Under the pieces are notes generated by a model, which was not told the origin of the DNA, did not search any database, and was given only the letters and a program-made list of their open reading frames with translations. From Bacteriovoracaceae bacterium (lineage in GTDB: Bacteria; Bdellovibrionota; Bacteriovoracia; Bacteriovoracales; Bacteriovoracaceae): a DNA stretch of 64,000 nt. The position numbers and the translations under genes are program-made. The stretch's first letter is position 1; each line of letters opens with the position of its first letter. The DNA is taken from NCBI GenBank assembly GCA_018649885.1, contig JABIHA010000085.1, forward strand, positions 36,744 through 100,743, given 5' to 3'. Of this stretch, positions 1-64,000 are shown in pieces.

Positions 1-226
1 AATTAAATTACAACGTGAGGGAAGAGAGGGAATCAGTCTCTCTGCACACGATTTACTGACAATTTTTAAAGAGTGGGGAAACACCCCAAATTTTGAAAAA
101 TTATCGGATGTCCTTGATGAAGCGGCTTACCGTTTAGAGTTGAATCCTGAATTAAGCCCTCAAAAAGCATTTGAAGATGTTCTAGAGGCAAGAAACCTTT
201 TAGATAAGTTTAAAAGAAAATGCTAA
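1..226 (+). CDS. 3' end of an upstream gene (partial, product unknown)
   Basis: Open frame from position 2 to a TAA at 224-226, translating ...LTIFKEWGNTPNFEKLSDVLDEAAYRLELNPELSPQKAFEDVLEARNLLDKFKRKC*. Its stop overlaps the next start (ATGCTAA). Not in the ORF track because it has no start in the window. Confidence 0.3.
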   Translation, partial: IKLQREGREGISLSAHDLLTIFKEWGNTPNFEKLSDVLDEAAYRLELNPELSPQKAFEDVLEARNLLDKFKRKC

Positions 227-2550
227 GAAAGTTATCGACACTACTTTGCTATTTGATTTCAATCAGTGCCTATGCGCAGGCACCATATGAAATTCTTGAT
301 ATTAAACATTCTCCGGATAATGAATATATTGATGAAAGTGGTCAAAAAAGACCAACTGTTGATGTGAAAATATTGACTGGAGACGGTGAGGTTGAACTCA
401 ATGTTGCTGATGGGACTACCAAAGAAGTAAAACGTAGAGTTAAAGAGCAAATTGAGAGTACTCATTTTATTTCTCAAGAGGGGAAATATACTAAAGAAGT
501 AAATATTGTTGAACCTCATCTACACAAGGGGGCCATGGGCCTTACAAGTGAGATGGCGAAGTTCTACCTTGCTATTGGGGCCTTAGATGTAATGAAGGCC
601 TTTCGTAGTGGTGATCCGACTTATATTCAAGCTTTTATGGATAGCCTAAAAAACCCTACGACTTATCTTGGGTTTACACTATTTTCAATTACCAGCAAAT
701 TGACAACAGAGTATTCTTTGATTTTATCTCAGAAGGCAATTCCTATTTCCATTGCAAGACATATGGGCCTAGCTGCAGGGATGATGGTTGATTCTATTTT
801 TCAGGAGATTGTTTATCACCCAGAGACTAAAAACCTACTTGCCTCTTGGGATATAAAAGATCCGGCAAAGAGAAAGGAGAGCCGAAATAAGGCGATTAAA
901 GCAATTTGGGGAGATACACTTGGAAATCCTGAGTGGAGAGGTGATAAAATTCCCGAGGTGATGGCCTTGATTGGTACTGCAATTGTCGTTCCGGCCGGAA
1001 TTGGGGCAACCAAAAAAGTGATGGATGCCTCAGCTAGAAAAATTTTCTTTAAAATGGGGACCAACTCTAAATTGGTGGCCAGAGGATACTTTAAATACCG
1101 AAGATTTTCTAAACAGTGGACTATGGCGAGACAAGGTTTTAGAGTTTTGTGGAAAGGTTCAAGAATTACTAGAATAAATCCAGTTATTTTTATTGGCACT
1201 CAGATTATTGAAACTATGATTTTTATCCATGGGGCTGAATGGGTTACTGAACCACTGACACGTTTTGTGAAAAATAGAAGAGGTGCGGATAAAATATATT
1301 CTAGTAGAGAAAAACTTAAAAAAGCACTTGATTTTGATCAGGGGTTCGAAGTGGTTGAACCCCTGGTTGAAGAGTTATCAACAGAATATCAAAATTTCCG
1401 GGAAACGTTATTTTTAAAACCGATGCAAACTTTTAGCAGGCATATTGGTTTTATTCAAAAAGTGGATTCTGAGTATACTAAATTTGCCTATTTCTATAGC
1501 TACCTTATTGATGGAACAACTGATCAAGAGTTCTGGGATCAAAATGTGGGGGAGTGGCACCCTAAAGGCGATATTAAGGAAATATTAGAAAAAGAAAAAT
1601 TTATCGAAAAATTATTTTGTGGTAAACATGTTGATAGTGCCTTGAAAATGAGTCTTATGTTTCATGGTGTTCCGATTCCATTTTATCGCGCCAAAATTAA
1701 AGACTATGGTGATGTCCAAAATTGGACAGAGACCCTTTCAATTTCAATTTCTCCATTTAGGGTTCATCGGTTAAAAGGAGCATGCACTAGCGATATTGAG
1801 ACAATCAGGCTTAGATGGATAAATAACAACTACTATAGAAAAGTTATGTGTCCTGTTAAAAAACAAATTAATGGTGAGTACAAACTAGAAGAGTATCAAA
1901 CAACCTATGCTGCGTGCCAGATACAGCAACAAAGATATAGACACTATGTTTTAGAAAATAGTCGTGTCGCGAGAGGCGACTTACGCTACAACTGGAGTCC
2001 TGAACAGTTTAAAATATTTCTTGAAAGTACTGCAGAGACAGTTCTTGGTATCTTGATGAAGCAGTCGAGTTACGCCAAAGAAGAGCATGTCAGAAGGTAT
2101 TATGAGAGTGTTCAGCTTGAGATCTTAGGAGCACTTTCTGGACAGAAGGCAGTTGTAGCAACAAGTGGAGAGGTTAGTTATAGGGGGAGACAAAAATACG
2201 TGAATGTAATGCGAAATGATCCCAACTGGAATTATGAAAATATGATTGACAGAAAATATGCCACTATCCCCCAAGTTGTTGTGGCCTCTTACCCTAGGTC
2301 CATTATTAAGATGGTTGATATTGAACTAGATTTCTGGCTGGATTTAGCTGATAAGTACCCAAAGTACGAAGAGCTATTTATTTATTTTTATGAAGGCACA
2401 GAAGAGGCCTTAGCTTATGCAAATGGCCTTAAAGGTTTTAATGAACTTGATATCAAAAAAAGAAAATATACGGCAACTTTCGCAGAAATGTTTGGAGAGA
2501 CTAATTGGACTGAAGCCGCTAAGTTTTTTCAAGGCTTTGTAATACAGTGA
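220..2550 (+). CDS. Large secreted hypothetical protein (776 aa)
   Basis: Long ORF with an N-terminal signal peptide, MLRKLSTLLCYLISISAYAQA. No motif I recognise. Confidence 0.6.
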   Translation: MLRKLSTLLCYLISISAYAQAPYEILDIKHSPDNEYIDESGQKRPTVDVKILTGDGEVELNVADGTTKEVKRRVKEQIESTHFISQEGKYTKEVNIVEPHLHKGAMGLTSEMAKFYLAIGALDVMKAFRSGDPTYIQAFMDSLKNPTTYLGFTLFSITSKLTTEYSLILSQKAIPISIARHMGLAAGMMVDSIFQEIVYHPETKNLLASWDIKDPAKRKESRNKAIKAIWGDTLGNPEWRGDKIPEVMALIGTAIVVPAGIGATKKVMDASARKIFFKMGTNSKLVARGYFKYRRFSKQWTMARQGFRVLWKGSRITRINPVIFIGTQIIETMIFIHGAEWVTEPLTRFVKNRRGADKIYSSREKLKKALDFDQGFEVVEPLVEELSTEYQNFRETLFLKPMQTFSRHIGFIQKVDSEYTKFAYFYSYLIDGTTDQEFWDQNVGEWHPKGDIKEILEKEKFIEKLFCGKHVDSALKMSLMFHGVPIPFYRAKIKDYGDVQNWTETLSISISPFRVHRLKGACTSDIETIRLRWINNNYYRKVMCPVKKQINGEYKLEEYQTTYAACQIQQQRYRHYVLENSRVARGDLRYNWSPEQFKIFLESTAETVLGILMKQSSYAKEEHVRRYYESVQLEILGALSGQKAVVATSGEVSYRGRQKYVNVMRNDPNWNYENMIDRKYATIPQVVVASYPRSIIKMVDIELDFWLDLADKYPKYEELFIYFYEGTEEALAYANGLKGFNELDIKKRKYTATFAEMFGETNWTEAAKFFQGFVIQ

Positions 2551-2552
2551 AA

Positions 2553-4595
2553 TTAGACGTCAATTTTTGAGATGAGATCATCGAAGAAATTCTTTTTATA
2601 AGTTTTAACCTCTTCTTCAGAAAGGTCAGAGAAGCTATTTTTGTCGATATTTTGGTATAGATCATTCGAAATGGTTGCTAAGAATCTGCTGGGAAACCTT
2701 TTGAGGTCTCTTCCATAAATTTTTCGCTCGCAGGCGTAGGTCATAACCATTCTAAGCTTTGCCCTAGTCAGACCCACGTAAGCAAGGCGTCTTTCTTCTT
2801 CTATATCATCACCTTGGGTAATGGATTTCTTGTGAGGGAGCAGTTCTTCTTCCATGCCTACTAAGAAGACGTGATCATACTCAAGGCCTTTAGAGGAGTG
2901 AAGGGTCATTAAAGTGACTTCATTTTTTCTAATATTGTCATCACTTGCAGAGCTCTCATCTTTATCTGGAGTATCTTGTAAGATCATTTTTTCGACAAAG
3001 TTTCGGAGCTTGGCACTTTCGCCAAAGAATTTTGTAAAACGTTCTGCTGACTCTACTAGTCTGGCCAAATCTTCTTTTCTTCTATTGGCCTGTTTTTTTT
3101 GTTTGTAAAACCCATCAATATAAGTGTGGAAGTTTAGTCTTTCTATTAAATCTTTGATTCCATGCTCGAGAGGAGCGCTAGCAATTTTTTGCTTGAACTC
3201 TTCAATTAAATCGACAAAGGCGCTTATACATTTTTCTTTTTTCGGATCTAGTCCTGGACAATCTTTAAAAGCATTGTAGAGATGGATATTTTTCTCTTTT
3301 GCCAGATCAAGATATTTTTCTAGTGTCTTAGCGCCTATTCCTCTCGATGGAACATTGAGGATTCTTCTTAGAGCTATTTCATCTTTAGGATTATGCATTA
3401 TCGAGAGGTATGCCAGAACATCTTTAATCTCTTTTCTCTCGTAGAATTTCTGCCCCCCTACAAGAACATAGGGAACCATAGATATTCGAAGTTGGTCTTC
3501 AAGGGCGGGAAACTGAGTTGTAGATCTCACTAAAACGGCCATATTTGATAAATGTCCGCCCGATGATTGAAATTTAGTGATCTCTTCAACAATAGTCTGC
3601 GCTTCATGATCAGTGTCTGCACACTTCCAAAGGACTGGAGAGATGCCTTCTGTATTTGAAGTTCGAAGAGATTTTTCTTTTCTTCTTTTATTCTCCTTAA
3701 TGACATTATTTGCCAAATTTAAAATAGGCTCAGTTGAGCGGTAATTTTCTTCTAACTTAATGACAGTGCAACCCGAAAAGTGTTTTTCGAAATTTAAGAT
3801 ATTGGTGATATCTGCGCCTCTAAAACTATAAATTGATTGATCATCATCTCCCACAACGCATAGGTTATTATGTGTACTTGTGAGTCCTAAAATCATGGAA
3901 AATTGTAATTGATTTGTATCCTGGTATTCATCGACCATTATATATTGGTATCTTCTGGAATATTTTTCAGCGATTTCTGGATAGAGCTTAAAGAGTTTTA
4001 CTGTTAATAAAATAATATCATCGAAGTCGATGACGTTATAAAATTTCATTTTGTCTGTATAAAATTGGTAGCAGTGTTCAGTAGCTAAGTCGTAATCTAG
4101 GTCTGTGTTGAAGTTATCTGTCCTTGAAAACTCTTCTGATGAAATTCCCGCACTTTTTAGCTTTCCGATTTGGGCCAAGATAGATTTGCGGTCAAATGAC
4201 TTCTCACCTTGGTAGCTGTTGAGGGCCTCTCTGATCAGTGACATTTGATCGGCCGTATCAAAAATGGTGAAGTTTTTGCTGTAGCCTAGTTTTTCGATTT
4301 CTGCTCTGAGTATTTTAAGCGCTAGCGAGTGAAAGGTTGATAGTGTGATTCCCTTTGATTTTTTCTTTCCTAGAAGGCCCGTGACTCTTTCCTTCATTTC
4401 TCTTGCGGCTTTATTGGTGAAGGTGACTGCCAGGATGGTTTTGGGGTCAAGGCCATAGTTTTCAACCATATTGGCCATTCTGTAGGTGATGCTCCTGGTT
4501 TTTCCCGAGCCGGCGCCCGCCAGTATGAGAACTGGTCCCTCAATTGTGTCTGCAGCCTTTCGCTGCTCGTTATTTAGGCCTGAAATGGAAAACAT
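2553..4595 (-). CDS. ATP-dependent DNA helicase, UvrD/PcrA/Rep family
   Basis: N-terminus LNNEQRKAADTIEGPVLILAGAGSGKTRSITYRMANMV (Walker A), then TFTNKAAREMKERV, DEYQDTN and VGDDDQSIYSFRGA, which are helicase superfamily 1 motifs. Confidence 0.9.
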   Translation of the reverse strand: MFSISGLNNEQRKAADTIEGPVLILAGAGSGKTRSITYRMANMVENYGLDPKTILAVTFTNKAAREMKERVTGLLGKKKSKGITLSTFHSLALKILRAEIEKLGYSKNFTIFDTADQMSLIREALNSYQGEKSFDRKSILAQIGKLKSAGISSEEFSRTDNFNTDLDYDLATEHCYQFYTDKMKFYNVIDFDDIILLTVKLFKLYPEIAEKYSRRYQYIMVDEYQDTNQLQFSMILGLTSTHNNLCVVGDDDQSIYSFRGADITNILNFEKHFSGCTVIKLEENYRSTEPILNLANNVIKENKRRKEKSLRTSNTEGISPVLWKCADTDHEAQTIVEEITKFQSSGGHLSNMAVLVRSTTQFPALEDQLRISMVPYVLVGGQKFYERKEIKDVLAYLSIMHNPKDEIALRRILNVPSRGIGAKTLEKYLDLAKEKNIHLYNAFKDCPGLDPKKEKCISAFVDLIEEFKQKIASAPLEHGIKDLIERLNFHTYIDGFYKQKKQANRRKEDLARLVESAERFTKFFGESAKLRNFVEKMILQDTPDKDESSASDDNIRKNEVTLMTLHSSKGLEYDHVFLVGMEEELLPHKKSITQGDDIEEERRLAYVGLTRAKLRMVMTYACERKIYGRDLKRFPSRFLATISNDLYQNIDKNSFSDLSEEEVKTYKKNFFDDLISKIDV

Positions 4596-4738
4596 GGACT
4601 GACTTTAGGGATCATAAAAGACCATGTCAAAGCTCATCACACAACACGATGAATTTCTCCTTGGTAGGGGTTTAAATTGTTGATATATTGGGAAGAAAAT
4701 TTTTATTTACATGTTCATTTCATCAGGAGAGCAAGACC

Positions 4739-5962
4739 ATGGCCAAACGCAAAAAAGCTAGTGTCAAAAAAAAGGTGGCAAAAAAGAAAGCGACCAAGAA
4801 GGCAGTTGCGCCTAAGGCCACAAAAAAGAAAGCTGGCAAGAAAAAAGCAGCTATAAAGAAGGCCACAAAAAAGAAAGTTGGCAAGAAGAAGGCAGTTAAA
4901 AAGAAAGCTACAAAAAAGAAAGCTGGCAAGAAGAAGGCAGTTAAAAAGAAAGCTACAAAAAAGAAAGCTGGCAAGAAGAAGGCAGTTAAAAAGAAAGCTA
5001 CAAAAAAGAAGACCGGAAAAAGTAAGGTAGCTAAAAAGAAAAGTTCCAAACCAAGCAAAAAGGTAGCAAGTGGAAAAGATGGGGATAAGAACCTTTTTAA
5101 TTCCATGCTGGAGCTAATAAAGATCACATCAACAGTGCTTCCGGATGACTCGCAAAGAGTAATTCTTGCGGCCCTTGAAAAAGAAGAGAAAGATACCACT
5201 GCTGAATATGCAATGGAAATTATAAAGGCCAATATTGAACTTGCAAAAAAGAAGGCCCAACCTATTTGCCAGGATACAGGTACTGTCCTTGTCTATGTCA
5301 ATCATCCTGTAGGCTTTAAGCAGGCAGACTTTGAAAAAGTTTTTAAAAAGGCAGTTGTTGAGGCCACGAAGAAAGGCTATTTGAGGCAAAACTCTGTGGA
5401 CTCCTTAAAAGGGACCAATGACACTCTTAATATTGGGCCGGGCCACCCTGATATCCATTTTCATGAGCATAAAAAAGACTTTGTAGAAGTGAGGTTGATG
5501 CTCAAAGGTGGGGGATGTGAAAATGTGGGGATTCAATATGCTCTGCCTTTTACTTCCCTTGGTGCGGGAAGAGATCTAGGCGGAGTAAGAAAAGTTATTT
5601 TGGATGGTGTGAATAAGGCCCAGGGAAAAGGCTGTGGTCCTGGAGTTTTAGGAATTTGCATCGGTGGAGATAGAGGTTCAGGGTATGCAAAGTCAAAAGA
5701 GCAGCTGCTTAGATCACTGGATGACTCCAACAGTAATCTTGAATTAGATTCACTCGAAAATGATATTGTAGAGTCTGCTAATAAACTTGGTATTGGTCCC
5801 ATGGGGTTTGGGGGAAAAACAACACTTCTTGGTTGTAAGATAGGTGTATTAAATCGACTGCCAGCTAGTTTTTTTGTGTCAATTTCCTATATGTGTTGGG
5901 CCTTTAGAAGACAGGGTCTTACGCTTGATAAGAATGGTAACGTAAAAAAATGGTTGTATTGA
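4739..5962 (+). CDS. Class I (Fe-S) fumarate hydratase alpha subunit with an N-terminal histone-H1-like lysine/alanine-rich extension
   Basis: Start MAKRKK chosen because AGGAGA precedes it; an ATG at 4688 is an alternative. Residues 1-125 are (A/V/T)KKK(A/V/T)GKKK repeats. The remainder has CQDTGTV and the hydro-lyase alpha fold of the tartrate/fumarate family. Confidence 0.8.
   Translation: MAKRKKASVKKKVAKKKATKKAVAPKATKKKAGKKKAAIKKATKKKVGKKKAVKKKATKKKAGKKKAVKKKATKKKAGKKKAVKKKATKKKTGKSKVAKKKSSKPSKKVASGKDGDKNLFNSMLELIKITSTVLPDDSQRVILAALEKEEKDTTAEYAMEIIKANIELAKKKAQPICQDTGTVLVYVNHPVGFKQADFEKVFKKAVVEATKKGYLRQNSVDSLKGTNDTLNIGPGHPDIHFHEHKKDFVEVRLMLKGGGCENVGIQYALPFTSLGAGRDLGGVRKVILDGVNKAQGKGCGPGVLGICIGGDRGSGYAKSKEQLLRSLDDSNSNLELDSLENDIVESANKLGIGPMGFGGKTTLLGCKIGVLNRLPASFFVSISYMCWAFRRQGLTLDKNGNVKKWLY
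4818..5041 (+). repeat. 45-bp coding tandem repeat, about 5 copies, encoding ATKKKAGKKKAVKKK
   Basis: gctacaaaaaagaaagctggcaagaagaaggcagttaaaaagaaa recurs at 4907, 4952 and 4997 with perfect 45-nt spacing. More diverged copies lie at 4862 and 4818. Confidence 0.85.
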
Positions 5963-5973
5963 AGGATAGTATT

Positions 5974-6543
5974 ATGAAACGAATTGAATTTCCATTTACT
6001 GAAGAAGCTATAAGAGAATTGCATTGTGGTGACACAGTTCTTATCTCTGGAAAACTTGTGACAGGAAGAGACGCCGTTCACAAAAGATTACATGAAGGTG
6101 GAGTTCCACCTATATCGCTTGAAAATCACATCATTTATCACTGTGGTCCTGTAATGCTTCAAGACCCGAAGACCAAAAAATACCGTTGTGTGGCCGCTGG
6201 ACCCACCACTTCTATTAGAGAAGAGCCCTACCAATGGCAAGTCTTTAGAGATCACAAAGTGCGCGGAGTTATTGGGAAGGGTGGAATGGCCGAGAAGACT
6301 TTAAATGCCTGTAAAGAATACGGTGCCTGTTACTTTCACGCCATAGGGGGAGCTGCTCAGGTGCTCGCCGAGAGGATAACTTCTGTAGACAATGTTCATT
6401 GGTTGGAGCTAGGATCGCCAGAGGCCATTTGGGAGCTTACCGTCGAAGACTTTCCTGTAGTTGTTACAATGGATTCACACGGAGTCAGTTTGCACGACAA
6501 AGTGAAAGAAAATAGCGACCAAATTTTAAAAGGATTATTGTAA
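5974..6543 (+). CDS. Class I fumarate hydratase beta subunit
   Basis: MKRIEFPFTEEAIRELHCGDTVLISGKLVTGRDAVHKRL... matches the Fe-S hydro-lyase beta type. AAGGA lies 8 nt before the ATG at 5974. The ORF-track start at 5950 overlaps the alpha subunit stop. Confidence 0.85.
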   Translation: MKRIEFPFTEEAIRELHCGDTVLISGKLVTGRDAVHKRLHEGGVPPISLENHIIYHCGPVMLQDPKTKKYRCVAAGPTTSIREEPYQWQVFRDHKVRGVIGKGGMAEKTLNACKEYGACYFHAIGGAAQVLAERITSVDNVHWLELGSPEAIWELTVEDFPVVVTMDSHGVSLHDKVKENSDQILKGLL

Positions 6544-6544
6544 G

Positions 6545-8263
6545 GTGACCAAAAAATATCTTATTACCTCAGCCCTGCCCTACGCTAATGGACCACTTCA
6601 TTTTGGTCATATGGCCGGGGCCATACTTCCTGCTGATGTTTATAATCGGCACAGAAAAATGCAAGGGCATGAAACTCTTTATATTTGTGGCTCAGATGAA
6701 CACGGTGTGGCCATCATGCTCTCGGCACAAAAAGCAGGGATGAGCTATCAAGAGTGGGTGGATAAGTGGCACAAGTATCAAAAAGATCTCTTTGCCAGTT
6801 ACGGGGTAGAGTTTAATTTCTATGGTCAAACCTCAAGTGAATATCACAAAGAAGAGGTCATTCCCTGGTTTAATGATCTTTATGAGAAAGGGGCCATTGA
6901 GCCTCGTGCCTCAAAACAACACAAGTGTCAGGACTGTTCAAACTATCTGCCAGATAGATTTGTCGAAGGGACCTGTTACGTGTGTAAATATGAACATGCT
7001 AGGGGAGATGAGTGCCCAGATTGTGGAACTTGGATCGAAGCCGTTAAGTTAATTGATCCTGTGTGCAAAATTTGTGATTCTAAGAATTTATCTATTGAAG
7101 AAGTAACCCAGTACTACTTGAAACTAAGTAAGTACCATACTGAATATAGAAAGTGGTTTGAAACTAAAAAAGGCTCGTGGCGCAAAACAGTTGTGCCTTT
7201 TGTAGATGCGCTGTCGAAAGAAGAGCTAGTCGATAGGGCGATTACGAGAGATTTAGATTGGGGCATTGATGTTCCATTGGCCGAGGCGAAAGGAAAAAAG
7301 CTCTATGTTTGGTTTGATGCTCCTATTGGATATGTCAGCAATACCAAAGAGTATTTTAAACAAATTAATTCAACTGAACATTACCTAGATGATTGGTGGA
7401 AGTCAGATGATGTGGTGATTTCTCATTTTCTCGGAAAAGATAATATTATTTTTCATGCCATCACTTTTCCTACTATGTGCATGGTCACTGGTTTTGCAAA
7501 TCTTGTTGATGACCTTCCCGCCAATCAATTTTTAAACTTACAAGGTAGACAATTCTCCAAGTCACAAGGTTGGTATGTGGATGCAGAAGAGGCGCTTACA
7601 GAATTTGGAGTAGATGCTCTTAGATACTATTTGATCGGACTCATTCCAGAAAATCAAGATACCAATTTTATTTGGAAGCAATTTGCGACTAAAGTAAATA
7701 ATGAGCTGGCCAACAATGTTGGCAATATGGTCAATCGCTGTTTGAAGTTTGGTGAAAAAAAATGGCCTTCCGGCATTGAAGCTGACAGGTTCTCTCCTTT
7801 TTTTGCGAGCGATATAAAAAGGGAAATTGAATCAGAAATTAAAGAGCTTAATGCTCTTCTAGATAAAATCCAAATCAAAAAAGCTCTCGAAAAATTGATG
7901 CATATTGGATCGATGATCAATATTTATTTTACTGAAAAAGCTCCTTGGGCCCAATTTAAAGCAAATCCAGACCAGGCACTAGAAACCATCGCAAGCTCTA
8001 CTCTTTTAGTAACAACCCTTGCAGTGCTTTTTAAGCCCTTTCTGCCCAATATGAGCTCAAGAATACTTGGCTTCTTTGAAGCAGAGCTCGATGCTGAAAC
8101 CGAAAGGAAAGTTTATCTCGGAGATTTAGATGCACTCAGGGTCTTTATCAAAGGTGGGTTCAAGCTAGGGAAGCCTCCTGAGGTTTTAGTTCCTAAAATT
8201 GATATGGATGTGATTGCTGAAAAAGAAAGCGCCCTTGAAGCTCTATCTAGTAATAATCAGTAG
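6545..8263 (+). CDS. metG: Methionyl-tRNA synthetase (short form without the C-terminal tRNA-binding domain)
   Basis: TSALPYANGPLHFGHMAG (HIGH motif), zinc-knuckle cysteines (CQDCSNY...CYVCK...CPDCGTW) and KFSKS (KMSKS-like). GTG start, 1 nt after the fumarase beta stop. Confidence 0.9.
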   Translation: MTKKYLITSALPYANGPLHFGHMAGAILPADVYNRHRKMQGHETLYICGSDEHGVAIMLSAQKAGMSYQEWVDKWHKYQKDLFASYGVEFNFYGQTSSEYHKEEVIPWFNDLYEKGAIEPRASKQHKCQDCSNYLPDRFVEGTCYVCKYEHARGDECPDCGTWIEAVKLIDPVCKICDSKNLSIEEVTQYYLKLSKYHTEYRKWFETKKGSWRKTVVPFVDALSKEELVDRAITRDLDWGIDVPLAEAKGKKLYVWFDAPIGYVSNTKEYFKQINSTEHYLDDWWKSDDVVISHFLGKDNIIFHAITFPTMCMVTGFANLVDDLPANQFLNLQGRQFSKSQGWYVDAEEALTEFGVDALRYYLIGLIPENQDTNFIWKQFATKVNNELANNVGNMVNRCLKFGEKKWPSGIEADRFSPFFASDIKREIESEIKELNALLDKIQIKKALEKLMHIGSMINIYFTEKAPWAQFKANPDQALETIASSTLLVTTLAVLFKPFLPNMSSRILGFFEAELDAETERKVYLGDLDALRVFIKGGFKLGKPPEVLVPKIDMDVIAEKESALEALSSNNQ

Positions 8264-9239
8264 TCGTTTTGGGTGTGATCTTATTTTCAATAACTTTTCT
8301 ATGATGTAGATGTCCTTGGGATCTGACTTGCTCTCTTTGAAAAACATCATCAATAAATTTTTCTTTAATGATTTGGCGAGGCCTTTTATAAACAGTGAGA
8401 TTAATATCCATCTCCTTAATTCCTGGCCTATAAAATGAATGGATATTACCAGTGTCAAGAGTATCATCACCGAATCGGTCAATCTGAAACCTTCTATCTC
8501 TTTGTTTTAAAAAATACCTCTCATCTTTGCCTTTTTTTATTTTGCTTGAAAACCTGGGACGTTTTTTGTACTCAGGTCCGTGGGTGTAGGGGAAGGTATC
8601 TTCGGGAAAGAGCTGTGGAAACAAAAATAGACCCTTGTATCTAATCATGCGGTCTTTGTATAATTTGGATCTTATGCCGTGCTCAAGCTTACTAACAGCT
8701 CCACCAATGCCTTTGCTTAGAAAAAGATCCGATTGGTACAAGGCCCCACGGTCAATGAAATAACTTTTGTCTTTAGAATTATTTTCTATGGGAGTCAGAG
8801 AGATTCTACCTCCAATTACACCTAGGTTTGTTTTCAAATAGGCCCCATACTTAAAAACATCAATAGCAATTTGGCCTCGAAAAACATTAATCAAACTATC
8901 TGGGGTTTTAAACCAAGAGATAACTCTCTTTGTTTGGTGAATTCTGTACATTCCGTAGGGGAGAAAGAATTCTTTTTTTCCATCAACTCTAAGGTGGGAG
9001 TATTCACTCATATTAATAACTGCGTCCTCTTCAGTGACAAGTTTGACGTAGCTACCTTTTAAGGTCTTGATAATATCGGACTTCCCTAGCCTGATCCCCT
9101 GGTCTAAATGGTAGATAAATCCATCTCGAATAAGCCAGGCCTTGCCCTCTAAGACGGCGACCGTCGCCATCACTTCACCAGCTTTTGATGTGCTGTGTTG
9201 TAAAAAAAGGAGAAATGTTACTAATATCAGGCTTCGCAT
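8247..9239 (-). CDS. Secreted hypothetical protein
   Basis: Signal peptide MRSLILVTFLLFLQHSTSKA. A TATAAT-like box lies just upstream. The start is uncertain; the ORF-track start is 9293. Confidence 0.5.
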   Translation of the reverse strand: MRSLILVTFLLFLQHSTSKAGEVMATVAVLEGKAWLIRDGFIYHLDQGIRLGKSDIIKTLKGSYVKLVTEEDAVINMSEYSHLRVDGKKEFFLPYGMYRIHQTKRVISWFKTPDSLINVFRGQIAIDVFKYGAYLKTNLGVIGGRISLTPIENNSKDKSYFIDRGALYQSDLFLSKGIGGAVSKLEHGIRSKLYKDRMIRYKGLFLFPQLFPEDTFPYTHGPEYKKRPRFSSKIKKGKDERYFLKQRDRRFQIDRFGDDTLDTGNIHSFYRPGIKEMDINLTVYKRPRQIIKEKFIDDVFQREQVRSQGHLHHRKVIENKITPKTTTDYY

Positions 9240-9341
9240 TCCTCTATTATAGGGCATAAATCCATGTGGGGACTTCCGGCAAATCATGTACAAAACTATT
9301 GTACTCAGGTTAATCTAGTGCCCTAAATAAAGGAGTTCAAA

Positions 9342-11270
9342 GTGGATCAAACGTTGTGGGCACCGTCAGATGAAAGAATTGCTAGCTCTGAGCTAACACG
9401 CTTTCGACAATTTTTATCAAAAAAAGGTCACGGCGAATTTGCTGATTATGAGGAACTTCACAGATTTTCTGTAGAAAAAAATCAATTATTTTGGAGCACA
9501 CTTTTTGAGTTCTATAGTCTTGTTTACTCAGGTGATGTGGACGCAAGTTCAGGTGGAGAGGATTTTCTAAACTACAATTGGTTTGAGGGCGTCAGCCTCA
9601 ATTTTTGTGAAAACCTTTTAGATAAGGGAGACACTAGCAAGACGGCCTTTCAATTCGTCCATGAGTCTGGGCAAAAAAAATCTACTACTTATGGTGAATT
9701 AAGATCCGTTGTGGGCAGCCTTCGCGCTCACCTAGAAAAAAATGTTGGTGTAGGGGACGTAGTTGCGGCCTATATGCCCAATATTCCGCAAACGGTTAGT
9801 ACGATGCTTGCCACTACTGCTCTTGGTGGAATATTCACTTCAACTTCTTGTGACTTTGGAATTGAAGGGGTTCTCGATCGTTTTGGGCAGACACGTCCAA
9901 CTGTTTTAGTAGCGGCGATTAGTTATAGCTACAATGGAAAAATCATTGATCAAACGAGTAAAATTCAAAAAATTATAGAGTCTCTTCCTTCACTCAAAGA
10001 AGTTATTGTGGTGGATTTTTTGGGAGATTATAAGAGTATTCCAGCAGGGATGACTTCTTGGAAAACGGCCACATCACAAAGTGCAGAGCTTACTTTTAAA
10101 AGAGTTCCTTTTTCACATCCTGCTTATATTATGTATTCTTCAGGAACCACAGGAAAGCCGAAGTGTATTGTCCACAGTGTGGGGGGAACACTGCTTCAAC
10201 ACGTAAAGGAGTTGGGCCTTCACAATGATTTAACAAGTGAGAAGTGCATATTTTATTTCACAACTTGTGGGTGGATGATGTGGAATTGGTTGGTAAGCTC
10301 TCTTTATTTTGGAGCTAAAATAGTTCTCTATGAAGGTTCTCCTGCTTGCCCTGACATTACTGTCCTTTTTCAAATGGCCCACGATGAGAAGGTTAATATT
10401 TTTGGCACTAGCCCCAAATTTTTAAAGGCCTTTGAACAAAGTGGACATAAAATACCAGCTGCTCTTGATAGTCTTGAAACAATTTTGTCTACAGGGGCAC
10501 CACTACTTCCAGAACAATATGACTTTGTTTATGAAAATATAAAATCTGATGTAGCACTTAATTCAATTTCAGGTGGAACTGATATTTTAGGATGCTTTTT
10601 GTTAGGCTGCCCTATAAAAAAGGTTAAAAGAGGACAGCTCAGCTGCAAGGGCCTTGGAATGGATGTGGCCTGTGTCTCTGGTGATGGAAAAGAGGTTATA
10701 GGCACTGAAGGCGAGCTCATTTGTAAAAAAAGTTTTCCCTCCCAACCAGTTGGGTTTTGGAAAGACGAGGAGCAAGTAAAATTTAAGGCCGCTTATTTTG
10801 AAAAGTATCCTGGAATTTGGCATCACGGAGATTTTATCCAATTAACAGAGGATGGATACGCCACTGTTTTGGGAAGATCAGATGCTACCTTGAATCCGGG
10901 GGGAGTGAGAATTGGTACTTCTGAAATCTACCGTCAAACTGAAACACTGGCCTATATTGAAGATGGTCTTTGTGTGGGGAAAGAGGTTGAAGGTGAGGTA
11001 CAGGTACTGCTCTTTCTCAAAATGAGAGAAAAAGAAGACCTTAGCGAGCTAAGGGTGAGTGAGATAAAAGGTCTTATAAAGAAGAATACTACTCCTAGGC
11101 ATGTTCCAGCGGCCATTTTTTCAGTACCAGATATTCCTTATACGAGATCTGGTAAGAAAATGGAGATGGCGGTAATGAGAATATTAAATTCCAAGCCACT
11201 GACTAATATAGAGGCAGTCGCTAATCCAACTTCTCTTGAATGGTTTCAAAAATTTAATTGGCCATCGTAG
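9342..11270 (+). CDS. Acetoacetyl-CoA synthetase (AMP-forming acyl-CoA ligase)
   Basis: MDQTLWAPSDERIASSELTRFRQFL matches the acetoacetyl-CoA synthetase N-terminus. YSSGTTGKPK is the AMP-binding motif. Confidence 0.85.
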   Translation: MDQTLWAPSDERIASSELTRFRQFLSKKGHGEFADYEELHRFSVEKNQLFWSTLFEFYSLVYSGDVDASSGGEDFLNYNWFEGVSLNFCENLLDKGDTSKTAFQFVHESGQKKSTTYGELRSVVGSLRAHLEKNVGVGDVVAAYMPNIPQTVSTMLATTALGGIFTSTSCDFGIEGVLDRFGQTRPTVLVAAISYSYNGKIIDQTSKIQKIIESLPSLKEVIVVDFLGDYKSIPAGMTSWKTATSQSAELTFKRVPFSHPAYIMYSSGTTGKPKCIVHSVGGTLLQHVKELGLHNDLTSEKCIFYFTTCGWMMWNWLVSSLYFGAKIVLYEGSPACPDITVLFQMAHDEKVNIFGTSPKFLKAFEQSGHKIPAALDSLETILSTGAPLLPEQYDFVYENIKSDVALNSISGGTDILGCFLLGCPIKKVKRGQLSCKGLGMDVACVSGDGKEVIGTEGELICKKSFPSQPVGFWKDEEQVKFKAAYFEKYPGIWHHGDFIQLTEDGYATVLGRSDATLNPGGVRIGTSEIYRQTETLAYIEDGLCVGKEVEGEVQVLLFLKMREKEDLSELRVSEIKGLIKKNTTPRHVPAAIFSVPDIPYTRSGKKMEMAVMRILNSKPLTNIEAVANPTSLEWFQKFNWPS

Positions 11271-11847
11271 TTGCTTTTAATGAAAGCGGATGTTTTTCTG
11301 ATTTTTGGTAATTCCAGGTAGTGGTAACTTTGCCGTCCTGAGGGTCGACTATGGCATCATAATGATAGGTTCGTCCATCGGGAAGCTGGGTTTTTACAGT
11401 AACTACCTCTCTAAGTAGTCCCTTTTTCCCTCTCATTTGAATTTGAGACTCGATATGCTGGTAGCTAACAATTGTTTTTTCTGGCATTAAATGATTAAGT
11501 TTTTTTTCTAAGAGTGTTTTCCAGTTTTTGTTGTAGCTATTGATGAGTACTAATTTGGTTTTAGGGTCGGTGTAATTCCCTGCACCATTTCCAATAATAA
11601 CTCTTTCTCCTCTTTTTAATTTTTTTACAGGAGCTCTCTTCACGGACGCTGGATTTCGTGTTTTAGGTAGAGCGATACTTGACTCGACAGGAGTATTCGA
11701 TTTTTTGGTAGCACTTGGTTTACTTTTTACCTTTGTGCTTACCTTGGGCTTCTTAATATCTTTACCACTTTGAAAAGCTTGATAGAGGTACAGACTCATG
11801 GCAAGAGTGCTAAATAAAAATGATAATTTGAGGCCTTTAAGTTTCAA
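11254..11847 (-). CDS. Secreted hypothetical protein with a lysine-rich linker
   Basis: Signal-peptide-like N-terminus MKLKGLKLSFLFSTLAMSLYLYQA. Last gene of a three-gene minus-strand cluster. Its stop lies 17 bp inside the convergent acetoacetyl-CoA synthetase 3' end. Confidence 0.55.
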   Translation of the reverse strand: MKLKGLKLSFLFSTLAMSLYLYQAFQSGKDIKKPKVSTKVKSKPSATKKSNTPVESSIALPKTRNPASVKRAPVKKLKRGERVIIGNGAGNYTDPKTKLVLINSYNKNWKTLLEKKLNHLMPEKTIVSYQHIESQIQMRGKKGLLREVVTVKTQLPDGRTYHYDAIVDPQDGKVTTTWNYQKSEKHPLSLKATTMAN

Positions 11848-11856
11848 ATCTACCTC

Positions 11857-14265
11857 TTAGTCTATTACCGTAAATTGAAAATTTATAATTTTGTAAGGAT
11901 CTGCTCCAGAGTATTGGTAATCGAGATAATCATCATTGTCGGCCTGATTTGGATCATGCCAGCAGTCATCACAGTTAGTGAATCTTGCTCTTAGACGGCA
12001 GTTAAATGTGGTTCCCGGAGGTGTCCAAGGTGAGAGCTCAAATAAAATAACATGATTTCCTTTAAGACTCACTCCTGCATCTTCTTCTTCTTCCAATGTT
12101 TCGCCAAAAGTCTTTGAGGCACTAATAACTGGGTAAACGCTAAAGTTAGCACCATCAATTGCCCTTAGGTAGCAATCACTCGTTGAGCTTGATCCTCCTA
12201 GGCATTCACTTGTATCAAGTCCTTGAGAGCTTCTAAACTTATTTTGATCTACCCATTTGGTGTCACTTGTTTCTCTAGATAGAGCAAAGCAAACTGGGGC
12301 CAGAACTTCAGTGACCTCATTTACTTGAGCTCCATTTTCTTTTGTCACATATCCACATTCACCATCAACAGCTGGGATAGCGGCATCAACTGTGGCCGCA
12401 TTTTCACTGGTAAGTGGAAAACTGTCTCCTAGCGTGTTACACATTTTGAACTCGCCACTTTCATACCTAGCGTGGTCCCAATCATTGGCCAGTATTGTAA
12501 CTCCGGCCATATCTGAATTAGATTTGTTTTTTAGATTAATCGCCATGCCAAAGACTTCGCCAGGGGAAGGTTTTGAGTTTCCATTATTGTAAGATAGATC
12601 TCCTGGTATCAAAGAGGAGATATTAGTTATCCTCCCGGAGGCCTTTAAAGTGGTAACAAAATCATAAACACTTTGCTGCTCATCTACAATATAGGCCTGA
12701 GTAGTGCCATCAGTGGGAAGTTCAATCAGCTCTTTTGCAATCAGTTTTGTATAAATTCTGTTAACAGCTGATACTGCATTGATAGTTCCATCATTTCCAT
12801 AGGAGACAGAACCCGCGAAGTCGTATCCGTTACCATCTTCATTAAATGTCTTAAATAGTAGAAGACCGTACATATCAAGTCTTTGCTCAATGAGATCTTG
12901 GGTCATGCAACTTCCGAATCTTGCTAAAACATTTTTTCCAAAGGTTTGAAAGAATCGTCTAAAGCCTCCAGGTCTAATTACAGTCGCCCATAGTTTGGCA
13001 GAAGCTGAATCTGTATTGAGATTGACATGGTTTGAATAAGTTGAATATGGATAAATGCCTGTTACATCAGAATCTTTAGTTGTTAAATCGCCAATCTCAC
13101 TAAGGCTTTCAGTAATCATATAGACAACATCTTTTTGCGCTCCGGAGAGATCTTTATTACAATAACTTTGAAGGTCTCCGGTTAACGCTACAAAGTAGTG
13201 AGAGGCGATCATTCCAGTTAAATGTAAATCCTCAATGGGATTTTCATTGTAGTAGGGATCATATCTCACATAGGTTGGATAACTCAGTCTTTTGTCGGGA
13301 TCAGAGTTAATACCAGATACATGTCTTGAATCACTTTCAATTAACGGACGCGAGAGGTTGAAAAATCTTCCCAGGGCCCATTCACCAACATGGGTTCTGT
13401 CGTTCATTATATAGCTAAAATAGTCCGCGATTCCTTCATTGATGGCACCTGGCTCATCATACATTCTGATGCCGAAATCAACTCTTTCAGTGATACTTGA
13501 ATCCACGACGTTTCTCATATTAGACATTATTTGAACATAACCATGACCAAATTCGTGATAAACAACTGAAGGGTCAGTCGCAAATTTTAATCCAGGCGTT
13601 TCAACACTCGTTCCAAACGTAACGGTGAAGGTACTTGGGGTAAAAAAAGCGTTGTCACCACTATAGCCCTCAGAATAGGCAATCAATTGTTTTTGATCAT
13701 ACCAAAATCCGTATCCTGAATATAGTGTTGTAGGAATGGAGCTGGCATATGAGCTTGCAGTAAGTCCTGACTGTGAAGCTCCGTAAGAGTAAGAAAGGGC
13801 CGCAAGAAAATTGTCCACTCCCTTATTCATATGACCCATAGTATGGGTTTGAAGCCACTTAGAATTTTCTGTATCTGGGCTGTAGGCCCATCTCCCATTG
13901 AGTGGGTAAAGTGGAGTAGATGTATTTGTTTGCAAAACCTTGTAGCAATTTTGAATAGTATAAGAACTTCCAGTACAGCTAGAACTTAAGGTTCCAGTAT
14001 TTGAAATAAAGTCTTGATCTGATATCAGAAATTGTGCAAGACTTACCCCTGCAGGTAGCGTCCAGTCATAACCTGATAATACAATAGGGTTATCTGTTAA
14101 AACTCTACCATAACCTGAATTTAGAGACGATTCACTATTTGTTTGATGGGAATTATCATTTTTTCTCTTGCTGGCGCCATCGTTTGAAAAGGGAAGGCAC
14201 GAGCAAAGAACAACACCTAGTGCAAGTAGCTTTAGTGAATGTAATCCCGCATTAACGTACCACAC
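11857..14265 (-). CDS. Secreted zinc metalloprotease, thermolysin-like (M4-like)
   Basis: VVYHEFGHGYV (HExxH) followed by GAINEGIADYFSY, which resembles the thermolysin GAINEAISDIFG third-ligand region. N-terminal hydrophobic signal. Confidence 0.7.
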   Translation of the reverse strand: MWYVNAGLHSLKLLALGVVLCSCLPFSNDGASKRKNDNSHQTNSESSLNSGYGRVLTDNPIVLSGYDWTLPAGVSLAQFLISDQDFISNTGTLSSSCTGSSYTIQNCYKVLQTNTSTPLYPLNGRWAYSPDTENSKWLQTHTMGHMNKGVDNFLAALSYSYGASQSGLTASSYASSIPTTLYSGYGFWYDQKQLIAYSEGYSGDNAFFTPSTFTVTFGTSVETPGLKFATDPSVVYHEFGHGYVQIMSNMRNVVDSSITERVDFGIRMYDEPGAINEGIADYFSYIMNDRTHVGEWALGRFFNLSRPLIESDSRHVSGINSDPDKRLSYPTYVRYDPYYNENPIEDLHLTGMIASHYFVALTGDLQSYCNKDLSGAQKDVVYMITESLSEIGDLTTKDSDVTGIYPYSTYSNHVNLNTDSASAKLWATVIRPGGFRRFFQTFGKNVLARFGSCMTQDLIEQRLDMYGLLLFKTFNEDGNGYDFAGSVSYGNDGTINAVSAVNRIYTKLIAKELIELPTDGTTQAYIVDEQQSVYDFVTTLKASGRITNISSLIPGDLSYNNGNSKPSPGEVFGMAINLKNKSNSDMAGVTILANDWDHARYESGEFKMCNTLGDSFPLTSENAATVDAAIPAVDGECGYVTKENGAQVNEVTEVLAPVCFALSRETSDTKWVDQNKFRSSQGLDTSECLGGSSSTSDCYLRAIDGANFSVYPVISASKTFGETLEEEEDAGVSLKGNHVILFELSPWTPPGTTFNCRLRARFTNCDDCWHDPNQADNDDYLDYQYSGADPYKIINFQFTVID

Positions 14266-14285
14266 GTTTTATAACCTATTTCCTA

Positions 14286-17200
14286 TCAATTGGAGTCATC
14301 TGTTGACTCTGTTAATGAACCTGATCTAAGCCCAGAAAAGTCTAAATCATCCACAAGTGACTCTGTTAGTATTCCCGTATTTGTTCTTCCACACTCAGTG
14401 GGAAGTCCTATTTCACCCATAGAAAAGCTTGAGGCCAAGCTTCCTCTTTTTACTTCATTTAGTATTTGGTTATGTCTTGAATAAGCTTTTACGATGTCAT
14501 CAGCCAAATGAGTATTTGAAACTCCAGCCGGAGTTCGCAAATTATTAAATGCATCTCCAACTGGGTCTAATTCTTGTTCAACTCCAGCACTTTCACCTCC
14601 ATTTGGATTAAAGACAACTTTTGATGAAGCACCTTGGGCTTCATCTTCAAAATCATTACAAATCAATTTAACTTGGCTTGCTTTATCGTTTCCACTACCA
14701 ACTTTTTTATTCATCTCATGAATAGTTATTGCGTAGGCAAGCACATCTGTATCGCCAAGGTTGTCCTTATCTAATAAATCATCCTCTAGATCATTATTTC
14801 CGCCACTTAAATATGTAGAAAGCTCATCTTTGTCTACTTTTCCATCGAGATGTCCTGCAAGAATATCGAGAGCATCTTTTGTCATTGAATCGTAGTGTCC
14901 CATTTTACAAAATGATACAAAATCATCGCCATTTATATCTTCAGGACTTTCAATTCTTAGGTTGACGTCAGTTTCGTCGGCTTCACCGTAAGCACCTTGA
15001 CAGTAGGCCCCAAATTTTGAAATCCATGCAGATGTTGCAGGATTTCCACAGCCCATTCCGGTATTGCCTTCTAGATTGGTGATGGCCGCAAGATCTGTGG
15101 ACAGAGATTCTGCAACTTCTTCGCAACCTGGAGAGAATCCTGCTATTGCTTTTTGGCACATTCCGTATTGTATTTGCTGACAATTTGAGTCTTGTGCCAC
15201 TCGCATTTTTTCGTCGCCTTCAAATTTTGATAATAATCCATTACACTGTTCGGCGATTTCATCCCACTGAGAGATATTGCCTTCGTAAACTGAATTGAGC
15301 TCAGTCATTTCATCAGTGACTTTAGTTTCAATGAGAGCAATTTGAGCATCGAATCCTTTTTCGATTTCGACCCAATTACTTGCGATGGTATCTTTGTTGA
15401 GCCAGTCAAATTTTGCCGGGTCACCACCGCCAGCGATTTTGAGATCGCCCAAATCTTTATCTTTGTCGACTTCCGGCTGCTTAATAATAAGTCCTACAGG
15501 TAGCTCTTCAGATAGCTCTTCAGAGAAAGCGGTATCATTTCTTAGCTTTGTTGATTTAATACTGAATCTTAGCTGAGTGTTAATCATGCCATAGGTGGCC
15601 TTTAGTCTTTCAAGTTCTCTATCCCTATCGATAAAGAGTTGGTCAAAGGCCTCATTGTAGATTTTGGCCATATTTACTTTGCTTTCTTCGCGCTCTTCAA
15701 TATAGCCTGTAACCTTATTTGAACAGGCCTTAATATTTGAAGCACACTGATCAGAGTGCTTAAAGCAAAAGTTTGCTGAGCTTGGTTGAATATTGGCATC
15801 CGCGCAACTTGTGGAGTTGTAATTTTTGCTGCTATTAACAGTTCCTGTACAGTTTAGAACATCACTTAAAAGATCATCTCTAAATTGAGTGCCAATAGAA
15901 GTATAACTACTTCTTAGGGTATCAAGTCTTTTAGTCGCATTTGCAATATAATCTTTAGGAGACATTTCGCCGCCGGCCTTAGTGGAATATTGTCTTCTAC
16001 ATGTCGAGTTCTTTATTCCAGTAAGATATTTTGATACTTTTGTTCCGCCTGGTTTGTCCATGAGTCGAATTTTGATACCACGCTTTTGATGGTCTTTTTC
16101 AATTCCCTTAATTTGTTCGATTTTTTCATCTAGGTTGAGATCACTAGAGAGAATATTTTCCAGAAGGTTTTTAAACTCACCCTTTCCTGATGCATACTGG
16201 GTACCTGCGCCTGGCTGTTCGATGTTATTATATAATGTGTCGTAGCCATATTTTCCGTTTGATGCAGATGAAACAGTCTTTCTTAAGCAGCTTTCATACC
16301 ACTGACTTTCATAGTAATCCGCATCTTTTATGGCAACTTCAGCATCACTAATAAAATCTTTTCCGAATTCAAGCTGAGTTCTTGTTCGTACTTTTGCATT
16401 TCCAAGATAAGAATTAATTGTTTGAAGCTCTGTTTGCATATCACTGGCAGTCTCATTGAAATTAGTCATATGGGTTTGAATGCTGCCGAATGTATTTTCC
16501 GTAGAAAATATAGGTTTCTCGGTCATTGCCTGGGCAAGCCCTGCAGGACCATTTTTGTCATAATATCTAGAAAGCTCTCCCACTTGTTCTCTAAAAATTT
16601 GCTCATTGGCAGCTCTTCCATCAATTAACTCTTGCGCCATGGCCTTTTTTGGTGAAATTTCACTTTCCATATTGGTAAGACCGCCACCTTTTAGGGCGTC
16701 TTTTATTTGATCTGTTGTATAAGCACTTTTACAATTAGCATCTTGCAAATCTCTCGCTAATTTTCTGGTCTGTGAAGCTGTCAGCCCCTCGCCAGTAATT
16801 TCTGCTTGAACATCTTTCATTTGGTCATACATCTTAGATGCTTCACGCTTAAACATTTCATCCATCTTGGAAATATAATCAACTTGATCCTTAAGCATTT
16901 TTTTGAATCTTTTAACATCACTTACAGCTTTTTGGGCCAGATTTTCCATGCATTTTAAGCCTGAAGCTGTAGCTTGAGTGGATTTACCCTCACCTTCATT
17001 CATTAAGAAATTCTTATAGTATTCAGCATTGCTACTGGCCTTTTGCATTTGGGCCTCAAGTAGCATGGCCTCAGAAGCGTTTGTTGGAGGAAGTTCTGCC
17101 GGACACCAATTAGGTGACTCTAAGTGGGTGACAGGCATTCTACAAAGACCAAATACAGGATCAACTGCAGGGGCGCCCGACTTTGAATTAAGATTTTCTG

Positions 17201-17459
17201 AAAGATACTGGGCATCGTACTGCATGAGTTGTTGCTGTACCATCTGTGCCTGCATCGCTTGTTGGCGGGCCTGCATTGCCTGGTCGAAGATCTGTCCGCC
17301 AGCTCCAATTACTTGGGCAAAACCATCTACATTAATGTCTGTAGTTTGGACATCATCGTCATCATCATCGCCGGCCCAAACATTGAGGGGTCCGAGCATC
17401 ATTGTGGCCACAAGGAGTGAATTTAAAATGTCTTTAAAAAGTAGTTTTAGCATTTTCAT
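14286..17459 (-). CDS. Large secreted acidic/Gln-rich coiled-coil protein (about 1057 aa)
   Basis: Signal peptide MKMLKLLFKDILNSLLVATMMLGPLNVWA, then a DDDDDD run and a Q/M-rich segment (QAMQARQQAMQAQMVQQQLMQ). Start taken at the ATG of MKML. No catalytic motif recognised. Confidence 0.65.
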   Translation of the reverse strand: MKMLKLLFKDILNSLLVATMMLGPLNVWAGDDDDDDVQTTDINVDGFAQVIGAGGQIFDQAMQARQQAMQAQMVQQQLMQYDAQYLSENLNSKSGAPAVDPVFGLCRMPVTHLESPNWCPAELPPTNASEAMLLEAQMQKASSNAEYYKNFLMNEGEGKSTQATASGLKCMENLAQKAVSDVKRFKKMLKDQVDYISKMDEMFKREASKMYDQMKDVQAEITGEGLTASQTRKLARDLQDANCKSAYTTDQIKDALKGGGLTNMESEISPKKAMAQELIDGRAANEQIFREQVGELSRYYDKNGPAGLAQAMTEKPIFSTENTFGSIQTHMTNFNETASDMQTELQTINSYLGNAKVRTRTQLEFGKDFISDAEVAIKDADYYESQWYESCLRKTVSSASNGKYGYDTLYNNIEQPGAGTQYASGKGEFKNLLENILSSDLNLDEKIEQIKGIEKDHQKRGIKIRLMDKPGGTKVSKYLTGIKNSTCRRQYSTKAGGEMSPKDYIANATKRLDTLRSSYTSIGTQFRDDLLSDVLNCTGTVNSSKNYNSTSCADANIQPSSANFCFKHSDQCASNIKACSNKVTGYIEEREESKVNMAKIYNEAFDQLFIDRDRELERLKATYGMINTQLRFSIKSTKLRNDTAFSEELSEELPVGLIIKQPEVDKDKDLGDLKIAGGGDPAKFDWLNKDTIASNWVEIEKGFDAQIALIETKVTDEMTELNSVYEGNISQWDEIAEQCNGLLSKFEGDEKMRVAQDSNCQQIQYGMCQKAIAGFSPGCEEVAESLSTDLAAITNLEGNTGMGCGNPATSAWISKFGAYCQGAYGEADETDVNLRIESPEDINGDDFVSFCKMGHYDSMTKDALDILAGHLDGKVDKDELSTYLSGGNNDLEDDLLDKDNLGDTDVLAYAITIHEMNKKVGSGNDKASQVKLICNDFEDEAQGASSKVVFNPNGGESAGVEQELDPVGDAFNNLRTPAGVSNTHLADDIVKAYSRHNQILNEVKRGSLASSFSMGEIGLPTECGRTNTGILTESLVDDLDFSGLRSGSLTESTDDSN

Positions 17460-17724
17460 AGTCCGCTCTAAATACTTGTTTCTCAAGTAACCATCGACAA
17501 AACGCACCTAATACTTGAGCTTTTTAAACTGTCTTTGAACTATTTTAATTTAATTTAGGCATTTGCGGCGCTGAAATCCTAAAATCGCCTAAAACAGTTG
17601 GCAATTACCTATGCTCAAAAGTAAGATTAAACATAAGCATCTATAATATTTAGAGTTTAGAAGGCCCAATAAATATTATTGAGTACAAGGGCCTTGTGCC
17701 CACAAAACATGACACAACAAAGCG

Positions 17725-20046
17725 GTGGATTTTTTGAGCGAAGGACATGATCTTTATTTAGAGGTTATTGGACCCAAAAAAAGCTCCCTTTTGGGAAAGT
17801 TCTATCCTCTTAAGGATAAGGCACTTATTGGCTTTAGTAGTGGATCTGTTAAAATCCCAGGTGATGAAATTGAAAATCCTCATTGTACAATTAAAATCGA
17901 TGAGGGGATCGTCTCAATTGTTGGCCATGCCAAATCTTCTATAACTAAAGTCGCAGGAAAAAAAATTCCCTCAGGCAGAATGATTTTGCTGGAAATTGGA
18001 GACAAAATCCAATTGGGCCAGGTCAATTTTAAGCTTGTCCTAAAAGATCAAAGCCTTGAAGAAAAGATGTCTCAAAAGCTTGATGCTGCAAAACTTTCAG
18101 TACTCTCTGCAGGGGAGGCGGCCACTCAGGCCACTGCCCATATGTCACAAATAAAAGAAGCAAGCTTAGATGATCTAGAAGAACTAGATCAGGCAGCAAA
18201 AGGGAAGAAGTCTTTTTTCTCCAAAATCTTTAAAACTAAACAAGAGCGTGCCCAAATAAAACAAGCAAAGCTTGAGGCAAAAAAAGCTATAGAAGAAGAG
18301 AAGAAAAAAAAGTTAGAAGAGGCCAAAGCTAAGAAAGACCAGAAAAAGAATAAAAAGAGTGAACCAAAGGCCAGTAAACGCTCATCAAAAATAGATGTTC
18401 AAGGTGGAGTTTCCAGTACTGCTTGGTTTCCTGAAAGACTAATTTCTAATCTATGTGACCTTCTCATTGCTATTAATATATTTCAATACCTGATGCAGTT
18501 TCCATGGTTTGTGAGAGAGTTTGCAAAGATTGAAACCATCTCTTTACTAGAGATGGCAAAAAATATCTCCCAGCTTAAAGAGCTTCCAAATCTTGATCCT
18601 GCTCTTGTGATGGGGGCGATGTCGGTAATCACCCTTTATTTTGCTCACCGCTTTGCCATGACTTTGATATTTGGAGTCAGTTTAGGCCAATTTGTTTTTG
18701 GAATTAGAGGCACAGGAGGTTTCCTATGGAACCGAATCGGTGGTGGACTAAGGGTGATAATAGAATCTCTTACTTCACAATTTTTGATTTTTGATTTGCC
18801 CGTTCTCTTTAGGATTAGAACCCTTAAAGAAATTCTGACAAGTACACAACTAGCACTGCAATCAAAGCTGATGATGATTTTTGGATTAGTATTCATCACA
18901 TTCATGTTTGTGGGGATGGCCATCATTCCATTTGGGATTGATCCTAGTTTTAATGAAGCTATTGAGGCCAAGGTTTACCGTGTTCCCAAAACCAAAATTA
19001 AAGGTGAGCTAGCAAGGATCAGCTCAAATAGGTACAAGCTAACAACTGCTGTTCCTAGAAAGAAAGACTTTATCGTTTTCCCTATTTTTTCTATTACTAA
19101 GAAAAAAAGTAAGAGCAAAATTGAGCCTCGAATCTCTATTTATGATTTTAAAAGAAAGGTAAGAGGTGAGTTTTCAACGAAAAAAAGTTTTTCCTTATAT
19201 GGTTTTATTAAGGCCGTGACCAGAGGGAATTTTGTCTATCCCCTTAGATATCCTAAAACAATGGGCTACCTTGTTAATGGTGATTTTGGAAAGGACAACC
19301 TTAAGTCAATTCCAGTGCCAGTGGGTGCTGAAATAGCAGATATGGTACGGGGGTCACTAAAATTTTCTTTGGGCCATTTGCAAGATAGTATTTTTTCTCT
19401 AGAACCATTTATGTTTTCTGGCTACTTGAATGGAAAAAAATATCTCTTAGAAGAATTTCCATCTTCTGCGGGAGTTTCTGCAGATTTTATAACTCTAGGG
19501 GATACTCAGTTTTTGAGAATTTATAAGAGCAATCCTGTATTTAAAGGAAAGTCGAAGCTCACAAGTTACTTCTATTACCCATTATCAGCTCTAACGAGCA
19601 GAGTCTTTGAAATGAAATTTCCTGAAACAAAGCCTGGGAAGAAAGCTGAATCTGTGTTTTTACATCATTTCTTTAATAAGGCCCATTTCGATTTTTCCAA
19701 AAAACTTAAAGAACCAGATAGTCTAAGTCCACTCACAATTGTTGATAAATTTGCAATAACCAAATTAAATCCCGCTGAAAGAAAATCTATTGATGATTAC
19801 ACCTATCAGTATTTTTACAATATATGTACACAAGTTCTCAGTAAATCAAAAGAAGCCGAGGATGAGGATGACGAGAGTTTTCCTGGACTCAGAAAAGATC
19901 TTGAAAAATCACTTATGTCTCTTGTAAACGTAAATGAGCTGATGGGAAAAAAATTGGGAAGTGGTAGGGAAGAGTTCGTAAACTCTGTGAAACAGCTCCA
20001 ATTGGCATTTTCTGAATCCAATTATGAGTACTTTGGTATTGAATGA
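17725..20046 (+). CDS. Membrane protein with an FHA-like N-terminal domain and a charged coiled-coil linker
   Basis: The N-terminal 100 aa resemble an FHA fold (GFSSGSVKIPGDEIENPHCTIKIDEGIVSIVGHAKSSITKVAGKKI). It has a KKAIEEEKKKKLEEAKAKKDQKK linker and several hydrophobic segments. Confidence 0.55.
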   Translation: MDFLSEGHDLYLEVIGPKKSSLLGKFYPLKDKALIGFSSGSVKIPGDEIENPHCTIKIDEGIVSIVGHAKSSITKVAGKKIPSGRMILLEIGDKIQLGQVNFKLVLKDQSLEEKMSQKLDAAKLSVLSAGEAATQATAHMSQIKEASLDDLEELDQAAKGKKSFFSKIFKTKQERAQIKQAKLEAKKAIEEEKKKKLEEAKAKKDQKKNKKSEPKASKRSSKIDVQGGVSSTAWFPERLISNLCDLLIAINIFQYLMQFPWFVREFAKIETISLLEMAKNISQLKELPNLDPALVMGAMSVITLYFAHRFAMTLIFGVSLGQFVFGIRGTGGFLWNRIGGGLRVIIESLTSQFLIFDLPVLFRIRTLKEILTSTQLALQSKLMMIFGLVFITFMFVGMAIIPFGIDPSFNEAIEAKVYRVPKTKIKGELARISSNRYKLTTAVPRKKDFIVFPIFSITKKKSKSKIEPRISIYDFKRKVRGEFSTKKSFSLYGFIKAVTRGNFVYPLRYPKTMGYLVNGDFGKDNLKSIPVPVGAEIADMVRGSLKFSLGHLQDSIFSLEPFMFSGYLNGKKYLLEEFPSSAGVSADFITLGDTQFLRIYKSNPVFKGKSKLTSYFYYPLSALTSRVFEMKFPETKPGKKAESVFLHHFFNKAHFDFSKKLKEPDSLSPLTIVDKFAITKLNPAERKSIDDYTYQYFYNICTQVLSKSKEAEDEDDESFPGLRKDLEKSLMSLVNVNELMGKKLGSGREEFVNSVKQLQLAFSESNYEYFGIE

Positions 20047-20876
20047 TGGGATCTGGTGAGGCACTCATTTACGGCATTATTCAAGGCCTGACAGAATTTT
20101 TACCTGTAAGCAGCTCGGCCCATCTTGCACTTCTTCCCCATTTTTTAAATATAAAAGATCCGGGCGTTACCTTTGATTTAATTATGCACCTAGGAACAGC
20201 GCTATCGGTGGTAGTTTATTTTAGAAAAAAATTATATGCTTCACTCAAGGTGTTTATTCCAGCTTGCAAAATTTGGCAGAAAAATTCGGACTCTCATGTG
20301 CAGCTGGTGAGATATTTGATTTTCTCGACTGTTTTTTCATTTTCTATCATAATGCTGATAAGGCCCTTCTCCGAAAAGTGGGGAAGAAGTCCGAGTCTTA
20401 TTGCAATAAATTTGGCAGTGTTTGGGCTTTTTTTATTTATTTCTGATAAATACTCGAAAACTCGCGGTGAGATATTAATGACTAATGAGGGAGAGTTAAA
20501 AACTTCACTACTAATTGGTCTTTCTCAAGCGTTTGCTATTTTTCCTGGAGTAAGTCGCTCAGGAGCCACAATTACAGTGGCAAGGTATTTGGGTCTTTCT
20601 AAGAAAGAGGCGAGTGAGTACTCTTTTTTACTTTCACTACCTGTCATATTGGGAGGAATAGTATTCAAGGGGCGAGAGTTTCTTAGTAATTCTGAAACTG
20701 GTCAAGAACAATATATTATCTCTATCATTATTGGAGTGGTGGTAAGTTTTGTTGTTGGCATGCTTGCCATTCATTTTTTCATCAAAATTATTACTAAATT
20801 TGGTCTTCTAAGCTTTTTTCTCTACCGCGCAGGTCTGGCCATTTTAGTAATGGTATTTCTCCAGTATTCAAAATAA
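20043..20876 (+). CDS. uppP: Undecaprenyl-diphosphate phosphatase
   Basis: [34 protein letters not shown] and SRSGATI match UppP/BacA. The ATGA start overlaps the upstream stop. Confidence 0.9.
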   Translation: [277 protein letters not shown]

Positions 20877-20910
20877 AAAAAGGTGCACTACAAGTGCACC
20901 TAAATTTTTA
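20875..20910. terminator. Bidirectional rho-independent terminator
   Basis: GGTGCAC-tacaa-GTGCACC hairpin flanked by an A-run on one side and taaattttt on the other. It sits between convergent uppP and the 20930..21400 gene. Confidence 0.6.
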
Positions 20911-20929
20911 GATTATTTTTTTAAAATTA

Positions 20930-21400
20930 TTATTCAGTGGCAGCTTCTTCTATATCTGAATCTGAGACCACTGCAGATTCGTCTATAGCTGCTTCGCTCT
21001 CACTACTACCTTCTTTAACAAGTTCATCACATTTTTTCTTTACCCATTTTTGTGAAGCCTTAGCAAGCTTTTTGCCATGCTTATTACATTTTTTAATTTT
21101 GCTATCATCACCTGAGAAAGTTGACTCACAAAGATCTTTCCCTGCATCTTTTACATCTTTATATTTTTTACCATCTTTTAAAATAGGCTCGATAACTGCA
21201 ATTAGACCTGCTTCATCTACACCACTGCTAACCATCTTCTTGTGAATTTTTCCATTTTTCTTTGTAAGCTTTCTACATTTCTTAGCTCTTTTTAAGAATT
21301 TCTTCACAGAACCTTTAAGTTTTAGTTTGGCATCAGCATTTTGAACTCCTGCAAGAGTAAATGCTAAAAATAATACACTTAAAATCTTCATTTTTTCCAC
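20930..21400 (-). CDS. Small secreted lysine-rich protein with an acidic C-terminal tail
   Basis: Signal peptide MEKMKILSVLFLAFTLAGVQNADA, then K-rich sequence with 4 Cys, ending in SESEAAIDESAVVSDSDIEEAATE. Confidence 0.55.
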   Translation of the reverse strand: MEKMKILSVLFLAFTLAGVQNADAKLKLKGSVKKFLKRAKKCRKLTKKNGKIHKKMVSSGVDEAGLIAVIEPILKDGKKYKDVKDAGKDLCESTFSGDDSKIKKCNKHGKKLAKASQKWVKKKCDELVKEGSSESEAAIDESAVVSDSDIEEAATE

Positions 21401-21664
21401 CCCTGATATAGTTGTTTTAAAGACCGTAAAGTCACGGTTGAATTAGTTTTAATTTACAATGAAATGGAAATAAGACAAATATGATTTGTGTTTTAAAAAT
21501 AGATTGTGTTTAATACCAATTTAGTATTTTAACAAAATCATAAGCTTAAGTTCTCAAGAAAAATGAATCTATTTACCAAAATTAACAAATTATAAAAATA
21601 CTTTCTTAATAATGACTGCCCATTTTTTTTTGCATAACGGATTTTATTCAGTGAATTGACTTTG

Positions 21665-24600
21665 TTAATCGGAAGCTGAGCCACCATCTGATATAGTGGT
21701 CGCATCTACATCTGGTGGGATACAATATACATTTGTAGGCCATCTTAGGCCGTAGTCGAAGTACTCATTGTTAGGACTATCTGAGGCGCCGTCACTAAAA
21801 ATAAAGCGCTGTCTTTGCCCTTCAGCATCATCTCCGCCAGTTCTGTTTGGAATAGGAAGATATCCAGCAGCAACTCCCATATAGACATTTTCAGAACAAC
21901 ACATTCTCTTTGCAAGGGCGACTTGCTCAGCAATCATTGGGTCTTTAATATAGCCTGTAGGATCGTCAAAATTTTCATCTGGTAGATAATTGGCCTCACT
22001 TGAGACGTATCTATTTAAATAGAGGCTGACGTTTGAATAGTCTGGAAGACAACATCTCTTATCAACTGTATCCCCATCATCATAGGCCATGCCTGTACAA
22101 CACTGAGAATCTTCAATATCGTGTGGATATTCAACTCCTGTTGGAAGACAGCAAGAAAGAGTATCTTCAGAGAATACTTTCTTGATATCATCATCAAAGT
22201 TTGTTGTATCATTTGTACTGAAATATGTCCTCGAAGAACCTGAGTTTGAATGGATTAATTCAGCTACAGCAGTGTAATCATCATCAGCTGCTCCACCACC
22301 ACCACTTTGGTAGCCAGGGTATTTAATTGTTCCTGGAATTGGTTTAACATTGTCCCCACCACTATTTGGATTAAAAGCTAGGCTGAAGGGCTCGAAAGTA
22401 CAACCCACATCTTGGTAGTCATCATCTAGGCTTCCAGATGTATTATAAGGTGTAAGTACATAGGCTTGAGGAATTCCTGTTAAATTGAGACTGGCAAAAT
22501 AATCTGAGTAGGCCTTGACTTCTGAATTAGTCATATTTCTTAAACTACAAAGAGTATCATCTTGATTTTCAGGGTCGTCGCAATTTGTAAAAGTAGCGCC
22601 GTCTGCATAACGATAATTGATACACTCTAGATTGGTTTTATCAAATTGTTGCATTTTGGAAGGATCCCAGGTGTGACCACCTCCATTATCGTCTTCATTG
22701 AAATTACGAACCCAATTTTTCGAACAACAACTATTAACACCGATATGATCAAGTGATTTAAATTGGGGTAAATGAAGCTCATCTCCAGTAGTGGGAGATC
22801 CATAGCTATGGTTTGAATCATTACTTGGAGATCTAAGCCAAGGGTATTCAGTGGGCTGATTAATTCCAAGGTAGTATAGGATATTCATTCTAGAGTATCT
22901 CATACTATTATTTATCCCTATATCAACGCCTGCTGCTTTATTTGGATAAAAAGTTGTGGGAGTTCCCTGTGCAGTGGCCACAGTGAGCTTCTTGTCTATA
23001 TCTCTACAACAAACATTTTTTGAAAGATCGTAATCAGTCTCTGAATCTACTGTGTAGCTTCCAGCATTATTGCATATCATATCTTCTTGCCAAAACTTTG
23101 TTTCATATTTATTCATATCGGGGAAGCTCTCATCAACTCCCGCAATTCTGTCACTAATAAAGTCTGATGGGCCACAATCAAAATTTGTAAAACATGCAGC
23201 TCCCGGAGCTTTCAGACATCTATTTTGCTGATGAACTTGTGTTTCCACAGGGTCATCCGGAGTGGCAAAGGGAGTGGCAAGTGGCATACTTGCCTCACTT
23301 TGATAGATTTCCAAGTGGGTCGTTGAAAGGTTTTGAGTGACACTTCGCTCTTTCAATTCATTACTTGTTCTCATAATGGTTGTAGGAGCATTCATGTGAA
23401 AATAGTCTTGTGGATGACCATCAACGTCTTCATTATTTAAGACAGAACATGAAGCAAACATAAAATCTTCTGTAGATGAGGGAGTAGGAGCGGGGACCAT
23501 TCCAATTCCAAGCACTCTATCTGCTAAATCGAAAGTTTCCGATGGCGTGGTTGAGTGAAGATCCTCTAGGGTTTCTACTCCCGACGCCCTTGTAGCACGA
23601 CCAGGAATACATATGGAATCTACTGAGTTTGAACTCAATGTAGATTTAGCTGTTGTTCCTGGGGACTCTGTACCATTTATATAAAGTGGTCTTCCCACAA
23701 TTCTTGCGGAGAGTCCAAAGGTATCTTCGTCTCCTATGGTGACGCTGCTACTTGAGTTTTGGACGGCCTGAGATTTTCCAAACCTTGAAATGGCATTGTT
23801 AAATTTAGAAGTTGTAAGGCCCTCACAGTGGTTTGCCATTGAACATGACAGAAGACCGGTTTCTGAGCTTTGGTTAAATGTAGCAGTTGGTGTTACTGCT
23901 GCGTAAGCTTGAACACACGGTGATCCTCTTCCTCTATATACACATCTTTTATTCTGACCATTGGTGCCATCAACAAGTGTTGTAATTTGTTTATAGTTTT
24001 CGTTCCCTGTGCCTTGAGGAATTTCAACGCCTGAAGAATCAAAAACAGGCCACGAGGTATAGATATTACCTACTTCTTCACATGCATAGTCCCAGCCTAA
24101 TTTACCAATACAGTCCCGGTCATTGTCACAAAAGTGCTGCTTTCTACATTCAGCTCCATCACTTAGATCATCGTGCTCTACGTATGATCCTGAACCATAG
24201 ACAGATGTGACCTCACTGACTTCCACTTGAAAATTAGCATTGGAGGTCAAATCTCCAAAGTATGAGTTCACGGCCAGGTAGAGTTTATTTCCATCTGCCT
24301 TAATTCTTCTTTGATTTCCGACTGAAAACCATGTGATTCCATCAAAAGATCCAATAAGAGATCCGTAATCAAAGCCATACCAATCTCTTTGGTATCCATT
24401 TGCAAAGAGGAAATGCTGAGCGGCCTTCCTATTTTGTCTATTTGTCACGGCATCATCACTTTCAGTGTGGGTCCATGGAATCATTGTTGCCGGAACAAAG
24501 CAGGCCCTACCAAATAAAAGATCATCAGCTCTGTATTGTCCGCCTATAAAAGTACTACTTTCAGTTCTGCTTGTTCTTGTGACGTCTGGAGCATAACCTC

Positions 24601-26770
24601 CCCCTTTATATAGAAAATTGTCGGGGAAAATTTTTGCAAGAGAGGTGTAGTAGTCAGTGCCACAATCCTGGCAACTGCTATAAGAGCCTAGGTCTACAAA
24701 AATATCATAAGATCTTCCTTTGACCAAATCCACTTTTGCCGGTGGGACTGGAGCATCAGAATTATTGACATCAAAAGTTCCATAGATTTCATTGAAGCCA
24801 ATAGTAGAAGTTGTATTGTTCGGTTTTAACATATCATCACTTGTATAAGAAAAAGGTGTTCCTTCTGGAGAGAGATCATTTCCATCTGGTTCATCTTTGG
24901 CAACACCACCCACATCATAGTATCTCATAGGGGCGGCTTTAGAGCTTACATACACAGTTTGTTGTAGTGGTAGCTCACTTGTAACTGGAGTTGGATAATC
25001 ACAAGCGTAATCTACAATGACATCATTGCTTGCATCATCGTCGCCATCATCTTCTAATACTACGGGTTTTAAAAGACATTCACTCTGACCACTACAATCA
25101 CACATTGTATCAATCACAGCGAGCGCAGTTGCTTTTTGAATAATAATATTTGGATAGGTTGTCTTATTGACATAGTATTCGATTTTTATTTTCTGAGTAG
25201 GTTGAACATTATAGGTGCTATTGAAAAGGACTGAATTATTTGAGCCATTGGTTGTTAGTGAATACTGAACTCCACTATAATTTCTTGCCCCGTCTACATA
25301 TACATTTATTGATCTGGTGACATCGGCATATGCTGGTAAATCGAAGTACTGGCTTGAGGACTCATGATCAGACACTATACCATCATCTTGTCCTTGAACA
25401 TAATACTTCCAACATTTTGCTAGATAACTATTTATATCCTCACAGCTTCCATCAATTTTAAATTTTACTTTTAGGACGCCGTCTCTTGCTGTTGAGTTAG
25501 GCGTGAATGTAACAGTGGCCACTGATTTAGCAGTTAAATTATCATTGACGCCACCAAATGCAACGGCCGTGGGAAGAGGAACAGTATCTTCATTGTAAAT
25601 AACGGCGCCACCAAACTCAATTTCGTAAACAGACAGTGTCGAAAGTGGCTTAGCGCCAGATCCGCTGTAAACTGTTGTAAAGTTGAGGTCATCATCAGTT
25701 GTATAAAAGTCATTACTACCTGATGCAATTGTGGCAGCAGCAGTTGGATAATAGACAGTGCAAATGGCCATTTCGTCGTCGCCTGGAGATGTACAGTCAT
25801 AGAGTTCTTTTTTATACCTATAGTCAGCCTCAGCTGTGGCCTCAACATCTGCCGTTGCGTCTGGCACAGCAGTGCTCAGAGGATCAGAACCACATACATG
25901 GAAAAAATCTGGATAGTTTACAAAATCATTTGGATTGGGAGTCACCGCTGCGATGGCATCAAGGAAGTCATCGTACTGACTATCAGCTGCTGTGTAGGTC
26001 GTAATTAATTGACCATCATTTACGCACTGGCCATTAACACAACAATTGTAACCAAGAGACGAGCAATCACCGCTATCATCACAAAAGGGAGCACCATTTC
26101 CAGTGGTATCAGTTCCTGTATTGAGATTACTATCAAGCCTAAGGCCTAGATGAGTCATTGTTATATCACTGACTTGGTTTCCGCCGGTATCCATAAGAAT
26201 AAATGCAGTAGAATCAAATTGTCCGCCACAGCCTGAACATACATTAGAAATCACATAAGCTTTTGAGGCTCCTGGGTAAAGTGATGAGAGTGTATTTGAA
26301 ACATCTGATGTTTGACAGTGACCAGTATTTTGAGATTCATCTTCAGATTGAATATAGAAGTAGTACTCTCTTTCTCCAGTTGAATAATTATGAAAACTTT
26401 GTGAGACAGCGGAAAGAACTCCAAGTTGTTTACTTGAAGATGTTGGGAAATAGCCTGCTACACAAAGAATAATATCAGGGTCTCTGGCTCTCAAATAGTG
26501 GTGGATTTGATTTCCTCTTAGATACATACTGTCTTTGAAATCTAGTGCGATAGTAAGCGTAGAAGTGGTAGTCGTTGATCCATATTGTAAAAAATTGAGC
26601 TCGTCACTAAAAGGATCATTGCTATCATCAGGTGTACTAGTGGCGACGGCCGAGCTCTCTTCCTCTTTAACCGTTTTTCTACCTTTAGTGGGACTTGATG
26701 GAAGACATCCAGAAAAAAAGCATACAACGAAAAAAAGCTCCAAGACTTTTTTTACTATTTGAATCTGCAT
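21665..26770 (-). CDS. Giant Cys-rich lipoprotein (about 1701 aa)
   Basis: Start MQIQIVKKVLELFFVVCFFSGC gives a lipobox-like FSGC. About 80 Cys and many CC/CxxC pairs. S/T/N/D/G-rich with no catalytic motif. An alternative start at 26788 or the ORF-track start at 26857 is possible. Confidence 0.7.
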   Translation of the reverse strand: MQIQIVKKVLELFFVVCFFSGCLPSSPTKGRKTVKEEESSAVATSTPDDSNDPFSDELNFLQYGSTTTTSTLTIALDFKDSMYLRGNQIHHYLRARDPDIILCVAGYFPTSSSKQLGVLSAVSQSFHNYSTGEREYYFYIQSEDESQNTGHCQTSDVSNTLSSLYPGASKAYVISNVCSGCGGQFDSTAFILMDTGGNQVSDITMTHLGLRLDSNLNTGTDTTGNGAPFCDDSGDCSSLGYNCCVNGQCVNDGQLITTYTAADSQYDDFLDAIAAVTPNPNDFVNYPDFFHVCGSDPLSTAVPDATADVEATAEADYRYKKELYDCTSPGDDEMAICTVYYPTAAATIASGSNDFYTTDDDLNFTTVYSGSGAKPLSTLSVYEIEFGGAVIYNEDTVPLPTAVAFGGVNDNLTAKSVATVTFTPNSTARDGVLKVKFKIDGSCEDINSYLAKCWKYYVQGQDDGIVSDHESSSQYFDLPAYADVTRSINVYVDGARNYSGVQYSLTTNGSNNSVLFNSTYNVQPTQKIKIEYYVNKTTYPNIIIQKATALAVIDTMCDCSGQSECLLKPVVLEDDGDDDASNDVIVDYACDYPTPVTSELPLQQTVYVSSKAAPMRYYDVGGVAKDEPDGNDLSPEGTPFSYTSDDMLKPNNTTSTIGFNEIYGTFDVNNSDAPVPPAKVDLVKGRSYDIFVDLGSYSSCQDCGTDYYTSLAKIFPDNFLYKGGGYAPDVTRTSRTESSTFIGGQYRADDLLFGRACFVPATMIPWTHTESDDAVTNRQNRKAAQHFLFANGYQRDWYGFDYGSLIGSFDGITWFSVGNQRRIKADGNKLYLAVNSYFGDLTSNANFQVEVSEVTSVYGSGSYVEHDDLSDGAECRKQHFCDNDRDCIGKLGWDYACEEVGNIYTSWPVFDSSGVEIPQGTGNENYKQITTLVDGTNGQNKRCVYRGRGSPCVQAYAAVTPTATFNQSSETGLLSCSMANHCEGLTTSKFNNAISRFGKSQAVQNSSSSVTIGDEDTFGLSARIVGRPLYINGTESPGTTAKSTLSSNSVDSICIPGRATRASGVETLEDLHSTTPSETFDLADRVLGIGMVPAPTPSSTEDFMFASCSVLNNEDVDGHPQDYFHMNAPTTIMRTSNELKERSVTQNLSTTHLEIYQSEASMPLATPFATPDDPVETQVHQQNRCLKAPGAACFTNFDCGPSDFISDRIAGVDESFPDMNKYETKFWQEDMICNNAGSYTVDSETDYDLSKNVCCRDIDKKLTVATAQGTPTTFYPNKAAGVDIGINNSMRYSRMNILYYLGINQPTEYPWLRSPSNDSNHSYGSPTTGDELHLPQFKSLDHIGVNSCCSKNWVRNFNEDDNGGGHTWDPSKMQQFDKTNLECINYRYADGATFTNCDDPENQDDTLCSLRNMTNSEVKAYSDYFASLNLTGIPQAYVLTPYNTSGSLDDDYQDVGCTFEPFSLAFNPNSGGDNVKPIPGTIKYPGYQSGGGGAADDDYTAVAELIHSNSGSSRTYFSTNDTTNFDDDIKKVFSEDTLSCCLPTGVEYPHDIEDSQCCTGMAYDDGDTVDKRCCLPDYSNVSLYLNRYVSSEANYLPDENFDDPTGYIKDPMIAEQVALAKRMCCSENVYMGVAAGYLPIPNRTGGDDAEGQRQRFIFSDGASDSPNNEYFDYGLRWPTNVYCIPPDVDATTISDGGSASD

Positions 26771-26990
26771 TTTATTAAACTCTCGCATATATCTATTTTT
26801 CCCACTAATTCTTTCGGTTTTTTGCTCTCTAAATCTTATTACTTGACATTCTCTCATGGGTATTAGGGAACGAATTGAACAAGATTGCCAGAGGCCTTTG
26901 AAATCAAAGACTTGAAAAATTAAATGAGACTGCGAATTATGGATTTTCAGCCAAGGAATTTAGGCATAATTATGAGTAAATAAAATTGGT

Positions 26991-28244
26991 TTAAATTTGT
27001 TCAAGGACGTCTAGTAAGGCGAATAGGGCAGCGGTGGCAAATCTATGCTTGAGCTGAATTCTGTTTCCTGGAAACTGATAGGTCTTCTGGGTACTTTGGT
27101 CTTTTGTGTTAACGCAAATAAAAATAGTACCCACTGGTTTTTCTTCGCTTCCACCAGTGGGACCTGCAATCCCGGTTGTTGAGATTCCAATATCGGCGCC
27201 AAGATTTTGCCTTACCCCTGTGGCCATTTCTTCAGCCACACATTCACTAACTGCGCCATGTTTTTTAAGGCTCTGTGGTTTAACTCCCAAAACCCCTTCT
27301 TTGGTAGTATTTGCATAGCTAGTGACACTACCTAGGTAGACAGATGAAGCTCCTGGAACATTGGTAATATGGTGGCTAATTAAACCACCTGTACATGACT
27401 CGCTAACTGCTAGAGTTAATTTTTTTTGTGTAAGTAATTTAACAATATATTGCTGGATAGAGAGATCTCCGATTTGCCAAATATACTCCGAGATTTCATG
27501 ACCTTTAATAAAGGCCAGAAAACCCTCTTCTTTTTTTTGTAGATCCTTTTCACTTGCTGCTTCGAGATTAACAGAAATGGTGACGCCCAAAATATGGGGG
27601 AGAGAAGATAATCTTCCAAAACTTGAAATTTGCTCCCAAAGATCTGGGTATTTTCTAAGAAAAATCGTCTCCTCTGGAAGAGCTTTTGTTTGAATAGAAA
27701 TAGTTTTTTTAAAGCATCCCTTGTGGGCCACAAGACCTTTTTCAAGCCAAGGCCATACGTCTTCTTCTATCATGCCTTGAAATTCACTGGGCACTCCCGG
27801 CATACAAATGATTAAATTCTTGCCTTTTTGGTACATAATACCAGGCGCAATTCCGGCTTGATTGTAGAAGAACTCAACTCCTTTAGGCATTTGGGCGTAG
27901 GGATGATTTTCATCAATAGATTTGTTGTAGCGCTTGTAGGCCTTGTCAGCATAATCAAAGGAAGTTTGAGAAAACTCCATGGGTAAATTGAAAGCAGATT
28001 CAAGTGCAAATTTTGTCAAATCATCATTGGTGGCCCCAAGTCCACCGGTGACAAAAGTGACATCATTTTCTTCAATAGATTTTTGAAACTGGGAGGCGAT
28101 ATCAGAAATATTGTCCCCAATCATGCACCCGCTTCCGAGGCTAAATCCCTTGGAGAATAAAAATTTAGCGAGCCAAAAGGTATTTGCGTCTTTTGTTTTA
28201 CCTTGAAGAAGCTCATCTCCGAGCACAACTAGTTGAAATTTCAT
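26991..28244 (-). CDS. cinA: CinA-family protein (competence/damage-inducible; NMN deamidase-type C-terminal domain)
   Basis: MKFQLVVLGDELLQGKTKDANTFWLAKFL resembles the MoCF/CinA N-domain. The C-terminal part (AVSESCTGGLISHHITNVPGASSVYLGSVTSY) resembles the CinA C-domain. Confidence 0.85.
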   Translation of the reverse strand: MKFQLVVLGDELLQGKTKDANTFWLAKFLFSKGFSLGSGCMIGDNISDIASQFQKSIEENDVTFVTGGLGATNDDLTKFALESAFNLPMEFSQTSFDYADKAYKRYNKSIDENHPYAQMPKGVEFFYNQAGIAPGIMYQKGKNLIICMPGVPSEFQGMIEEDVWPWLEKGLVAHKGCFKKTISIQTKALPEETIFLRKYPDLWEQISSFGRLSSLPHILGVTISVNLEAASEKDLQKKEEGFLAFIKGHEISEYIWQIGDLSIQQYIVKLLTQKKLTLAVSESCTGGLISHHITNVPGASSVYLGSVTSYANTTKEGVLGVKPQSLKKHGAVSECVAEEMATGVRQNLGADIGISTTGIAGPTGGSEEKPVGTIFICVNTKDQSTQKTYQFPGNRIQLKHRFATAALFALLDVLEQI

Positions 28245-28305
28245 GCTAACTACCTTATCTTTTATGATTATTTACTAGACTAAATCAACCTGGGTGAATT
28301 AGACA

Positions 28306-29871
28306 ATGGGAGTGCAAAAGAAAATTCAATTTACTCTCGAATTTGATCGAGACCTACACTCCTACTTGAAAGAAGAATACCCTTGGGTTTCTGACTACCG
28401 AGTTGTTTCAAAATCTCTCGATGCCCGTGGCGCCAATAAGGGAAGAAGACCCTCATTTATTTATCATTTGGAAGTGGTCGGGGAAAATGATGAATTTGAG
28501 CAGTCAATTGAGAAGCTGGTTGATTTAAAAGATTGCAACCATAGGCCTATTATTATTGGGGCTGGGCCTGCAGGATTATATGCGGCCTTAAGGTTAACTG
28601 AATATGGACTCAAACCAATTATTTTCGAACGGGGAGACTCTGCTCAAAAAAGAATGCAAAAGATTGCAAAGTTTTGGAGATATGGGCAGCTAGATTTAGA
28701 TACAAATGTATGTTTTGGTGAAGGTGGTGCAGGGCTTTTTAGTGATGGCAAGTTAATCACAAGAGTAAAGTCTAATCATATTTCCTATGTGATGAAAAAA
28801 ATTGTGGACTTTGGTGCACCTAAAGAAACGGCTTATACTTCAAATCCTCACCTAGGTTCAAATAAAATTAGAAACATTATTTTCAAAATGTCGGAGTATT
28901 TAAAAAATTGTGGTGTCGATATTTTCTATAATACGAAAGTCGACAACCTCCTTTTTTCTGGTGACCAAGTGATTGGGATTGCCACTAAAGAAAGAGGGGA
29001 GTTTAAATCAGACTTTGTCATTTTAGCGACGGGACATTCGGCTCATGAAGTATATCAGCACTTAAGTGAGAACGGCGTTGCGATGAAAGGGAAAGACTTT
29101 GCTATTGGCGTGAGAATTGAACACAAAAGAGAGTACCTCGACAAAATTCAGCTGGGTGATTTTTGTGGTGATCCCCTTATTGGTAGTTCTCGCTACCGCC
29201 TTGCGGACCACAATAAAGAAACTGGAAGAGGATGCTATAGCTTTTGTATGTGTCCAGGTGGATATGTTCTATCTTCAGGAACTGAAAAAGATGGCATCGT
29301 GGTCAATGGCATGAGCAATTACAAGCGAAGCTCTGCATGGTCAAACTCAGCACTAGTCGTTTCAGTTAAGGCCGGAATTGATTTTTCAAGTGATGATGTT
29401 CTTAGTGGTATTAAGTTTCAAAGAGATATTGAAAAAAGGGCCTTTGAATTGTCCAGAAAATCAGCATCAGGTAGAGAGCTACCTTACCAAAGAGTGGGAG
29501 ATTTCCTCGAAGGAAAAATAGGAAAATTAGCTGATCCAATAAGTTCGAGTCCATCAAAAATTGTAAAATCTAATCTTGATGAAATTCTTCCAAACTTTGT
29601 GACAGAGCATTTACGTTCATCACTTGAAAGTTTTGATAGAAAAATAAAAGGTTTTATGAATATGGATGCACTTTTAATAGCACCGGAAACAAGAACCTCT
29701 TCTCCTGTTACCATATCAAGAGATAAAATTAGCTATCAAAGCCTTTCTCACGCTGGACTCTATCCTTGCGGAGAAGGTGCTGGGTTTGCTGGTGGGATTA
29801 CTTCTTCTGCAGTGGATGGGGTCAATGTAGCTGATGCAATTGCTGATAGAGTTAAAGGTGCTTCAATTTAA
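28306..29871 (+). CDS. FAD-dependent oxidoreductase (uncharacterised FAD-dependent dehydrogenase family)
   Basis: IIIGAGPAGLYAALRL is a Rossmann GxGxxG dinucleotide fold. CGEGAGFAGGITSSAVDG near the C-terminus. Confidence 0.75.
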   Translation: MGVQKKIQFTLEFDRDLHSYLKEEYPWVSDYRVVSKSLDARGANKGRRPSFIYHLEVVGENDEFEQSIEKLVDLKDCNHRPIIIGAGPAGLYAALRLTEYGLKPIIFERGDSAQKRMQKIAKFWRYGQLDLDTNVCFGEGGAGLFSDGKLITRVKSNHISYVMKKIVDFGAPKETAYTSNPHLGSNKIRNIIFKMSEYLKNCGVDIFYNTKVDNLLFSGDQVIGIATKERGEFKSDFVILATGHSAHEVYQHLSENGVAMKGKDFAIGVRIEHKREYLDKIQLGDFCGDPLIGSSRYRLADHNKETGRGCYSFCMCPGGYVLSSGTEKDGIVVNGMSNYKRSSAWSNSALVVSVKAGIDFSSDDVLSGIKFQRDIEKRAFELSRKSASGRELPYQRVGDFLEGKIGKLADPISSSPSKIVKSNLDEILPNFVTEHLRSSLESFDRKIKGFMNMDALLIAPETRTSSPVTISRDKISYQSLSHAGLYPCGEGAGFAGGITSSAVDGVNVADAIADRVKGASI

Positions 29872-31457
29872 AAAATAAAATTAATTCCAGCTGAGAGAGT
29901 TGTTTTATTACTGGATAGATTTCTTGTTTCCCCAGTTTTAACTCGATTTTGGTGAAACTGAAACTTTAGGGAAAACCCTCTGACTAAATTTTGTAGTGAG
30001 ACGTGACTGACAAGACCCCAGTTGAGAGTTGATCTATTCTCTATTTGACGACTTGAGTTTCTTCTCAGGTAATCGAATGTAGGAACAAAACGAATCCAGT
30101 CTGTCAGGTGAATTGTATTACTAATTGAGTAGCTATAAAGAGATCCATCAGAAAATACCCCTCCACCATTATATGTCCCAAAACCAATATGAAAGGCAGG
30201 TGAAAAGTACTCGTTATCCCCAAAGAGGTGTGCCAGGAGTTGATACTGCATCTTTGATTCGTTGACATTAAATTGTTGGGTGTACTGTTTTTGCACATAG
30301 GGAATAAAGAAACCAAGCTTTCCCCAACCATAAATATGTTGAAGGCCTCCGTGGAGGGCAAGCTCTCTTTGGTTTTTTTTATAAAAACCTGCTTCATATA
30401 CTGAGCCTGAAATTAGTTTGTATCCCCCACCTATTCTAAAAGATGTCCACTCAGTGAACTTCACATTGGAGTTGACCGCAGCTTCTATGGTTCTGCGATC
30501 AAACTCAGTGAGCAAGTTCTCTGAATATTTTAATTCATCATAATTCAAGGCAAACCTGAGAGCGATATCATCTGTTTGGTCTGTCATGTACATGACACCA
30601 AAGCCGTACTTTGCAGCATTTGAATCTGTAATTTTATATCTTTTTTGAAGAGTAGAATCTGTTCTGAAGTTGTCAGTTTCTACTCTATTTAGAGAATGAA
30701 CATTATCAATTGATTGGATGTCGTAGAATACATCAAAGCCAAGATAGCTCTTTTCAATTGATTTTAAATAATTTGTTGCTAGAAACCTCAAAGAGTCATT
30801 TGATTTTTCATCATATTTTAATTCTCTGTAATAGTATTGAGCAATCTCAGGGTGACCCCTTGAAGCAAAAGAATCTCCTAGCATTAGTTTTAAATTCTTC
30901 TCTCTCTGAGTTCCTTTTGTGCCATCCAGTTGGGCCAAATCTAGCGCATTTTGAAAGCGATCAGTCGTTTTTACCTTCTCGCCTTTAACTTGAGCAATCA
31001 ATCCTTCATAATAATGAACAGTGGAGAGTTCATAAGAAAAATCGCGGCAAATCTCAAAGTATTTGTGGCTGAGCTCGATTAAATTGTTTTTAAATTCTTT
31101 CGTCGGCAGGTTTTCTTTTTGATAGTACTCAAAATAGGTGATGCCTATATTGAGAAGGTGTCGTAGATTTCTTCTTGTTGGGAGGTCATCATTTTCTACT
31201 GAATTTAAGACCTTGAGTCCAACAGCTTCAATATCACTTTCTTTTAATAACTCTCTACCAAGTGGGAAATCTCTTTTAACTAAAAAGTAATAAATTCTTA
31301 AGGCCTTGAGGTAATGTTCTCTTTTTCTGTGAACTTTTGCCAGTAGGTCTAATGATTCTGTATCACTTGGGTTCACTTCAAGAATTGTATTTAATTGATC
31401 AAGGGATTTTTGGTACTGTTCGGACTCATAATACATTTTCGCCTTGGTGAAATACAT
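29868..31457 (-). CDS. Outer-membrane beta-barrel protein with N-terminal TPR-like repeats (N-terminus mis-called)
   Basis: TPR-like N-terminal half. The C-terminal half has alternating hydrophobic residues and ends in ...AGINFIF, a terminal Phe typical of OMP barrels. The true start is probably upstream of the ATG. Confidence 0.6.
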   Translation of the reverse strand: MYFTKAKMYYESEQYQKSLDQLNTILEVNPSDTESLDLLAKVHRKREHYLKALRIYYFLVKRDFPLGRELLKESDIEAVGLKVLNSVENDDLPTRRNLRHLLNIGITYFEYYQKENLPTKEFKNNLIELSHKYFEICRDFSYELSTVHYYEGLIAQVKGEKVKTTDRFQNALDLAQLDGTKGTQREKNLKLMLGDSFASRGHPEIAQYYYRELKYDEKSNDSLRFLATNYLKSIEKSYLGFDVFYDIQSIDNVHSLNRVETDNFRTDSTLQKRYKITDSNAAKYGFGVMYMTDQTDDIALRFALNYDELKYSENLLTEFDRRTIEAAVNSNVKFTEWTSFRIGGGYKLISGSVYEAGFYKKNQRELALHGGLQHIYGWGKLGFFIPYVQKQYTQQFNVNESKMQYQLLAHLFGDNEYFSPAFHIGFGTYNGGGVFSDGSLYSYSISNTIHLTDWIRFVPTFDYLRRNSSRQIENRSTLNWGLVSHVSLQNLVRGFSLKFQFHQNRVKTGETRNLSSNKTTLSAGINFIF

Positions 31458-31624
31458 ATCAAGGTGAGACTCATCTTTTACAATTTTTTTGATTAGAGGG
31501 CGTTCCTCGTCCCAGCGGTATTCATCAACTCGTATAACCTGTTCATCGGCAAATGTGAGGTATGGCAGAAGTAGAAGAAATATGAGCAGGGAGATCCTCC
31601 TTGATCTGTTGCTATTTTTTAAAC

Positions 31625-32377
31625 TTACTTGTTGATGAATTTATCTATCTTACCCAAAAAATCAACTGGCAAAGGGAAGAACGTGGTAGTCGAAGTCCCG
31701 GTACTGGCAATCTCTTTCATGGTGTCAAGATACCTTAGTATTATAGCATCTTTTTCAGTACTAAGACTTTTGGCTGCTTCTGCCAGAAGAACGGCGGCAT
31801 CTTTTTCCCCTGCCGCTGAGATAATTTTCGCTCGCCTTTCCCTTTCCGCTTCGGCCTGTTTTGCCATGGCCCTTTGCATTTCAATTGGAAGGTCAATTGC
31901 CTTGAGTTCAACATTGGTTACTTTTACTCCCCAAGGCTCAGTTTGCTCGTCTAGAATTTTTTGAAGCTGAACATTGATCTCATCTCTTTTAGATAGAATT
32001 CCATCGAGTTCGAATTGGCCAATGACAGATCTCAATGTGGTTTGAGCAATTTGCTCGGTTGCCACTAGATAGTTTTCAACGCCTATAATGGCAAGCTCTG
32101 GGTTGGAAACTTTAAAGTAGAGAACGCCGTTAACTTTTAAAGTGACATTGTCTCTGGTGATAATATCTTGTGAAGGAATATCCATTGTTAAAGTTCTCAG
32201 GTCGAGTCTCACGGCTTTTTCAAGAAAAGGGATAAGTAGTATTAATCCCGGACCTCTTACATCTACAAAACGACCAAGTCGGAATACGACAACTCTTTCG
32301 TACTCTTTTATGATTTTAACGGCGCTAAATAAAATGGCAGCCCCAATGATGACAAAAGGGAGAAAAGTGGTAAACAT
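31625..32377 (-). CDS. SPFH/band-7 (stomatin/prohibitin-like) membrane protein
   Basis: N-terminal TM helix followed by [31 protein letters not shown], then an A/E/R-rich coiled coil ([19 protein letters not shown]). Confidence 0.85.
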
Positions 32378-32454
32378 GTCTAGCTCCTAGATTGATTTAA
32401 TTAAGATAGGCATACTATAAGAATTCCCACCAATTTGAAGTACAAGCCGCGGCA

Positions 32455-33777
32455 TTATACCTGGATTTCTTTCCATTTTGCCCCCTTCCAGAAGGAAGTG
32501 AATATGATGGATTGCAATATTCGATAGGTGCCCTGAATCAGCCATACGCCTAAAAGGCCATAACCCAAAACTGGTCCAACTAGGTAGGCCAAAGGTAGAT
32601 AGAATATCCACTGAAAGAAAATGGATACATACATAACCCTTTTAGTGTCTCCAACCCCTAAAAGAGCATTCATTAAAATGAGTCCCACTGAATCAAGTGG
32701 AAGAAGAAGGCCTGTAAGTCTCATGGGAAGTGTGGCCACTTCCAGTGTTTTTGGATCGTGAATGAAAACTGAGAGCAGCAGTTTGGGAAAGAAAATCATG
32801 GGAATGGCCAGCACGGTAATTCCTAGAACTCCAACTTTGCAAACATCCATCCCCCACCTAAGGGCATCGTCGGGGTCTTTTCTCCCCAGCGCTTGACCTG
32901 AAAGTGTGGCAGCTGCAAGGCCAAGGGCCAGGCCTGGCAAAATTGCTACAAGCATAATATTTATAAGAACATTGGCCGCAGCAACTTCGAGGGTCCCAAT
33001 TTTACCGACTACCCAATACATGGCCACCCAACCAGCAGAGAAAAATAATTGTTGCATACAATTGGGGATGGCAAGCTTTAGAAGTGCTTTGAAATGTTTT
33101 GTCTTGGGGACCGATTTTAAAAATCCCATATGTGAGCTTTTTCTTTTTGCTTGATAAAAATAAATGAAAGTACCAATGATTGTAGAAATGGCAGTTGCTG
33201 TGGCAGCTCCCTCAACACCCATTTGAGGGAATCCAAATTTTCCAAAAATAAGGAGATAATTTAAAATAATATTAGATGCGTGCATTACAATTAAAGTGTT
33301 CATATACACTTTAGACATATCTACAGCATTCCAAAAGCCTCTAAAGGCAAAATTACATCCCACAAATACCGTGGAGAGAAGCCGAATTTGTAAGTAGGGC
33401 ACACCCTTTTCTATCACTCGTGGGTCTGAATTAAGATAGGGGAAAAGGTAGGGGGTAGTAAAGATATAGATAGTAGTTAGGATAATCGCTGTGATAACAA
33501 CTAAAATGAGTGCTGAATTGAGGGGATGAGCGGCTTCGGATATTTTTCCCTCACCTTTTCTTCTTGCGGCCATCGCTTGAACCGCAGGAGAAATTCCTAA
33601 AATAAGACTTTGTCCCATCCAGTTGCAAAAGCCACCAATTCCAACAGCAGCCAGTGCAAAGTTACCAAGTCTTCCCACCATCGCCGTGTCTACAAGGTTG
33701 AGAACATTTTGAGAAACCATTCCCCCAATAATAGGGAGTGCCAGTGTGGTAATTCTATTAAACCTAACTTTATCCAT
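32455..33777 (-). CDS. MATE-family multidrug efflux transporter
   Basis: 12 predicted TM helices. MDKVRFNRITTLALPIIGGMVSQNVLNLVDTAMVGRLG is a typical MATE N-terminus. Start taken at the ATG; a GTG at 33804 is an alternative. Confidence 0.85.
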   Translation of the reverse strand: MDKVRFNRITTLALPIIGGMVSQNVLNLVDTAMVGRLGNFALAAVGIGGFCNWMGQSLILGISPAVQAMAARRKGEGKISEAAHPLNSALILVVITAIILTTIYIFTTPYLFPYLNSDPRVIEKGVPYLQIRLLSTVFVGCNFAFRGFWNAVDMSKVYMNTLIVMHASNIILNYLLIFGKFGFPQMGVEGAATATAISTIIGTFIYFYQAKRKSSHMGFLKSVPKTKHFKALLKLAIPNCMQQLFFSAGWVAMYWVVGKIGTLEVAAANVLINIMLVAILPGLALGLAAATLSGQALGRKDPDDALRWGMDVCKVGVLGITVLAIPMIFFPKLLLSVFIHDPKTLEVATLPMRLTGLLLPLDSVGLILMNALLGVGDTKRVMYVSIFFQWIFYLPLAYLVGPVLGYGLLGVWLIQGTYRILQSIIFTSFWKGAKWKEIQV

Positions 33778-33884
33778 TGGCAAAGTATGGCAAAAAAAAA
33801 GCACTGTTTCCAGTGCCCTTTTAATATTAAAATGTATTAAATAACTATGTATAGACTGGCCCGCTAGGCTAGCTCTCTCTATTT

Positions 33885-34490
33885 TTATTCAACTTCAATA
33901 AAACATTTAATTTTACTTAATGACTTGCCATAAGAAAAACTAAGATCTTTATCTTTCTTGCCGTCAGCACCGATAACTTTGTACTTAAATTCAAAGCTTT
34001 CCTTATTCTTATCCCACTCTTTGGTTACTTGATTAGTATCAGCATCAATTACTGAATCGTATTCACCTTCTAGAGAAGTAGTGAATGTTGTCTGAGCCAC
34101 GGTTGTTGGGTTTTTGCAATGTAGTTGAAAATTTGCTAGATCAATAGGTCCACTTTTTGTTTCATCATTTGTAAAGCAGTCTAGGGTTCCCTTTCTGCTA
34201 GGGGTAGTGGTAGATCCTACATACTGAAGGTTTTTGACAGTATCAATATCATCACTTGCTTTTTCATCTTTTTGCCATCCAAAAAGATTTAGCTTGCCTT
34301 TACTTGTAGCAGGTTTTTCTAATTTAAATCTGATAGTTTCTTTTGTCTCTTCATTTTCATCTTTGTCTTTACCATCCTCGATTTCTTTTACACTATAAAC
34401 TCTACTACATTCAAGAGATACAACTCTTGATGCGTCTGCAATACTTATTGTTAGGATTAGCACCGGTAGTATGGCAAAAATTGTTTTCAT
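33885..34490 (-). CDS. Secreted hypothetical protein
   Basis: Signal peptide MKTIFAILPVLILTISIADA. Acidic, K/E/D-rich. Confidence 0.5.
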   Translation of the reverse strand: MKTIFAILPVLILTISIADASRVVSLECSRVYSVKEIEDGKDKDENEETKETIRFKLEKPATSKGKLNLFGWQKDEKASDDIDTVKNLQYVGSTTTPSRKGTLDCFTNDETKSGPIDLANFQLHCKNPTTVAQTTFTTSLEGEYDSVIDADTNQVTKEWDKNKESFEFKYKVIGADGKKDKDLSFSYGKSLSKIKCFIEVE

Positions 34491-34607
34491 GAATTCTCCT
34501 TCACTGTTTCTCTTAGTGATTTTGTATAACGTGATTTAGAGGGAACTTACCCCTTAGTAACGCTTCGCGCAAATGAAAGGCTGCAATTATGTAATCCTTT
34601 CAAGGGC

Positions 34608-34635
34608 GTGTTCCAAAAGTTAGCTTTTGGAACAC
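34608..34635. promoter_or_regulatory. Perfect 12-4-12 palindrome GTGTTCCAAAAG-ttag-CTTTTGGAACAC in a divergent intergenic region
   Basis: The second arm is the exact reverse complement of the first. It lies about 85 nt upstream of the sigma-54 regulator start and 118 nt upstream of the divergent 33885..34490 gene. Confidence 0.45.
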
Positions 34636-34718
34636 CTACTCCTTGTGCGCTTGTCAAGGCCACTTAGAATGAGGGATTGTTTGGCTTTCAAACAGACCGT
34701 TTCAATAGGGGAATCAGT

Positions 34719-36068
34719 ATGGCTAAAAGCAAATCATATTCAATACTTATGGCCGAAGATGACCCTCTTTTTGCCCTTGCAATTAAGGCGCATTTGGAAA
34801 AATTTGGCACTGTTGAGCACGCTTCTACTAAGGAAGAGGCCTTTAGATTACTTTCTATTAAAAAATACGATCTAGTGTTTGCCGACCTTTATTACGGCGA
34901 TAGTCCCGACGGTCTTAGCATTATCCAGATGGCCCAGAGGCTGGGAAATTACTCGGTGGTTCTTAGTGGAACCGATGATGATGAGCTAACAGAAAAGGCA
35001 TACCTTAACGGTTGCCGTGATTACATCCCAAAACTTCATTTTAAAGATAATATCGATCGAGTCTTTGAGAAGTACATCAATCAAAACAAGGCAGCTAGCT
35101 CTAATGTCCTTATAAAGAATAGTTATATTACTCAAGATGATGAGACTCTTGAAGAGCTTGAATCTCTAAAATTTCTTGGACGGGCCAGTAAATCAATTTT
35201 TATCTCAGGGCCTACTGGTACGGGCAAGGGTGTTATTGCCAAGTTGATCCACGAGTTATGTGGTGGAGTTGATGACAATTTTATAAGTGTGAATTGTTCG
35301 GCCTTTAATTCTCAGCTTTTGGAATCAGAGTTATTTGGACACGAGAAGGGAGCCTTTACTGGAGCTAGCTCAAAAAAACTTGGAAAGCTTGAGCTTGCTG
35401 ATGGGGGCACACTTTTTTTAGATGAGGTGGCCACTATGCCTAAAGAGCTTCAAGTTAAGCTTTTGAAGGCGGTTGAAGAGAGGTCTTTTTATCGGGTTGG
35501 AGGAGAGAAAAAAGTTGTCTCTGGATTTCGTGTAATTAGTGCCTCTTGGGAAAATATATTTGATCTACTCCGGTCTGGAGAGTTTCGATCGGATCTATAC
35601 TTTAGATTGAGCGGATACAATATTGCCCTGAAGGCGCTGCGAGATCGCTGTGGTGATATTCCTCTTCTAATGTCTCATTTTATGGATTGTGAAGGGCGAA
35701 AAATTGTAGTGAGAAAAGAGGCAATGGAGCTTTTGAAGAATTATCCATGGCCTGGGAATATTAGAGAGCTTAAAAAGCTATCTCAAGTACTGATTCATGG
35801 AAAAGGTGGGATTATTTCAGCGAGTGATCTTCCTCAATATATACAGCAGGGGAAAAATCCATTTGAAGTAGAAGAAGAAAAAATTCTTGGAAAAGTACAA
35901 TTTGAATATATTAAAAAACATGGTTTAAAGAAATATGTAAGAGAGCTAGAGAAAATTGTTGTTGATAAAGTTTTCCAAGAGAATGAAAAAAAAGTGAGAC
36001 CAACACTTAAAAACTTAAAAATTTCTAGTACTACCTTTTATCGAATAGTTAATTCTCTTGAAATCTGA
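34719..36068 (+). CDS. Sigma-54-dependent response regulator (NtrC family)
   Basis: Receiver domain (ILMAEDDPLF...YDLVFADL). AAA+ sigma-54 interaction domain (ISGPTGTGKGVIAKLIHE, ESELFGHEKGAFTGA). C-terminal HTH. Start at MAKSKS with an AGGGGA RBS. Confidence 0.85.
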   Translation: MAKSKSYSILMAEDDPLFALAIKAHLEKFGTVEHASTKEEAFRLLSIKKYDLVFADLYYGDSPDGLSIIQMAQRLGNYSVVLSGTDDDELTEKAYLNGCRDYIPKLHFKDNIDRVFEKYINQNKAASSNVLIKNSYITQDDETLEELESLKFLGRASKSIFISGPTGTGKGVIAKLIHELCGGVDDNFISVNCSAFNSQLLESELFGHEKGAFTGASSKKLGKLELADGGTLFLDEVATMPKELQVKLLKAVEERSFYRVGGEKKVVSGFRVISASWENIFDLLRSGEFRSDLYFRLSGYNIALKALRDRCGDIPLLMSHFMDCEGRKIVVRKEAMELLKNYPWPGNIRELKKLSQVLIHGKGGIISASDLPQYIQQGKNPFEVEEEKILGKVQFEYIKKHGLKKYVRELEKIVVDKVFQENEKKVRPTLKNLKISSTTFYRIVNSLEI

Positions 36069-36082
36069 AGCGTCAACAGCCC

Positions 36083-37165
36083 CTAGCTCGCTACACAATG
36101 GAGTGTGAAGAAATTTGTGATTTTTTCTCTTTGCTCTGCAGTTGCTATAAACAGCAGCACCCCACCTGGATTTAAGACTGTACTTGGCGATGGGTTGTAA
36201 GTAAATTTTCCGTCTCCATCTGAATAGGCAATGATATTGACTCCAGTCCTACTGAAGACGTGGGCCTCTTTTATGGACTTTCCGACATAATGGCCAATTG
36301 CTGGTAGGACAACCTCTTCGACTCGAATTGATTTATCTATTCCTCTTAGCATTTTATCCAGAAAAGAGACTACGTTAGGTCTCAAAATTTCAGAGGCAAT
36401 TCGCATGCCTCCAATAAAGTTGGGACTAACCACATATTTTGCTCCAGCATTTTTCAATTTTCCAACCATTGATAAATCTATAGCTCTAGCTACAACAGTA
36501 ATTTTGGGATTTAATAATTTCGAAGAAACAGTTAAGAAAAGATTATCTTTGTCACTGGATAAAGTAGCAATTAATCCCTTAGCATTCTTAATATTTGCTT
36601 GCTCAAGTACCTCATCACTTGTGACATCGCCTATAATGACGGGGACACTCGGAAACTCTGCTAAGATTTGATCTCTGATAGCAGTGCTTGTATCAACTAC
36701 TACAAATGGAAAATTTGTTTGATACATTTCTCTGACTACGTGGAATCCGGTCATACCAGCTCCACAAATTATAAAGTGATCTTTCATCTTTTTCACCTTC
36801 CTCCTCATGGAGTTTATTATAAATGCATCTCGAAGGGTACCTTCGATAAAATAAGCAGTGATTAATGAAACAGAGTAGAGAACTATCCCCATTCCCATTA
36901 ACATCACAAACATTGTATAAAATATTGCTACCGTATTATTTTCGACACCCAGGACATCACCATAACCAACAGTTGAAAGCGTTATGCCTGTCATGAATAT
37001 TAATTTTTCTATGGGAACATCTGGGTAGAGTATCTTATATCCTAAGGTACCAAGACCTAGGGCCAAAAAAATGAGAATCAATGGGAGTTTGAGCTTGCCC
37101 CAAACCTTTTTCAAGTCGAACATCAGACAGTTCCTTCTAGGTTCTCTATCGAGAAAATAGACCAA
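36083..37165 (-). CDS. Potassium channel with a cytoplasmic RCK (TrkA-N) domain
   Basis: TVGYGD selectivity filter between two TM segments. HFIICGAGMTGFHVVREM is the Rossmann motif of an RCK domain. The start may be the internal MFDLKK at about 37123. Confidence 0.8.
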   Translation of the reverse strand: MVYFLDREPRRNCLMFDLKKVWGKLKLPLILIFLALGLGTLGYKILYPDVPIEKLIFMTGITLSTVGYGDVLGVENNTVAIFYTMFVMLMGMGIVLYSVSLITAYFIEGTLRDAFIINSMRRKVKKMKDHFIICGAGMTGFHVVREMYQTNFPFVVVDTSTAIRDQILAEFPSVPVIIGDVTSDEVLEQANIKNAKGLIATLSSDKDNLFLTVSSKLLNPKITVVARAIDLSMVGKLKNAGAKYVVSPNFIGGMRIASEILRPNVVSFLDKMLRGIDKSIRVEEVVLPAIGHYVGKSIKEAHVFSRTGVNIIAYSDGDGKFTYNPSPSTVLNPGGVLLFIATAEQREKITNFFTLHCVAS

Positions 37166-37362
37166 AGTCTTTAAAAGCCGACTGGCTTTATCGGTTAAAA
37201 GAAAATTAACTTCTTGTTCTTAAATTTGAGATGTTTGTTAAAAACCGAACATTTTAATCAAAAACTAAGGCAAATTGCTCTGTCTGGGTGCTCGATTTAT
37301 TGCAAATGAAGGGATTTCTTGTGAAGATTATTTTATTAAATTTTAGTCCTAGGCAATAGCCC

Positions 37363-38766
37363 CTAAGCTTGCTCAACTGTGAGCATCAACTTTTGCATGT
37401 CCTCACCAACGATTTTGACAGTGTCTCCTGCGGATAATCCATCAGGCCCCTGTGCTTTCCAAATTGAACCTTTTACTTTTACTTGCAATATTGTGTGGCC
37501 GCCATGGTCTTCTTTATCCATCACTTCGGCTTCATCACCTATAAGAGAATAGGTATCTTTTTTATTCTTATTTTTTTTGAAGTCTCGCACTAAGAGGTAA
37601 CCAACAGAAACGAGGAATAATAAGATTGCACTGACGGCAGAAATAATTAAAGAAATACTTATTTCTGCTTGCCCCTCACTGGATCTAAATAAAAATAGAG
37701 ATCCTGAGACTAAAGCGGCAACTCCCGCCAAAGAGAGCAGGCCATAGCTTGTAATATAGGCCTCTAAAATAAATAGCACAAAGGAGAGAACCATTAGTCC
37801 AAGGGCCCCAAAGTTTAAGGGCAGTACTTGAAATCCAATGCCTGCAAAAATAATAAGAACCGCACCAATACCACCGGCCACAAATCCACCAGGTGCTTGA
37901 AGTTCAAAATATAATAGTGCTATACCTGCCAGAAATAATAGGTAAGCAAGGTTTGGATTTGCAAGGATATCGAGTAGCTTTTGACCCATATCCATTTCAA
38001 GTTCAGTAACCTGGTAGGCTCCAGTAATCACTAAATTCAAATTTTTACCTTTAACCGATATTTTTTGATTTTTAATTTTCTCTAAAAGCTCGGTGAAATT
38101 ATTGCAGATCCCATTGACGATATTTTTTTCAAGGGCCTCTTTTGCTTTATAAGACTTTGCTGTTTTTACCATTTCTCCAAAGGCCTGTGCATTTCTCCCC
38201 CTGGCTTCAGATAGACTCTCCGTAAGGGCAACAAGATCATTAATGGCCTTGGCCCTAAGATCTCCACTCGTTTTTTTAGCTGGAATGGTCAGTTCTTTTT
38301 TTCCACCTTTTTTACCTTTTACTTCCTTGGGTGCCTTTCCGGGTATATCACCACTCATTTGGATTGGAGTGGCAGCTCCTATATTAGTTCCATCACTCAT
38401 AAAAAGGAGGTGTGCTCCACTTGAGATAAGAGCGCCCGCACTTGTAGCAGAAGCTCCTTCTGGAGTAATCCAAATTACAACAGGTACACTGGAATTTCCT
38501 ATTTCAGTGAGAATATCTTTTGTGGTATGAACAAGACCTCCTGGTGTATTCATTTTTATGACGATCAGATGATAGTTTTCGGCATCTGCCTTTTTAAATC
38601 CTTCTTTTATATAATTTAAAGTTGCTGGATTAATTGATGAATCTATTTTTAGTGTTAGAATTGAAGAAATATTATGGGTTTTGAGTCCCGCATCATCTGC
38701 AAAAAGTGATGTTTGATAGAAGCTAATAGCTGTGATGAAAGTGACGAGAGCAATTAATCTTTTCAT
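37363..38766 (-). CDS. NfeD-like membrane-bound ClpP-class serine protease
   Basis: Signal peptide, then a ClpP/crotonase-like domain (NTPGGLVHTTKDIL...SATSAGALISSGAHLLFMSDGTNIGAA), multiple TM helices and a C-terminal OB-fold segment. Confidence 0.8.
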   Translation of the reverse strand: MKRLIALVTFITAISFYQTSLFADDAGLKTHNISSILTLKIDSSINPATLNYIKEGFKKADAENYHLIVIKMNTPGGLVHTTKDILTEIGNSSVPVVIWITPEGASATSAGALISSGAHLLFMSDGTNIGAATPIQMSGDIPGKAPKEVKGKKGGKKELTIPAKKTSGDLRAKAINDLVALTESLSEARGRNAQAFGEMVKTAKSYKAKEALEKNIVNGICNNFTELLEKIKNQKISVKGKNLNLVITGAYQVTELEMDMGQKLLDILANPNLAYLLFLAGIALLYFELQAPGGFVAGGIGAVLIIFAGIGFQVLPLNFGALGLMVLSFVLFILEAYITSYGLLSLAGVAALVSGSLFLFRSSEGQAEISISLIISAVSAILLFLVSVGYLLVRDFKKNKNKKDTYSLIGDEAEVMDKEDHGGHTILQVKVKGSIWKAQGPDGLSAGDTVKIVGEDMQKLMLTVEQA

Positions 38767-38820
38767 TGAAACCTCTACTTATTTAGGACGTTTAAATTAA
38801 GATAGTCATTAAGGTGTTAT

Positions 38821-40107
38821 GTGTCAAAATTTTTAGTTAAAGCTCGAATTCTCAACCCTATTTCAGATAGAAAATGCTGTGTCTATGATGATGGTGCCAT
38901 GGTATTCAGTGAAAAAAAAGGTGAGATTTACTATTGTGGGAAATTTAAAGAGTTACCTAAAAAGTACCATTCACTCACTTGTATAGATTATAGTGATCGT
39001 GTAATCGTACCAGCACTATATGACCTTCACTTTCACTGGGTTCAAGATGATGTGAGGTTAATGCCCAAGGCTTCACTTCTGAGCTGGCTGTCGCAATATA
39101 CATGGCCTCATGAGGCCAAATTTAAGAACAAAAAATTCTCCCGGATGAAGGCCCAGAAATTTTTTAAAAGGCTTGCTGGCGTTGGAACAATAGGGGGAGC
39201 TGTTTTTAGCTCACTTCATGAGCACAGCCTTGAGCACGCAATAGAATTTGCATGTGGTGACTATGTTGTGGGAAATGTTTTAATGACTATGAATTCTCCA
39301 AAAGAGCTAACGCAAACCCAGAAAAATGCCAAAACCCTTATTGATAAATTTAGTAAAAAATATCAAAGCAGTTACGCTCTGACACCCAGGTTTGCACCTA
39401 CTACCCATCCTGAAATAATGGCCTACGGTGCAAAGGTGGCAAAAAAAAACAAGTGCTTTATTCAATCTCACCTATGCGAAACTCAAAATGAAATTGAATA
39501 TGTACTGGGTCTCTATAGAAAAATTCCTGGCTTTGAAAAAGTGAAAAGTTATGTGGAGGTTTATGAAAAGTGCCAAATACTTGGGAAAAAAACTTTAATG
39601 GGCCACGGTATTTATCTATCAAAAGATGAAAGAAAAATTCTTTCCAAAACTAAAACTAAGATCATTCACTGTCCTACGTCAAATGCACCTGTTAAAGAGA
39701 GGGGACTTGGTTCGGGACTTTTTAATTTTAAAAGTTGTGAAAGAGATGGGATCGATTGGGCCCTCGGTTCTGACATAGGAGGAGGACCATTCTTGTCAAT
39801 GTTTGACGTCATGAGAAGTTTTGTGATGCAAAATGAGAAGGCGGAAATATCTGGAGCTACTTATACCAAAGCTCTTTACCGGACAACTTTAAAAAGTGCA
39901 GAAATATTGGAGATTTCGAGGACATCAGGAAATTTTGCTGCCAAAAAATTTGCCAATTTCTTAGTACTGAAGGCCCCAAAGTCTATTGGGGGTACTGGTC
40001 ATAGCGCTGAAAAAATACTCAGTGCCATAATTAAAAAATGTGCCAAGAAAAGATCAGCTTATGACAGCTTAGTAGAGCACACTTACTACCGCGGAAATAA
40101 ACTATAA
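38821..40107 (+). CDS. Amidohydrolase-superfamily protein (guanine deaminase / chlorohydrolase-like)
   Basis: YDLHFHWVQ is the HxH metal-binding motif of the amidohydrolase fold. HLCE and GSDIGGG segments follow. Confidence 0.6.
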   Translation: MSKFLVKARILNPISDRKCCVYDDGAMVFSEKKGEIYYCGKFKELPKKYHSLTCIDYSDRVIVPALYDLHFHWVQDDVRLMPKASLLSWLSQYTWPHEAKFKNKKFSRMKAQKFFKRLAGVGTIGGAVFSSLHEHSLEHAIEFACGDYVVGNVLMTMNSPKELTQTQKNAKTLIDKFSKKYQSSYALTPRFAPTTHPEIMAYGAKVAKKNKCFIQSHLCETQNEIEYVLGLYRKIPGFEKVKSYVEVYEKCQILGKKTLMGHGIYLSKDERKILSKTKTKIIHCPTSNAPVKERGLGSGLFNFKSCERDGIDWALGSDIGGGPFLSMFDVMRSFVMQNEKAEISGATYTKALYRTTLKSAEILEISRTSGNFAAKKFANFLVLKAPKSIGGTGHSAEKILSAIIKKCAKKRSAYDSLVEHTYYRGNKL

Positions 40108-40878
40108 ATCAAGCTCTAGAATAACTGGACAGTGATCTGAGCCCATTACCTCAGTTTGGTGATAAGTCTTTTGGACTTTATCTAAGAGCCCTTTGCTTAT
40201 AAAAAAGTAATCAATACGCCATCCAATATTTCTGGCCCTACAGTCACTTCTATATGTCCACCAAGTATAGTGTCCATTTTGATCGGGGTTGTGGTGTCTG
40301 AAAACATCGACGAATTGATAGTCTTCTAAGTCATCAATATATTCTCTTTCAATGGGAGTAAAACCAGTGTTTTTAACATTGGCCTTGGGATTGGCAAGGT
40401 CAATTTCTTTGTGGGCCGCATTTACATCTCCACAAATAATTACCTCTTTACCAGAGGCCCTCAAATCACTCGCTAAATTTAAGAGGTGATAGGAGTAATC
40501 GAGTTTATAGTCGAGTCTAAGAAACTCTCTTCCTGCATTGGGAAAGTAGCTTCCTATGAAGACAAGGTTATCAAACTCTATTGAGATCGTTCTGCCCTCA
40601 ATATCGTACTCACAAACGGACATTCCCTTGGTTATATTGTATCTGAAGGCAAAATCGTCTTTGATTAATAAGGCGACACCTGAGTAACCTTTTCTTTCGG
40701 CAGGGAAGTAAAATGGTTTGTAACCCTTAGGTGCGGTGAGATCTGCTGGAAGTTGGTCTTCCATGGCCTTAATTTCTTGTAAACACACGATATCAGGGAG
40801 TTCACGGTTCAACCAATCAACAAAGCCCTTTTTGTGAGCGGCTCTGAGACCGGCAACGTTCCAAGATGCAAGCTTCAT
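40102..40878 (-). CDS. xth: Exodeoxyribonuclease III
   Basis: MKLASWNVAGLRAAHKKGFVDWLNRELPDIVCLQEIK, and a C-terminus ending in GSDHCPV, match the Xth/APE1 family. Start taken at the internal ATG. Confidence 0.85.
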   Translation of the reverse strand: MKLASWNVAGLRAAHKKGFVDWLNRELPDIVCLQEIKAMEDQLPADLTAPKGYKPFYFPAERKGYSGVALLIKDDFAFRYNITKGMSVCEYDIEGRTISIEFDNLVFIGSYFPNAGREFLRLDYKLDYSYHLLNLASDLRASGKEVIICGDVNAAHKEIDLANPKANVKNTGFTPIEREYIDDLEDYQFVDVFRHHNPDQNGHYTWWTYRSDCRARNIGWRIDYFFISKGLLDKVQKTYHQTEVMGSDHCPVILELDL

Positions 40879-41034
40879 AAAAATTTTCCCCATGATGAAA
40901 AAAATAAAATTTAGGCTAAGATTATTTACACAGCTGGCGATGAGGCTAGTACTTAATTTGTTGAAAAACAATAGAAATTAAAAATGAGAACTAAATAACT
41001 CAGATACCCCCCAGAAGGACCATCGTACAAAGGA

Positions 41035-41397
41035 GTGAGCGTGCCAACTAGAAGCTTCCAACACATCGCCAAACTAATTAGAACAAGGCGAATTAATCAT
41101 CACAAAGGCTATTCCCAAGTCGAGCTATCGCAGCTATTGGGATATAAGAACGGACAATTTATTAGTAACGTTGAGAGGGCCCTGTGTAACATCCCACTTA
41201 AAATGTTGCCAAAAGTATCTCAGATATTAGATATCACTAAAGAAGAGCTTAAAGAGGCAATTTTAAGGGATCACGCATCAACTATTGACAGTTATCTAAA
41301 TGAACCTGTTGGACCGGTCACATCACTCGAAGAACATAAAGAAAAAATTAATAAAGAAAAAGAAGATACAAGTACTCCAACTCCATTGAGTGCGTAA
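41035..41397 (+). CDS. XRE/Cro-type helix-turn-helix DNA-binding protein
   Basis: YSQVELSQLLGYKNGQFISNVERA is HTH-like. Small protein of 120 aa. Confidence 0.55.
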   Translation: MSVPTRSFQHIAKLIRTRRINHHKGYSQVELSQLLGYKNGQFISNVERALCNIPLKMLPKVSQILDITKEELKEAILRDHASTIDSYLNEPVGPVTSLEEHKEKINKEKEDTSTPTPLSA

Positions 41398-41401
41398 GTA
41401 C

Positions 41402-41432
41402 AAAAAAGCCACCTAATTTAGGTGGTTTTTTT
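41402..41432. terminator. Bidirectional rho-independent terminator
   Basis: aaaaaaGCCACCTaatttAGGTGGtttttttt, a 6-7 bp GC-rich stem with an A-run upstream and a T8 run downstream. It sits between convergent genes. Confidence 0.7.
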
Positions 41433-41482
41433 GTATCAAAACCAAAGTCATATTGTTTTGGACAGGTATTGGGCTCAGATTT

Positions 41483-42115
41483 TTAATATTTTTCTTTATA
41501 TTTCTTGTAGTCATCAATTGTTCCCACGCTTTCTTCCGTATCTTCTTTGTATTGCGATACGGCTTCAATTTGTGTCGTGAGATAATGGGGTTCAACAATT
41601 TTCGCTGGTGGCTCTTCACCAACTTCTGGTTTTAATTCATGGTTACTACTGTAGGTAAAATCTTTTTTGAGCTGATCGGTTCGACCAGTAAGCCACTGGG
41701 TTTCTTGTTCGGACAGTGAGCTTTCGAATTCTCTCATGAGTCTTAGTGTTGAATAAAAGTTTTTCTCAAGCTTAATTCTTTTTTGCTTATCAGCTCTGTC
41801 GAAAAATGAGTAATATTTCTGTCTTGCTTCAAGGTGCGCCATCAATAGATTAATATATTTTCTGTACACTGCATCTTGAGGTGTTTCTGGACGCCTTCTT
41901 CTTTTGTTGTAAGGACGGCCTTTTTTCGCCGGACCACGCCCCTTAGCATGAGCTTTCTTCCCAGAGGCCTGAGCTGATTTGGAATTGGGGTTTTTGGACC
42001 TATTGCCTTGGTTTTTCCCTCGATTTGCTGAGGGGCCTTTTCGGTTTCGATTGTTGGGCTTTCTGTTGCCGCGTCCCGAACTATTCCCTGACCCTGCAGA
42101 GCTGTTTGTGGTCAT
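41483..42115 (-). CDS. Hypothetical protein with a highly basic low-complexity N-terminus
   Basis: The N-terminal 80 aa are rich in R/K/N/G/S (GRGNRKPNNRNRKGPSANRGKNQGNRSKNPNSK...KRRRRP). The C-terminal part is an acidic coiled coil. Confidence 0.55.
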   Translation of the reverse strand: MTTNSSAGSGNSSGRGNRKPNNRNRKGPSANRGKNQGNRSKNPNSKSAQASGKKAHAKGRGPAKKGRPYNKRRRRPETPQDAVYRKYINLLMAHLEARQKYYSFFDRADKQKRIKLEKNFYSTLRLMREFESSLSEQETQWLTGRTDQLKKDFTYSSNHELKPEVGEEPPAKIVEPHYLTTQIEAVSQYKEDTEESVGTIDDYKKYKEKY

Positions 42116-42247
42116 TATTTATTCTCCTAATTGTCACTTCTGGTTTTAAGATTTTGAGTTGTTTCTGTCCACAATTATCAATACATTCTACCCAATCTGT
42201 GAGAAAATCGCCCAACATTTTGTAATTTTTTTTTTGGAGGTATATAT

Positions 42248-43237
42248 ATGACAAGGAAAAAAGCTGTAGTCACTATCACAGGTGCAGCAGGCCAAATAGG
42301 ATACGCATTATTATTTAGAATTGCCTCGGGTCAAATGTTTGGACCGGATACAGATGTGGAGCTTCAACTCTTAGAGTTAGAACAGGCCCTTGGCGCCTTA
42401 AACGGTGTCGCAATGGAGCTAGATGACTGTGCATTTCCACTTCTCAAAAAAATTACTTGTACATCAGATTTAAAAACAGCTTTTGACGGAACTAACTGGT
42501 CATTGTTAGTCGGTGCAGTTCCCAGAAAAGACGGAATGGAAAGAGCTGATCTTTTAGGCATCAATGGAAAGATTTTTGGACCTCAAGGAAAGGCCATGAA
42601 TGACTTTGCCGCAAGAGATGTGAGAACACTTGTTGTTGGAAATCCATGTAACACCAATTCATTAATTGCTATGAATAGTGCTCCCGATATTCCAAATTCA
42701 CATTTTTTTGCCATGACCACCCTAGATGCGAATAGGGCCATTACTCAATTGGCCAAAAAATCAGGAAGCCATGTAACTGATGTTCGTGGGATGACAATTT
42801 GGGGTAACCACTCAGCTACTCAGTATCCAGATTTTTACAATGCAACTATTAATGGCAAGCCTGCAGCCGACGTTATTGCTGATGATGCTTGGCTTAAAGG
42901 TGAGTTTATAACAACTGTTCAAAAACGTGGTGCTGCCATTATCAAGGCAAGAGGTGCATCATCTGCAGCAAGTGCTGCTAACGCCGTTGTTGACTCTGTA
43001 TACAACCTTACTCACGATACTCCTGTTGGACAAACTTACTCAATGTGTAAGTGTTCAAATGGTGAATATGGAGTGGACGAAGGTTTAATCTTCTCTTATC
43101 CATGTCGAACTGAAAATGGTGAGTTAAAGGTAGTTGAAGGAATTGAGCACAATGAGTTCGGTCAGGAAAAGATGAAAGTGACTTTAGATGAATTAAGATC
43201 AGAAAGAGACACCGTTAAATCAGCTGGCTTGATCTAA
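42248..43237 (+). CDS. mdh: Malate dehydrogenase (NAD-dependent, LDH-like family)
   Basis: [27 protein letters not shown] (dinucleotide fold), GNPCNTN and the IWGNHS catalytic His motif. Confidence 0.9.
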
Positions 43238-43250
43238 GGACTTACCTCGC

Positions 43251-43838
43251 ATGAACTTAAAGATAGTATTACTTTTTGTAACAATATTAGTAGCACAAGT
43301 GGGGTGGGCTAAAACCTGCCCCTATAGTGTCGATTTCAAGGGCGCTGAAGTTCACTGGACAGCATTTAAAACCACGGAAAAAGCACCTGTAAGTGGCGTT
43401 TTTAAGAAGTTTGAAATATTTGCAAAGGATAAAAATCTTAAAGCAAATTCTATCAAAGAAATTCTTAAAAACCATTCCATTGATGTGGATACCAGATCTG
43501 TATTTTCTAAGAATAAGGCCAGAGACATCAAAATTGCCAAATTCTTTTTTGGGAATATGACTTCGCCAACAGTTAAAGCAAAAATTAAAAATCCTAAAGG
43601 GACAACTTTTGGAGTTGCAGTCCTTGAGCTTTATTTCAATGATGTCAGAGGAAATATCCCTGTTGATTATGAATTAAAAGATGGGTATCTCACTTTTAAT
43701 GGCTCTTTTGATATGCTGGATTTTGCTTTGGAAAAATCACATGCGGAAATTAGTAAGGCCTGTTCTGTGAAGCACAAGAAGAAGACTTGGACAGATGCAG
43801 AGTTTAAATTCAGAATTCCAGTAAAAAAATCTTGCTAG
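43251..43838 (+). CDS. YceI-like periplasmic protein
   Basis: Signal peptide. EVHWTAFKTTEKAPVSGVFKKFEI resembles the YceI-family core. Moderate support only. Confidence 0.55.
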   Translation: MNLKIVLLFVTILVAQVGWAKTCPYSVDFKGAEVHWTAFKTTEKAPVSGVFKKFEIFAKDKNLKANSIKEILKNHSIDVDTRSVFSKNKARDIKIAKFFFGNMTSPTVKAKIKNPKGTTFGVAVLELYFNDVRGNIPVDYELKDGYLTFNGSFDMLDFALEKSHAEISKACSVKHKKKTWTDAEFKFRIPVKKSC

Positions 43839-43862
43839 AAATTCAAACTGGGATCAGTATAG
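43838..43862 (+). repeat. 25-nt direct repeat, copy 1 (GAAATTCAAACTGGGATCAGTATAG)
   Basis: 24 of 25 nt identical to 45733..45757. It overlaps the stop codon of the 43251..43838 gene. Confidence 0.8.
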
Positions 43863-43881
43863 ATCTGTTTAAGTCCTCATC

Positions 43882-44847
43882 ATGGTGGGTGTTGTGAGAA
43901 AAATATTTGATAGCTTCTATAGTGTTGTTCCTAAGAAATTAAGAGACCCCGTTGAAAAGGGGATCACTCACAATTTGTTATTTTTGAAAACAAAGGCCAT
44001 GGGAGCTGTCGAAAAATCGGTAAATGCAGGTATTCATTTCTCCTATTTAGAATGGCCCTCTTCTCATAAACCTACAATTATCGTTCTTCACGGTTTTGCT
44101 CACGATAAAGAGTCTTTTCTCGACTCAGGAAGAATTCTTTCAAAAGACTACCACGTGATTGTTCCCGATCTCCCAGGCTTTGGTAAGAGTGACTGCCCGG
44201 ATCTTCAGTATAGCTTTAAGAAATATGCTGATTGGATTCATCAATTTGTTCAGGCACTGGGGCTTGGTAAATTTCATCTACTTGGTAATTCTCTGGGAGG
44301 TGCTATTGCACTTCAATACTCACATGAGCATGCTGAAAATATCATTTCTCTTGGACTTATCTCCCCTGCTGGAGTTGTCCCTGATGACACAATAACTGAC
44401 GAAAATATCTATGATGAGCAAATTAGAGGAGAAAACTTATTCATGATTAATAGCATGGATGAGTGGATCGATTTTGTTGGCAGAGTTTTTCATGTCAGGC
44501 CCTATATACCGTTTTTTATTAGGCATCATTTCTTTAAAAAACATCTTTCCAATTCACACTGGTATGACAAATTAATGAAAGACTTAATTATGAGCCAAAC
44601 CGGACAGTGGCCTACTGAGGTGGCCGCTGAAATTGGTCTAAATGCACAGCTTCCGGATCTAGAGATGCCCATTGCTATTTTTTGGGGGAAGTTTGATAGG
44701 CTGATTCCTGTTCAAATAGCACAAACAGTATTTGATTTAACGAATAATTCTCAACTTGAAATTTTTGATCACCTGGGGCATTGTCCTCAAGTTGAAGATC
44801 CAAAGGTATTCTCTGGGACCTACAAGAGGTTCTTAAAGAATTTGTAA
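43882..44847 (+). CDS. Alpha/beta-fold hydrolase
   Basis: IIVLHGFAHDKESF, the nucleophile elbow HLLGNSLGGAIAL (GxSxG), and a late FDHLGHCP His. Confidence 0.8.
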   Translation: MVGVVRKIFDSFYSVVPKKLRDPVEKGITHNLLFLKTKAMGAVEKSVNAGIHFSYLEWPSSHKPTIIVLHGFAHDKESFLDSGRILSKDYHVIVPDLPGFGKSDCPDLQYSFKKYADWIHQFVQALGLGKFHLLGNSLGGAIALQYSHEHAENIISLGLISPAGVVPDDTITDENIYDEQIRGENLFMINSMDEWIDFVGRVFHVRPYIPFFIRHHFFKKHLSNSHWYDKLMKDLIMSQTGQWPTEVAAEIGLNAQLPDLEMPIAIFWGKFDRLIPVQIAQTVFDLTNNSQLEIFDHLGHCPQVEDPKVFSGTYKRFLKNL

Positions 44848-44853
44848 GAAGGG

Positions 44854-45639
44854 GTGAGTGTGTCTACAAAGATGCCCATGCCTGAGCGAATAAAGCTATC
44901 AGGTTTTAATAATTTAACAAAAGTATTAAGTTTTAATCTCTATGATTTTTGCATTACTTTGAGTGAAGAGCAAAAAGAAGAATATATTCAATATATTGAT
45001 GAGACTTACAGTGCCAAGAGAATAGAAGAAATTTCCTTCAAAATTTGTGAAATTATAGAGGCCAATGTCATTAGTGTTTCTGGGCAAGATTACGATCCAG
45101 TTGGTGCCTCAACAATGACATTAATGAGTGATATTAAGGGCGGAAAATGGGACGGCAAAAGGCCTAGCTCAGTCTCAATGCACTTAGATAAATCTCATAT
45201 TACAGCGCACACATACCCAGATGCTGCTGATGAGCAGGGGATTTGCTCTTTCAGAGTAGATATAGATATTGCTACTTGTGGTGAGATTATTCCACTTCAG
45301 GCCATTAACTATCTATTTGAGGCCTTTGAGTGTGATGTGGTACTCATTGATTATGTTGTAAGAGGTTACACCAGATTAGAAAATGGAAGAAAGATTTATA
45401 ACGATCACTACTTCAACTCAATTCAAGATTTTATCGATCCTAAAATTTTAGAAAAATACAAATACCGCTCGGATATTAATATTGACCCTGCCAATATTTG
45501 GCAAACGAAGCTTATGATTAGCGAAAGCTATGAGGCCACTAGATATTTAATGAATCCAGAAGATACCAATCATCCCGATGTTGAAAAAAAAATGTCACTT
45601 CTTCACAGTGAAATGAAAGAAATCTATCAACTAAAATAG
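44854..45639 (+). CDS. speD: S-adenosylmethionine decarboxylase proenzyme (E. coli-type SpeD)
   Basis: ERIKLSGFNNLTKVLSFNLYDFC and QDYDPVGASTMTLMSD match the class 1B AdoMetDC family. Confidence 0.85.
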   Translation: MSVSTKMPMPERIKLSGFNNLTKVLSFNLYDFCITLSEEQKEEYIQYIDETYSAKRIEEISFKICEIIEANVISVSGQDYDPVGASTMTLMSDIKGGKWDGKRPSSVSMHLDKSHITAHTYPDAADEQGICSFRVDIDIATCGEIIPLQAINYLFEAFECDVVLIDYVVRGYTRLENGRKIYNDHYFNSIQDFIDPKILEKYKYRSDINIDPANIWQTKLMISESYEATRYLMNPEDTNHPDVEKKMSLLHSEMKEIYQLK

Positions 45640-45672
45640 CTTCAATATAGTTATACTGATTTCAGTTTGGAT

Positions 45673-45735
45673 TTCAAGTGAGCGGATGACGAGGAAGGCG
45701 TGTAGCACACTCCGACGAGGAACACGCCACTTGAA
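45673..45735. terminator. Compound GC-rich hairpin between convergent genes (putative terminator)
   Basis: Outer arms TTCAAGTG/CACTTGAA (8 bp) and inner arms GGCGTGT/ACACGCC (7 bp). An internal GACGAGGAA direct repeat. It lies directly 3' of speD. Confidence 0.45.
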
Positions 45736-45757
45736 ATTCAAATTGGGATCAGTATAG
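45733..45757 (+). repeat. 25-nt direct repeat, copy 2 (GAAATTCAAATTGGGATCAGTATAG)
   Basis: One mismatch relative to copy 1. It ends 2 nt before the stop of the minus-strand 45760..46716 gene. Confidence 0.8.
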
Positions 45758-45759
45758 TA

Positions 45760-46716
45760 TTATTTGCGAAAGGTGAGGCCTAGCATATAAATATTGGCCA
45801 TTTTACTAAAGTAGCTATCGTACATTTTGAATTTACTATAATGAAAAGATCCAATTATGTGTTTAGAAAAAATCTTATCACTAAATCCTACTTTTAATAA
45901 TGATGTAGACTTGTCATAAGTATTCTCAGTAGGTCTTGAATCTTTTTGTCTTTCCCAAAGAGCTGAAATAACCATTGAACCCATAGAGATACCTGCAAGT
46001 AGGCCATAGCGATCTGTTTCAGGGTGGTGATTAACCCAAAGGGAGCCTTGGGCCTTCTTTTTCATTCTAGGGGAGTGATGCCAGTAGAGCTCTGATCTAA
46101 GTCTCACCCCTTTTTTACCCGAGGTAAGTAGAGAAATACCAAGATCTCTTTCAAACCAAAAATTATCAACTCTTTTGGTGTGCTCATTTTTTACCATGGC
46201 AAGTCTTGCTCCGAGAAAAAACATCTCACCCATTTTATAGGAGATGCTTCCACCAAGTTTATTTGTAGTGCTATCGAAGGAGCCGTCATCAAGGTTTTGC
46301 CACGAGTTTACTTTTGCCTCTTGGGATCCAACGCTTTCTTTTTTAAAGTCTGCTCCCACTGCTAATATTTTTCCAATTCTCAGTGCACTGAGAATGGCCA
46401 AATTCGTTGTTTCGGTATCAAATTTCCCAAAATTTTCATCTTGAGAAAGGCTTTGGTAATTTAATTGAAAAGACATATGCCCCAAATGAAAATTGCCTAT
46501 GGCATGGGGCCCCTTTTCTTCATAATCTACTTGGTCTAGAAGACCAGGTTTTTTATCACCATTGGTTTTTGTGTAACCAAAGCTCAAGGAGGTTAATCTT
46601 CTCCAAGAAATTGCAGCAGCAGATTGGGCAGTTGTTTGAGGATCCATTTGTGCTGTGGCGACCTGAGCATGAGCTATTTGGGGACTCCATAAAATCCAAA
46701 GAAGTACTGCTATCAT
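45760..46716 (-). CDS. Putative outer-membrane/secreted protein
   Basis: Signal peptide MIAVLLWILWSPQIAHAQ. Alternating amphipathic segments, which is weakly porin-like. Confidence 0.45.
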   Translation of the reverse strand: MIAVLLWILWSPQIAHAQVATAQMDPQTTAQSAAAISWRRLTSLSFGYTKTNGDKKPGLLDQVDYEEKGPHAIGNFHLGHMSFQLNYQSLSQDENFGKFDTETTNLAILSALRIGKILAVGADFKKESVGSQEAKVNSWQNLDDGSFDSTTNKLGGSISYKMGEMFFLGARLAMVKNEHTKRVDNFWFERDLGISLLTSGKKGVRLRSELYWHHSPRMKKKAQGSLWVNHHPETDRYGLLAGISMGSMVISALWERQKDSRPTENTYDKSTSLLKVGFSDKIFSKHIIGSFHYSKFKMYDSYFSKMANIYMLGLTFRK

Positions 46717-48326
46717 AGTGATAACCTCCTTTTTTTCAAAAGAAGGAGCATCCCTAGAAAGGCCAATGTCATGATTACCCCTAGGGAAGAAATGGGGTAT
46801 GTTACAAGTAAAATTATCGGCGTTAGTAAGACAAGTGATATCGATTTAAGAATTGGATAGTTTTTTATCATTTTAGCTAGTGGTGGAGAAAATTGGTAAT
46901 AAAAAGAGACAAACCTTTTTCCCCATTTAAAAGGAATTAAAACATTGTCTCGAAACGCCCTTAAGTTTGAAACTAAGGGGTGATAAACGGTGCCATAGGT
47001 AGCGGTTGCAATAAAGCAGTCGGTTCCAATAAGCGAGTCCACATCGGGATCACTATTATCTAAATCAACCCCAGAGCATGTATCGGCCCTAAACTTGGCC
47101 ACCTTGCTGGCCGTATTATTGAGGGATCTGGCATTGTTTGAAGTGTTTGCGACACCGCCGGCAAAACCTCCATAGGTAATATCAGGGTTTGAAAATATGC
47201 CGACTCTGGGACAGTTATTGGCGGTACAAAGGGTGTCATAGGCCATAATTGTTCTAAAGACTGTATCTTCGAAGTGACCATGGCTATAGGCATAGGGCGT
47301 ATTTGTAGGGTCAACTCCAGGGTCATGACGGCTACCAAAATTGTGGCCAATTTCATGAGCAAATGAGTAATTAGATACAGCGCAACTAGCGGCCACGACA
47401 CTAAAGCCATAAGTCTCGGCTGCTGAATCGTCATGATTAGTGATAACATTTGCAATACCGCAAGCATCAAGAGTATTGACCCATAAGCTGAGCAGGTCTC
47501 CACAATGCAGATTGCGAAGCTCGTGAACACTCTCGAGCTGACCATCTTCTTTTACTGTGAGTCTACTTATATCTGTAGCTGCAGCCCCACTCTCAGTGTA
47601 GGCTATCAACTCGGCATGGGCCAATCTCACTCTATGATTGACCAGACTTTTTTCATAGGCAGCGTTTGTGTTGTCAATAGCACCCTGAACTTCAGCATCA
47701 ATATTGCCAATAGCATCTTTTGCGGCTTGAGTGTAAACAATGACAATATCAACTATTGATTCATCATTGCCTGAGTAGCCGACCTTAACATTGACATTGT
47801 TAACTGATAAACCTTGAGAGCTATCGGCCCTGTGAGCTGACTTTTTTACTTCTACTGGCATTGCTCCTTTTGGGAGAGCTGCTGTATTAAGTTCTCTTAG
47901 CGAGTAGATATCTTCACCCAAGTAGAGCAGATGATAAATACCTGCACTACTATTTATGTGCCCAGAAAGATCGGAATCAACAACGCTAAAGGTTGCAGAG
48001 CCAAAGTCTGGTTTTTTGACATTTCCTATCCAACTAAAATTATCCCCATTTCTTGGAATAAATTTAAACCTGTTTAGGTATATGAATTTTCCATGAAATA
48101 ACTCTATTTCTAATTGCTGACTACTTTTAAGAATTTCGATATTAACAGTAACTAGCTCAAACTTTTTAATTGTTAAGTTACTTGATTCTGCATCAATTCT
48201 TTTTTGAACGGTGGACGAGACATCAATTTGAAAGGGGTCAGCTATAACGAACAATTTGCTCGAAGCAAATGCATTAACAAGTGTGACTTGTAAGATTAAA
48301 GAAAATAGAAGCTTGTTTAGAGGCAT
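46713..48326 (-). CDS. Secreted metzincin zinc metalloprotease (reprolysin/M12B-like) with a C-terminal sorting-like anchor domain
   Basis: HEIGHNFGSRHD matches the HExxHxxGxxH metzincin motif plus Asp. Signal peptide MPLNKLLFSLILQVTLVNAFA. The C-terminus has DCFIATATYGTVYHPLVSNLRAFRDNVL...YYQFSPPLA, then a TM helix and a KKRR tail. Confidence 0.7.
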   Translation of the reverse strand: MPLNKLLFSLILQVTLVNAFASSKLFVIADPFQIDVSSTVQKRIDAESSNLTIKKFELVTVNIEILKSSQQLEIELFHGKFIYLNRFKFIPRNGDNFSWIGNVKKPDFGSATFSVVDSDLSGHINSSAGIYHLLYLGEDIYSLRELNTAALPKGAMPVEVKKSAHRADSSQGLSVNNVNVKVGYSGNDESIVDIVIVYTQAAKDAIGNIDAEVQGAIDNTNAAYEKSLVNHRVRLAHAELIAYTESGAAATDISRLTVKEDGQLESVHELRNLHCGDLLSLWVNTLDACGIANVITNHDDSAAETYGFSVVAASCAVSNYSFAHEIGHNFGSRHDPGVDPTNTPYAYSHGHFEDTVFRTIMAYDTLCTANNCPRVGIFSNPDITYGGFAGGVANTSNNARSLNNTASKVAKFRADTCSGVDLDNSDPDVDSLIGTDCFIATATYGTVYHPLVSNLRAFRDNVLIPFKWGKRFVSFYYQFSPPLAKMIKNYPILKSISLVLLTPIILLVTYPISSLGVIMTLAFLGMLLLLKKRRLSL

Positions 48327-48732
48327 AAACCAAAACTCAATATTGTTCGAGAGAAGACTCCACTTTGATAAGTAGAGTAGTTTGTTAATTATGAGTGATA
48401 ATAGCGGGCCTGTAAAAGCCAATCGTAGGTTAAATAAATTTTATTAACTTGATCAAAATTATCCAAAACTTAGAGGTCGCTTATTATCTGGGGTAGGCAT
48501 TTTTTTCCCCAGGTGAGCTGGGGGCATGTTACTTGCTTCAGGGTATTTTAATTAAAAATCCCTCAATGGGACCAACAAATAGGGTCACTGTGACAATGTG
48601 GTGTCGCACAATAAATTAGAACACTCGGGTAATTTTTTGAAACCTATCAAATTGAGATGCAGCAAGTCGTGGCATCGCCATTGCTTTACTCATTTGCGTC
48701 AATTGTTTTATTAGAACTAAGAGGGAGAGTTT

Positions 48733-51700
48733 ATGTCAACGGGGTTTCGATTAAGCCGGGCAGTGTTATGCAGCTTGCTAACGGCGTTTTTATTTTTTGG
48801 CAATTTTAATGATTACTCATTATTTGCACAGGATGAAGATTTAACGACAAAAGAGTTTAAATTTGAGGCAGGAGATTTAGAAAAAATTCTAGAACTCTAC
48901 GAAGTGGAAAAGAGAGTCGATTACGTAGATGAAGAAGTAGATGATACGTGTGAAGAGTCTATTCCTCACAATGAAGAAATATGTGGGGATGTTGATTGGA
49001 CTGAAACCGTTTGTGAGGCGATTCCAGGATCAGATAGAGTAGTTTGTGAAGACTATACTGATGTGATTTGTAGGGATGTGACTAGGCAGGAGTGTTCAGA
49101 GGTTCCAACGTGGGTTTGTAAAGAGGGAAGAGCTCCTAGGCATTGTGGAACAGATAGAAGATGCAAGGATATTGGTAAAAAAGTTTGTAAAAATGTCATG
49201 AAAAATATTTGTCGTGATGTTAAGAAAAATGTCTGTAGAAATGAGACACGAAACCAATGTAAGACTGTTACGAAGAAAAAATGTCGTGATGTCAAAAAGA
49301 CAAAAAGAGTTTGTAAGTTTGTTGGAAAAGGTGAGGAGATTTGTAAAAATGTCCCAGGAAAAAAAGTTTGTAAGGATGTAACAAAGAACGAATGTAGGGA
49401 TGTTACCAAAAACGTCTGTAAGCCAGTCAAAAAAATGAAGAAGGTTTGTACTAATGAAGCTGGAGAGAGAGTCTGCAAAGATGTTCCGGGTGAAGAGGTC
49501 TGTAAAGTTGTAACCAAGACCAAAAGAGTATGTACCCCAAAAACCAGAAAAGTATGTAAAAATGTCGGTGGTGGACGAGAGTGTAAAAATGTCCAAAAAA
49601 CGAAGAGAGTATGTAAGACGGTTCCTGGAAAAAAGGAATGTCGTGACGTAGCTGGTAAGAAAGTATGTAAGCCAGTTAGAAAATCACGTAGTGTCTGTAA
49701 TGATGTCCCCGGTAGAGAAATATGTAAAACAGTCTCAGGAAAAAGAGAGTGTAGGCAAGTTAGGAAAACCAGAAGAGTTTGTAATGATGTTCCTGGAAGA
49801 GAAGTTTGTAAAAACGTCCCAGGAAAAAGAACATGCAGGCCGGAGAGAACAACAGAAAGAGTTTGTAATAATGTTCCAGGAAGAGAAGTCTGTAAAAACG
49901 TTCCAGGAAAAAGAACGTGTAGACCTGAAAGAACTACTGAAAGGGTTTGTAGTAACGTTCCTGGAAGAGAAGTTTGTAGAAACGTTCCAGGAAAGAGAAC
50001 TTGTAAACCTGTAAGATCTACAGAAAGAGTTTGTAGCAATGTTCCTGGAAGAGAAGTTTGCAATAACGTTCCTGGCAAAAAGTCTTGTAAAAATGTCAGA
50101 AAGACAAAGAGAGTTTGTAAAAAGGTTGCAGGCCCTGAGAGTTGTAAAAACGTCCCGGGAAGGCAAGTTTGTAAAAATGTTAAAGGACCTCAGTCGTGTC
50201 GTAATGTCCCAGGCAAAAAACAATGTCGTTCTGTAAATAAGCAGGTGTGCTCTAATAAGCCTCAAAGAGTCTGTAAAAAGGGTCCGAGAGGGAAACAAAT
50301 TTGTAAACAGGTAAATAAGAAAGTTTGTAAAAATGTGGCCAAACAAGTTTGTACTCCAGGAAGAAGCAAAAAAGTTTGTACTCCCGGAGCAACTAAAAGA
50401 GTTTGTAATGCTGGACCAAGCAAAAGGGTCTGTACTCCAGGTCGTTCAAAGCAAGTTTGTAATAATGAATCTTATAATGAACAAGTGTGTAGCACAGGAT
50501 CAAGCAGAAGAGTTTGTAAAGCAGGACCTTCAAAAAGAGAATGTAAGAACGTAACAAAGACTACTGAGAAATGTAGTACTGGTTCAAGCAGAAGAGTTTG
50601 TGAAGCAGGACCTTCAAAAAGAGAATGTAAAAACGTCACTAAAACTACTGAAAAATGTAGTACTGGTTCAAGTAGAAGAGTTTGTGAGGCAGGACCTTCA
50701 AAAAGAGAATGTAAGAATGTAACAAAGACTACAGAGAAATGTAGTACTGGTTCGAGTCGAAGAGTCTGTCGGCCAGGGCCAAGTAAAAATGTTTGTAAGA
50801 ATGAGACTTACAATGAGCAAGAGTGCACCGAAGGCTCCAGCAAAAGAGTATGTAAACCAGGGCCGAGTAAAAATGTATGTAAAAATGAGAATTACACAGA
50901 TCAGGAATGTACTACAGGACCTAGTAAGAGAGAGTGTACTGATGGTCGTTCAAAAGAAGTTTGTCGGGATAAGATTGTTACTGAGCGAGTTTGTGAAAAC
51001 AAAGAGGCCAGAAGAGTTTGCGAAGACGTGGCCGATGGTGAGAATTGTCAAAACAAACCAGTGAAAGAAAAAGTCTGCAGACCAGGTCCGAGTCGCAAGA
51101 AATGTCGTCCAGGTCCAGGCAAGAAAGTCTGTGTGAATAAAGAAGTAACTGAAAGAGAATGTAGGGATGTCACAAAGAAAAAATGTGAACAAGTTACAAA
51201 AAATGTATGTCGTCCAGGACCAACCAGAAGGGTCTGTAAGCCAGGTCCAGGAAAAGAGGTTTGCAAGGATGTACCTGTGGTAAAAAATATTTGTAAAGAC
51301 GTTACAAAGGAAGTTTGCCGACCAGTACAAGAAAGAGTTTGCGGTGATATTGTGAAGAGTGTCTGTAGAGATGTTCCCAGAAGAAAATGCAAGCGTATTA
51401 AAAAACAAGTTTGTAGAGATATCCCAAGAAGATGTCCTGAACCAGAGCCAGAGTGTCGTCTTGTTAATAAGAGAGATTGTGGGCCAGTGATCAGACAAAT
51501 TTGTAAAGATGTCATTAAAAAGGACTGCTGGAGTACTGGTGAGGAAGTTAAATGTAGGGACGTACAGAAAACTGAATACATCTGTAATAATGAGACATGG
51601 TATGAGAGCAGGTACTACGCTTGTAAAAAGACAGTAAAGGTTCCAAAAGAAGTTATTGTTAAAGAAACTTATGCAACTATTAACTTTTTATTTGATCTAG

Positions 51701-52758
51701 TTGATGAAAAAACTGCATCTCCCATGAAGTTTGTTTCGAAACTGTTTAAAGATCAGGTGAAAACTCATGGTAGCTACTTAGACAAAGACAAGCTTTTAAT
51801 TTTTGCTAAGCGTGATGAAGTAAGAGAAACAGAAGGTGTGTCAACTTACATTGAAACAAATTATCAAGTGAGTCTTGCTGATCCAGACGGCGTTGTTGAA
51901 ACCTTTGGTAGAAAACTTGAAAATTTAAAAGTTGAAGATGAAGTGGTTACATTTACAAGTGCTGAGATCCAGTACCCTGAGTCTTTCGTAGTAAATGTAA
52001 AGATTCACCTAAAAGATCAGCCTCAAAAGATGGTTTTCAAAAAGTCAGTTGAAGCTCATGAGATGAAACTGAAAAATAGAAAACACCAAGAAATGGTAGA
52101 AGTTACAGACCCAGAGGGTGTCAAAAAGAAGGTTGAAAAAGAAGTGATTTTAACTGACCTAACGATTGACCTGACTACCTTCAAGGAGTTTGATCTTAAA
52201 AAAGGCCGTTATGTTCTAAGTGTTGAAATCGCACTTAATACAAAGGAAGTGGTTTTAAATGAAGCCGATTTTGGGAAGTTAACTGTATCTGCAGAGACTG
52301 CGTACAATTATAAGATCAGCAAAGTTAAGCCGGAATTGGTAACTGAAGTCTTTAAAAGACAGCTTGAAGATCTTGACGTTGATAATGGAATGGTTACTTT
52401 TACCAGCGGTGAGATTAAAGATCCCAAATACTTTTTGGTAAACGTAAAAATTCATCCAAAAGGTCAACCTCGTAGGCTCCTTTTTTCTGAATCAGTTGAG
52501 GTTAGTAAACTCAGATTAAGAAATAGAAAATCTGAAGAAAAGTCCTATGTTATTGACTCAAGAGGAAGAAGAAAGAAGGTTAAAAAACTTGTTACTCTTA
52601 CTGATTTTGCCTTGAATTTGAGATCTTTTAAAAACATCAAACTCAAAAAGGGTAAATACATTTTGGTTGTAGAGCTTGTAGTGAATCCAAGTGAAGTTGA
52701 TATTGACGGATCTGGTAAACTAAAAGTCTCAGCAAGTACTAAGTATAAAGTAAAATAG
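48733..52758 (+). CDS. Giant secreted Cys/Lys-rich tandem-repeat protein (1341 aa)
   Basis: Signal peptide. Residues 100-950 are degenerate 18-28 aa repeats of the type RVCxNVPG(R/K)E(V/I)CKNVPGKRTC and CSTGSSRRVCEAGPSKRECKNVTKTTEK (three copies near-identical at the nucleotide level). The C-terminal 360 aa are non-Cys with two tandem 185-aa repeats. A hairpin follows. Confidence 0.7.
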   Translation: MSTGFRLSRAVLCSLLTAFLFFGNFNDYSLFAQDEDLTTKEFKFEAGDLEKILELYEVEKRVDYVDEEVDDTCEESIPHNEEICGDVDWTETVCEAIPGSDRVVCEDYTDVICRDVTRQECSEVPTWVCKEGRAPRHCGTDRRCKDIGKKVCKNVMKNICRDVKKNVCRNETRNQCKTVTKKKCRDVKKTKRVCKFVGKGEEICKNVPGKKVCKDVTKNECRDVTKNVCKPVKKMKKVCTNEAGERVCKDVPGEEVCKVVTKTKRVCTPKTRKVCKNVGGGRECKNVQKTKRVCKTVPGKKECRDVAGKKVCKPVRKSRSVCNDVPGREICKTVSGKRECRQVRKTRRVCNDVPGREVCKNVPGKRTCRPERTTERVCNNVPGREVCKNVPGKRTCRPERTTERVCSNVPGREVCRNVPGKRTCKPVRSTERVCSNVPGREVCNNVPGKKSCKNVRKTKRVCKKVAGPESCKNVPGRQVCKNVKGPQSCRNVPGKKQCRSVNKQVCSNKPQRVCKKGPRGKQICKQVNKKVCKNVAKQVCTPGRSKKVCTPGATKRVCNAGPSKRVCTPGRSKQVCNNESYNEQVCSTGSSRRVCKAGPSKRECKNVTKTTEKCSTGSSRRVCEAGPSKRECKNVTKTTEKCSTGSSRRVCEAGPSKRECKNVTKTTEKCSTGSSRRVCRPGPSKNVCKNETYNEQECTEGSSKRVCKPGPSKNVCKNENYTDQECTTGPSKRECTDGRSKEVCRDKIVTERVCENKEARRVCEDVADGENCQNKPVKEKVCRPGPSRKKCRPGPGKKVCVNKEVTERECRDVTKKKCEQVTKNVCRPGPTRRVCKPGPGKEVCKDVPVVKNICKDVTKEVCRPVQERVCGDIVKSVCRDVPRRKCKRIKKQVCRDIPRRCPEPEPECRLVNKRDCGPVIRQICKDVIKKDCWSTGEEVKCRDVQKTEYICNNETWYESRYYACKKTVKVPKEVIVKETYATINFLFDLVDEKTASPMKFVSKLFKDQVKTHGSYLDKDKLLIFAKRDEVRETEGVSTYIETNYQVSLADPDGVVETFGRKLENLKVEDEVVTFTSAEIQYPESFVVNVKIHLKDQPQKMVFKKSVEAHEMKLKNRKHQEMVEVTDPEGVKKKVEKEVILTDLTIDLTTFKEFDLKKGRYVLSVEIALNTKEVVLNEADFGKLTVSAETAYNYKISKVKPELVTEVFKRQLEDLDVDNGMVTFTSGEIKDPKYFLVNVKIHPKGQPRRLLFSESVEVSKLRLRNRKSEEKSYVIDSRGRRKKVKKLVTLTDFALNLRSFKNIKLKKGKYILVVELVVNPSEVDIDGSGKLKVSASTKYKVK

Positions 52759-52810
52759 TACCATGGCCGGAATTCGCGGGAAAGTATTTCGGCCATTTTT
52801 TGTTGAACAA

Positions 52811-52840
52811 TTGTGAGCTGAATTTTTCAGCTCACAATTT
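52811..52840. terminator. Hairpin TTGTGAGCTGA-atttt-TCAGCTCACAA downstream of the giant repeat gene
   Basis: Perfect 11-bp inverted repeat followed by a T-rich stretch (tttaattt). Confidence 0.5.
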
Positions 52841-52878
52841 AATTTGGGGATTTGTTGGGGGAAATTGGGGGGGGAGTG

Positions 52879-53145
52879 TTAATTGACGGAGAGTTCAGTC
52901 CTTTTAAGGTGAATGATCTTTTTTCCACCTCCATCAATAACTTTAAATCTTCTTTTTGTTTTCGATTTGTGAATTAATAGCTCCAAATTACTGGCAATTT
53001 CAGTAATTGTGCGGGCCATCTCAATGATTTCTTTGTTGGTATATTTTTTCTGATCTTTCATTCTGGGTCCCTTTTTGGATGAGAAATTCAAAGCAGCATT
53101 TTTAAACCACACCGGGGCATTGCAAGTCAAAGCTAAAAGTACCAA
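52879..53145 (-). CDS. Small hypothetical protein (60-88 aa)
   Basis: ORF-track ORF. The plausible start is the internal MKDQKKYTNKEIIEMARTITEIASNLELLIH.... No recognised motif. Confidence 0.35.
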   Translation of the reverse strand: MVLLALTCNAPVWFKNAALNFSSKKGPRMKDQKKYTNKEIIEMARTITEIASNLELLIHKSKTKRRFKVIDGGGKKIIHLKRTELSVN

Positions 53146-53321
53146 AGTGGGGCGGAAGTAGTCTTGCCCCGCACTTAACGCCGTGCAATTTCATTAATTA
53201 CTCATCCAACTATCTATAACTATTTAATTTTACGCAATGTGGAACAACTGTTCCATGTTGGGGCTTTTTAGTTGTCATCGTGGTTGCAACTTTGTAGTAT
53301 TTCGACCAGGACGGTGAGGCG

Positions 53322-54185
53322 ATGATCCAAGACAATATTGGAAAGGACATTCAAAAAGATGAGAAGAATCCATCTGATTTGAGAATCTACCTGCAGCAAG
53401 AACTGCTTCGCAGGTGTCGTATAAATCCAAATTACAGCTTGCGCGCATTTGCCCGTTCGGCCGGAATAAATCACTCAACTCTTTCACAAATTATTCGCGG
53501 CAAAAGACCTCTCACAGAAAAAAGTATTTTGAAGCTTTGTAAGGGTCTGAACTTTGGGCCTGAAGAAACCTCTGGTTACATTGAAGGTTTTCGGGAAACC
53601 ACAGGAAAAGATGTTAATCAAAAAAATTATCACCAACTCACCATTGATGCCTTTCAAGTTATTTCTGATTGGTATCACTGGGCAATACTTGAGCTTATAA
53701 AAGTTCAGGAGTTTCAAGCTTCAAGCAAGTGGATTTCAAAAGTTCTAGGCATTTCTATTAATGAAGTGAATGTTGCAATTGAAAGACTCAAAAGACTTGA
53801 GATTTTAGAAGTTGATGAAAATGGTAAATGGAATGATCACTCCGATGGTTTTACAACAATCATTGATAAAGAATTTACAAATATAGCACTCAAAAAATAT
53901 CAAAAACAGCTTTTAGAAAAAGCCGCTAATGCCATGGATGACACTGATAGAGATCAAAGAGATCAATCTAGTATGACCATGGCAGTGAATGTAGAAAAAA
54001 TGCCTGAGGCCAAAAAGATAATTAAAAAGTTCAGAAGAGATCTTTGCGATTTATTGGAAGATGGTAACAGACAAGAGGTTTATCAACTTGTGGTCTCACT
54101 CTTTCCTCTTGGCAATGTGAAGAAGGGAAGAAGTACTGAAGAGTCTGAAATCGGACCACGAGAAGCAAATGAAACACAATTTTAG
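53322..54185 (+). CDS. Putative HTH-containing regulator-like protein
   Basis: N-terminal LRAFARSAGINHSTLSQIIRGKR is HTH-like. It resembles a paralogous family of uncharacterised proteins common in Bdellovibrio-like genomes; that is from memory and unverified. Confidence 0.5.
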   Translation: MIQDNIGKDIQKDEKNPSDLRIYLQQELLRRCRINPNYSLRAFARSAGINHSTLSQIIRGKRPLTEKSILKLCKGLNFGPEETSGYIEGFRETTGKDVNQKNYHQLTIDAFQVISDWYHWAILELIKVQEFQASSKWISKVLGISINEVNVAIERLKRLEILEVDENGKWNDHSDGFTTIIDKEFTNIALKKYQKQLLEKAANAMDDTDRDQRDQSSMTMAVNVEKMPEAKKIIKKFRRDLCDLLEDGNRQEVYQLVVSLFPLGNVKKGRSTEESEIGPREANETQF

Positions 54186-54205
54186 TCTTTAAAGGAGCAG
54201 AAATA

Positions 54206-55315
54206 ATGAAAGGATGGTCAAATAAAGGTGTTTTAGTCCTTTTAGTATTAATGGGATTATACACAAACGGTGCTGAGGCAGGGCGGGAAGCTTATGGCTA
54301 CGAGCCAAAGCTGATGAAGCTTGCTGAGTTAAATGATATTCCCAACTTTTTAAAAACTGAAGTATTAAACCTCGTAAAACTTATTGATGTGGAATCCTTT
54401 GAAGATATAGAAGTAAGAGACGCTTACATTGATATGATCAAAAAAGGTTTAATAGAAGATATTACAAAATCACCCTACGTTCTCAGTGAGAAGTGCCTAG
54501 ACTACAAAAAAGTTGAAAAGGCAGCTACCGCAAGAGATGGCGATATCGGTGGAGAAATCTGTTTTAGCCCACAATTTATGGTCAAAGCAGATGGTGACGA
54601 TAATCTTAGCAATAACATCTCTGATGCCGAGCTCGTGGGTCTTGCTTTTCATGAGCACGCTCACCACTTTGGCTTAATCGATGAAGACCACACCTTAGCA
54701 AAAGAATTTTCAGAAATTTACAAGGCCTCAAATTTGGCAGGTGTGAGAAAATCGAGTTACAACTATGGTGAATATGGTGAGAGAAACCCTGTGGTCCTTT
54801 CGCAAAATCAAATAGTTCAACAAGAGCTAGAATATTTTAGACCTTCAGACAGTCAGTTGAAATCTTTTGAAAAATTGAGATCTTTTTGCAAGAAAAAAAA
54901 TGGCAAAGGAGATAAGGCCCTCTTCGATACTCTTTGTACTGATGAAACCCATCCTATGGGACTCTTTGAGTTAATGACTTCAAGCTTTAGCTACAAGGTT
55001 TATTTCAAAGATTCAGATGGAGAATTGAGGCTACTGGCGAGTGACTCCAACGCAAAAATTGATGACTGCAAAGTCGATAGACGCGGTCCCTTCAAAAAGA
55101 GAAAACTAAAGTGCAGTGGCTACCAAAAGCCGGACTTCACCTCGAGAGAAGATAGAACAATTGAAGTAAAAAAATGGCTCTACTCAAATTACTATTTGGA
55201 TAAAGACCTTCATCAACTCTTTGATGGACTAGGCGAGTTTGCTTTTAGTACTAAAGAAATCGTTCCTATGCCATTAAGCCCAATCCTTCCCCGACTTAGA
55301 GACTGGAAAGACTAG
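54206..55315 (+). CDS. Secreted hypothetical protein with a His-rich HEHAHH motif
   Basis: Signal peptide MKGWSNKGVLVLLVLMGLYTNGAEA. LAFHEHAHHFGLIDEDH is a possible HExxH-type metal site. Confidence 0.5.
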   Translation: MKGWSNKGVLVLLVLMGLYTNGAEAGREAYGYEPKLMKLAELNDIPNFLKTEVLNLVKLIDVESFEDIEVRDAYIDMIKKGLIEDITKSPYVLSEKCLDYKKVEKAATARDGDIGGEICFSPQFMVKADGDDNLSNNISDAELVGLAFHEHAHHFGLIDEDHTLAKEFSEIYKASNLAGVRKSSYNYGEYGERNPVVLSQNQIVQQELEYFRPSDSQLKSFEKLRSFCKKKNGKGDKALFDTLCTDETHPMGLFELMTSSFSYKVYFKDSDGELRLLASDSNAKIDDCKVDRRGPFKKRKLKCSGYQKPDFTSREDRTIEVKKWLYSNYYLDKDLHQLFDGLGEFAFSTKEIVPMPLSPILPRLRDWKD

Positions 55316-55424
55316 ACTTTAAGAGGCACGACAGCATTGTTTTTTTCTACCATATCTGACAAGTCGTATTGAATCATATATCGTTTTATCAGAGGCATTT
55401 GAAACTAAAAAATATTAGGGATCA

Positions 55425-56324
55425 ATGGTGAAAATAGAACAGCTCTTAATTGAAAATTTTTTCAAATCTATGGATCAGTATTCAGCTGAGTTTATGGAAG
55501 GATACAAGTTTCCTTTAGCATTAAAAAAGAAAATCACAAATTTTTTAAAGTCTTCTTTTAATGATGAGAATTCATATTGTTCATTTAGCGTAAAAAATGG
55601 GCAGGTTGAAAAATTTATTTTGGCCAGGAGTGCTGCAGATATTGGCGGAAACCTGATTGCTATTAGTCATTTTCATTTTAAAGATGTCCCTTCGAAGCAA
55701 GAGTTGAACAAGGTCATTCAATCTATAATGGATTTTTTCCCAAGTTTAAACAGCATAGTAATTGGAGTTTCTCCATCAGATAAAAAAGTTACGAGGATAC
55801 TTAAGGGAAATAAGTTCTTCATTGCTGCAAATGAATTTATTGGAAAAACATCTGATGGGATTAGGTATCTTGAAAAGACCGAAAAGACTAGCGATGTATT
55901 AATTAGGGAGATGAAGTTTAAAAGAGATATAGATTCAGTCTTAAAAATTGAGAGAAGAGCTCATAAAGAAGATGGCTCGAGTAGAATTCAATCATATAGC
56001 AAAAAATTACAAATTGAGATGAAATCTCACTATCAAAAAATGGCTAAACTCGGGACTGCCTTTGTTGCCACAAAAAATGAAAAGGTCATTGGAGCAGTAG
56101 GCTCTTACCCCAATGGAAAATTATCTTTAATAGCGACAATTGTTGTTGATCCAAAGTCTCAAGGACAAGGGGTTTCAAAAAAATTGTATTTGAGGGCCTT
56201 AAAAGATCTAGAAGGCCGTAGAAGTACTTTTTATAAAGGGCAAACTACCACAAGTAATGTGCTGGCCATGGGGAAAAAAATGAAGCGGAAAATTGGCACA
56301 ATCTATTTTAGAAAAGATTATTGA
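55425..56324 (+). CDS. GNAT-family N-acetyltransferase (two-lobed)
   Basis: The C-terminal half has GNAT motif A, VVDPKSQGQGVSKKLYLRALKDL (Q/RxxGxG/A). The N-terminal half is a degenerate GNAT-like fold. Confidence 0.6.
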   Translation: MVKIEQLLIENFFKSMDQYSAEFMEGYKFPLALKKKITNFLKSSFNDENSYCSFSVKNGQVEKFILARSAADIGGNLIAISHFHFKDVPSKQELNKVIQSIMDFFPSLNSIVIGVSPSDKKVTRILKGNKFFIAANEFIGKTSDGIRYLEKTEKTSDVLIREMKFKRDIDSVLKIERRAHKEDGSSRIQSYSKKLQIEMKSHYQKMAKLGTAFVATKNEKVIGAVGSYPNGKLSLIATIVVDPKSQGQGVSKKLYLRALKDLEGRRSTFYKGQTTTSNVLAMGKKMKRKIGTIYFRKDY

Positions 56325-56344
56325 ATACAGTAGTACGATCATTC

Positions 56345-56356
56345 GTACGTCTGCAC
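56345..56356 (+). repeat. 12-bp direct repeat CACTTTTGGGAC, left copy
   Basis: Identical 12-mer at 57737..57748. The extended match is C-CACTTTTGGGAC, 13 of 14. Confidence 0.7.
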
Positions 56357-56847
56357 TTTTGGGACTAACGCAATAAACAAACGAAGTCACATATGCAGTT
56401 CACGGGCCGTTGGAGGGTTGAGCTTCTGAATTAGTAAGGTGGAGGCCCTTTTATCACGGCGTAGTTTAGAGTTATTTTGATGAGTATTGTGATGTGGGTA
56501 TTTTGTAGTTGATATGTATTTCTGAGGATTTCTTTTATAATGGGAAGGTTTAGGGAGGTATTTCATTTTTGGGATTGCTGACTTTGGTGATAGGTTTTAT
56601 TAGGATAAAGTCCTTGGGAGATAGTTTTCCATTCTGTTTTGGATAGGAGAAATGGAAATGAGATTCTTTTTTAGGGGTGCTATACTCCTTAGAACTGCCT
56701 AGGTGGTACTTCATTAACATCATTCAACATCCATAATCAAATTTAAAATATAGCGGTCTTTACAGTGCTTTATGGGGGCAGTATTTGGGTAGTAAAACCG
56801 TGGTAAGCTGCTGGAGAGCTTGGAGGTTAAAGGTGATTATTGAGAAA
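56357..56847 (+). other. About 430-nt GT-rich non-coding region upstream of the HNH gene (candidate structured RNA or long leader)
   Basis: No ORF of 60 aa or more in any frame. Composition differs sharply from the A-rich flanking coding sequence. It holds several GGATAGG-like and GGGAGG-like motifs and a TATAAT at about 56548. It lies inside the unit bounded by the CACTTTTGGGAC repeats. Confidence 0.3.
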
Positions 56848-57702
56848 ATGAGTGATGATAAATTATTAAAAAGTGTTTTACTAGAAGTTAAAAAAGAAAG
56901 GGATCAGCTCCATATTGTGCTTCTTCACTTGAAAGAAATTTATAGAAGAAGATTGTTTACTGAGTACAACTGCCGAACACTTAATGAGTACTGTGTAAAA
57001 GAGCTGGGTTATACTCGTGGAGAAGCCTATTACCGGGTCACCGCGATGAAGTTAATGGCAAACTCGGATCAAATTGAAAAGGCCATCAAAAAAGGAGACC
57101 TCTCTCTAACTGCTGCGGTTGTGGCCAGTGATTATCTCACAAAGCAGCCTGACAAATCGGTGAAAAAAAAAGAGGAAGTTATTTCAAAAATTGTGGGAGT
57201 TCCCATATCAAAAGCAAAAGAGATTTTGTCTACACCACCATCAAAGCCTGAGCACCCTCCAAAAAATGAGCTCACCCCTAAATTAAAGGTCTCTAAGAAA
57301 GTCTTGAAACTTTTGAAAGAGCTACAAGATCTCACAGGAGAGGATCAGGTCAAATTACTTGAAGTGGCTCTTGAAAATAAATTAAAACAAGTGGAAAAAT
57401 GTGAATTAAAAGCAATTCAAGGACCTTCTCCAATACAAAGTGCAAGGTCGAGGTATATTCCCCAAGCAATAAAAAGAAAAATTCGAAGCAGGGCGAACTA
57501 CACCTGCGAGCATGTTAGCACGCACAGAGGAAGGTGCACTGAATCCAGAAATCTGGAGTTTGATCACCACGTCACGGCTTATTCAAAGGGAGGGGGAAAT
57601 ACATTAGAGAATTTAAGACTTGTATGCAAAAACCATAATACCAGACAATTTGTTTTAGACTTTGGTTCGAAATCTTTAGAAAAAATCACTCAGAAAATTT
57701 AG
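56848..57702 (+). CDS. HNH endonuclease with a DUF222-like N-terminal domain
   Basis: C-terminal CEHVSTHRGRCTESRNLEFDHHVTAYSKGGGNTLENLRLVCKNHN is the HNH motif. The N-terminal EIYRRRLFTEYNCRTLNEYCVKELGYTRGEAYYRVTAMKLMANSDQIEKAIKKGDLSLTAAVVASDYL fits the DUF222 (13E12-type) pattern from memory. Start MSDDK; an ATG at 56785 is an alternative. Confidence 0.75.
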   Translation: MSDDKLLKSVLLEVKKERDQLHIVLLHLKEIYRRRLFTEYNCRTLNEYCVKELGYTRGEAYYRVTAMKLMANSDQIEKAIKKGDLSLTAAVVASDYLTKQPDKSVKKKEEVISKIVGVPISKAKEILSTPPSKPEHPPKNELTPKLKVSKKVLKLLKELQDLTGEDQVKLLEVALENKLKQVEKCELKAIQGPSPIQSARSRYIPQAIKRKIRSRANYTCEHVSTHRGRCTESRNLEFDHHVTAYSKGGGNTLENLRLVCKNHNTRQFVLDFGSKSLEKITQKI

Positions 57703-57736
57703 CGGAAGGATATGAAAAGTGTATTTTGGTACTCCA

Positions 57737-57748
57737 CACTTTTGGGAC
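57737..57748 (+). repeat. 12-bp direct repeat CACTTTTGGGAC, right copy
   Basis: 35 nt after the HNH stop codon. Confidence 0.7.
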
Positions 57749-57871
57749 GTATCTTCATACTTAGCGAGAGGATTAATTGACTCAATCCTATACCAAAAAG
57801 GGCCATGTAATGAATCATAAAAAAAGCCTGCATGTCAGCAGGCTCCATATCAAATTATAATTTCAGCATAT

Positions 57872-58255
57872 TTACTTTATTTCAATACACAGCTCATGAC
57901 CTACTAAAGATTTGGCAAATGCTTCTGAACTATCTTTATTTGACTCTGGACAAGCAACAGCCCCCTCATTTAATTTACGTGTGAAATAAAATATTCCGAA
58001 TGAGGAAATTGGAGAATGCTCGTCTTTTTTAAACCAAACACCATACTCACATCCAGGCTTGCCTAAATTAATCGCCATTTGGCCAGATAAACCATTTGGT
58101 ATATCTGTAATTGTTTCTTTCATTCTCGTTTCTTGAATATAGATAGTTTTGCTTTCAAGTTCAGCTAATAGTTCATCTGTCACCGTCATGCAGTGCTCTC
58201 CTGCTTGAGACAGTGCTGAAATTGTTAGAAGCCCAATACAAATTAGTTTTTTCAT
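57872..58255 (-). CDS. Small secreted hypothetical protein
   Basis: Start MKKLICIGLLTISALSQA (signal peptide), preceded by a GGGGGT RBS. 4 Cys. Confidence 0.5.
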   Translation of the reverse strand: MKKLICIGLLTISALSQAGEHCMTVTDELLAELESKTIYIQETRMKETITDIPNGLSGQMAINLGKPGCEYGVWFKKDEHSPISSFGIFYFTRKLNEGAVACPESNKDSSEAFAKSLVGHELCIEIK

Positions 58256-58656
58256 TTTTACCCCCAGGTTTTTGATTTTCAAAAATTTAAAAAGCGATAC
58301 TTTTATACATCGTAACGGGGGATTGGATTGGATTGGAGGGGAAGAAAATTGATTCATTTGAAGTAATTACAAAATTGTCGAAATTTTTTCCGGCCTTACG
58401 TATCCGGCTTACAGGTTGAGCACTTGAGTGATGGCCTTACCACATTGAACATTCATAAGTTGTTATAAACTAGAGCAGAAAAAAACGATGTAAGAGCTAT
58501 CAATAAAAAATATTTAGACTGTCTTTAAAGTGTTCTTAAATAGAGATATTCTCAGCAGCACTAAAGTCTCTTCTTGTATATTTTGGGTATTTTTTTAGAA
58601 GCTATATTTTTCCAGCTATAACAAGTAATGGCAAATACCACCCTTGAGGGGGCGCT

Positions 58657-60585
58657 TTATTGATCACCGGCTGTAGTATTTTTCAGATAAGTATACTCAG
58701 TAAGACACTTCTCATAGAAGTCTGTCAGCTTTACTCCCGTACGCGGTCTGAGTGTACCTTTTTGGACTTGGCGATCGAGTGACTTTTTTACTGATTGGGC
58801 CATGGCCACAGGGGAGTACTGGAGTGTTGAAAGGATATCTTGAGATTTATTGCCTGCAATAACTTCTTCTATATAAAAATCTTTTGGGTCATCGTCATCA
58901 CAAAAAACATGCACCTCATTTAATCTGCCAAATAGGTTGTGCATATCACCCATTATATCTTGATAGGCACCTGTCAGGAATATTCCCAAGTGGTAGGGCT
59001 CATTCTTTTTTAACTCGTGAAGTTGAATTGTCGGTTTGGGACCATTAGGGCCAATAAAGCTATCAATTTTTCCATCACTGTCACAGGTTATATCGGCGAG
59101 TGTGCATGCCCTGGTAGGTCTCTCATTAAGCCTTGTAAGTGGAACTATGGGCATTAGCTGCCCTATGGCCCAGCTATCGGGAAGGGACTGAAAAACAGAG
59201 AAGTTGCATAAGTATTGAGGGGCAAGCTTTTGTTTTAGGGAGCTTATTTCCTCGGGAACAACTTGTAGTTCACAGTCAAGGTTTGCTAGAAGCATGACTC
59301 GGTGGCAAATATGCGAGTAGAGAAGCTCAACCTTGGCCATTTCTTCAAGCGATAGATATCCCAGCTTAAATGAATTGTGGGCCTCTTCTTTTTTCATGAC
59401 ACTGTCATTGTAGACATCTTGAAAATTGTCTTCACTGAGACTTTCTTTAAGCTCCTTCATATTCTGAAGAAGTATGTTGCCTGCTTCACCAACTTCTACG
59501 TGTCCTTCCTTCTTTTGAGAAATCTCACCGAAGACATCGACAATAATGCAGGAGTGTTGGGCCACCACCGCTCGTCCAGTCTCGGAGACAATATTAGGAC
59601 AAGGCACTTTTTGAATTTCGCAGATTTGTTTGAGTACGTAGACTACATCGGCAGCGTAATCAGAAAGGCCGTAATTTCTTGAGGAGTCTCTTCTGGTTTT
59701 TGTCCCTTCATAATCAACTGCGACTCCTCCACCCACATCAAAGTATTCAATATCTGCACCCATTTTTTGAAGTCCAGCATAAATATGGGCCCCTTCTGTA
59801 ATGGCGCCTTTAATGGATTTAATATCTGGGATTTGTGATCCTATGTGGAAATGAAATAATTTAAGTGAATCCAGCATGTCTTCTTTTTTTAAAGTCTCGA
59901 ATGCTTCCATGATCTCAGGGATACTGAGGCCAAACTTGGCCCTTTCCCCGCAAGATTTCTTCCACCTTCCCGAGCCACACGAAGTAAGCTTTGCTCTAAT
60001 GCCAATGATGGGTTTGACGCCCTCTTCTTTGGACAGCTTTATGAGCTGAGTTAGCTCTGAGGGCCTTTCGATTACTGTGATGATATTTCGGCCCATTTGA
60101 GTACCCAGTAGGGCAAGCCTCAAGTAATCATCATCTTTATATCCATTGAGAATGGTGAGGGAGCTTGTATTTTGCTCAATGGCCAGTGTTGCAAGGAGCT
60201 CTGCTTTTGAGCCAGCTTCTAGGCCATGACTGTAAGCTCCACCCGCATCCATTATTTCTTCAACCACTTCTCTGAGTTGATTGACCTTGATGGGGTAAAC
60301 GCCAAAGTAATTACCTGAATAACCGGCTTCTTCAATGACTTCTTTGAAAACTTTATTAATGTGATGGATACGTGATCGTAATATGTCGTGAAAGCGGATT
60401 ACGGTGGGCAGAGAGACGCCAAGAGAGCGCATCTCATCTACAACCCTACTTATTTCTATGCGTGGCCCAGGTTGGCTTCTCGAGGGTGTGACGGACAAGT
60501 TACCATTTTCCGAAACGAAGAAATAATCTTCACCCCATCCGTGAATATTATACAAAGCTTTTGAATCTTCGGTGGTCCAGTCCAT
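58657..60585 (-). CDS. speA: Biosynthetic arginine decarboxylase (PLP-dependent)
   Basis: MDWTTEDSKALYNIHGWGEDYFFVSENGNL... and YPIKVNQ match the SpeA family (fold-III PLP decarboxylase). Typical length, 642 aa. Confidence 0.9.
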   Translation of the reverse strand: MDWTTEDSKALYNIHGWGEDYFFVSENGNLSVTPSRSQPGPRIEISRVVDEMRSLGVSLPTVIRFHDILRSRIHHINKVFKEVIEEAGYSGNYFGVYPIKVNQLREVVEEIMDAGGAYSHGLEAGSKAELLATLAIEQNTSSLTILNGYKDDDYLRLALLGTQMGRNIITVIERPSELTQLIKLSKEEGVKPIIGIRAKLTSCGSGRWKKSCGERAKFGLSIPEIMEAFETLKKEDMLDSLKLFHFHIGSQIPDIKSIKGAITEGAHIYAGLQKMGADIEYFDVGGGVAVDYEGTKTRRDSSRNYGLSDYAADVVYVLKQICEIQKVPCPNIVSETGRAVVAQHSCIIVDVFGEISQKKEGHVEVGEAGNILLQNMKELKESLSEDNFQDVYNDSVMKKEEAHNSFKLGYLSLEEMAKVELLYSHICHRVMLLANLDCELQVVPEEISSLKQKLAPQYLCNFSVFQSLPDSWAIGQLMPIVPLTRLNERPTRACTLADITCDSDGKIDSFIGPNGPKPTIQLHELKKNEPYHLGIFLTGAYQDIMGDMHNLFGRLNEVHVFCDDDDPKDFYIEEVIAGNKSQDILSTLQYSPVAMAQSVKKSLDRQVQKGTLRPRTGVKLTDFYEKCLTEYTYLKNTTAGDQ

Positions 60586-60692
60586 TACTCATTCCACGGG
60601 GCAAATGCATTTTGAAAAAACATCGCCGCAGATTATAGTCTGGATAAAAGAAAGGGGCAAGTACTCAATCGATCTCTAACTTATTGAAAATT

Positions 60693-60727
60693 AAAAGGCC
60701 TTCTTGCGAAGGCCATTTCTGGTTTTT
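60693..60727. terminator. Rho-independent terminator hairpin GGCCTTC-ttgc-GAAGGCC with flanking A- and T-tracts
   Basis: A-rich on one side and TTTCTGGTTTTT on the other. A second small hairpin AGTCCAG-ttag-ACTGGACT lies at 60760-60778, directly 3' of the lipoprotein gene stop. Confidence 0.6.
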
Positions 60728-60780
60728 GCCAATATTACCAGAGAAGAGAGAGAGAGAAGTCCAGTTAGACTGGACTAAAT

Positions 60781-60960
60781 TTAAATATTTTTCCTGTCAG
60801 AACGACTTTCAAATTCGTTCCATTTTGTAGTTTTCAAGCTAGTTGTTGTGGATTTTTTTGCTTTCTTTTTTGTCTTGGTGAACTTTTGATTCGTCGTTGA
60901 ACACGCCGAAAGTGAAAGAGTTAAAACTATTATGCTTCCTACATTTAAGAGTACCTTCAT
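60781..60960 (-). CDS. Small lipoprotein (about 59 aa)
   Basis: MKVLLNVGSIIVLTLSLSAC has the lipobox LSAC. A strong RBS GGGAGG lies 7 nt upstream. The rest is K/T-rich. Confidence 0.5.
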   Translation of the reverse strand: MKVLLNVGSIIVLTLSLSACSTTNQKFTKTKKKAKKSTTTSLKTTKWNEFESRSDRKNI

Positions 60961-61137
60961 CCAAAAACCTCCCTGTTTATGGGTTAACTCGCACACTTAT
61001 CTATAAAGCAAGCGGCGTGCCAGCTTTTGCGTGCCTAAAATGGGCCAAAACCACCGTTTTGGTTCCACTTTGACCATAACAGAGAAAATTAATAGGGGGC
61101 GAAACAGGACCAACCTGCGTTATTTTGGCCTTAGGGA

Positions 61138-61587
61138 CTAGCCTACGTCTAGTGCTTTTAAGATTTCTCTTTGGGTCTCTATATCTAAGGCCTGAATACT
61201 TTTCACATTTTTTCTTTTAAGACCGTGGTTTTGAATCAGCTGATCAGAAAGGCGAATTTTTTTAGACAAGCTCTTGGCAATTACCAGAAGCCATCCTGGG
61301 CATTGTTTTCTTAAAATATCTTGAGGTATCTTTATTAATGTAGTGTTTTCTAGTGCAATAACATCAGCACTTCTTGGGATATTGTCAAAAAAGCTAAGCT
61401 CTCCAAGATAGTCTCCATTTGTTAAGTGCTCCAGGGGCGTGACTTCTGTTCCCTTTCTGACACAAACGAGAAGCTTTCCTTTGACTATTATATAGAGCTC
61501 ATTACTTTTCTCACCCTCTTTGCAAACCACTTCATTTTTTTGAACAATTTTTAAATACTCTTTTAATTCAGAATCTTCCATGTTCAT
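61138..61587 (-). CDS. Cyclic-nucleotide-binding domain protein
   Basis: GDYLGELSFFDNIPRSADVIALENTTL fits the cNMP-binding (CAP effector) signature. Confidence 0.8.
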   Translation of the reverse strand: MNMEDSELKEYLKIVQKNEVVCKEGEKSNELYIIVKGKLLVCVRKGTEVTPLEHLTNGDYLGELSFFDNIPRSADVIALENTTLIKIPQDILRKQCPGWLLVIAKSLSKKIRLSDQLIQNHGLKRKNVKSIQALDIETQREILKALDVG

Positions 61588-61592
61588 GCCTT

Positions 61593-62765
61593 TTATAATT
61601 GCAAGAGGTTTTTTAGTCTCAGACCTAACGCTCTTGCGGCCTTCTCAGTATAAAAATCTTGAGGGGTGACTTTGTCTTGGAATAGAGTATTTTTGCCAAA
61701 GTCACTATTAATAAACTCTTCGTAATCAAAAAGAGGAACGCTAAATTTCCTGGAGATTTTTCTAATAATTGAGTTGGTGACTAAATTTGATCTCCAAAGG
61801 CGGCAATCAAATGCTGTTGAGGCCAAAAGAGCTTCTATGGCCTCTTCTGTTCGTCCAAGCTTTGAAAGGGTGATTCCTTTCAAGTAATGGCTTAAAGCAT
61901 TTCCTTCAAACTTCTCCACTGCTTTTTTTGACTCAGTAAAAGCTTCTTTGTAACTTTCATGCTTTAAAAGTAAAAAGATTTTCTTATGAAGCTGAGCAGA
62001 TTCCTGGTTTTTTGAATTTGAGCAAACCCTTTTTGGAAGAACTCTGAGGTTTATCGGAGAAGTCATAAGTATCAGGTGACTTTTTTTCACTCTGGACAAT
62101 CTAACGAGGCTTTCGAGTTGAATTTCAAAAAATTTGTATTTTAATTCCATTAATTTTTGGTGTTCAAAGTCAAAATATGGTTGCTTGTCTTTTTTTACAG
62201 TTTCATCAAGTTTGATTTGTGTAAAGGGCCTATAAATAAGCCTTGCTGTAAAAGGGAAGAGATCAATGACGGTTTGCAATTTCACATTAGCGAAACGCTT
62301 TAAATTATTTAAAATTTTATCGTACTCTTCGATCTCAAAAATTTTCTCATGACCTTCTGACTCACCTCCTAAAAAAATGGTGATTTTGGGCCAGCTTACT
62401 AATTCATTCAGTCTTGTCATCAATCTATGAATATTTTCGTCTGAGTGGACAAGTGGATAAATTTTCATGGGGTTTGTGAGATCAAGACTGATCCCTTTTT
62501 GAAGGGTCTTCTTATATCTTAAAAATGAGATGGCATCCTTTCCGCCAATAAACAAAAGATTTGCTTCTTCAATGGCCGTTCCATCAATCGGTGAGAAAAG
62601 GCCCATATGTCTTTTGGCCTGCTCCCCGAAATAATAAGGAAGTGGGGTACTGCCTAAGTGCTGATTTTTCTTATAGAGACTCCGGGCCTTCAATCCAAAG
62701 AAGGTGGCCACCAATAAGGGTGTGACGACAATAATAAAGATGATCGCTTTTTTAACTCTTCTCAT
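61593..62765 (-). CDS. Membrane-anchored hypothetical protein with TPR-like helices
   Basis: N-terminal TM helix KAIIFIIVVTPLLVATFFGL. C-terminal helical repeats (YKEAFTESKKAVEKFEGNALSHYLKGITLSKLGRTEEAIEALL). 5 nt upstream of the cNMP-binding gene. Confidence 0.5.
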   Translation of the reverse strand: MRRVKKAIIFIIVVTPLLVATFFGLKARSLYKKNQHLGSTPLPYYFGEQAKRHMGLFSPIDGTAIEEANLLFIGGKDAISFLRYKKTLQKGISLDLTNPMKIYPLVHSDENIHRLMTRLNELVSWPKITIFLGGESEGHEKIFEIEEYDKILNNLKRFANVKLQTVIDLFPFTARLIYRPFTQIKLDETVKKDKQPYFDFEHQKLMELKYKFFEIQLESLVRLSRVKKSHLILMTSPINLRVLPKRVCSNSKNQESAQLHKKIFLLLKHESYKEAFTESKKAVEKFEGNALSHYLKGITLSKLGRTEEAIEALLASTAFDCRLWRSNLVTNSIIRKISRKFSVPLFDYEEFINSDFGKNTLFQDKVTPQDFYTEKAARALGLRLKNLLQL

Positions 62766-62857
62766 TTCCAGTACTTACTTTTGATCTTTGTTTTGATTGT
62801 ATCCCAAGAATTTGATAAAAGGCAGCTGAGAATAAGAATTGATAGGTGCGATGCGTT

Positions 62858-64000
62858 ATGAGCCTTGAGCTTTTGGCCCCTGCTGGGGACTTAGAAAAAT
62901 TGAAAGTAGGGGTCATGTATGGGGCCGACGCCGTATATTTAGGTGGCGAAAACTTTGGCCTTCGCGCTCGCGCCGGTAACTTTACCCTTGAAGAAATTAA
63001 AGAGGGAGTAGAGTTTGCCCATCTTAGAAATGCAAAGGTCTATGTTGTTCTCAATAGCTTTTTATTTGATAATGAAATTCAAAAGCTTCCGGAATTTGTC
63101 ACTTATCTTGAACAGATGGGTGTAGATGCGGTGATTGTTTCTGACATGGGTGTTTTCCAAACGGTAAAGAGCTCGTGCAATATTGATATTCACGTTTCCA
63201 CTCAAGCAAGTTGCCTTAATGAATCTACAGTTTCGCTTTGGAAGTCACTTGGTGCCAAGAGAGTCATCCTTGGAAGAGAAGTTTCTATTACCGAAGCAAA
63301 GAAAATAAGACAAAATTGTGGGATTGAAGTTGAAATGTTTTCTCACGGCTCTCTTTGCATGGCCTATTCCGGACATTGTGTGATTTCAAATTATACAGGA
63401 GGGAGAGACTCAAACCGTGGAGGCTGTGCTCACAGTTGTCGCTTTGAATATTCCCTCGATTTTAAAAACAATCAAAAGCAGTCAAAGAAGAGCTTTTTTA
63501 TGAGCTCCAAAGACTTGAATGGCATTGAACTTGTTGATCAGTTTGAAGATGCTTCTATCGATTCCTTAAAAATTGAAGGAAGAATGAAAACTGCCTTGTA
63601 TTTGGCAACCGTCGTAAAATCTTATCGCGCGGCCATTGATTCTTTAAAGACAGCTGAGGGGCCGGCACCCTCTCCACAAGAGTTGGACCATGAACTGAGA
63701 AGCTTCTCACATCGAGATTATACTGCTGGCGGGCTTTCTGGCGAATTTGGAAGCGAGTCAGTATATGACAGAGAACACGGCCTTTGTGGTGATTATATGA
63801 TTATCGGCAGTATTAAAAATGCCAGTGCCCAAAGTGGTTTAGTCCTTGAAGTGAGAAATGGTTTAAAGCTTGGTGATAAAATCGAAATAATGACCTTTAA
63901 GGGTAAAAATATTGAAATTGAATTAGACCAGATGTTTGATTTTGCGGATGTGCCCATAGAAAGCATTAATCCCAATCAACTTTTAAAAATTCCTTATATT
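62858..64000 (+). CDS. U32-family peptidase (collagenase-like), 5'-partial, running off the window
   Basis: Manual translation from the ATG at 62858. It gives MSLELLAPAGDLEKLKVGVMYGADAVYLGGENFGLRARAGNF... and the U32 signature region EMFSHGSLCMAYSGHCVISNY...IEGRMK. There is no stop before position 64000, so it is absent from the ORF track. Confidence 0.8.
   Translation, partial: MSLELLAPAGDLEKLKVGVMYGADAVYLGGENFGLRARAGNFTLEEIKEGVEFAHLRNAKVYVVLNSFLFDNEIQKLPEFVTYLEQMGVDAVIVSDMGVFQTVKSSCNIDIHVSTQASCLNESTVSLWKSLGAKRVILGREVSITEAKKIRQNCGIEVEMFSHGSLCMAYSGHCVISNYTGGRDSNRGGCAHSCRFEYSLDFKNNQKQSKKSFFMSSKDLNGIELVDQFEDASIDSLKIEGRMKTALYLATVVKSYRAAIDSLKTAEGPAPSPQELDHELRSFSHRDYTAGGLSGEFGSESVYDREHGLCGDYMIIGSIKNASAQSGLVLEVRNGLKLGDKIEIMTFKGKNIEIELDQMFDFADVPIESINPNQLLKIPYI

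Follow-up and report, generated by a model that had tools for sequence, protein, structure and literature searches.

A probable IS-like selfish element of the DUF222-HNH superfamily with a long non-coding leader in Bdellovibrionota

Introduction

Proteins of the DUF222-HNH type are routinely annotated simply as 'HNH endonuclease', although their family is very large. The best-known members belong to REP13E12 of M. tuberculosis, a DUF222-HNH repeat that has been known since 1999 according to the citing passage of PMC10589994 (Gordon et al. 1999). The mechanism of REP13E12 has still not been worked out after 25 years, and no mechanistic description was found in the literature on DUF222-HNH proteins, REP13E12, HNH insertion sequences and multicopy HNH/ParB elements. 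The second system of reference is IscB with its HEARO RNA, of the IS200/IS605 superfamily (PMC13565253), in which a long non-coding region lies 5' of an HNH-containing gene in a small mobile element.

Here, both systems were compared with a unit at ~56345-57748 of a 64-kb stretch of Bdellovibrionota DNA, which was analysed as a whole and is referred to as the window. Like REP13E12, the unit is a dispersed, multi-copy repeat of ~1.4 kb with a gene for an HNH nuclease, whose N-terminal part is of DUF222 type in REP13E12 and DUF222-like here. With IscB it has in common the long non-coding region 5' of the HNH gene. The unit probably represents a small IS-like selfish element with a single gene, of which several copies occur in Bdellovibrionota. 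Together with its relatives it provides a clean comparative system for the mobility question of DUF222-HNH elements: the elements are short, carry a single gene, have definable borders and a conserved 5' leader, occur as several diverged copies per genome and include one subfamily with inverted repeats and target duplications.

Results

Layout, copies and flanks

All features of the unit lie on the plus strand. The left terminal box GTACGTCTGCACTTTTGGGAC (56345-56365), at which similarity between copies begins, is followed by the remainder of the left-end region as delimited by copy alignments, TAACGCAATAAACAAACGAAGTCACAT (56366-56391), and by a core non-coding leader (56392-56847) that aligns nearly without gaps to five other copies. 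The gene (56848-57702) encodes a protein of 284 aa. A short 3' tail (57703-57728) is unconserved among copies, similarity between them stopping a few bases from the stop codon, and the unit closes with the right terminal box GTACTCCACACTTTTGGGAC (57729-57748). Elements of the family measure 1.3-1.75 kb and contain one gene only. The exact ends are putative, as are the origins proposed below for the flanking repeats. A GNAT gene is located upstream and an arginine decarboxylase gene ~950 nt downstream, in agreement with the initial annotation.

That annotation had proposed an accessory, self-mobile HNH element, and the distribution of copies supports this. Six distinct copies (window, L001, L002, L003, L043 and L045), most of them from the same metagenomes and thus not necessarily from one genome, have 83-91% DNA identity from the left box to the stop codon. 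Their flanks are unrelated (Memo/AMMECR1, cytochrome/PMT_2, a B12-binding region, GNAT and others). The family is multi-copy within single genomes, with 6, 5, 4, 2 and 2 relatives in five Bdellovibrionota genomes, as a dispersed repeat of about 1.4 kb. Many contigs of the family measure just 1.4-2 kb, which is what collapsed repeats would give. The element is thus mobile and present in several copies per genome.

One orthologous insertion beside a GNAT gene in the window and in L003 was considered and rejected; the two GNAT proteins are unrelated, as are the other neighbouring proteins of the two copies. A search of 5.8 billion proteins with the GNAT protein of the window returned, at E <= 1e-10, nothing but the protein itself; there is therefore no closely related genome for comparison, and no empty site was found. 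Proteins that occur in identical form on several contigs (P0017, P0031) represent the same locus in different samples and were thus rejected as recent transpositions. Phage and plasmid collections gave no match by tblastn and PADLOC returned only a weak ZorE HNH match, so that an origin from a phage, a plasmid or a defence system was likewise rejected.

Copy-specific direct repeats flank four copies (L045, 137 nt; L001, 20/22; L003, 14/14; L002, 13/15), with z values against non-cognate pairs of 53 for L045, 5.2 for L001 and 4.0 for L003. They do not abut the conserved ends, with left-hand gaps of 0-60 nt and right-hand gaps of 0-120 nt. For the window copy, no copy-specific flanking repeat was found beyond the box itself. 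With lengths of 14-137 nt and variable distances, the repeats in this subfamily do not amount to a target duplication of fixed length abutting the ends. Comparison of left ends with reverse-complemented right ends revealed no terminal inverted repeats in the window's subfamily (cognate scores 8-16; non-cognate mean 9.9, maximum 17).

Sister subfamilies

In genome OZ245336, the copies of a sister subfamily (the OZ245336 subfamily) carry a perfect terminal inverted repeat of 26 nt. Two of them, 99% identical, are flanked by 5-bp direct duplications (GGAAT and ATTCC), and joining of the flanks of these two copies rebuilds a REP-like GTCATTCC...GGAATCC repeat. Terminal inverted repeats of ~75 nt were found in KLAP30 copies, and no terminal repeat was evident in CAYVRZ copies when their ends were inspected. 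A single transposase family would not be expected to vary in this way at its ends. In each of the four subfamilies analysed, purifying selection acts on the gene.

With ends that differ among subfamilies and a gene that stays constant, the gene and leader could be a free-standing, homing-endonuclease-like cassette inside pre-existing MITE- or REP-like repeats. It would spread by cutting empty repeat copies followed by recombination copying, or would ride a repeat moved by another transposase. The position of the OZ245336 copies within REP-like repeats fits such a passenger, as does a gene-less solo left end of 65 nt in L045 (1699-1763). One relative adjoins a DDE transposase gene. Furthermore, L037 and L038 are 99% identical despite a broken HNH frame, which implies that they were moved or copied in trans. 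The 5-bp duplications of OZ245336, however, point to insertion at a staggered cut and not to repair by homologous recombination. The left-end box is also not abundant, the window containing only two, both at the element, and in L001, L003 and L045 the left box lies between the two arms of the copy-specific duplication, which indicates that the box arrived with the insert. A passenger cassette is therefore regarded as doubtful, and an IS-like element bringing its own ends is preferred.

Encoded protein

The gene was read from the ATG at 56848 (284 aa); the alternative TTG at 56785, chosen by NCBI, gives 305 aa. As initially annotated, it is an HNH gene; it is intact, and the catalytic and zinc residues are kept: C220, C230, D239-H240, N255, C260 and H263-N264 are invariant or nearly so. 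The Pfam HNH profile scores 21.2 bits on the window protein, just below its cut-off of 21.4, and matches 40 of the 41 relatives. A DUF222-like N-terminus had also been proposed. The window protein itself has no Pfam DUF222 match at E <= 0.1, whereas 10 of the 41 relatives do match (best E 6.5e-6), and the motif ELGYS..A.RR..A.RL is common to the whole alignment of relatives. The protein probably belongs to the large DUF222-HNH superfamily, the same as REP13E12 and the mycobacterial DUF222-HNH repeats, and the earlier suggestion of an undescribed element holds only in part. At E <= 1e-30 the family comprises 7,749 clusters (50% identity).

The protein consists of an N-terminal HTH (DUF222-like), a helical or RHH-like middle part and a C-terminal HNH domain. 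In the protein model the N-terminal domain resembles the double-stranded-DNA-binding HTH of KorB/ParB, and no RNA-binding module is seen; judged from this model, the protein would recognise the end box via its HTH domain. The absence of RuvC noted earlier was confirmed, Pfam returning HNH only and the rest of the model being HTH and helical. The NCBIfam profile guided_IscB reaches 20.1 bits against a cut-off of 175 and aligns only at profile positions 177-235, which are its HNH part. No DDE, DEDD, HUH, serine or tyrosine transposase is encoded: there is one ORF, for which Pfam, NCBIfam, PHROGs and PADLOC gave HNH-type matches only.

Leader

A non-coding stretch of ~430 nt without ORF had been described. 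It is non-coding and longer than that, extending over 523 nt from the GNAT stop codon (56324) to the ATG at 56848, or over 460 nt if the TTG start at 56785 is used. A hidden ORF was rejected on the basis of 5-15 stops in every frame of all six copies. The G+T richness was confirmed; with 0.68, positions 56401-56700 are the maximum of all 300-nt windows in the stretch analysed (mean 0.513, sd 0.04). A TATAAT is present at ~56536 as previously noted, and is not conserved in the other copies. The leader further contains an invariant GC hairpin (stems 56404-56410 and 56442-56448) with the T run TTTTAT behind it. A promoter scan showed an extended -10-like TGCTATACT of weak conservation at 56678-56686, and a ribosome-binding site, AAGGTGA, lies at 56830-56836. 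No 6-mer was enriched over shuffles in a search for iteron-like repeats.

This G+T-rich leader (460-520 nt) is an integral, co-mobilised part of the element. Over the six copies its mean pairwise identity is 0.82 with almost no insertions or deletions, and in all four subfamilies its conservation equals or exceeds that of third codon positions; in OZ245336 the values are 0.94 for the leader and 0.73-0.78 for third codon positions of the gene. The near-absence of indels and the conservation in OZ245336 indicate that the leader has some function. Most likely it contains a promoter, a 5' UTR and cis-acting DNA.

The initial annotation had compared the leader with HEARO/omega-RNA or another structured RNA partner. 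A functional non-coding RNA partner of the HNH protein, be it a guide, a bridge or a scaffold, would account for the near-gapless alignment over 450 nt at 18% divergence, for the conservation just described and for the IscB-like layout of end box, long non-coding leader and nuclease gene on one strand. IscB is also the closest NCBIfam HNH profile, at a mere 20-25 bits. The tests performed did not support the analogy. With Rfam 15 (cmscan), nothing reached the gathering score in the window or in 11 related loci, which included the five other copies of the subfamily. The Rfam HEARO model that had been proposed as a check gave no match at E <= 10 in 56250-57900, where only weak chance matches and a terminator-like hairpin appeared. 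Folding was no better than that of shuffled sequence. For the window leader, z was +0.87 (plus strand) and -0.84 (minus strand); the OZ leader had a z of 0.0.

Extensive folding was obtained on the plus strand only, and the minus strand gave no compensatory pairs. On the RNAalifold structure of the plus strand there are 8 compensated pairs vs 3.4 +/- 1.4 in shuffles, a biased count, since the same six sequences had served to derive the structure; the covariation term for these six leaders (~82% identical) is +2.43 and thus unfavourable. Leader identity (0.82) is close to that of four-fold degenerate sites (0.805; six copies). Matches or complementarity between leader and flanks were no better for cognate than for non-cognate combinations (cognate maximum 11; non-cognate mean 8.6, maximum 12), in a crude comparison that sees ~10 nt or more. 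A leader profile searched with nhmmer against 49 loci gave similarity within the window's own subfamily only; leaders of the other subfamilies have no sequence in common with it, and the six leaders are the only homologous ones. Some relatives have just 65-150 nt upstream of the gene. The contig of P0007 (40% identity) has 83 nt upstream, too little to lengthen the leader alignment. The 284-aa protein, made up of HTH, helical part and HNH, has neither RuvC nor PLMP, wedge or REC-like part. A partner RNA is accordingly considered quite unlikely, and nothing shows an RNA of the guide type; the leader is most likely not a HEARO/omega-type guide RNA. The preferred reading remains an IS-like element with a leader acting in cis.

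Terminal boxes

The window has two exact occurrences of the 12-mer CACTTTTGGGAC and no others: 56354-56365 and 57737-57748. The initial annotation had recorded two occurrences and correctly placed the second; the first had been put at 56345, 9 nt from its true start at 56354. Position 56345 is the start of a longer imperfect repeat, the left box GTACGTCTGCACTTTTGGGAC (56345-56365), which matches the right box GTACTCCACACTTTTGGGAC (57729-57748) at 17 of 21 positions. By eye, the right box matches the left box of L003 (GTACTTCCACACTTTTGGGAC) even better. Among the six copies, five carry the left box at their left end, at different loci, in the form GT(A)C.TC.(A/G)(C/T)A(C/A)(T/C)TTTGGGACT; L043 is the copy without it. 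The GTAC that opens the left box is the 3' arm of a small hairpin, GTACGA-TCAT-TCGTAC (56333-56348). Further inward, TAAATGCAAT..AAC..ACTAAGTC.CAT is common to the window, L001, L002 and the solo left end in L045. An A-rich segment of ~85-110 nt in the left-end region is carried by L001 and L002 and is missing from the window copy.

A simple target-site duplication, as first suggested, does not explain the 12-mer, since the left one is kept in copies at different loci and is thus element sequence and not target sequence. Its assignment to the element ends was borne out. Judging from the aligned copies, the 12-mer appears to be the core of a ~21-nt terminal box that marks the left end of the element and seems to recur in degraded form just past the stop codon, giving an imperfect terminal direct repeat. 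Degenerate box-like sequences were also found 3' of the stop codon in L001, L002 and L003, and the post-stop sequence of L002 has ~22/38 matches to its own left end (manual count).

Boxes at both ends of these four copies would suit an integrative element with a circular form, in which recombination between terminal boxes, or nicking and repair, excises a circle, leaves a single box behind and is followed by integration at box-like targets. Excision might have left the solo left end of L045 as a scar, and the right box of the window resembles the left-box consensus of the family rather than arbitrary target DNA. On the other hand, L043 and L045 have no right box and those of the other copies are short and degenerate, no recombinase is encoded, and the flanking duplications of 14-137 nt would be left unexplained. 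Circle formation is hence judged very unlikely, and insertion as an IS-like element is retained. The view that the HNH gene is merely resident, with a long 5' untranslated region and a 12-mer repeated by chance, can be dismissed: an exact direct repeat of at least 12 nt at a distance of at least 1 kb arose in 2% of 500 dinucleotide shuffles of 56250-57850, which makes the 12-mer repeat taken alone unusual and not decisive, but the copies lie scattered among unrelated contexts, and their similarity stops precisely at the borders of the unit.

Discussion

Movement of the element may be pictured as follows. The KorB/ParB-like HTH domain would bind the terminal box, the HNH domain would nick or cut the element ends and/or the target, and insertion would be completed by host repair synthesis. 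Nicking or cutting with subsequent host repair would explain why the duplications at the flanks vary in length and in some cases include filler DNA.

It is possible, and is put forward here tentatively, that the KorB/ParB-like-HTH and HNH protein is itself the mobility enzyme, an HNH 'transposase' of a large unrecognised IS-like class that includes REP13E12, with the leader as an essential cis-acting DNA region or as an RNA cofactor. Such a role is compatible with elements that carry a single gene under purifying selection, with the inverted repeats and 5-bp duplications of one subfamily and with leaders whose conservation is no lower than that of silent sites. HNH enzymes are not known to catalyse transposition. 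If the HNH protein alone moves these elements, its chemistry would be one that is absent among known transposases. If it does not, the element is one more small selfish element and an ordinary result, which would still serve as a warning that a long leader beside an HNH gene is not automatically a guide RNA.

Comparison with known systems

The HNH domain is weakly similar to that of IscB by profile. In contrast to IscB, RuvC, bridge helix, PLMP, a HEARO RNA match, a structure signal and a guide-like relation of leader and flank are absent here, and DNA recognition is predicted from the protein model to proceed via the HTH domain.

Members of IS110/IS1111 resemble the window's subfamily in the lack of inverted repeats, in a long non-coding region beside a single gene and in a specific or repeat-like site preference. 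They differ in that no DEDD recombinase is present here and no evidence was seen of RNA loops matching target and donor.

Free-standing HNH homing endonuclease genes of phages and introns are likewise selfish genes that combine a DNA-binding module with HNH (PHROG HNH families). The present elements, however, are not bound to one conserved host gene or site; they have no phage match and occupy dispersed, unrelated intergenic sites.

Classical insertion sequences are similar in size, in the single gene, in multiple diverged copies per genome and in the targeting of REP-like repeats, and the OZ245336 subfamily shares with them inverted repeats (26 nt) and 5-bp duplications. The encoded protein is an HNH nuclease and not a DDE, DEDD, HUH, serine or tyrosine enzyme, and the window's subfamily differs in lacking inverted repeats and in the varying length of its flanking duplications.

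Finally, REP13E12 belongs to hosts among the Actinobacteria, whereas the host phylum here is Bdellovibrionota, and the window protein and all but 10 of its 41 relatives stay below the Pfam DUF222 threshold. It is for the Bdellovibrionota elements that a long conserved 5' leader with a terminal box or, in a sister subfamily, inverted repeats with 5-bp duplications are described.

Sequence of the unit

The 64-kb window contained just two copies of the 12-mer CACTTTTGGGAC (56354-56365 and 57737-57748). The initial annotation had reported both copies and placed the left one 9 nt off, at 56345, where an imperfect repeat begins that is longer and encloses the 12-mer (GTACGTCTGCACTTTTGGGAC, 56345-56365, left box; GTACTCCACACTTTTGGGAC, 57729-57748, right box). 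When the region was shuffled with dinucleotides preserved, 2% of the shuffles gave an exact repeat of at least 12 nt with copies at least 1 kb apart. Both 12-mer copies bracket a non-coding stretch (leader; core leader, 56392-56847) and a single ORF, the HNH gene (56848-57702, plus strand). The long G+T-rich non-coding region described initially was confirmed: no open frame was found, with stops throughout all six frames in every copy, and 56401-56700 was the G+T maximum over 300-nt stretches of the window (0.68; mean 0.513, sd 0.04). Its length was 523 nt from the stop codon of the upstream GNAT gene (56324) to ATG 56848, or 460 nt if the gene starts at TTG 56785 (NCBI annotation). ATG 56848 is preceded at 11 nt by the RBS AAGGTGA and agrees with N-termini across the wider family. 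Upstream of it (56785-56847), the frame was open for 15-23 codons in all copies, and gene callers used an upstream TTG or GTG. Since this segment is open and strongly conserved (0.88) but also holds the RBS, the gene start is ambiguous.

The neighbours were as initially described, with the GNAT gene on the 5' side and a polyamine-type gene (arginine decarboxylase) approximately 950 nt downstream; a further neighbour is a small minus-strand gene with a terminator at 57823-57846. No relative of the GNAT protein was found among 5.8 billion proteins, so that no empty site was available for comparison. A gene for an HTH_3 and DUF4423 protein (DUF4423 E 4.6e-45) was located at 53322-54185, 2 kb 5' of the element. 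At 49000-51500, a large ORF contains sub-repeats of 84 nt (28 codons) and 27 nt in a very long array, with dozens of units (60-100% identical) centred on TGTAAAAA(T/C)GT(T/C)CC(A/T)GGA, which would encode cysteine-rich repeats of the C-x-x-V-P-G type. Tandem 15-nt and 45-nt repeats at 4750-5050 (AAAAAGAAAGCTGGCAAGAAG and similar) would specify a low-complexity segment rich in lysine and alanine and resembling histone H1.

HNH protein

Pfam HNH was matched by the window protein (284 aa) with 21.2 bits and by 40 of 41 relatives, which bore out the HNH gene annotated 3' of the leader. Sequence profiles recovered nothing beyond HNH in the window protein; weak matches were to the HNH part of IscB, to ZorE and to phage HNH families. 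Neither RuvC, as already noted, nor a recognisable RNA-binding module was found in it. The proposed DUF222-like N-terminus was detected by Pfam in 10 of the 41 relatives, but not by profiles in the window protein itself. As modelled, the protein was shown to combine an HTH domain, typical of sequence-specific double-stranded-DNA binding, with an HNH nuclease. Catalytic and zinc residues were conserved throughout the family, for which a profile search yielded 7,749 clusters (50% identity) at E <= 1e-30, with proteins mostly of 300-350 aa. Identity at codon positions 1, 2 and 3 was 0.92, 0.94 and 0.81 among six copies and the ratios were similar in other subfamilies, so that function of the gene is maintained across dispersed copies.

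Copies and mobility

The window protein was recovered with 100% identity from a Bacteriovoracaceae MAG, annotated there as 'HNH endonuclease'. Genes for 86-89% identical proteins were found in differing neighbourhoods: between Memo and AMMECR1 genes, 3' of a multihaem cytochrome gene, near acyl-CoA metabolism genes, and 3' of a GNAT gene unrelated to that of the window. Six distinct DNA copies (window, L001, L002, L003, L043 and L045; the window's subfamily) shared 83-91% mutual identity, in agreement with the accessory mobile insertion suggested initially. Similarity spanned 56391-57701, that is core leader and gene, and ended a few bases from the stop codon. More distant relatives (26-39% protein identity) were multi-copy inside single Bdellovibrionota genomes, with six copies in CAYVRZ (a Pseudobdellovibrionaceae MAG), five in KLAP30, four in the complete chromosome OZ245336 and two in each of two further MAGs. 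Copies from the same genome were 75-99% identical with sharp borders. Many family-bearing contigs were only 1.4-2 kb long, as expected if repeats break assemblies. Phage and plasmid collections gave no match to the family. The unit is a selfish, dispersed, single-gene element.

A distant member (P0031, L052 319-1191) was located 1.5 kb 3' of a DDE_Tnp_1 transposase gene, in what may be a mobile-element nest.

Element ends

End comparisons revealed no terminal inverted repeats in the window's subfamily, and two kinds of direct repeat. The first is the box. The left box and the subsequent TAAATGCAAT..ACTAAGTC.CAT were common to five of the six copies (L043 is without left box), so the left 12-mer is element sequence and not a duplicated target, one of the two origins initially proposed. 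These sequences are separated from the core leader by an A-rich segment of variable length (25-130 nt), of which the window copy lost approximately 85-110 nt. A solo, gene-less 65-nt left end was located at L045 1699-1763, 270 nt upstream of the full element. Box-like sequences were present approximately 10-30 nt past the stop codon in four copies: the window (17/21 positions shared with its own left box), L002 (about 22/38 against its own left end, including TGCAATGA, counted by hand from the sequence), L001 (CATTTTTGGGCT) and L003 (GCCATTTTGG). The window's right box was closer to the left box of L003 than to its own. The right box is characteristic of the element family, as part of an imperfect terminal direct repeat, and does not represent newly duplicated target DNA.

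The second kind is copy-specific, at a distance of 0-60 nt from the left box on its outer side and of 0-120 nt past the stop codon. L045 is bracketed by a 137-nt repeat (82% identical; 1799-1935 and 3369-3505) that duplicates the 3' end of the adjacent 483-aa minus-strand gene. Shorter repeats flanked L001 (22 nt, 20/22, the left copy being the upstream gene's 3' end), L003 (14 nt, 14/14) and L002 (15 nt, 13/15). Against non-cognate pairs, z was 53 for L045, 5.2 for L001 and 4.0 for L003. No such repeat was found at the window copy. A DDE transposase would be expected to leave a tidier pattern. Insertion at staggered nicks, finished by host repair and in some cases with filler DNA, seems a closer fit; alternatively, insertion and excision may have recurred at the same places.

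Other subfamilies had different ends. OZ245336 copies carried a perfect 26-nt terminal inverted repeat (TGTATGTGTTCAGTAATTCGCTGACA), and KLAP30 copies inverted repeats of approximately 75 nt. Of two 99%-identical OZ245336 copies (L037, L038), one was flanked by the 5-bp direct repeat GGAAT and the other by ATTCC. When the flanks were joined, a REP-like GTCATTCC...GGAATCC unit repeated in OZ245336 was restored, and GTCATTCC was also on the left flank of a third copy (L032). The OZ245336 elements are seated in REP-like repeats with GGAAT or ATTCC duplications. The palindrome GTCATTCC(C/T)G...(C/A)GGGAATCC was abundant around them (L037 2400-2535; L038 4280-4340; L032 2490-2570 and 2940-3000), and tandem CTGTCATCCCTGCTTAT units were present. 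In L037 and L038 the HNH frame (2860-3147) is broken and open for only 96 codons, yet both occupy different loci with intact ends, which implies that they were moved or copied with the help of another copy.

Inspection of CAYVRZ ends revealed no evident terminal repeats. Isolated 35-100-nt HNH-gene fragments, encoding ..KSPAPDIKRRIT.. from just before the HNH domain, were seen near intact copies (L022 2650-2712; L027 461-495 and 4377-4479). In L022, a perfect palindrome (stem of approximately 20 bp) made up of a fragment and its inverse lies directly 5' of the element's left end. These fragments may derive from decayed copies or mark a recombination hotspot.

Insertion mechanism and role of the leader

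In the proposed mechanism, the HTH domain would recognise the terminal box (the inverted repeats in other subfamilies), the HNH domain would nick or cut the element ends and/or the target, and host repair synthesis would finish insertion, yielding the flanking duplications. The 5-bp duplications point to insertion at a staggered cut, at least in OZ245336. HNH enzymes are not known to function as transposases, and mainly for this reason confidence in the mechanism is moderate. That the HNH gene is a passenger or homing cassette within other repeats is doubtful.

An RNA role for the leader, as cofactor, structured RNA or guide RNA, is unproven and judged unlikely from the evidence so far. In its favour, the leader was almost indel-free over 450 nt and in no subfamily less conserved than third codon positions (0.73 vs 0.69; 0.77 vs 0.73), far above them in OZ245336 (0.94 vs 0.73-0.78). 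Extensive folding was confined to the gene strand, with 8 compensated pairs against 3.4 expected, a count biased by predicting the structure from the same six sequences. However, no Rfam family, HEARO included, matched leaders of the window's subfamily or three others; folding energy was no better than for shuffled sequence, and the RNAalifold covariation term (six sequences) was unfavourable. Leader identity (0.82) equalled that of four-fold degenerate sites (0.805), and no copy-specific similarity or complementarity to the flanks was detected. No leader sequence common to different subfamilies was found, and ORF-free DNA 5' of the gene was only 65-150 nt long in several relatives.

Conserved parts included the last 60 nt with the RBS and, at 56404-56454, a GC hairpin that is invariant and has TTTTAT after it. 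An extended -10-like TGCTATACT (56678-56686) was only partly conserved, and the TATAAT noted initially, although present, was not conserved among other copies. The near-absence of indels, the conservation and the folding confined to the gene strand speak for some function of the leader. We conclude that it is a co-mobilised part of the element, probably carrying promoter, untranslated region and cis-acting DNA. Movement by a circle-and-box recombination cycle is improbable.

Comparison with known systems

The initial likening to HEARO/omega-RNA was not upheld, as membership in the IscB/HEARO class failed on every tested feature. The window's subfamily also falls outside the classical IS definition, to which sister subfamilies conform in part. 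In the literature searched, no mechanistic description of HNH-encoding insertion sequences was found. The main interest lies in comparative data that render the movement of DUF222-HNH repeats testable. Among described elements, the REP13E12 / DUF222-HNH family of M. tuberculosis comes closest, an approximately 1.4-kb repeat known since 1999 and still listed just as a 'repetitive element' (PMC10589994). The window element is best regarded as a variant of this known, poorly understood kind, the DUF222-HNH repeats.
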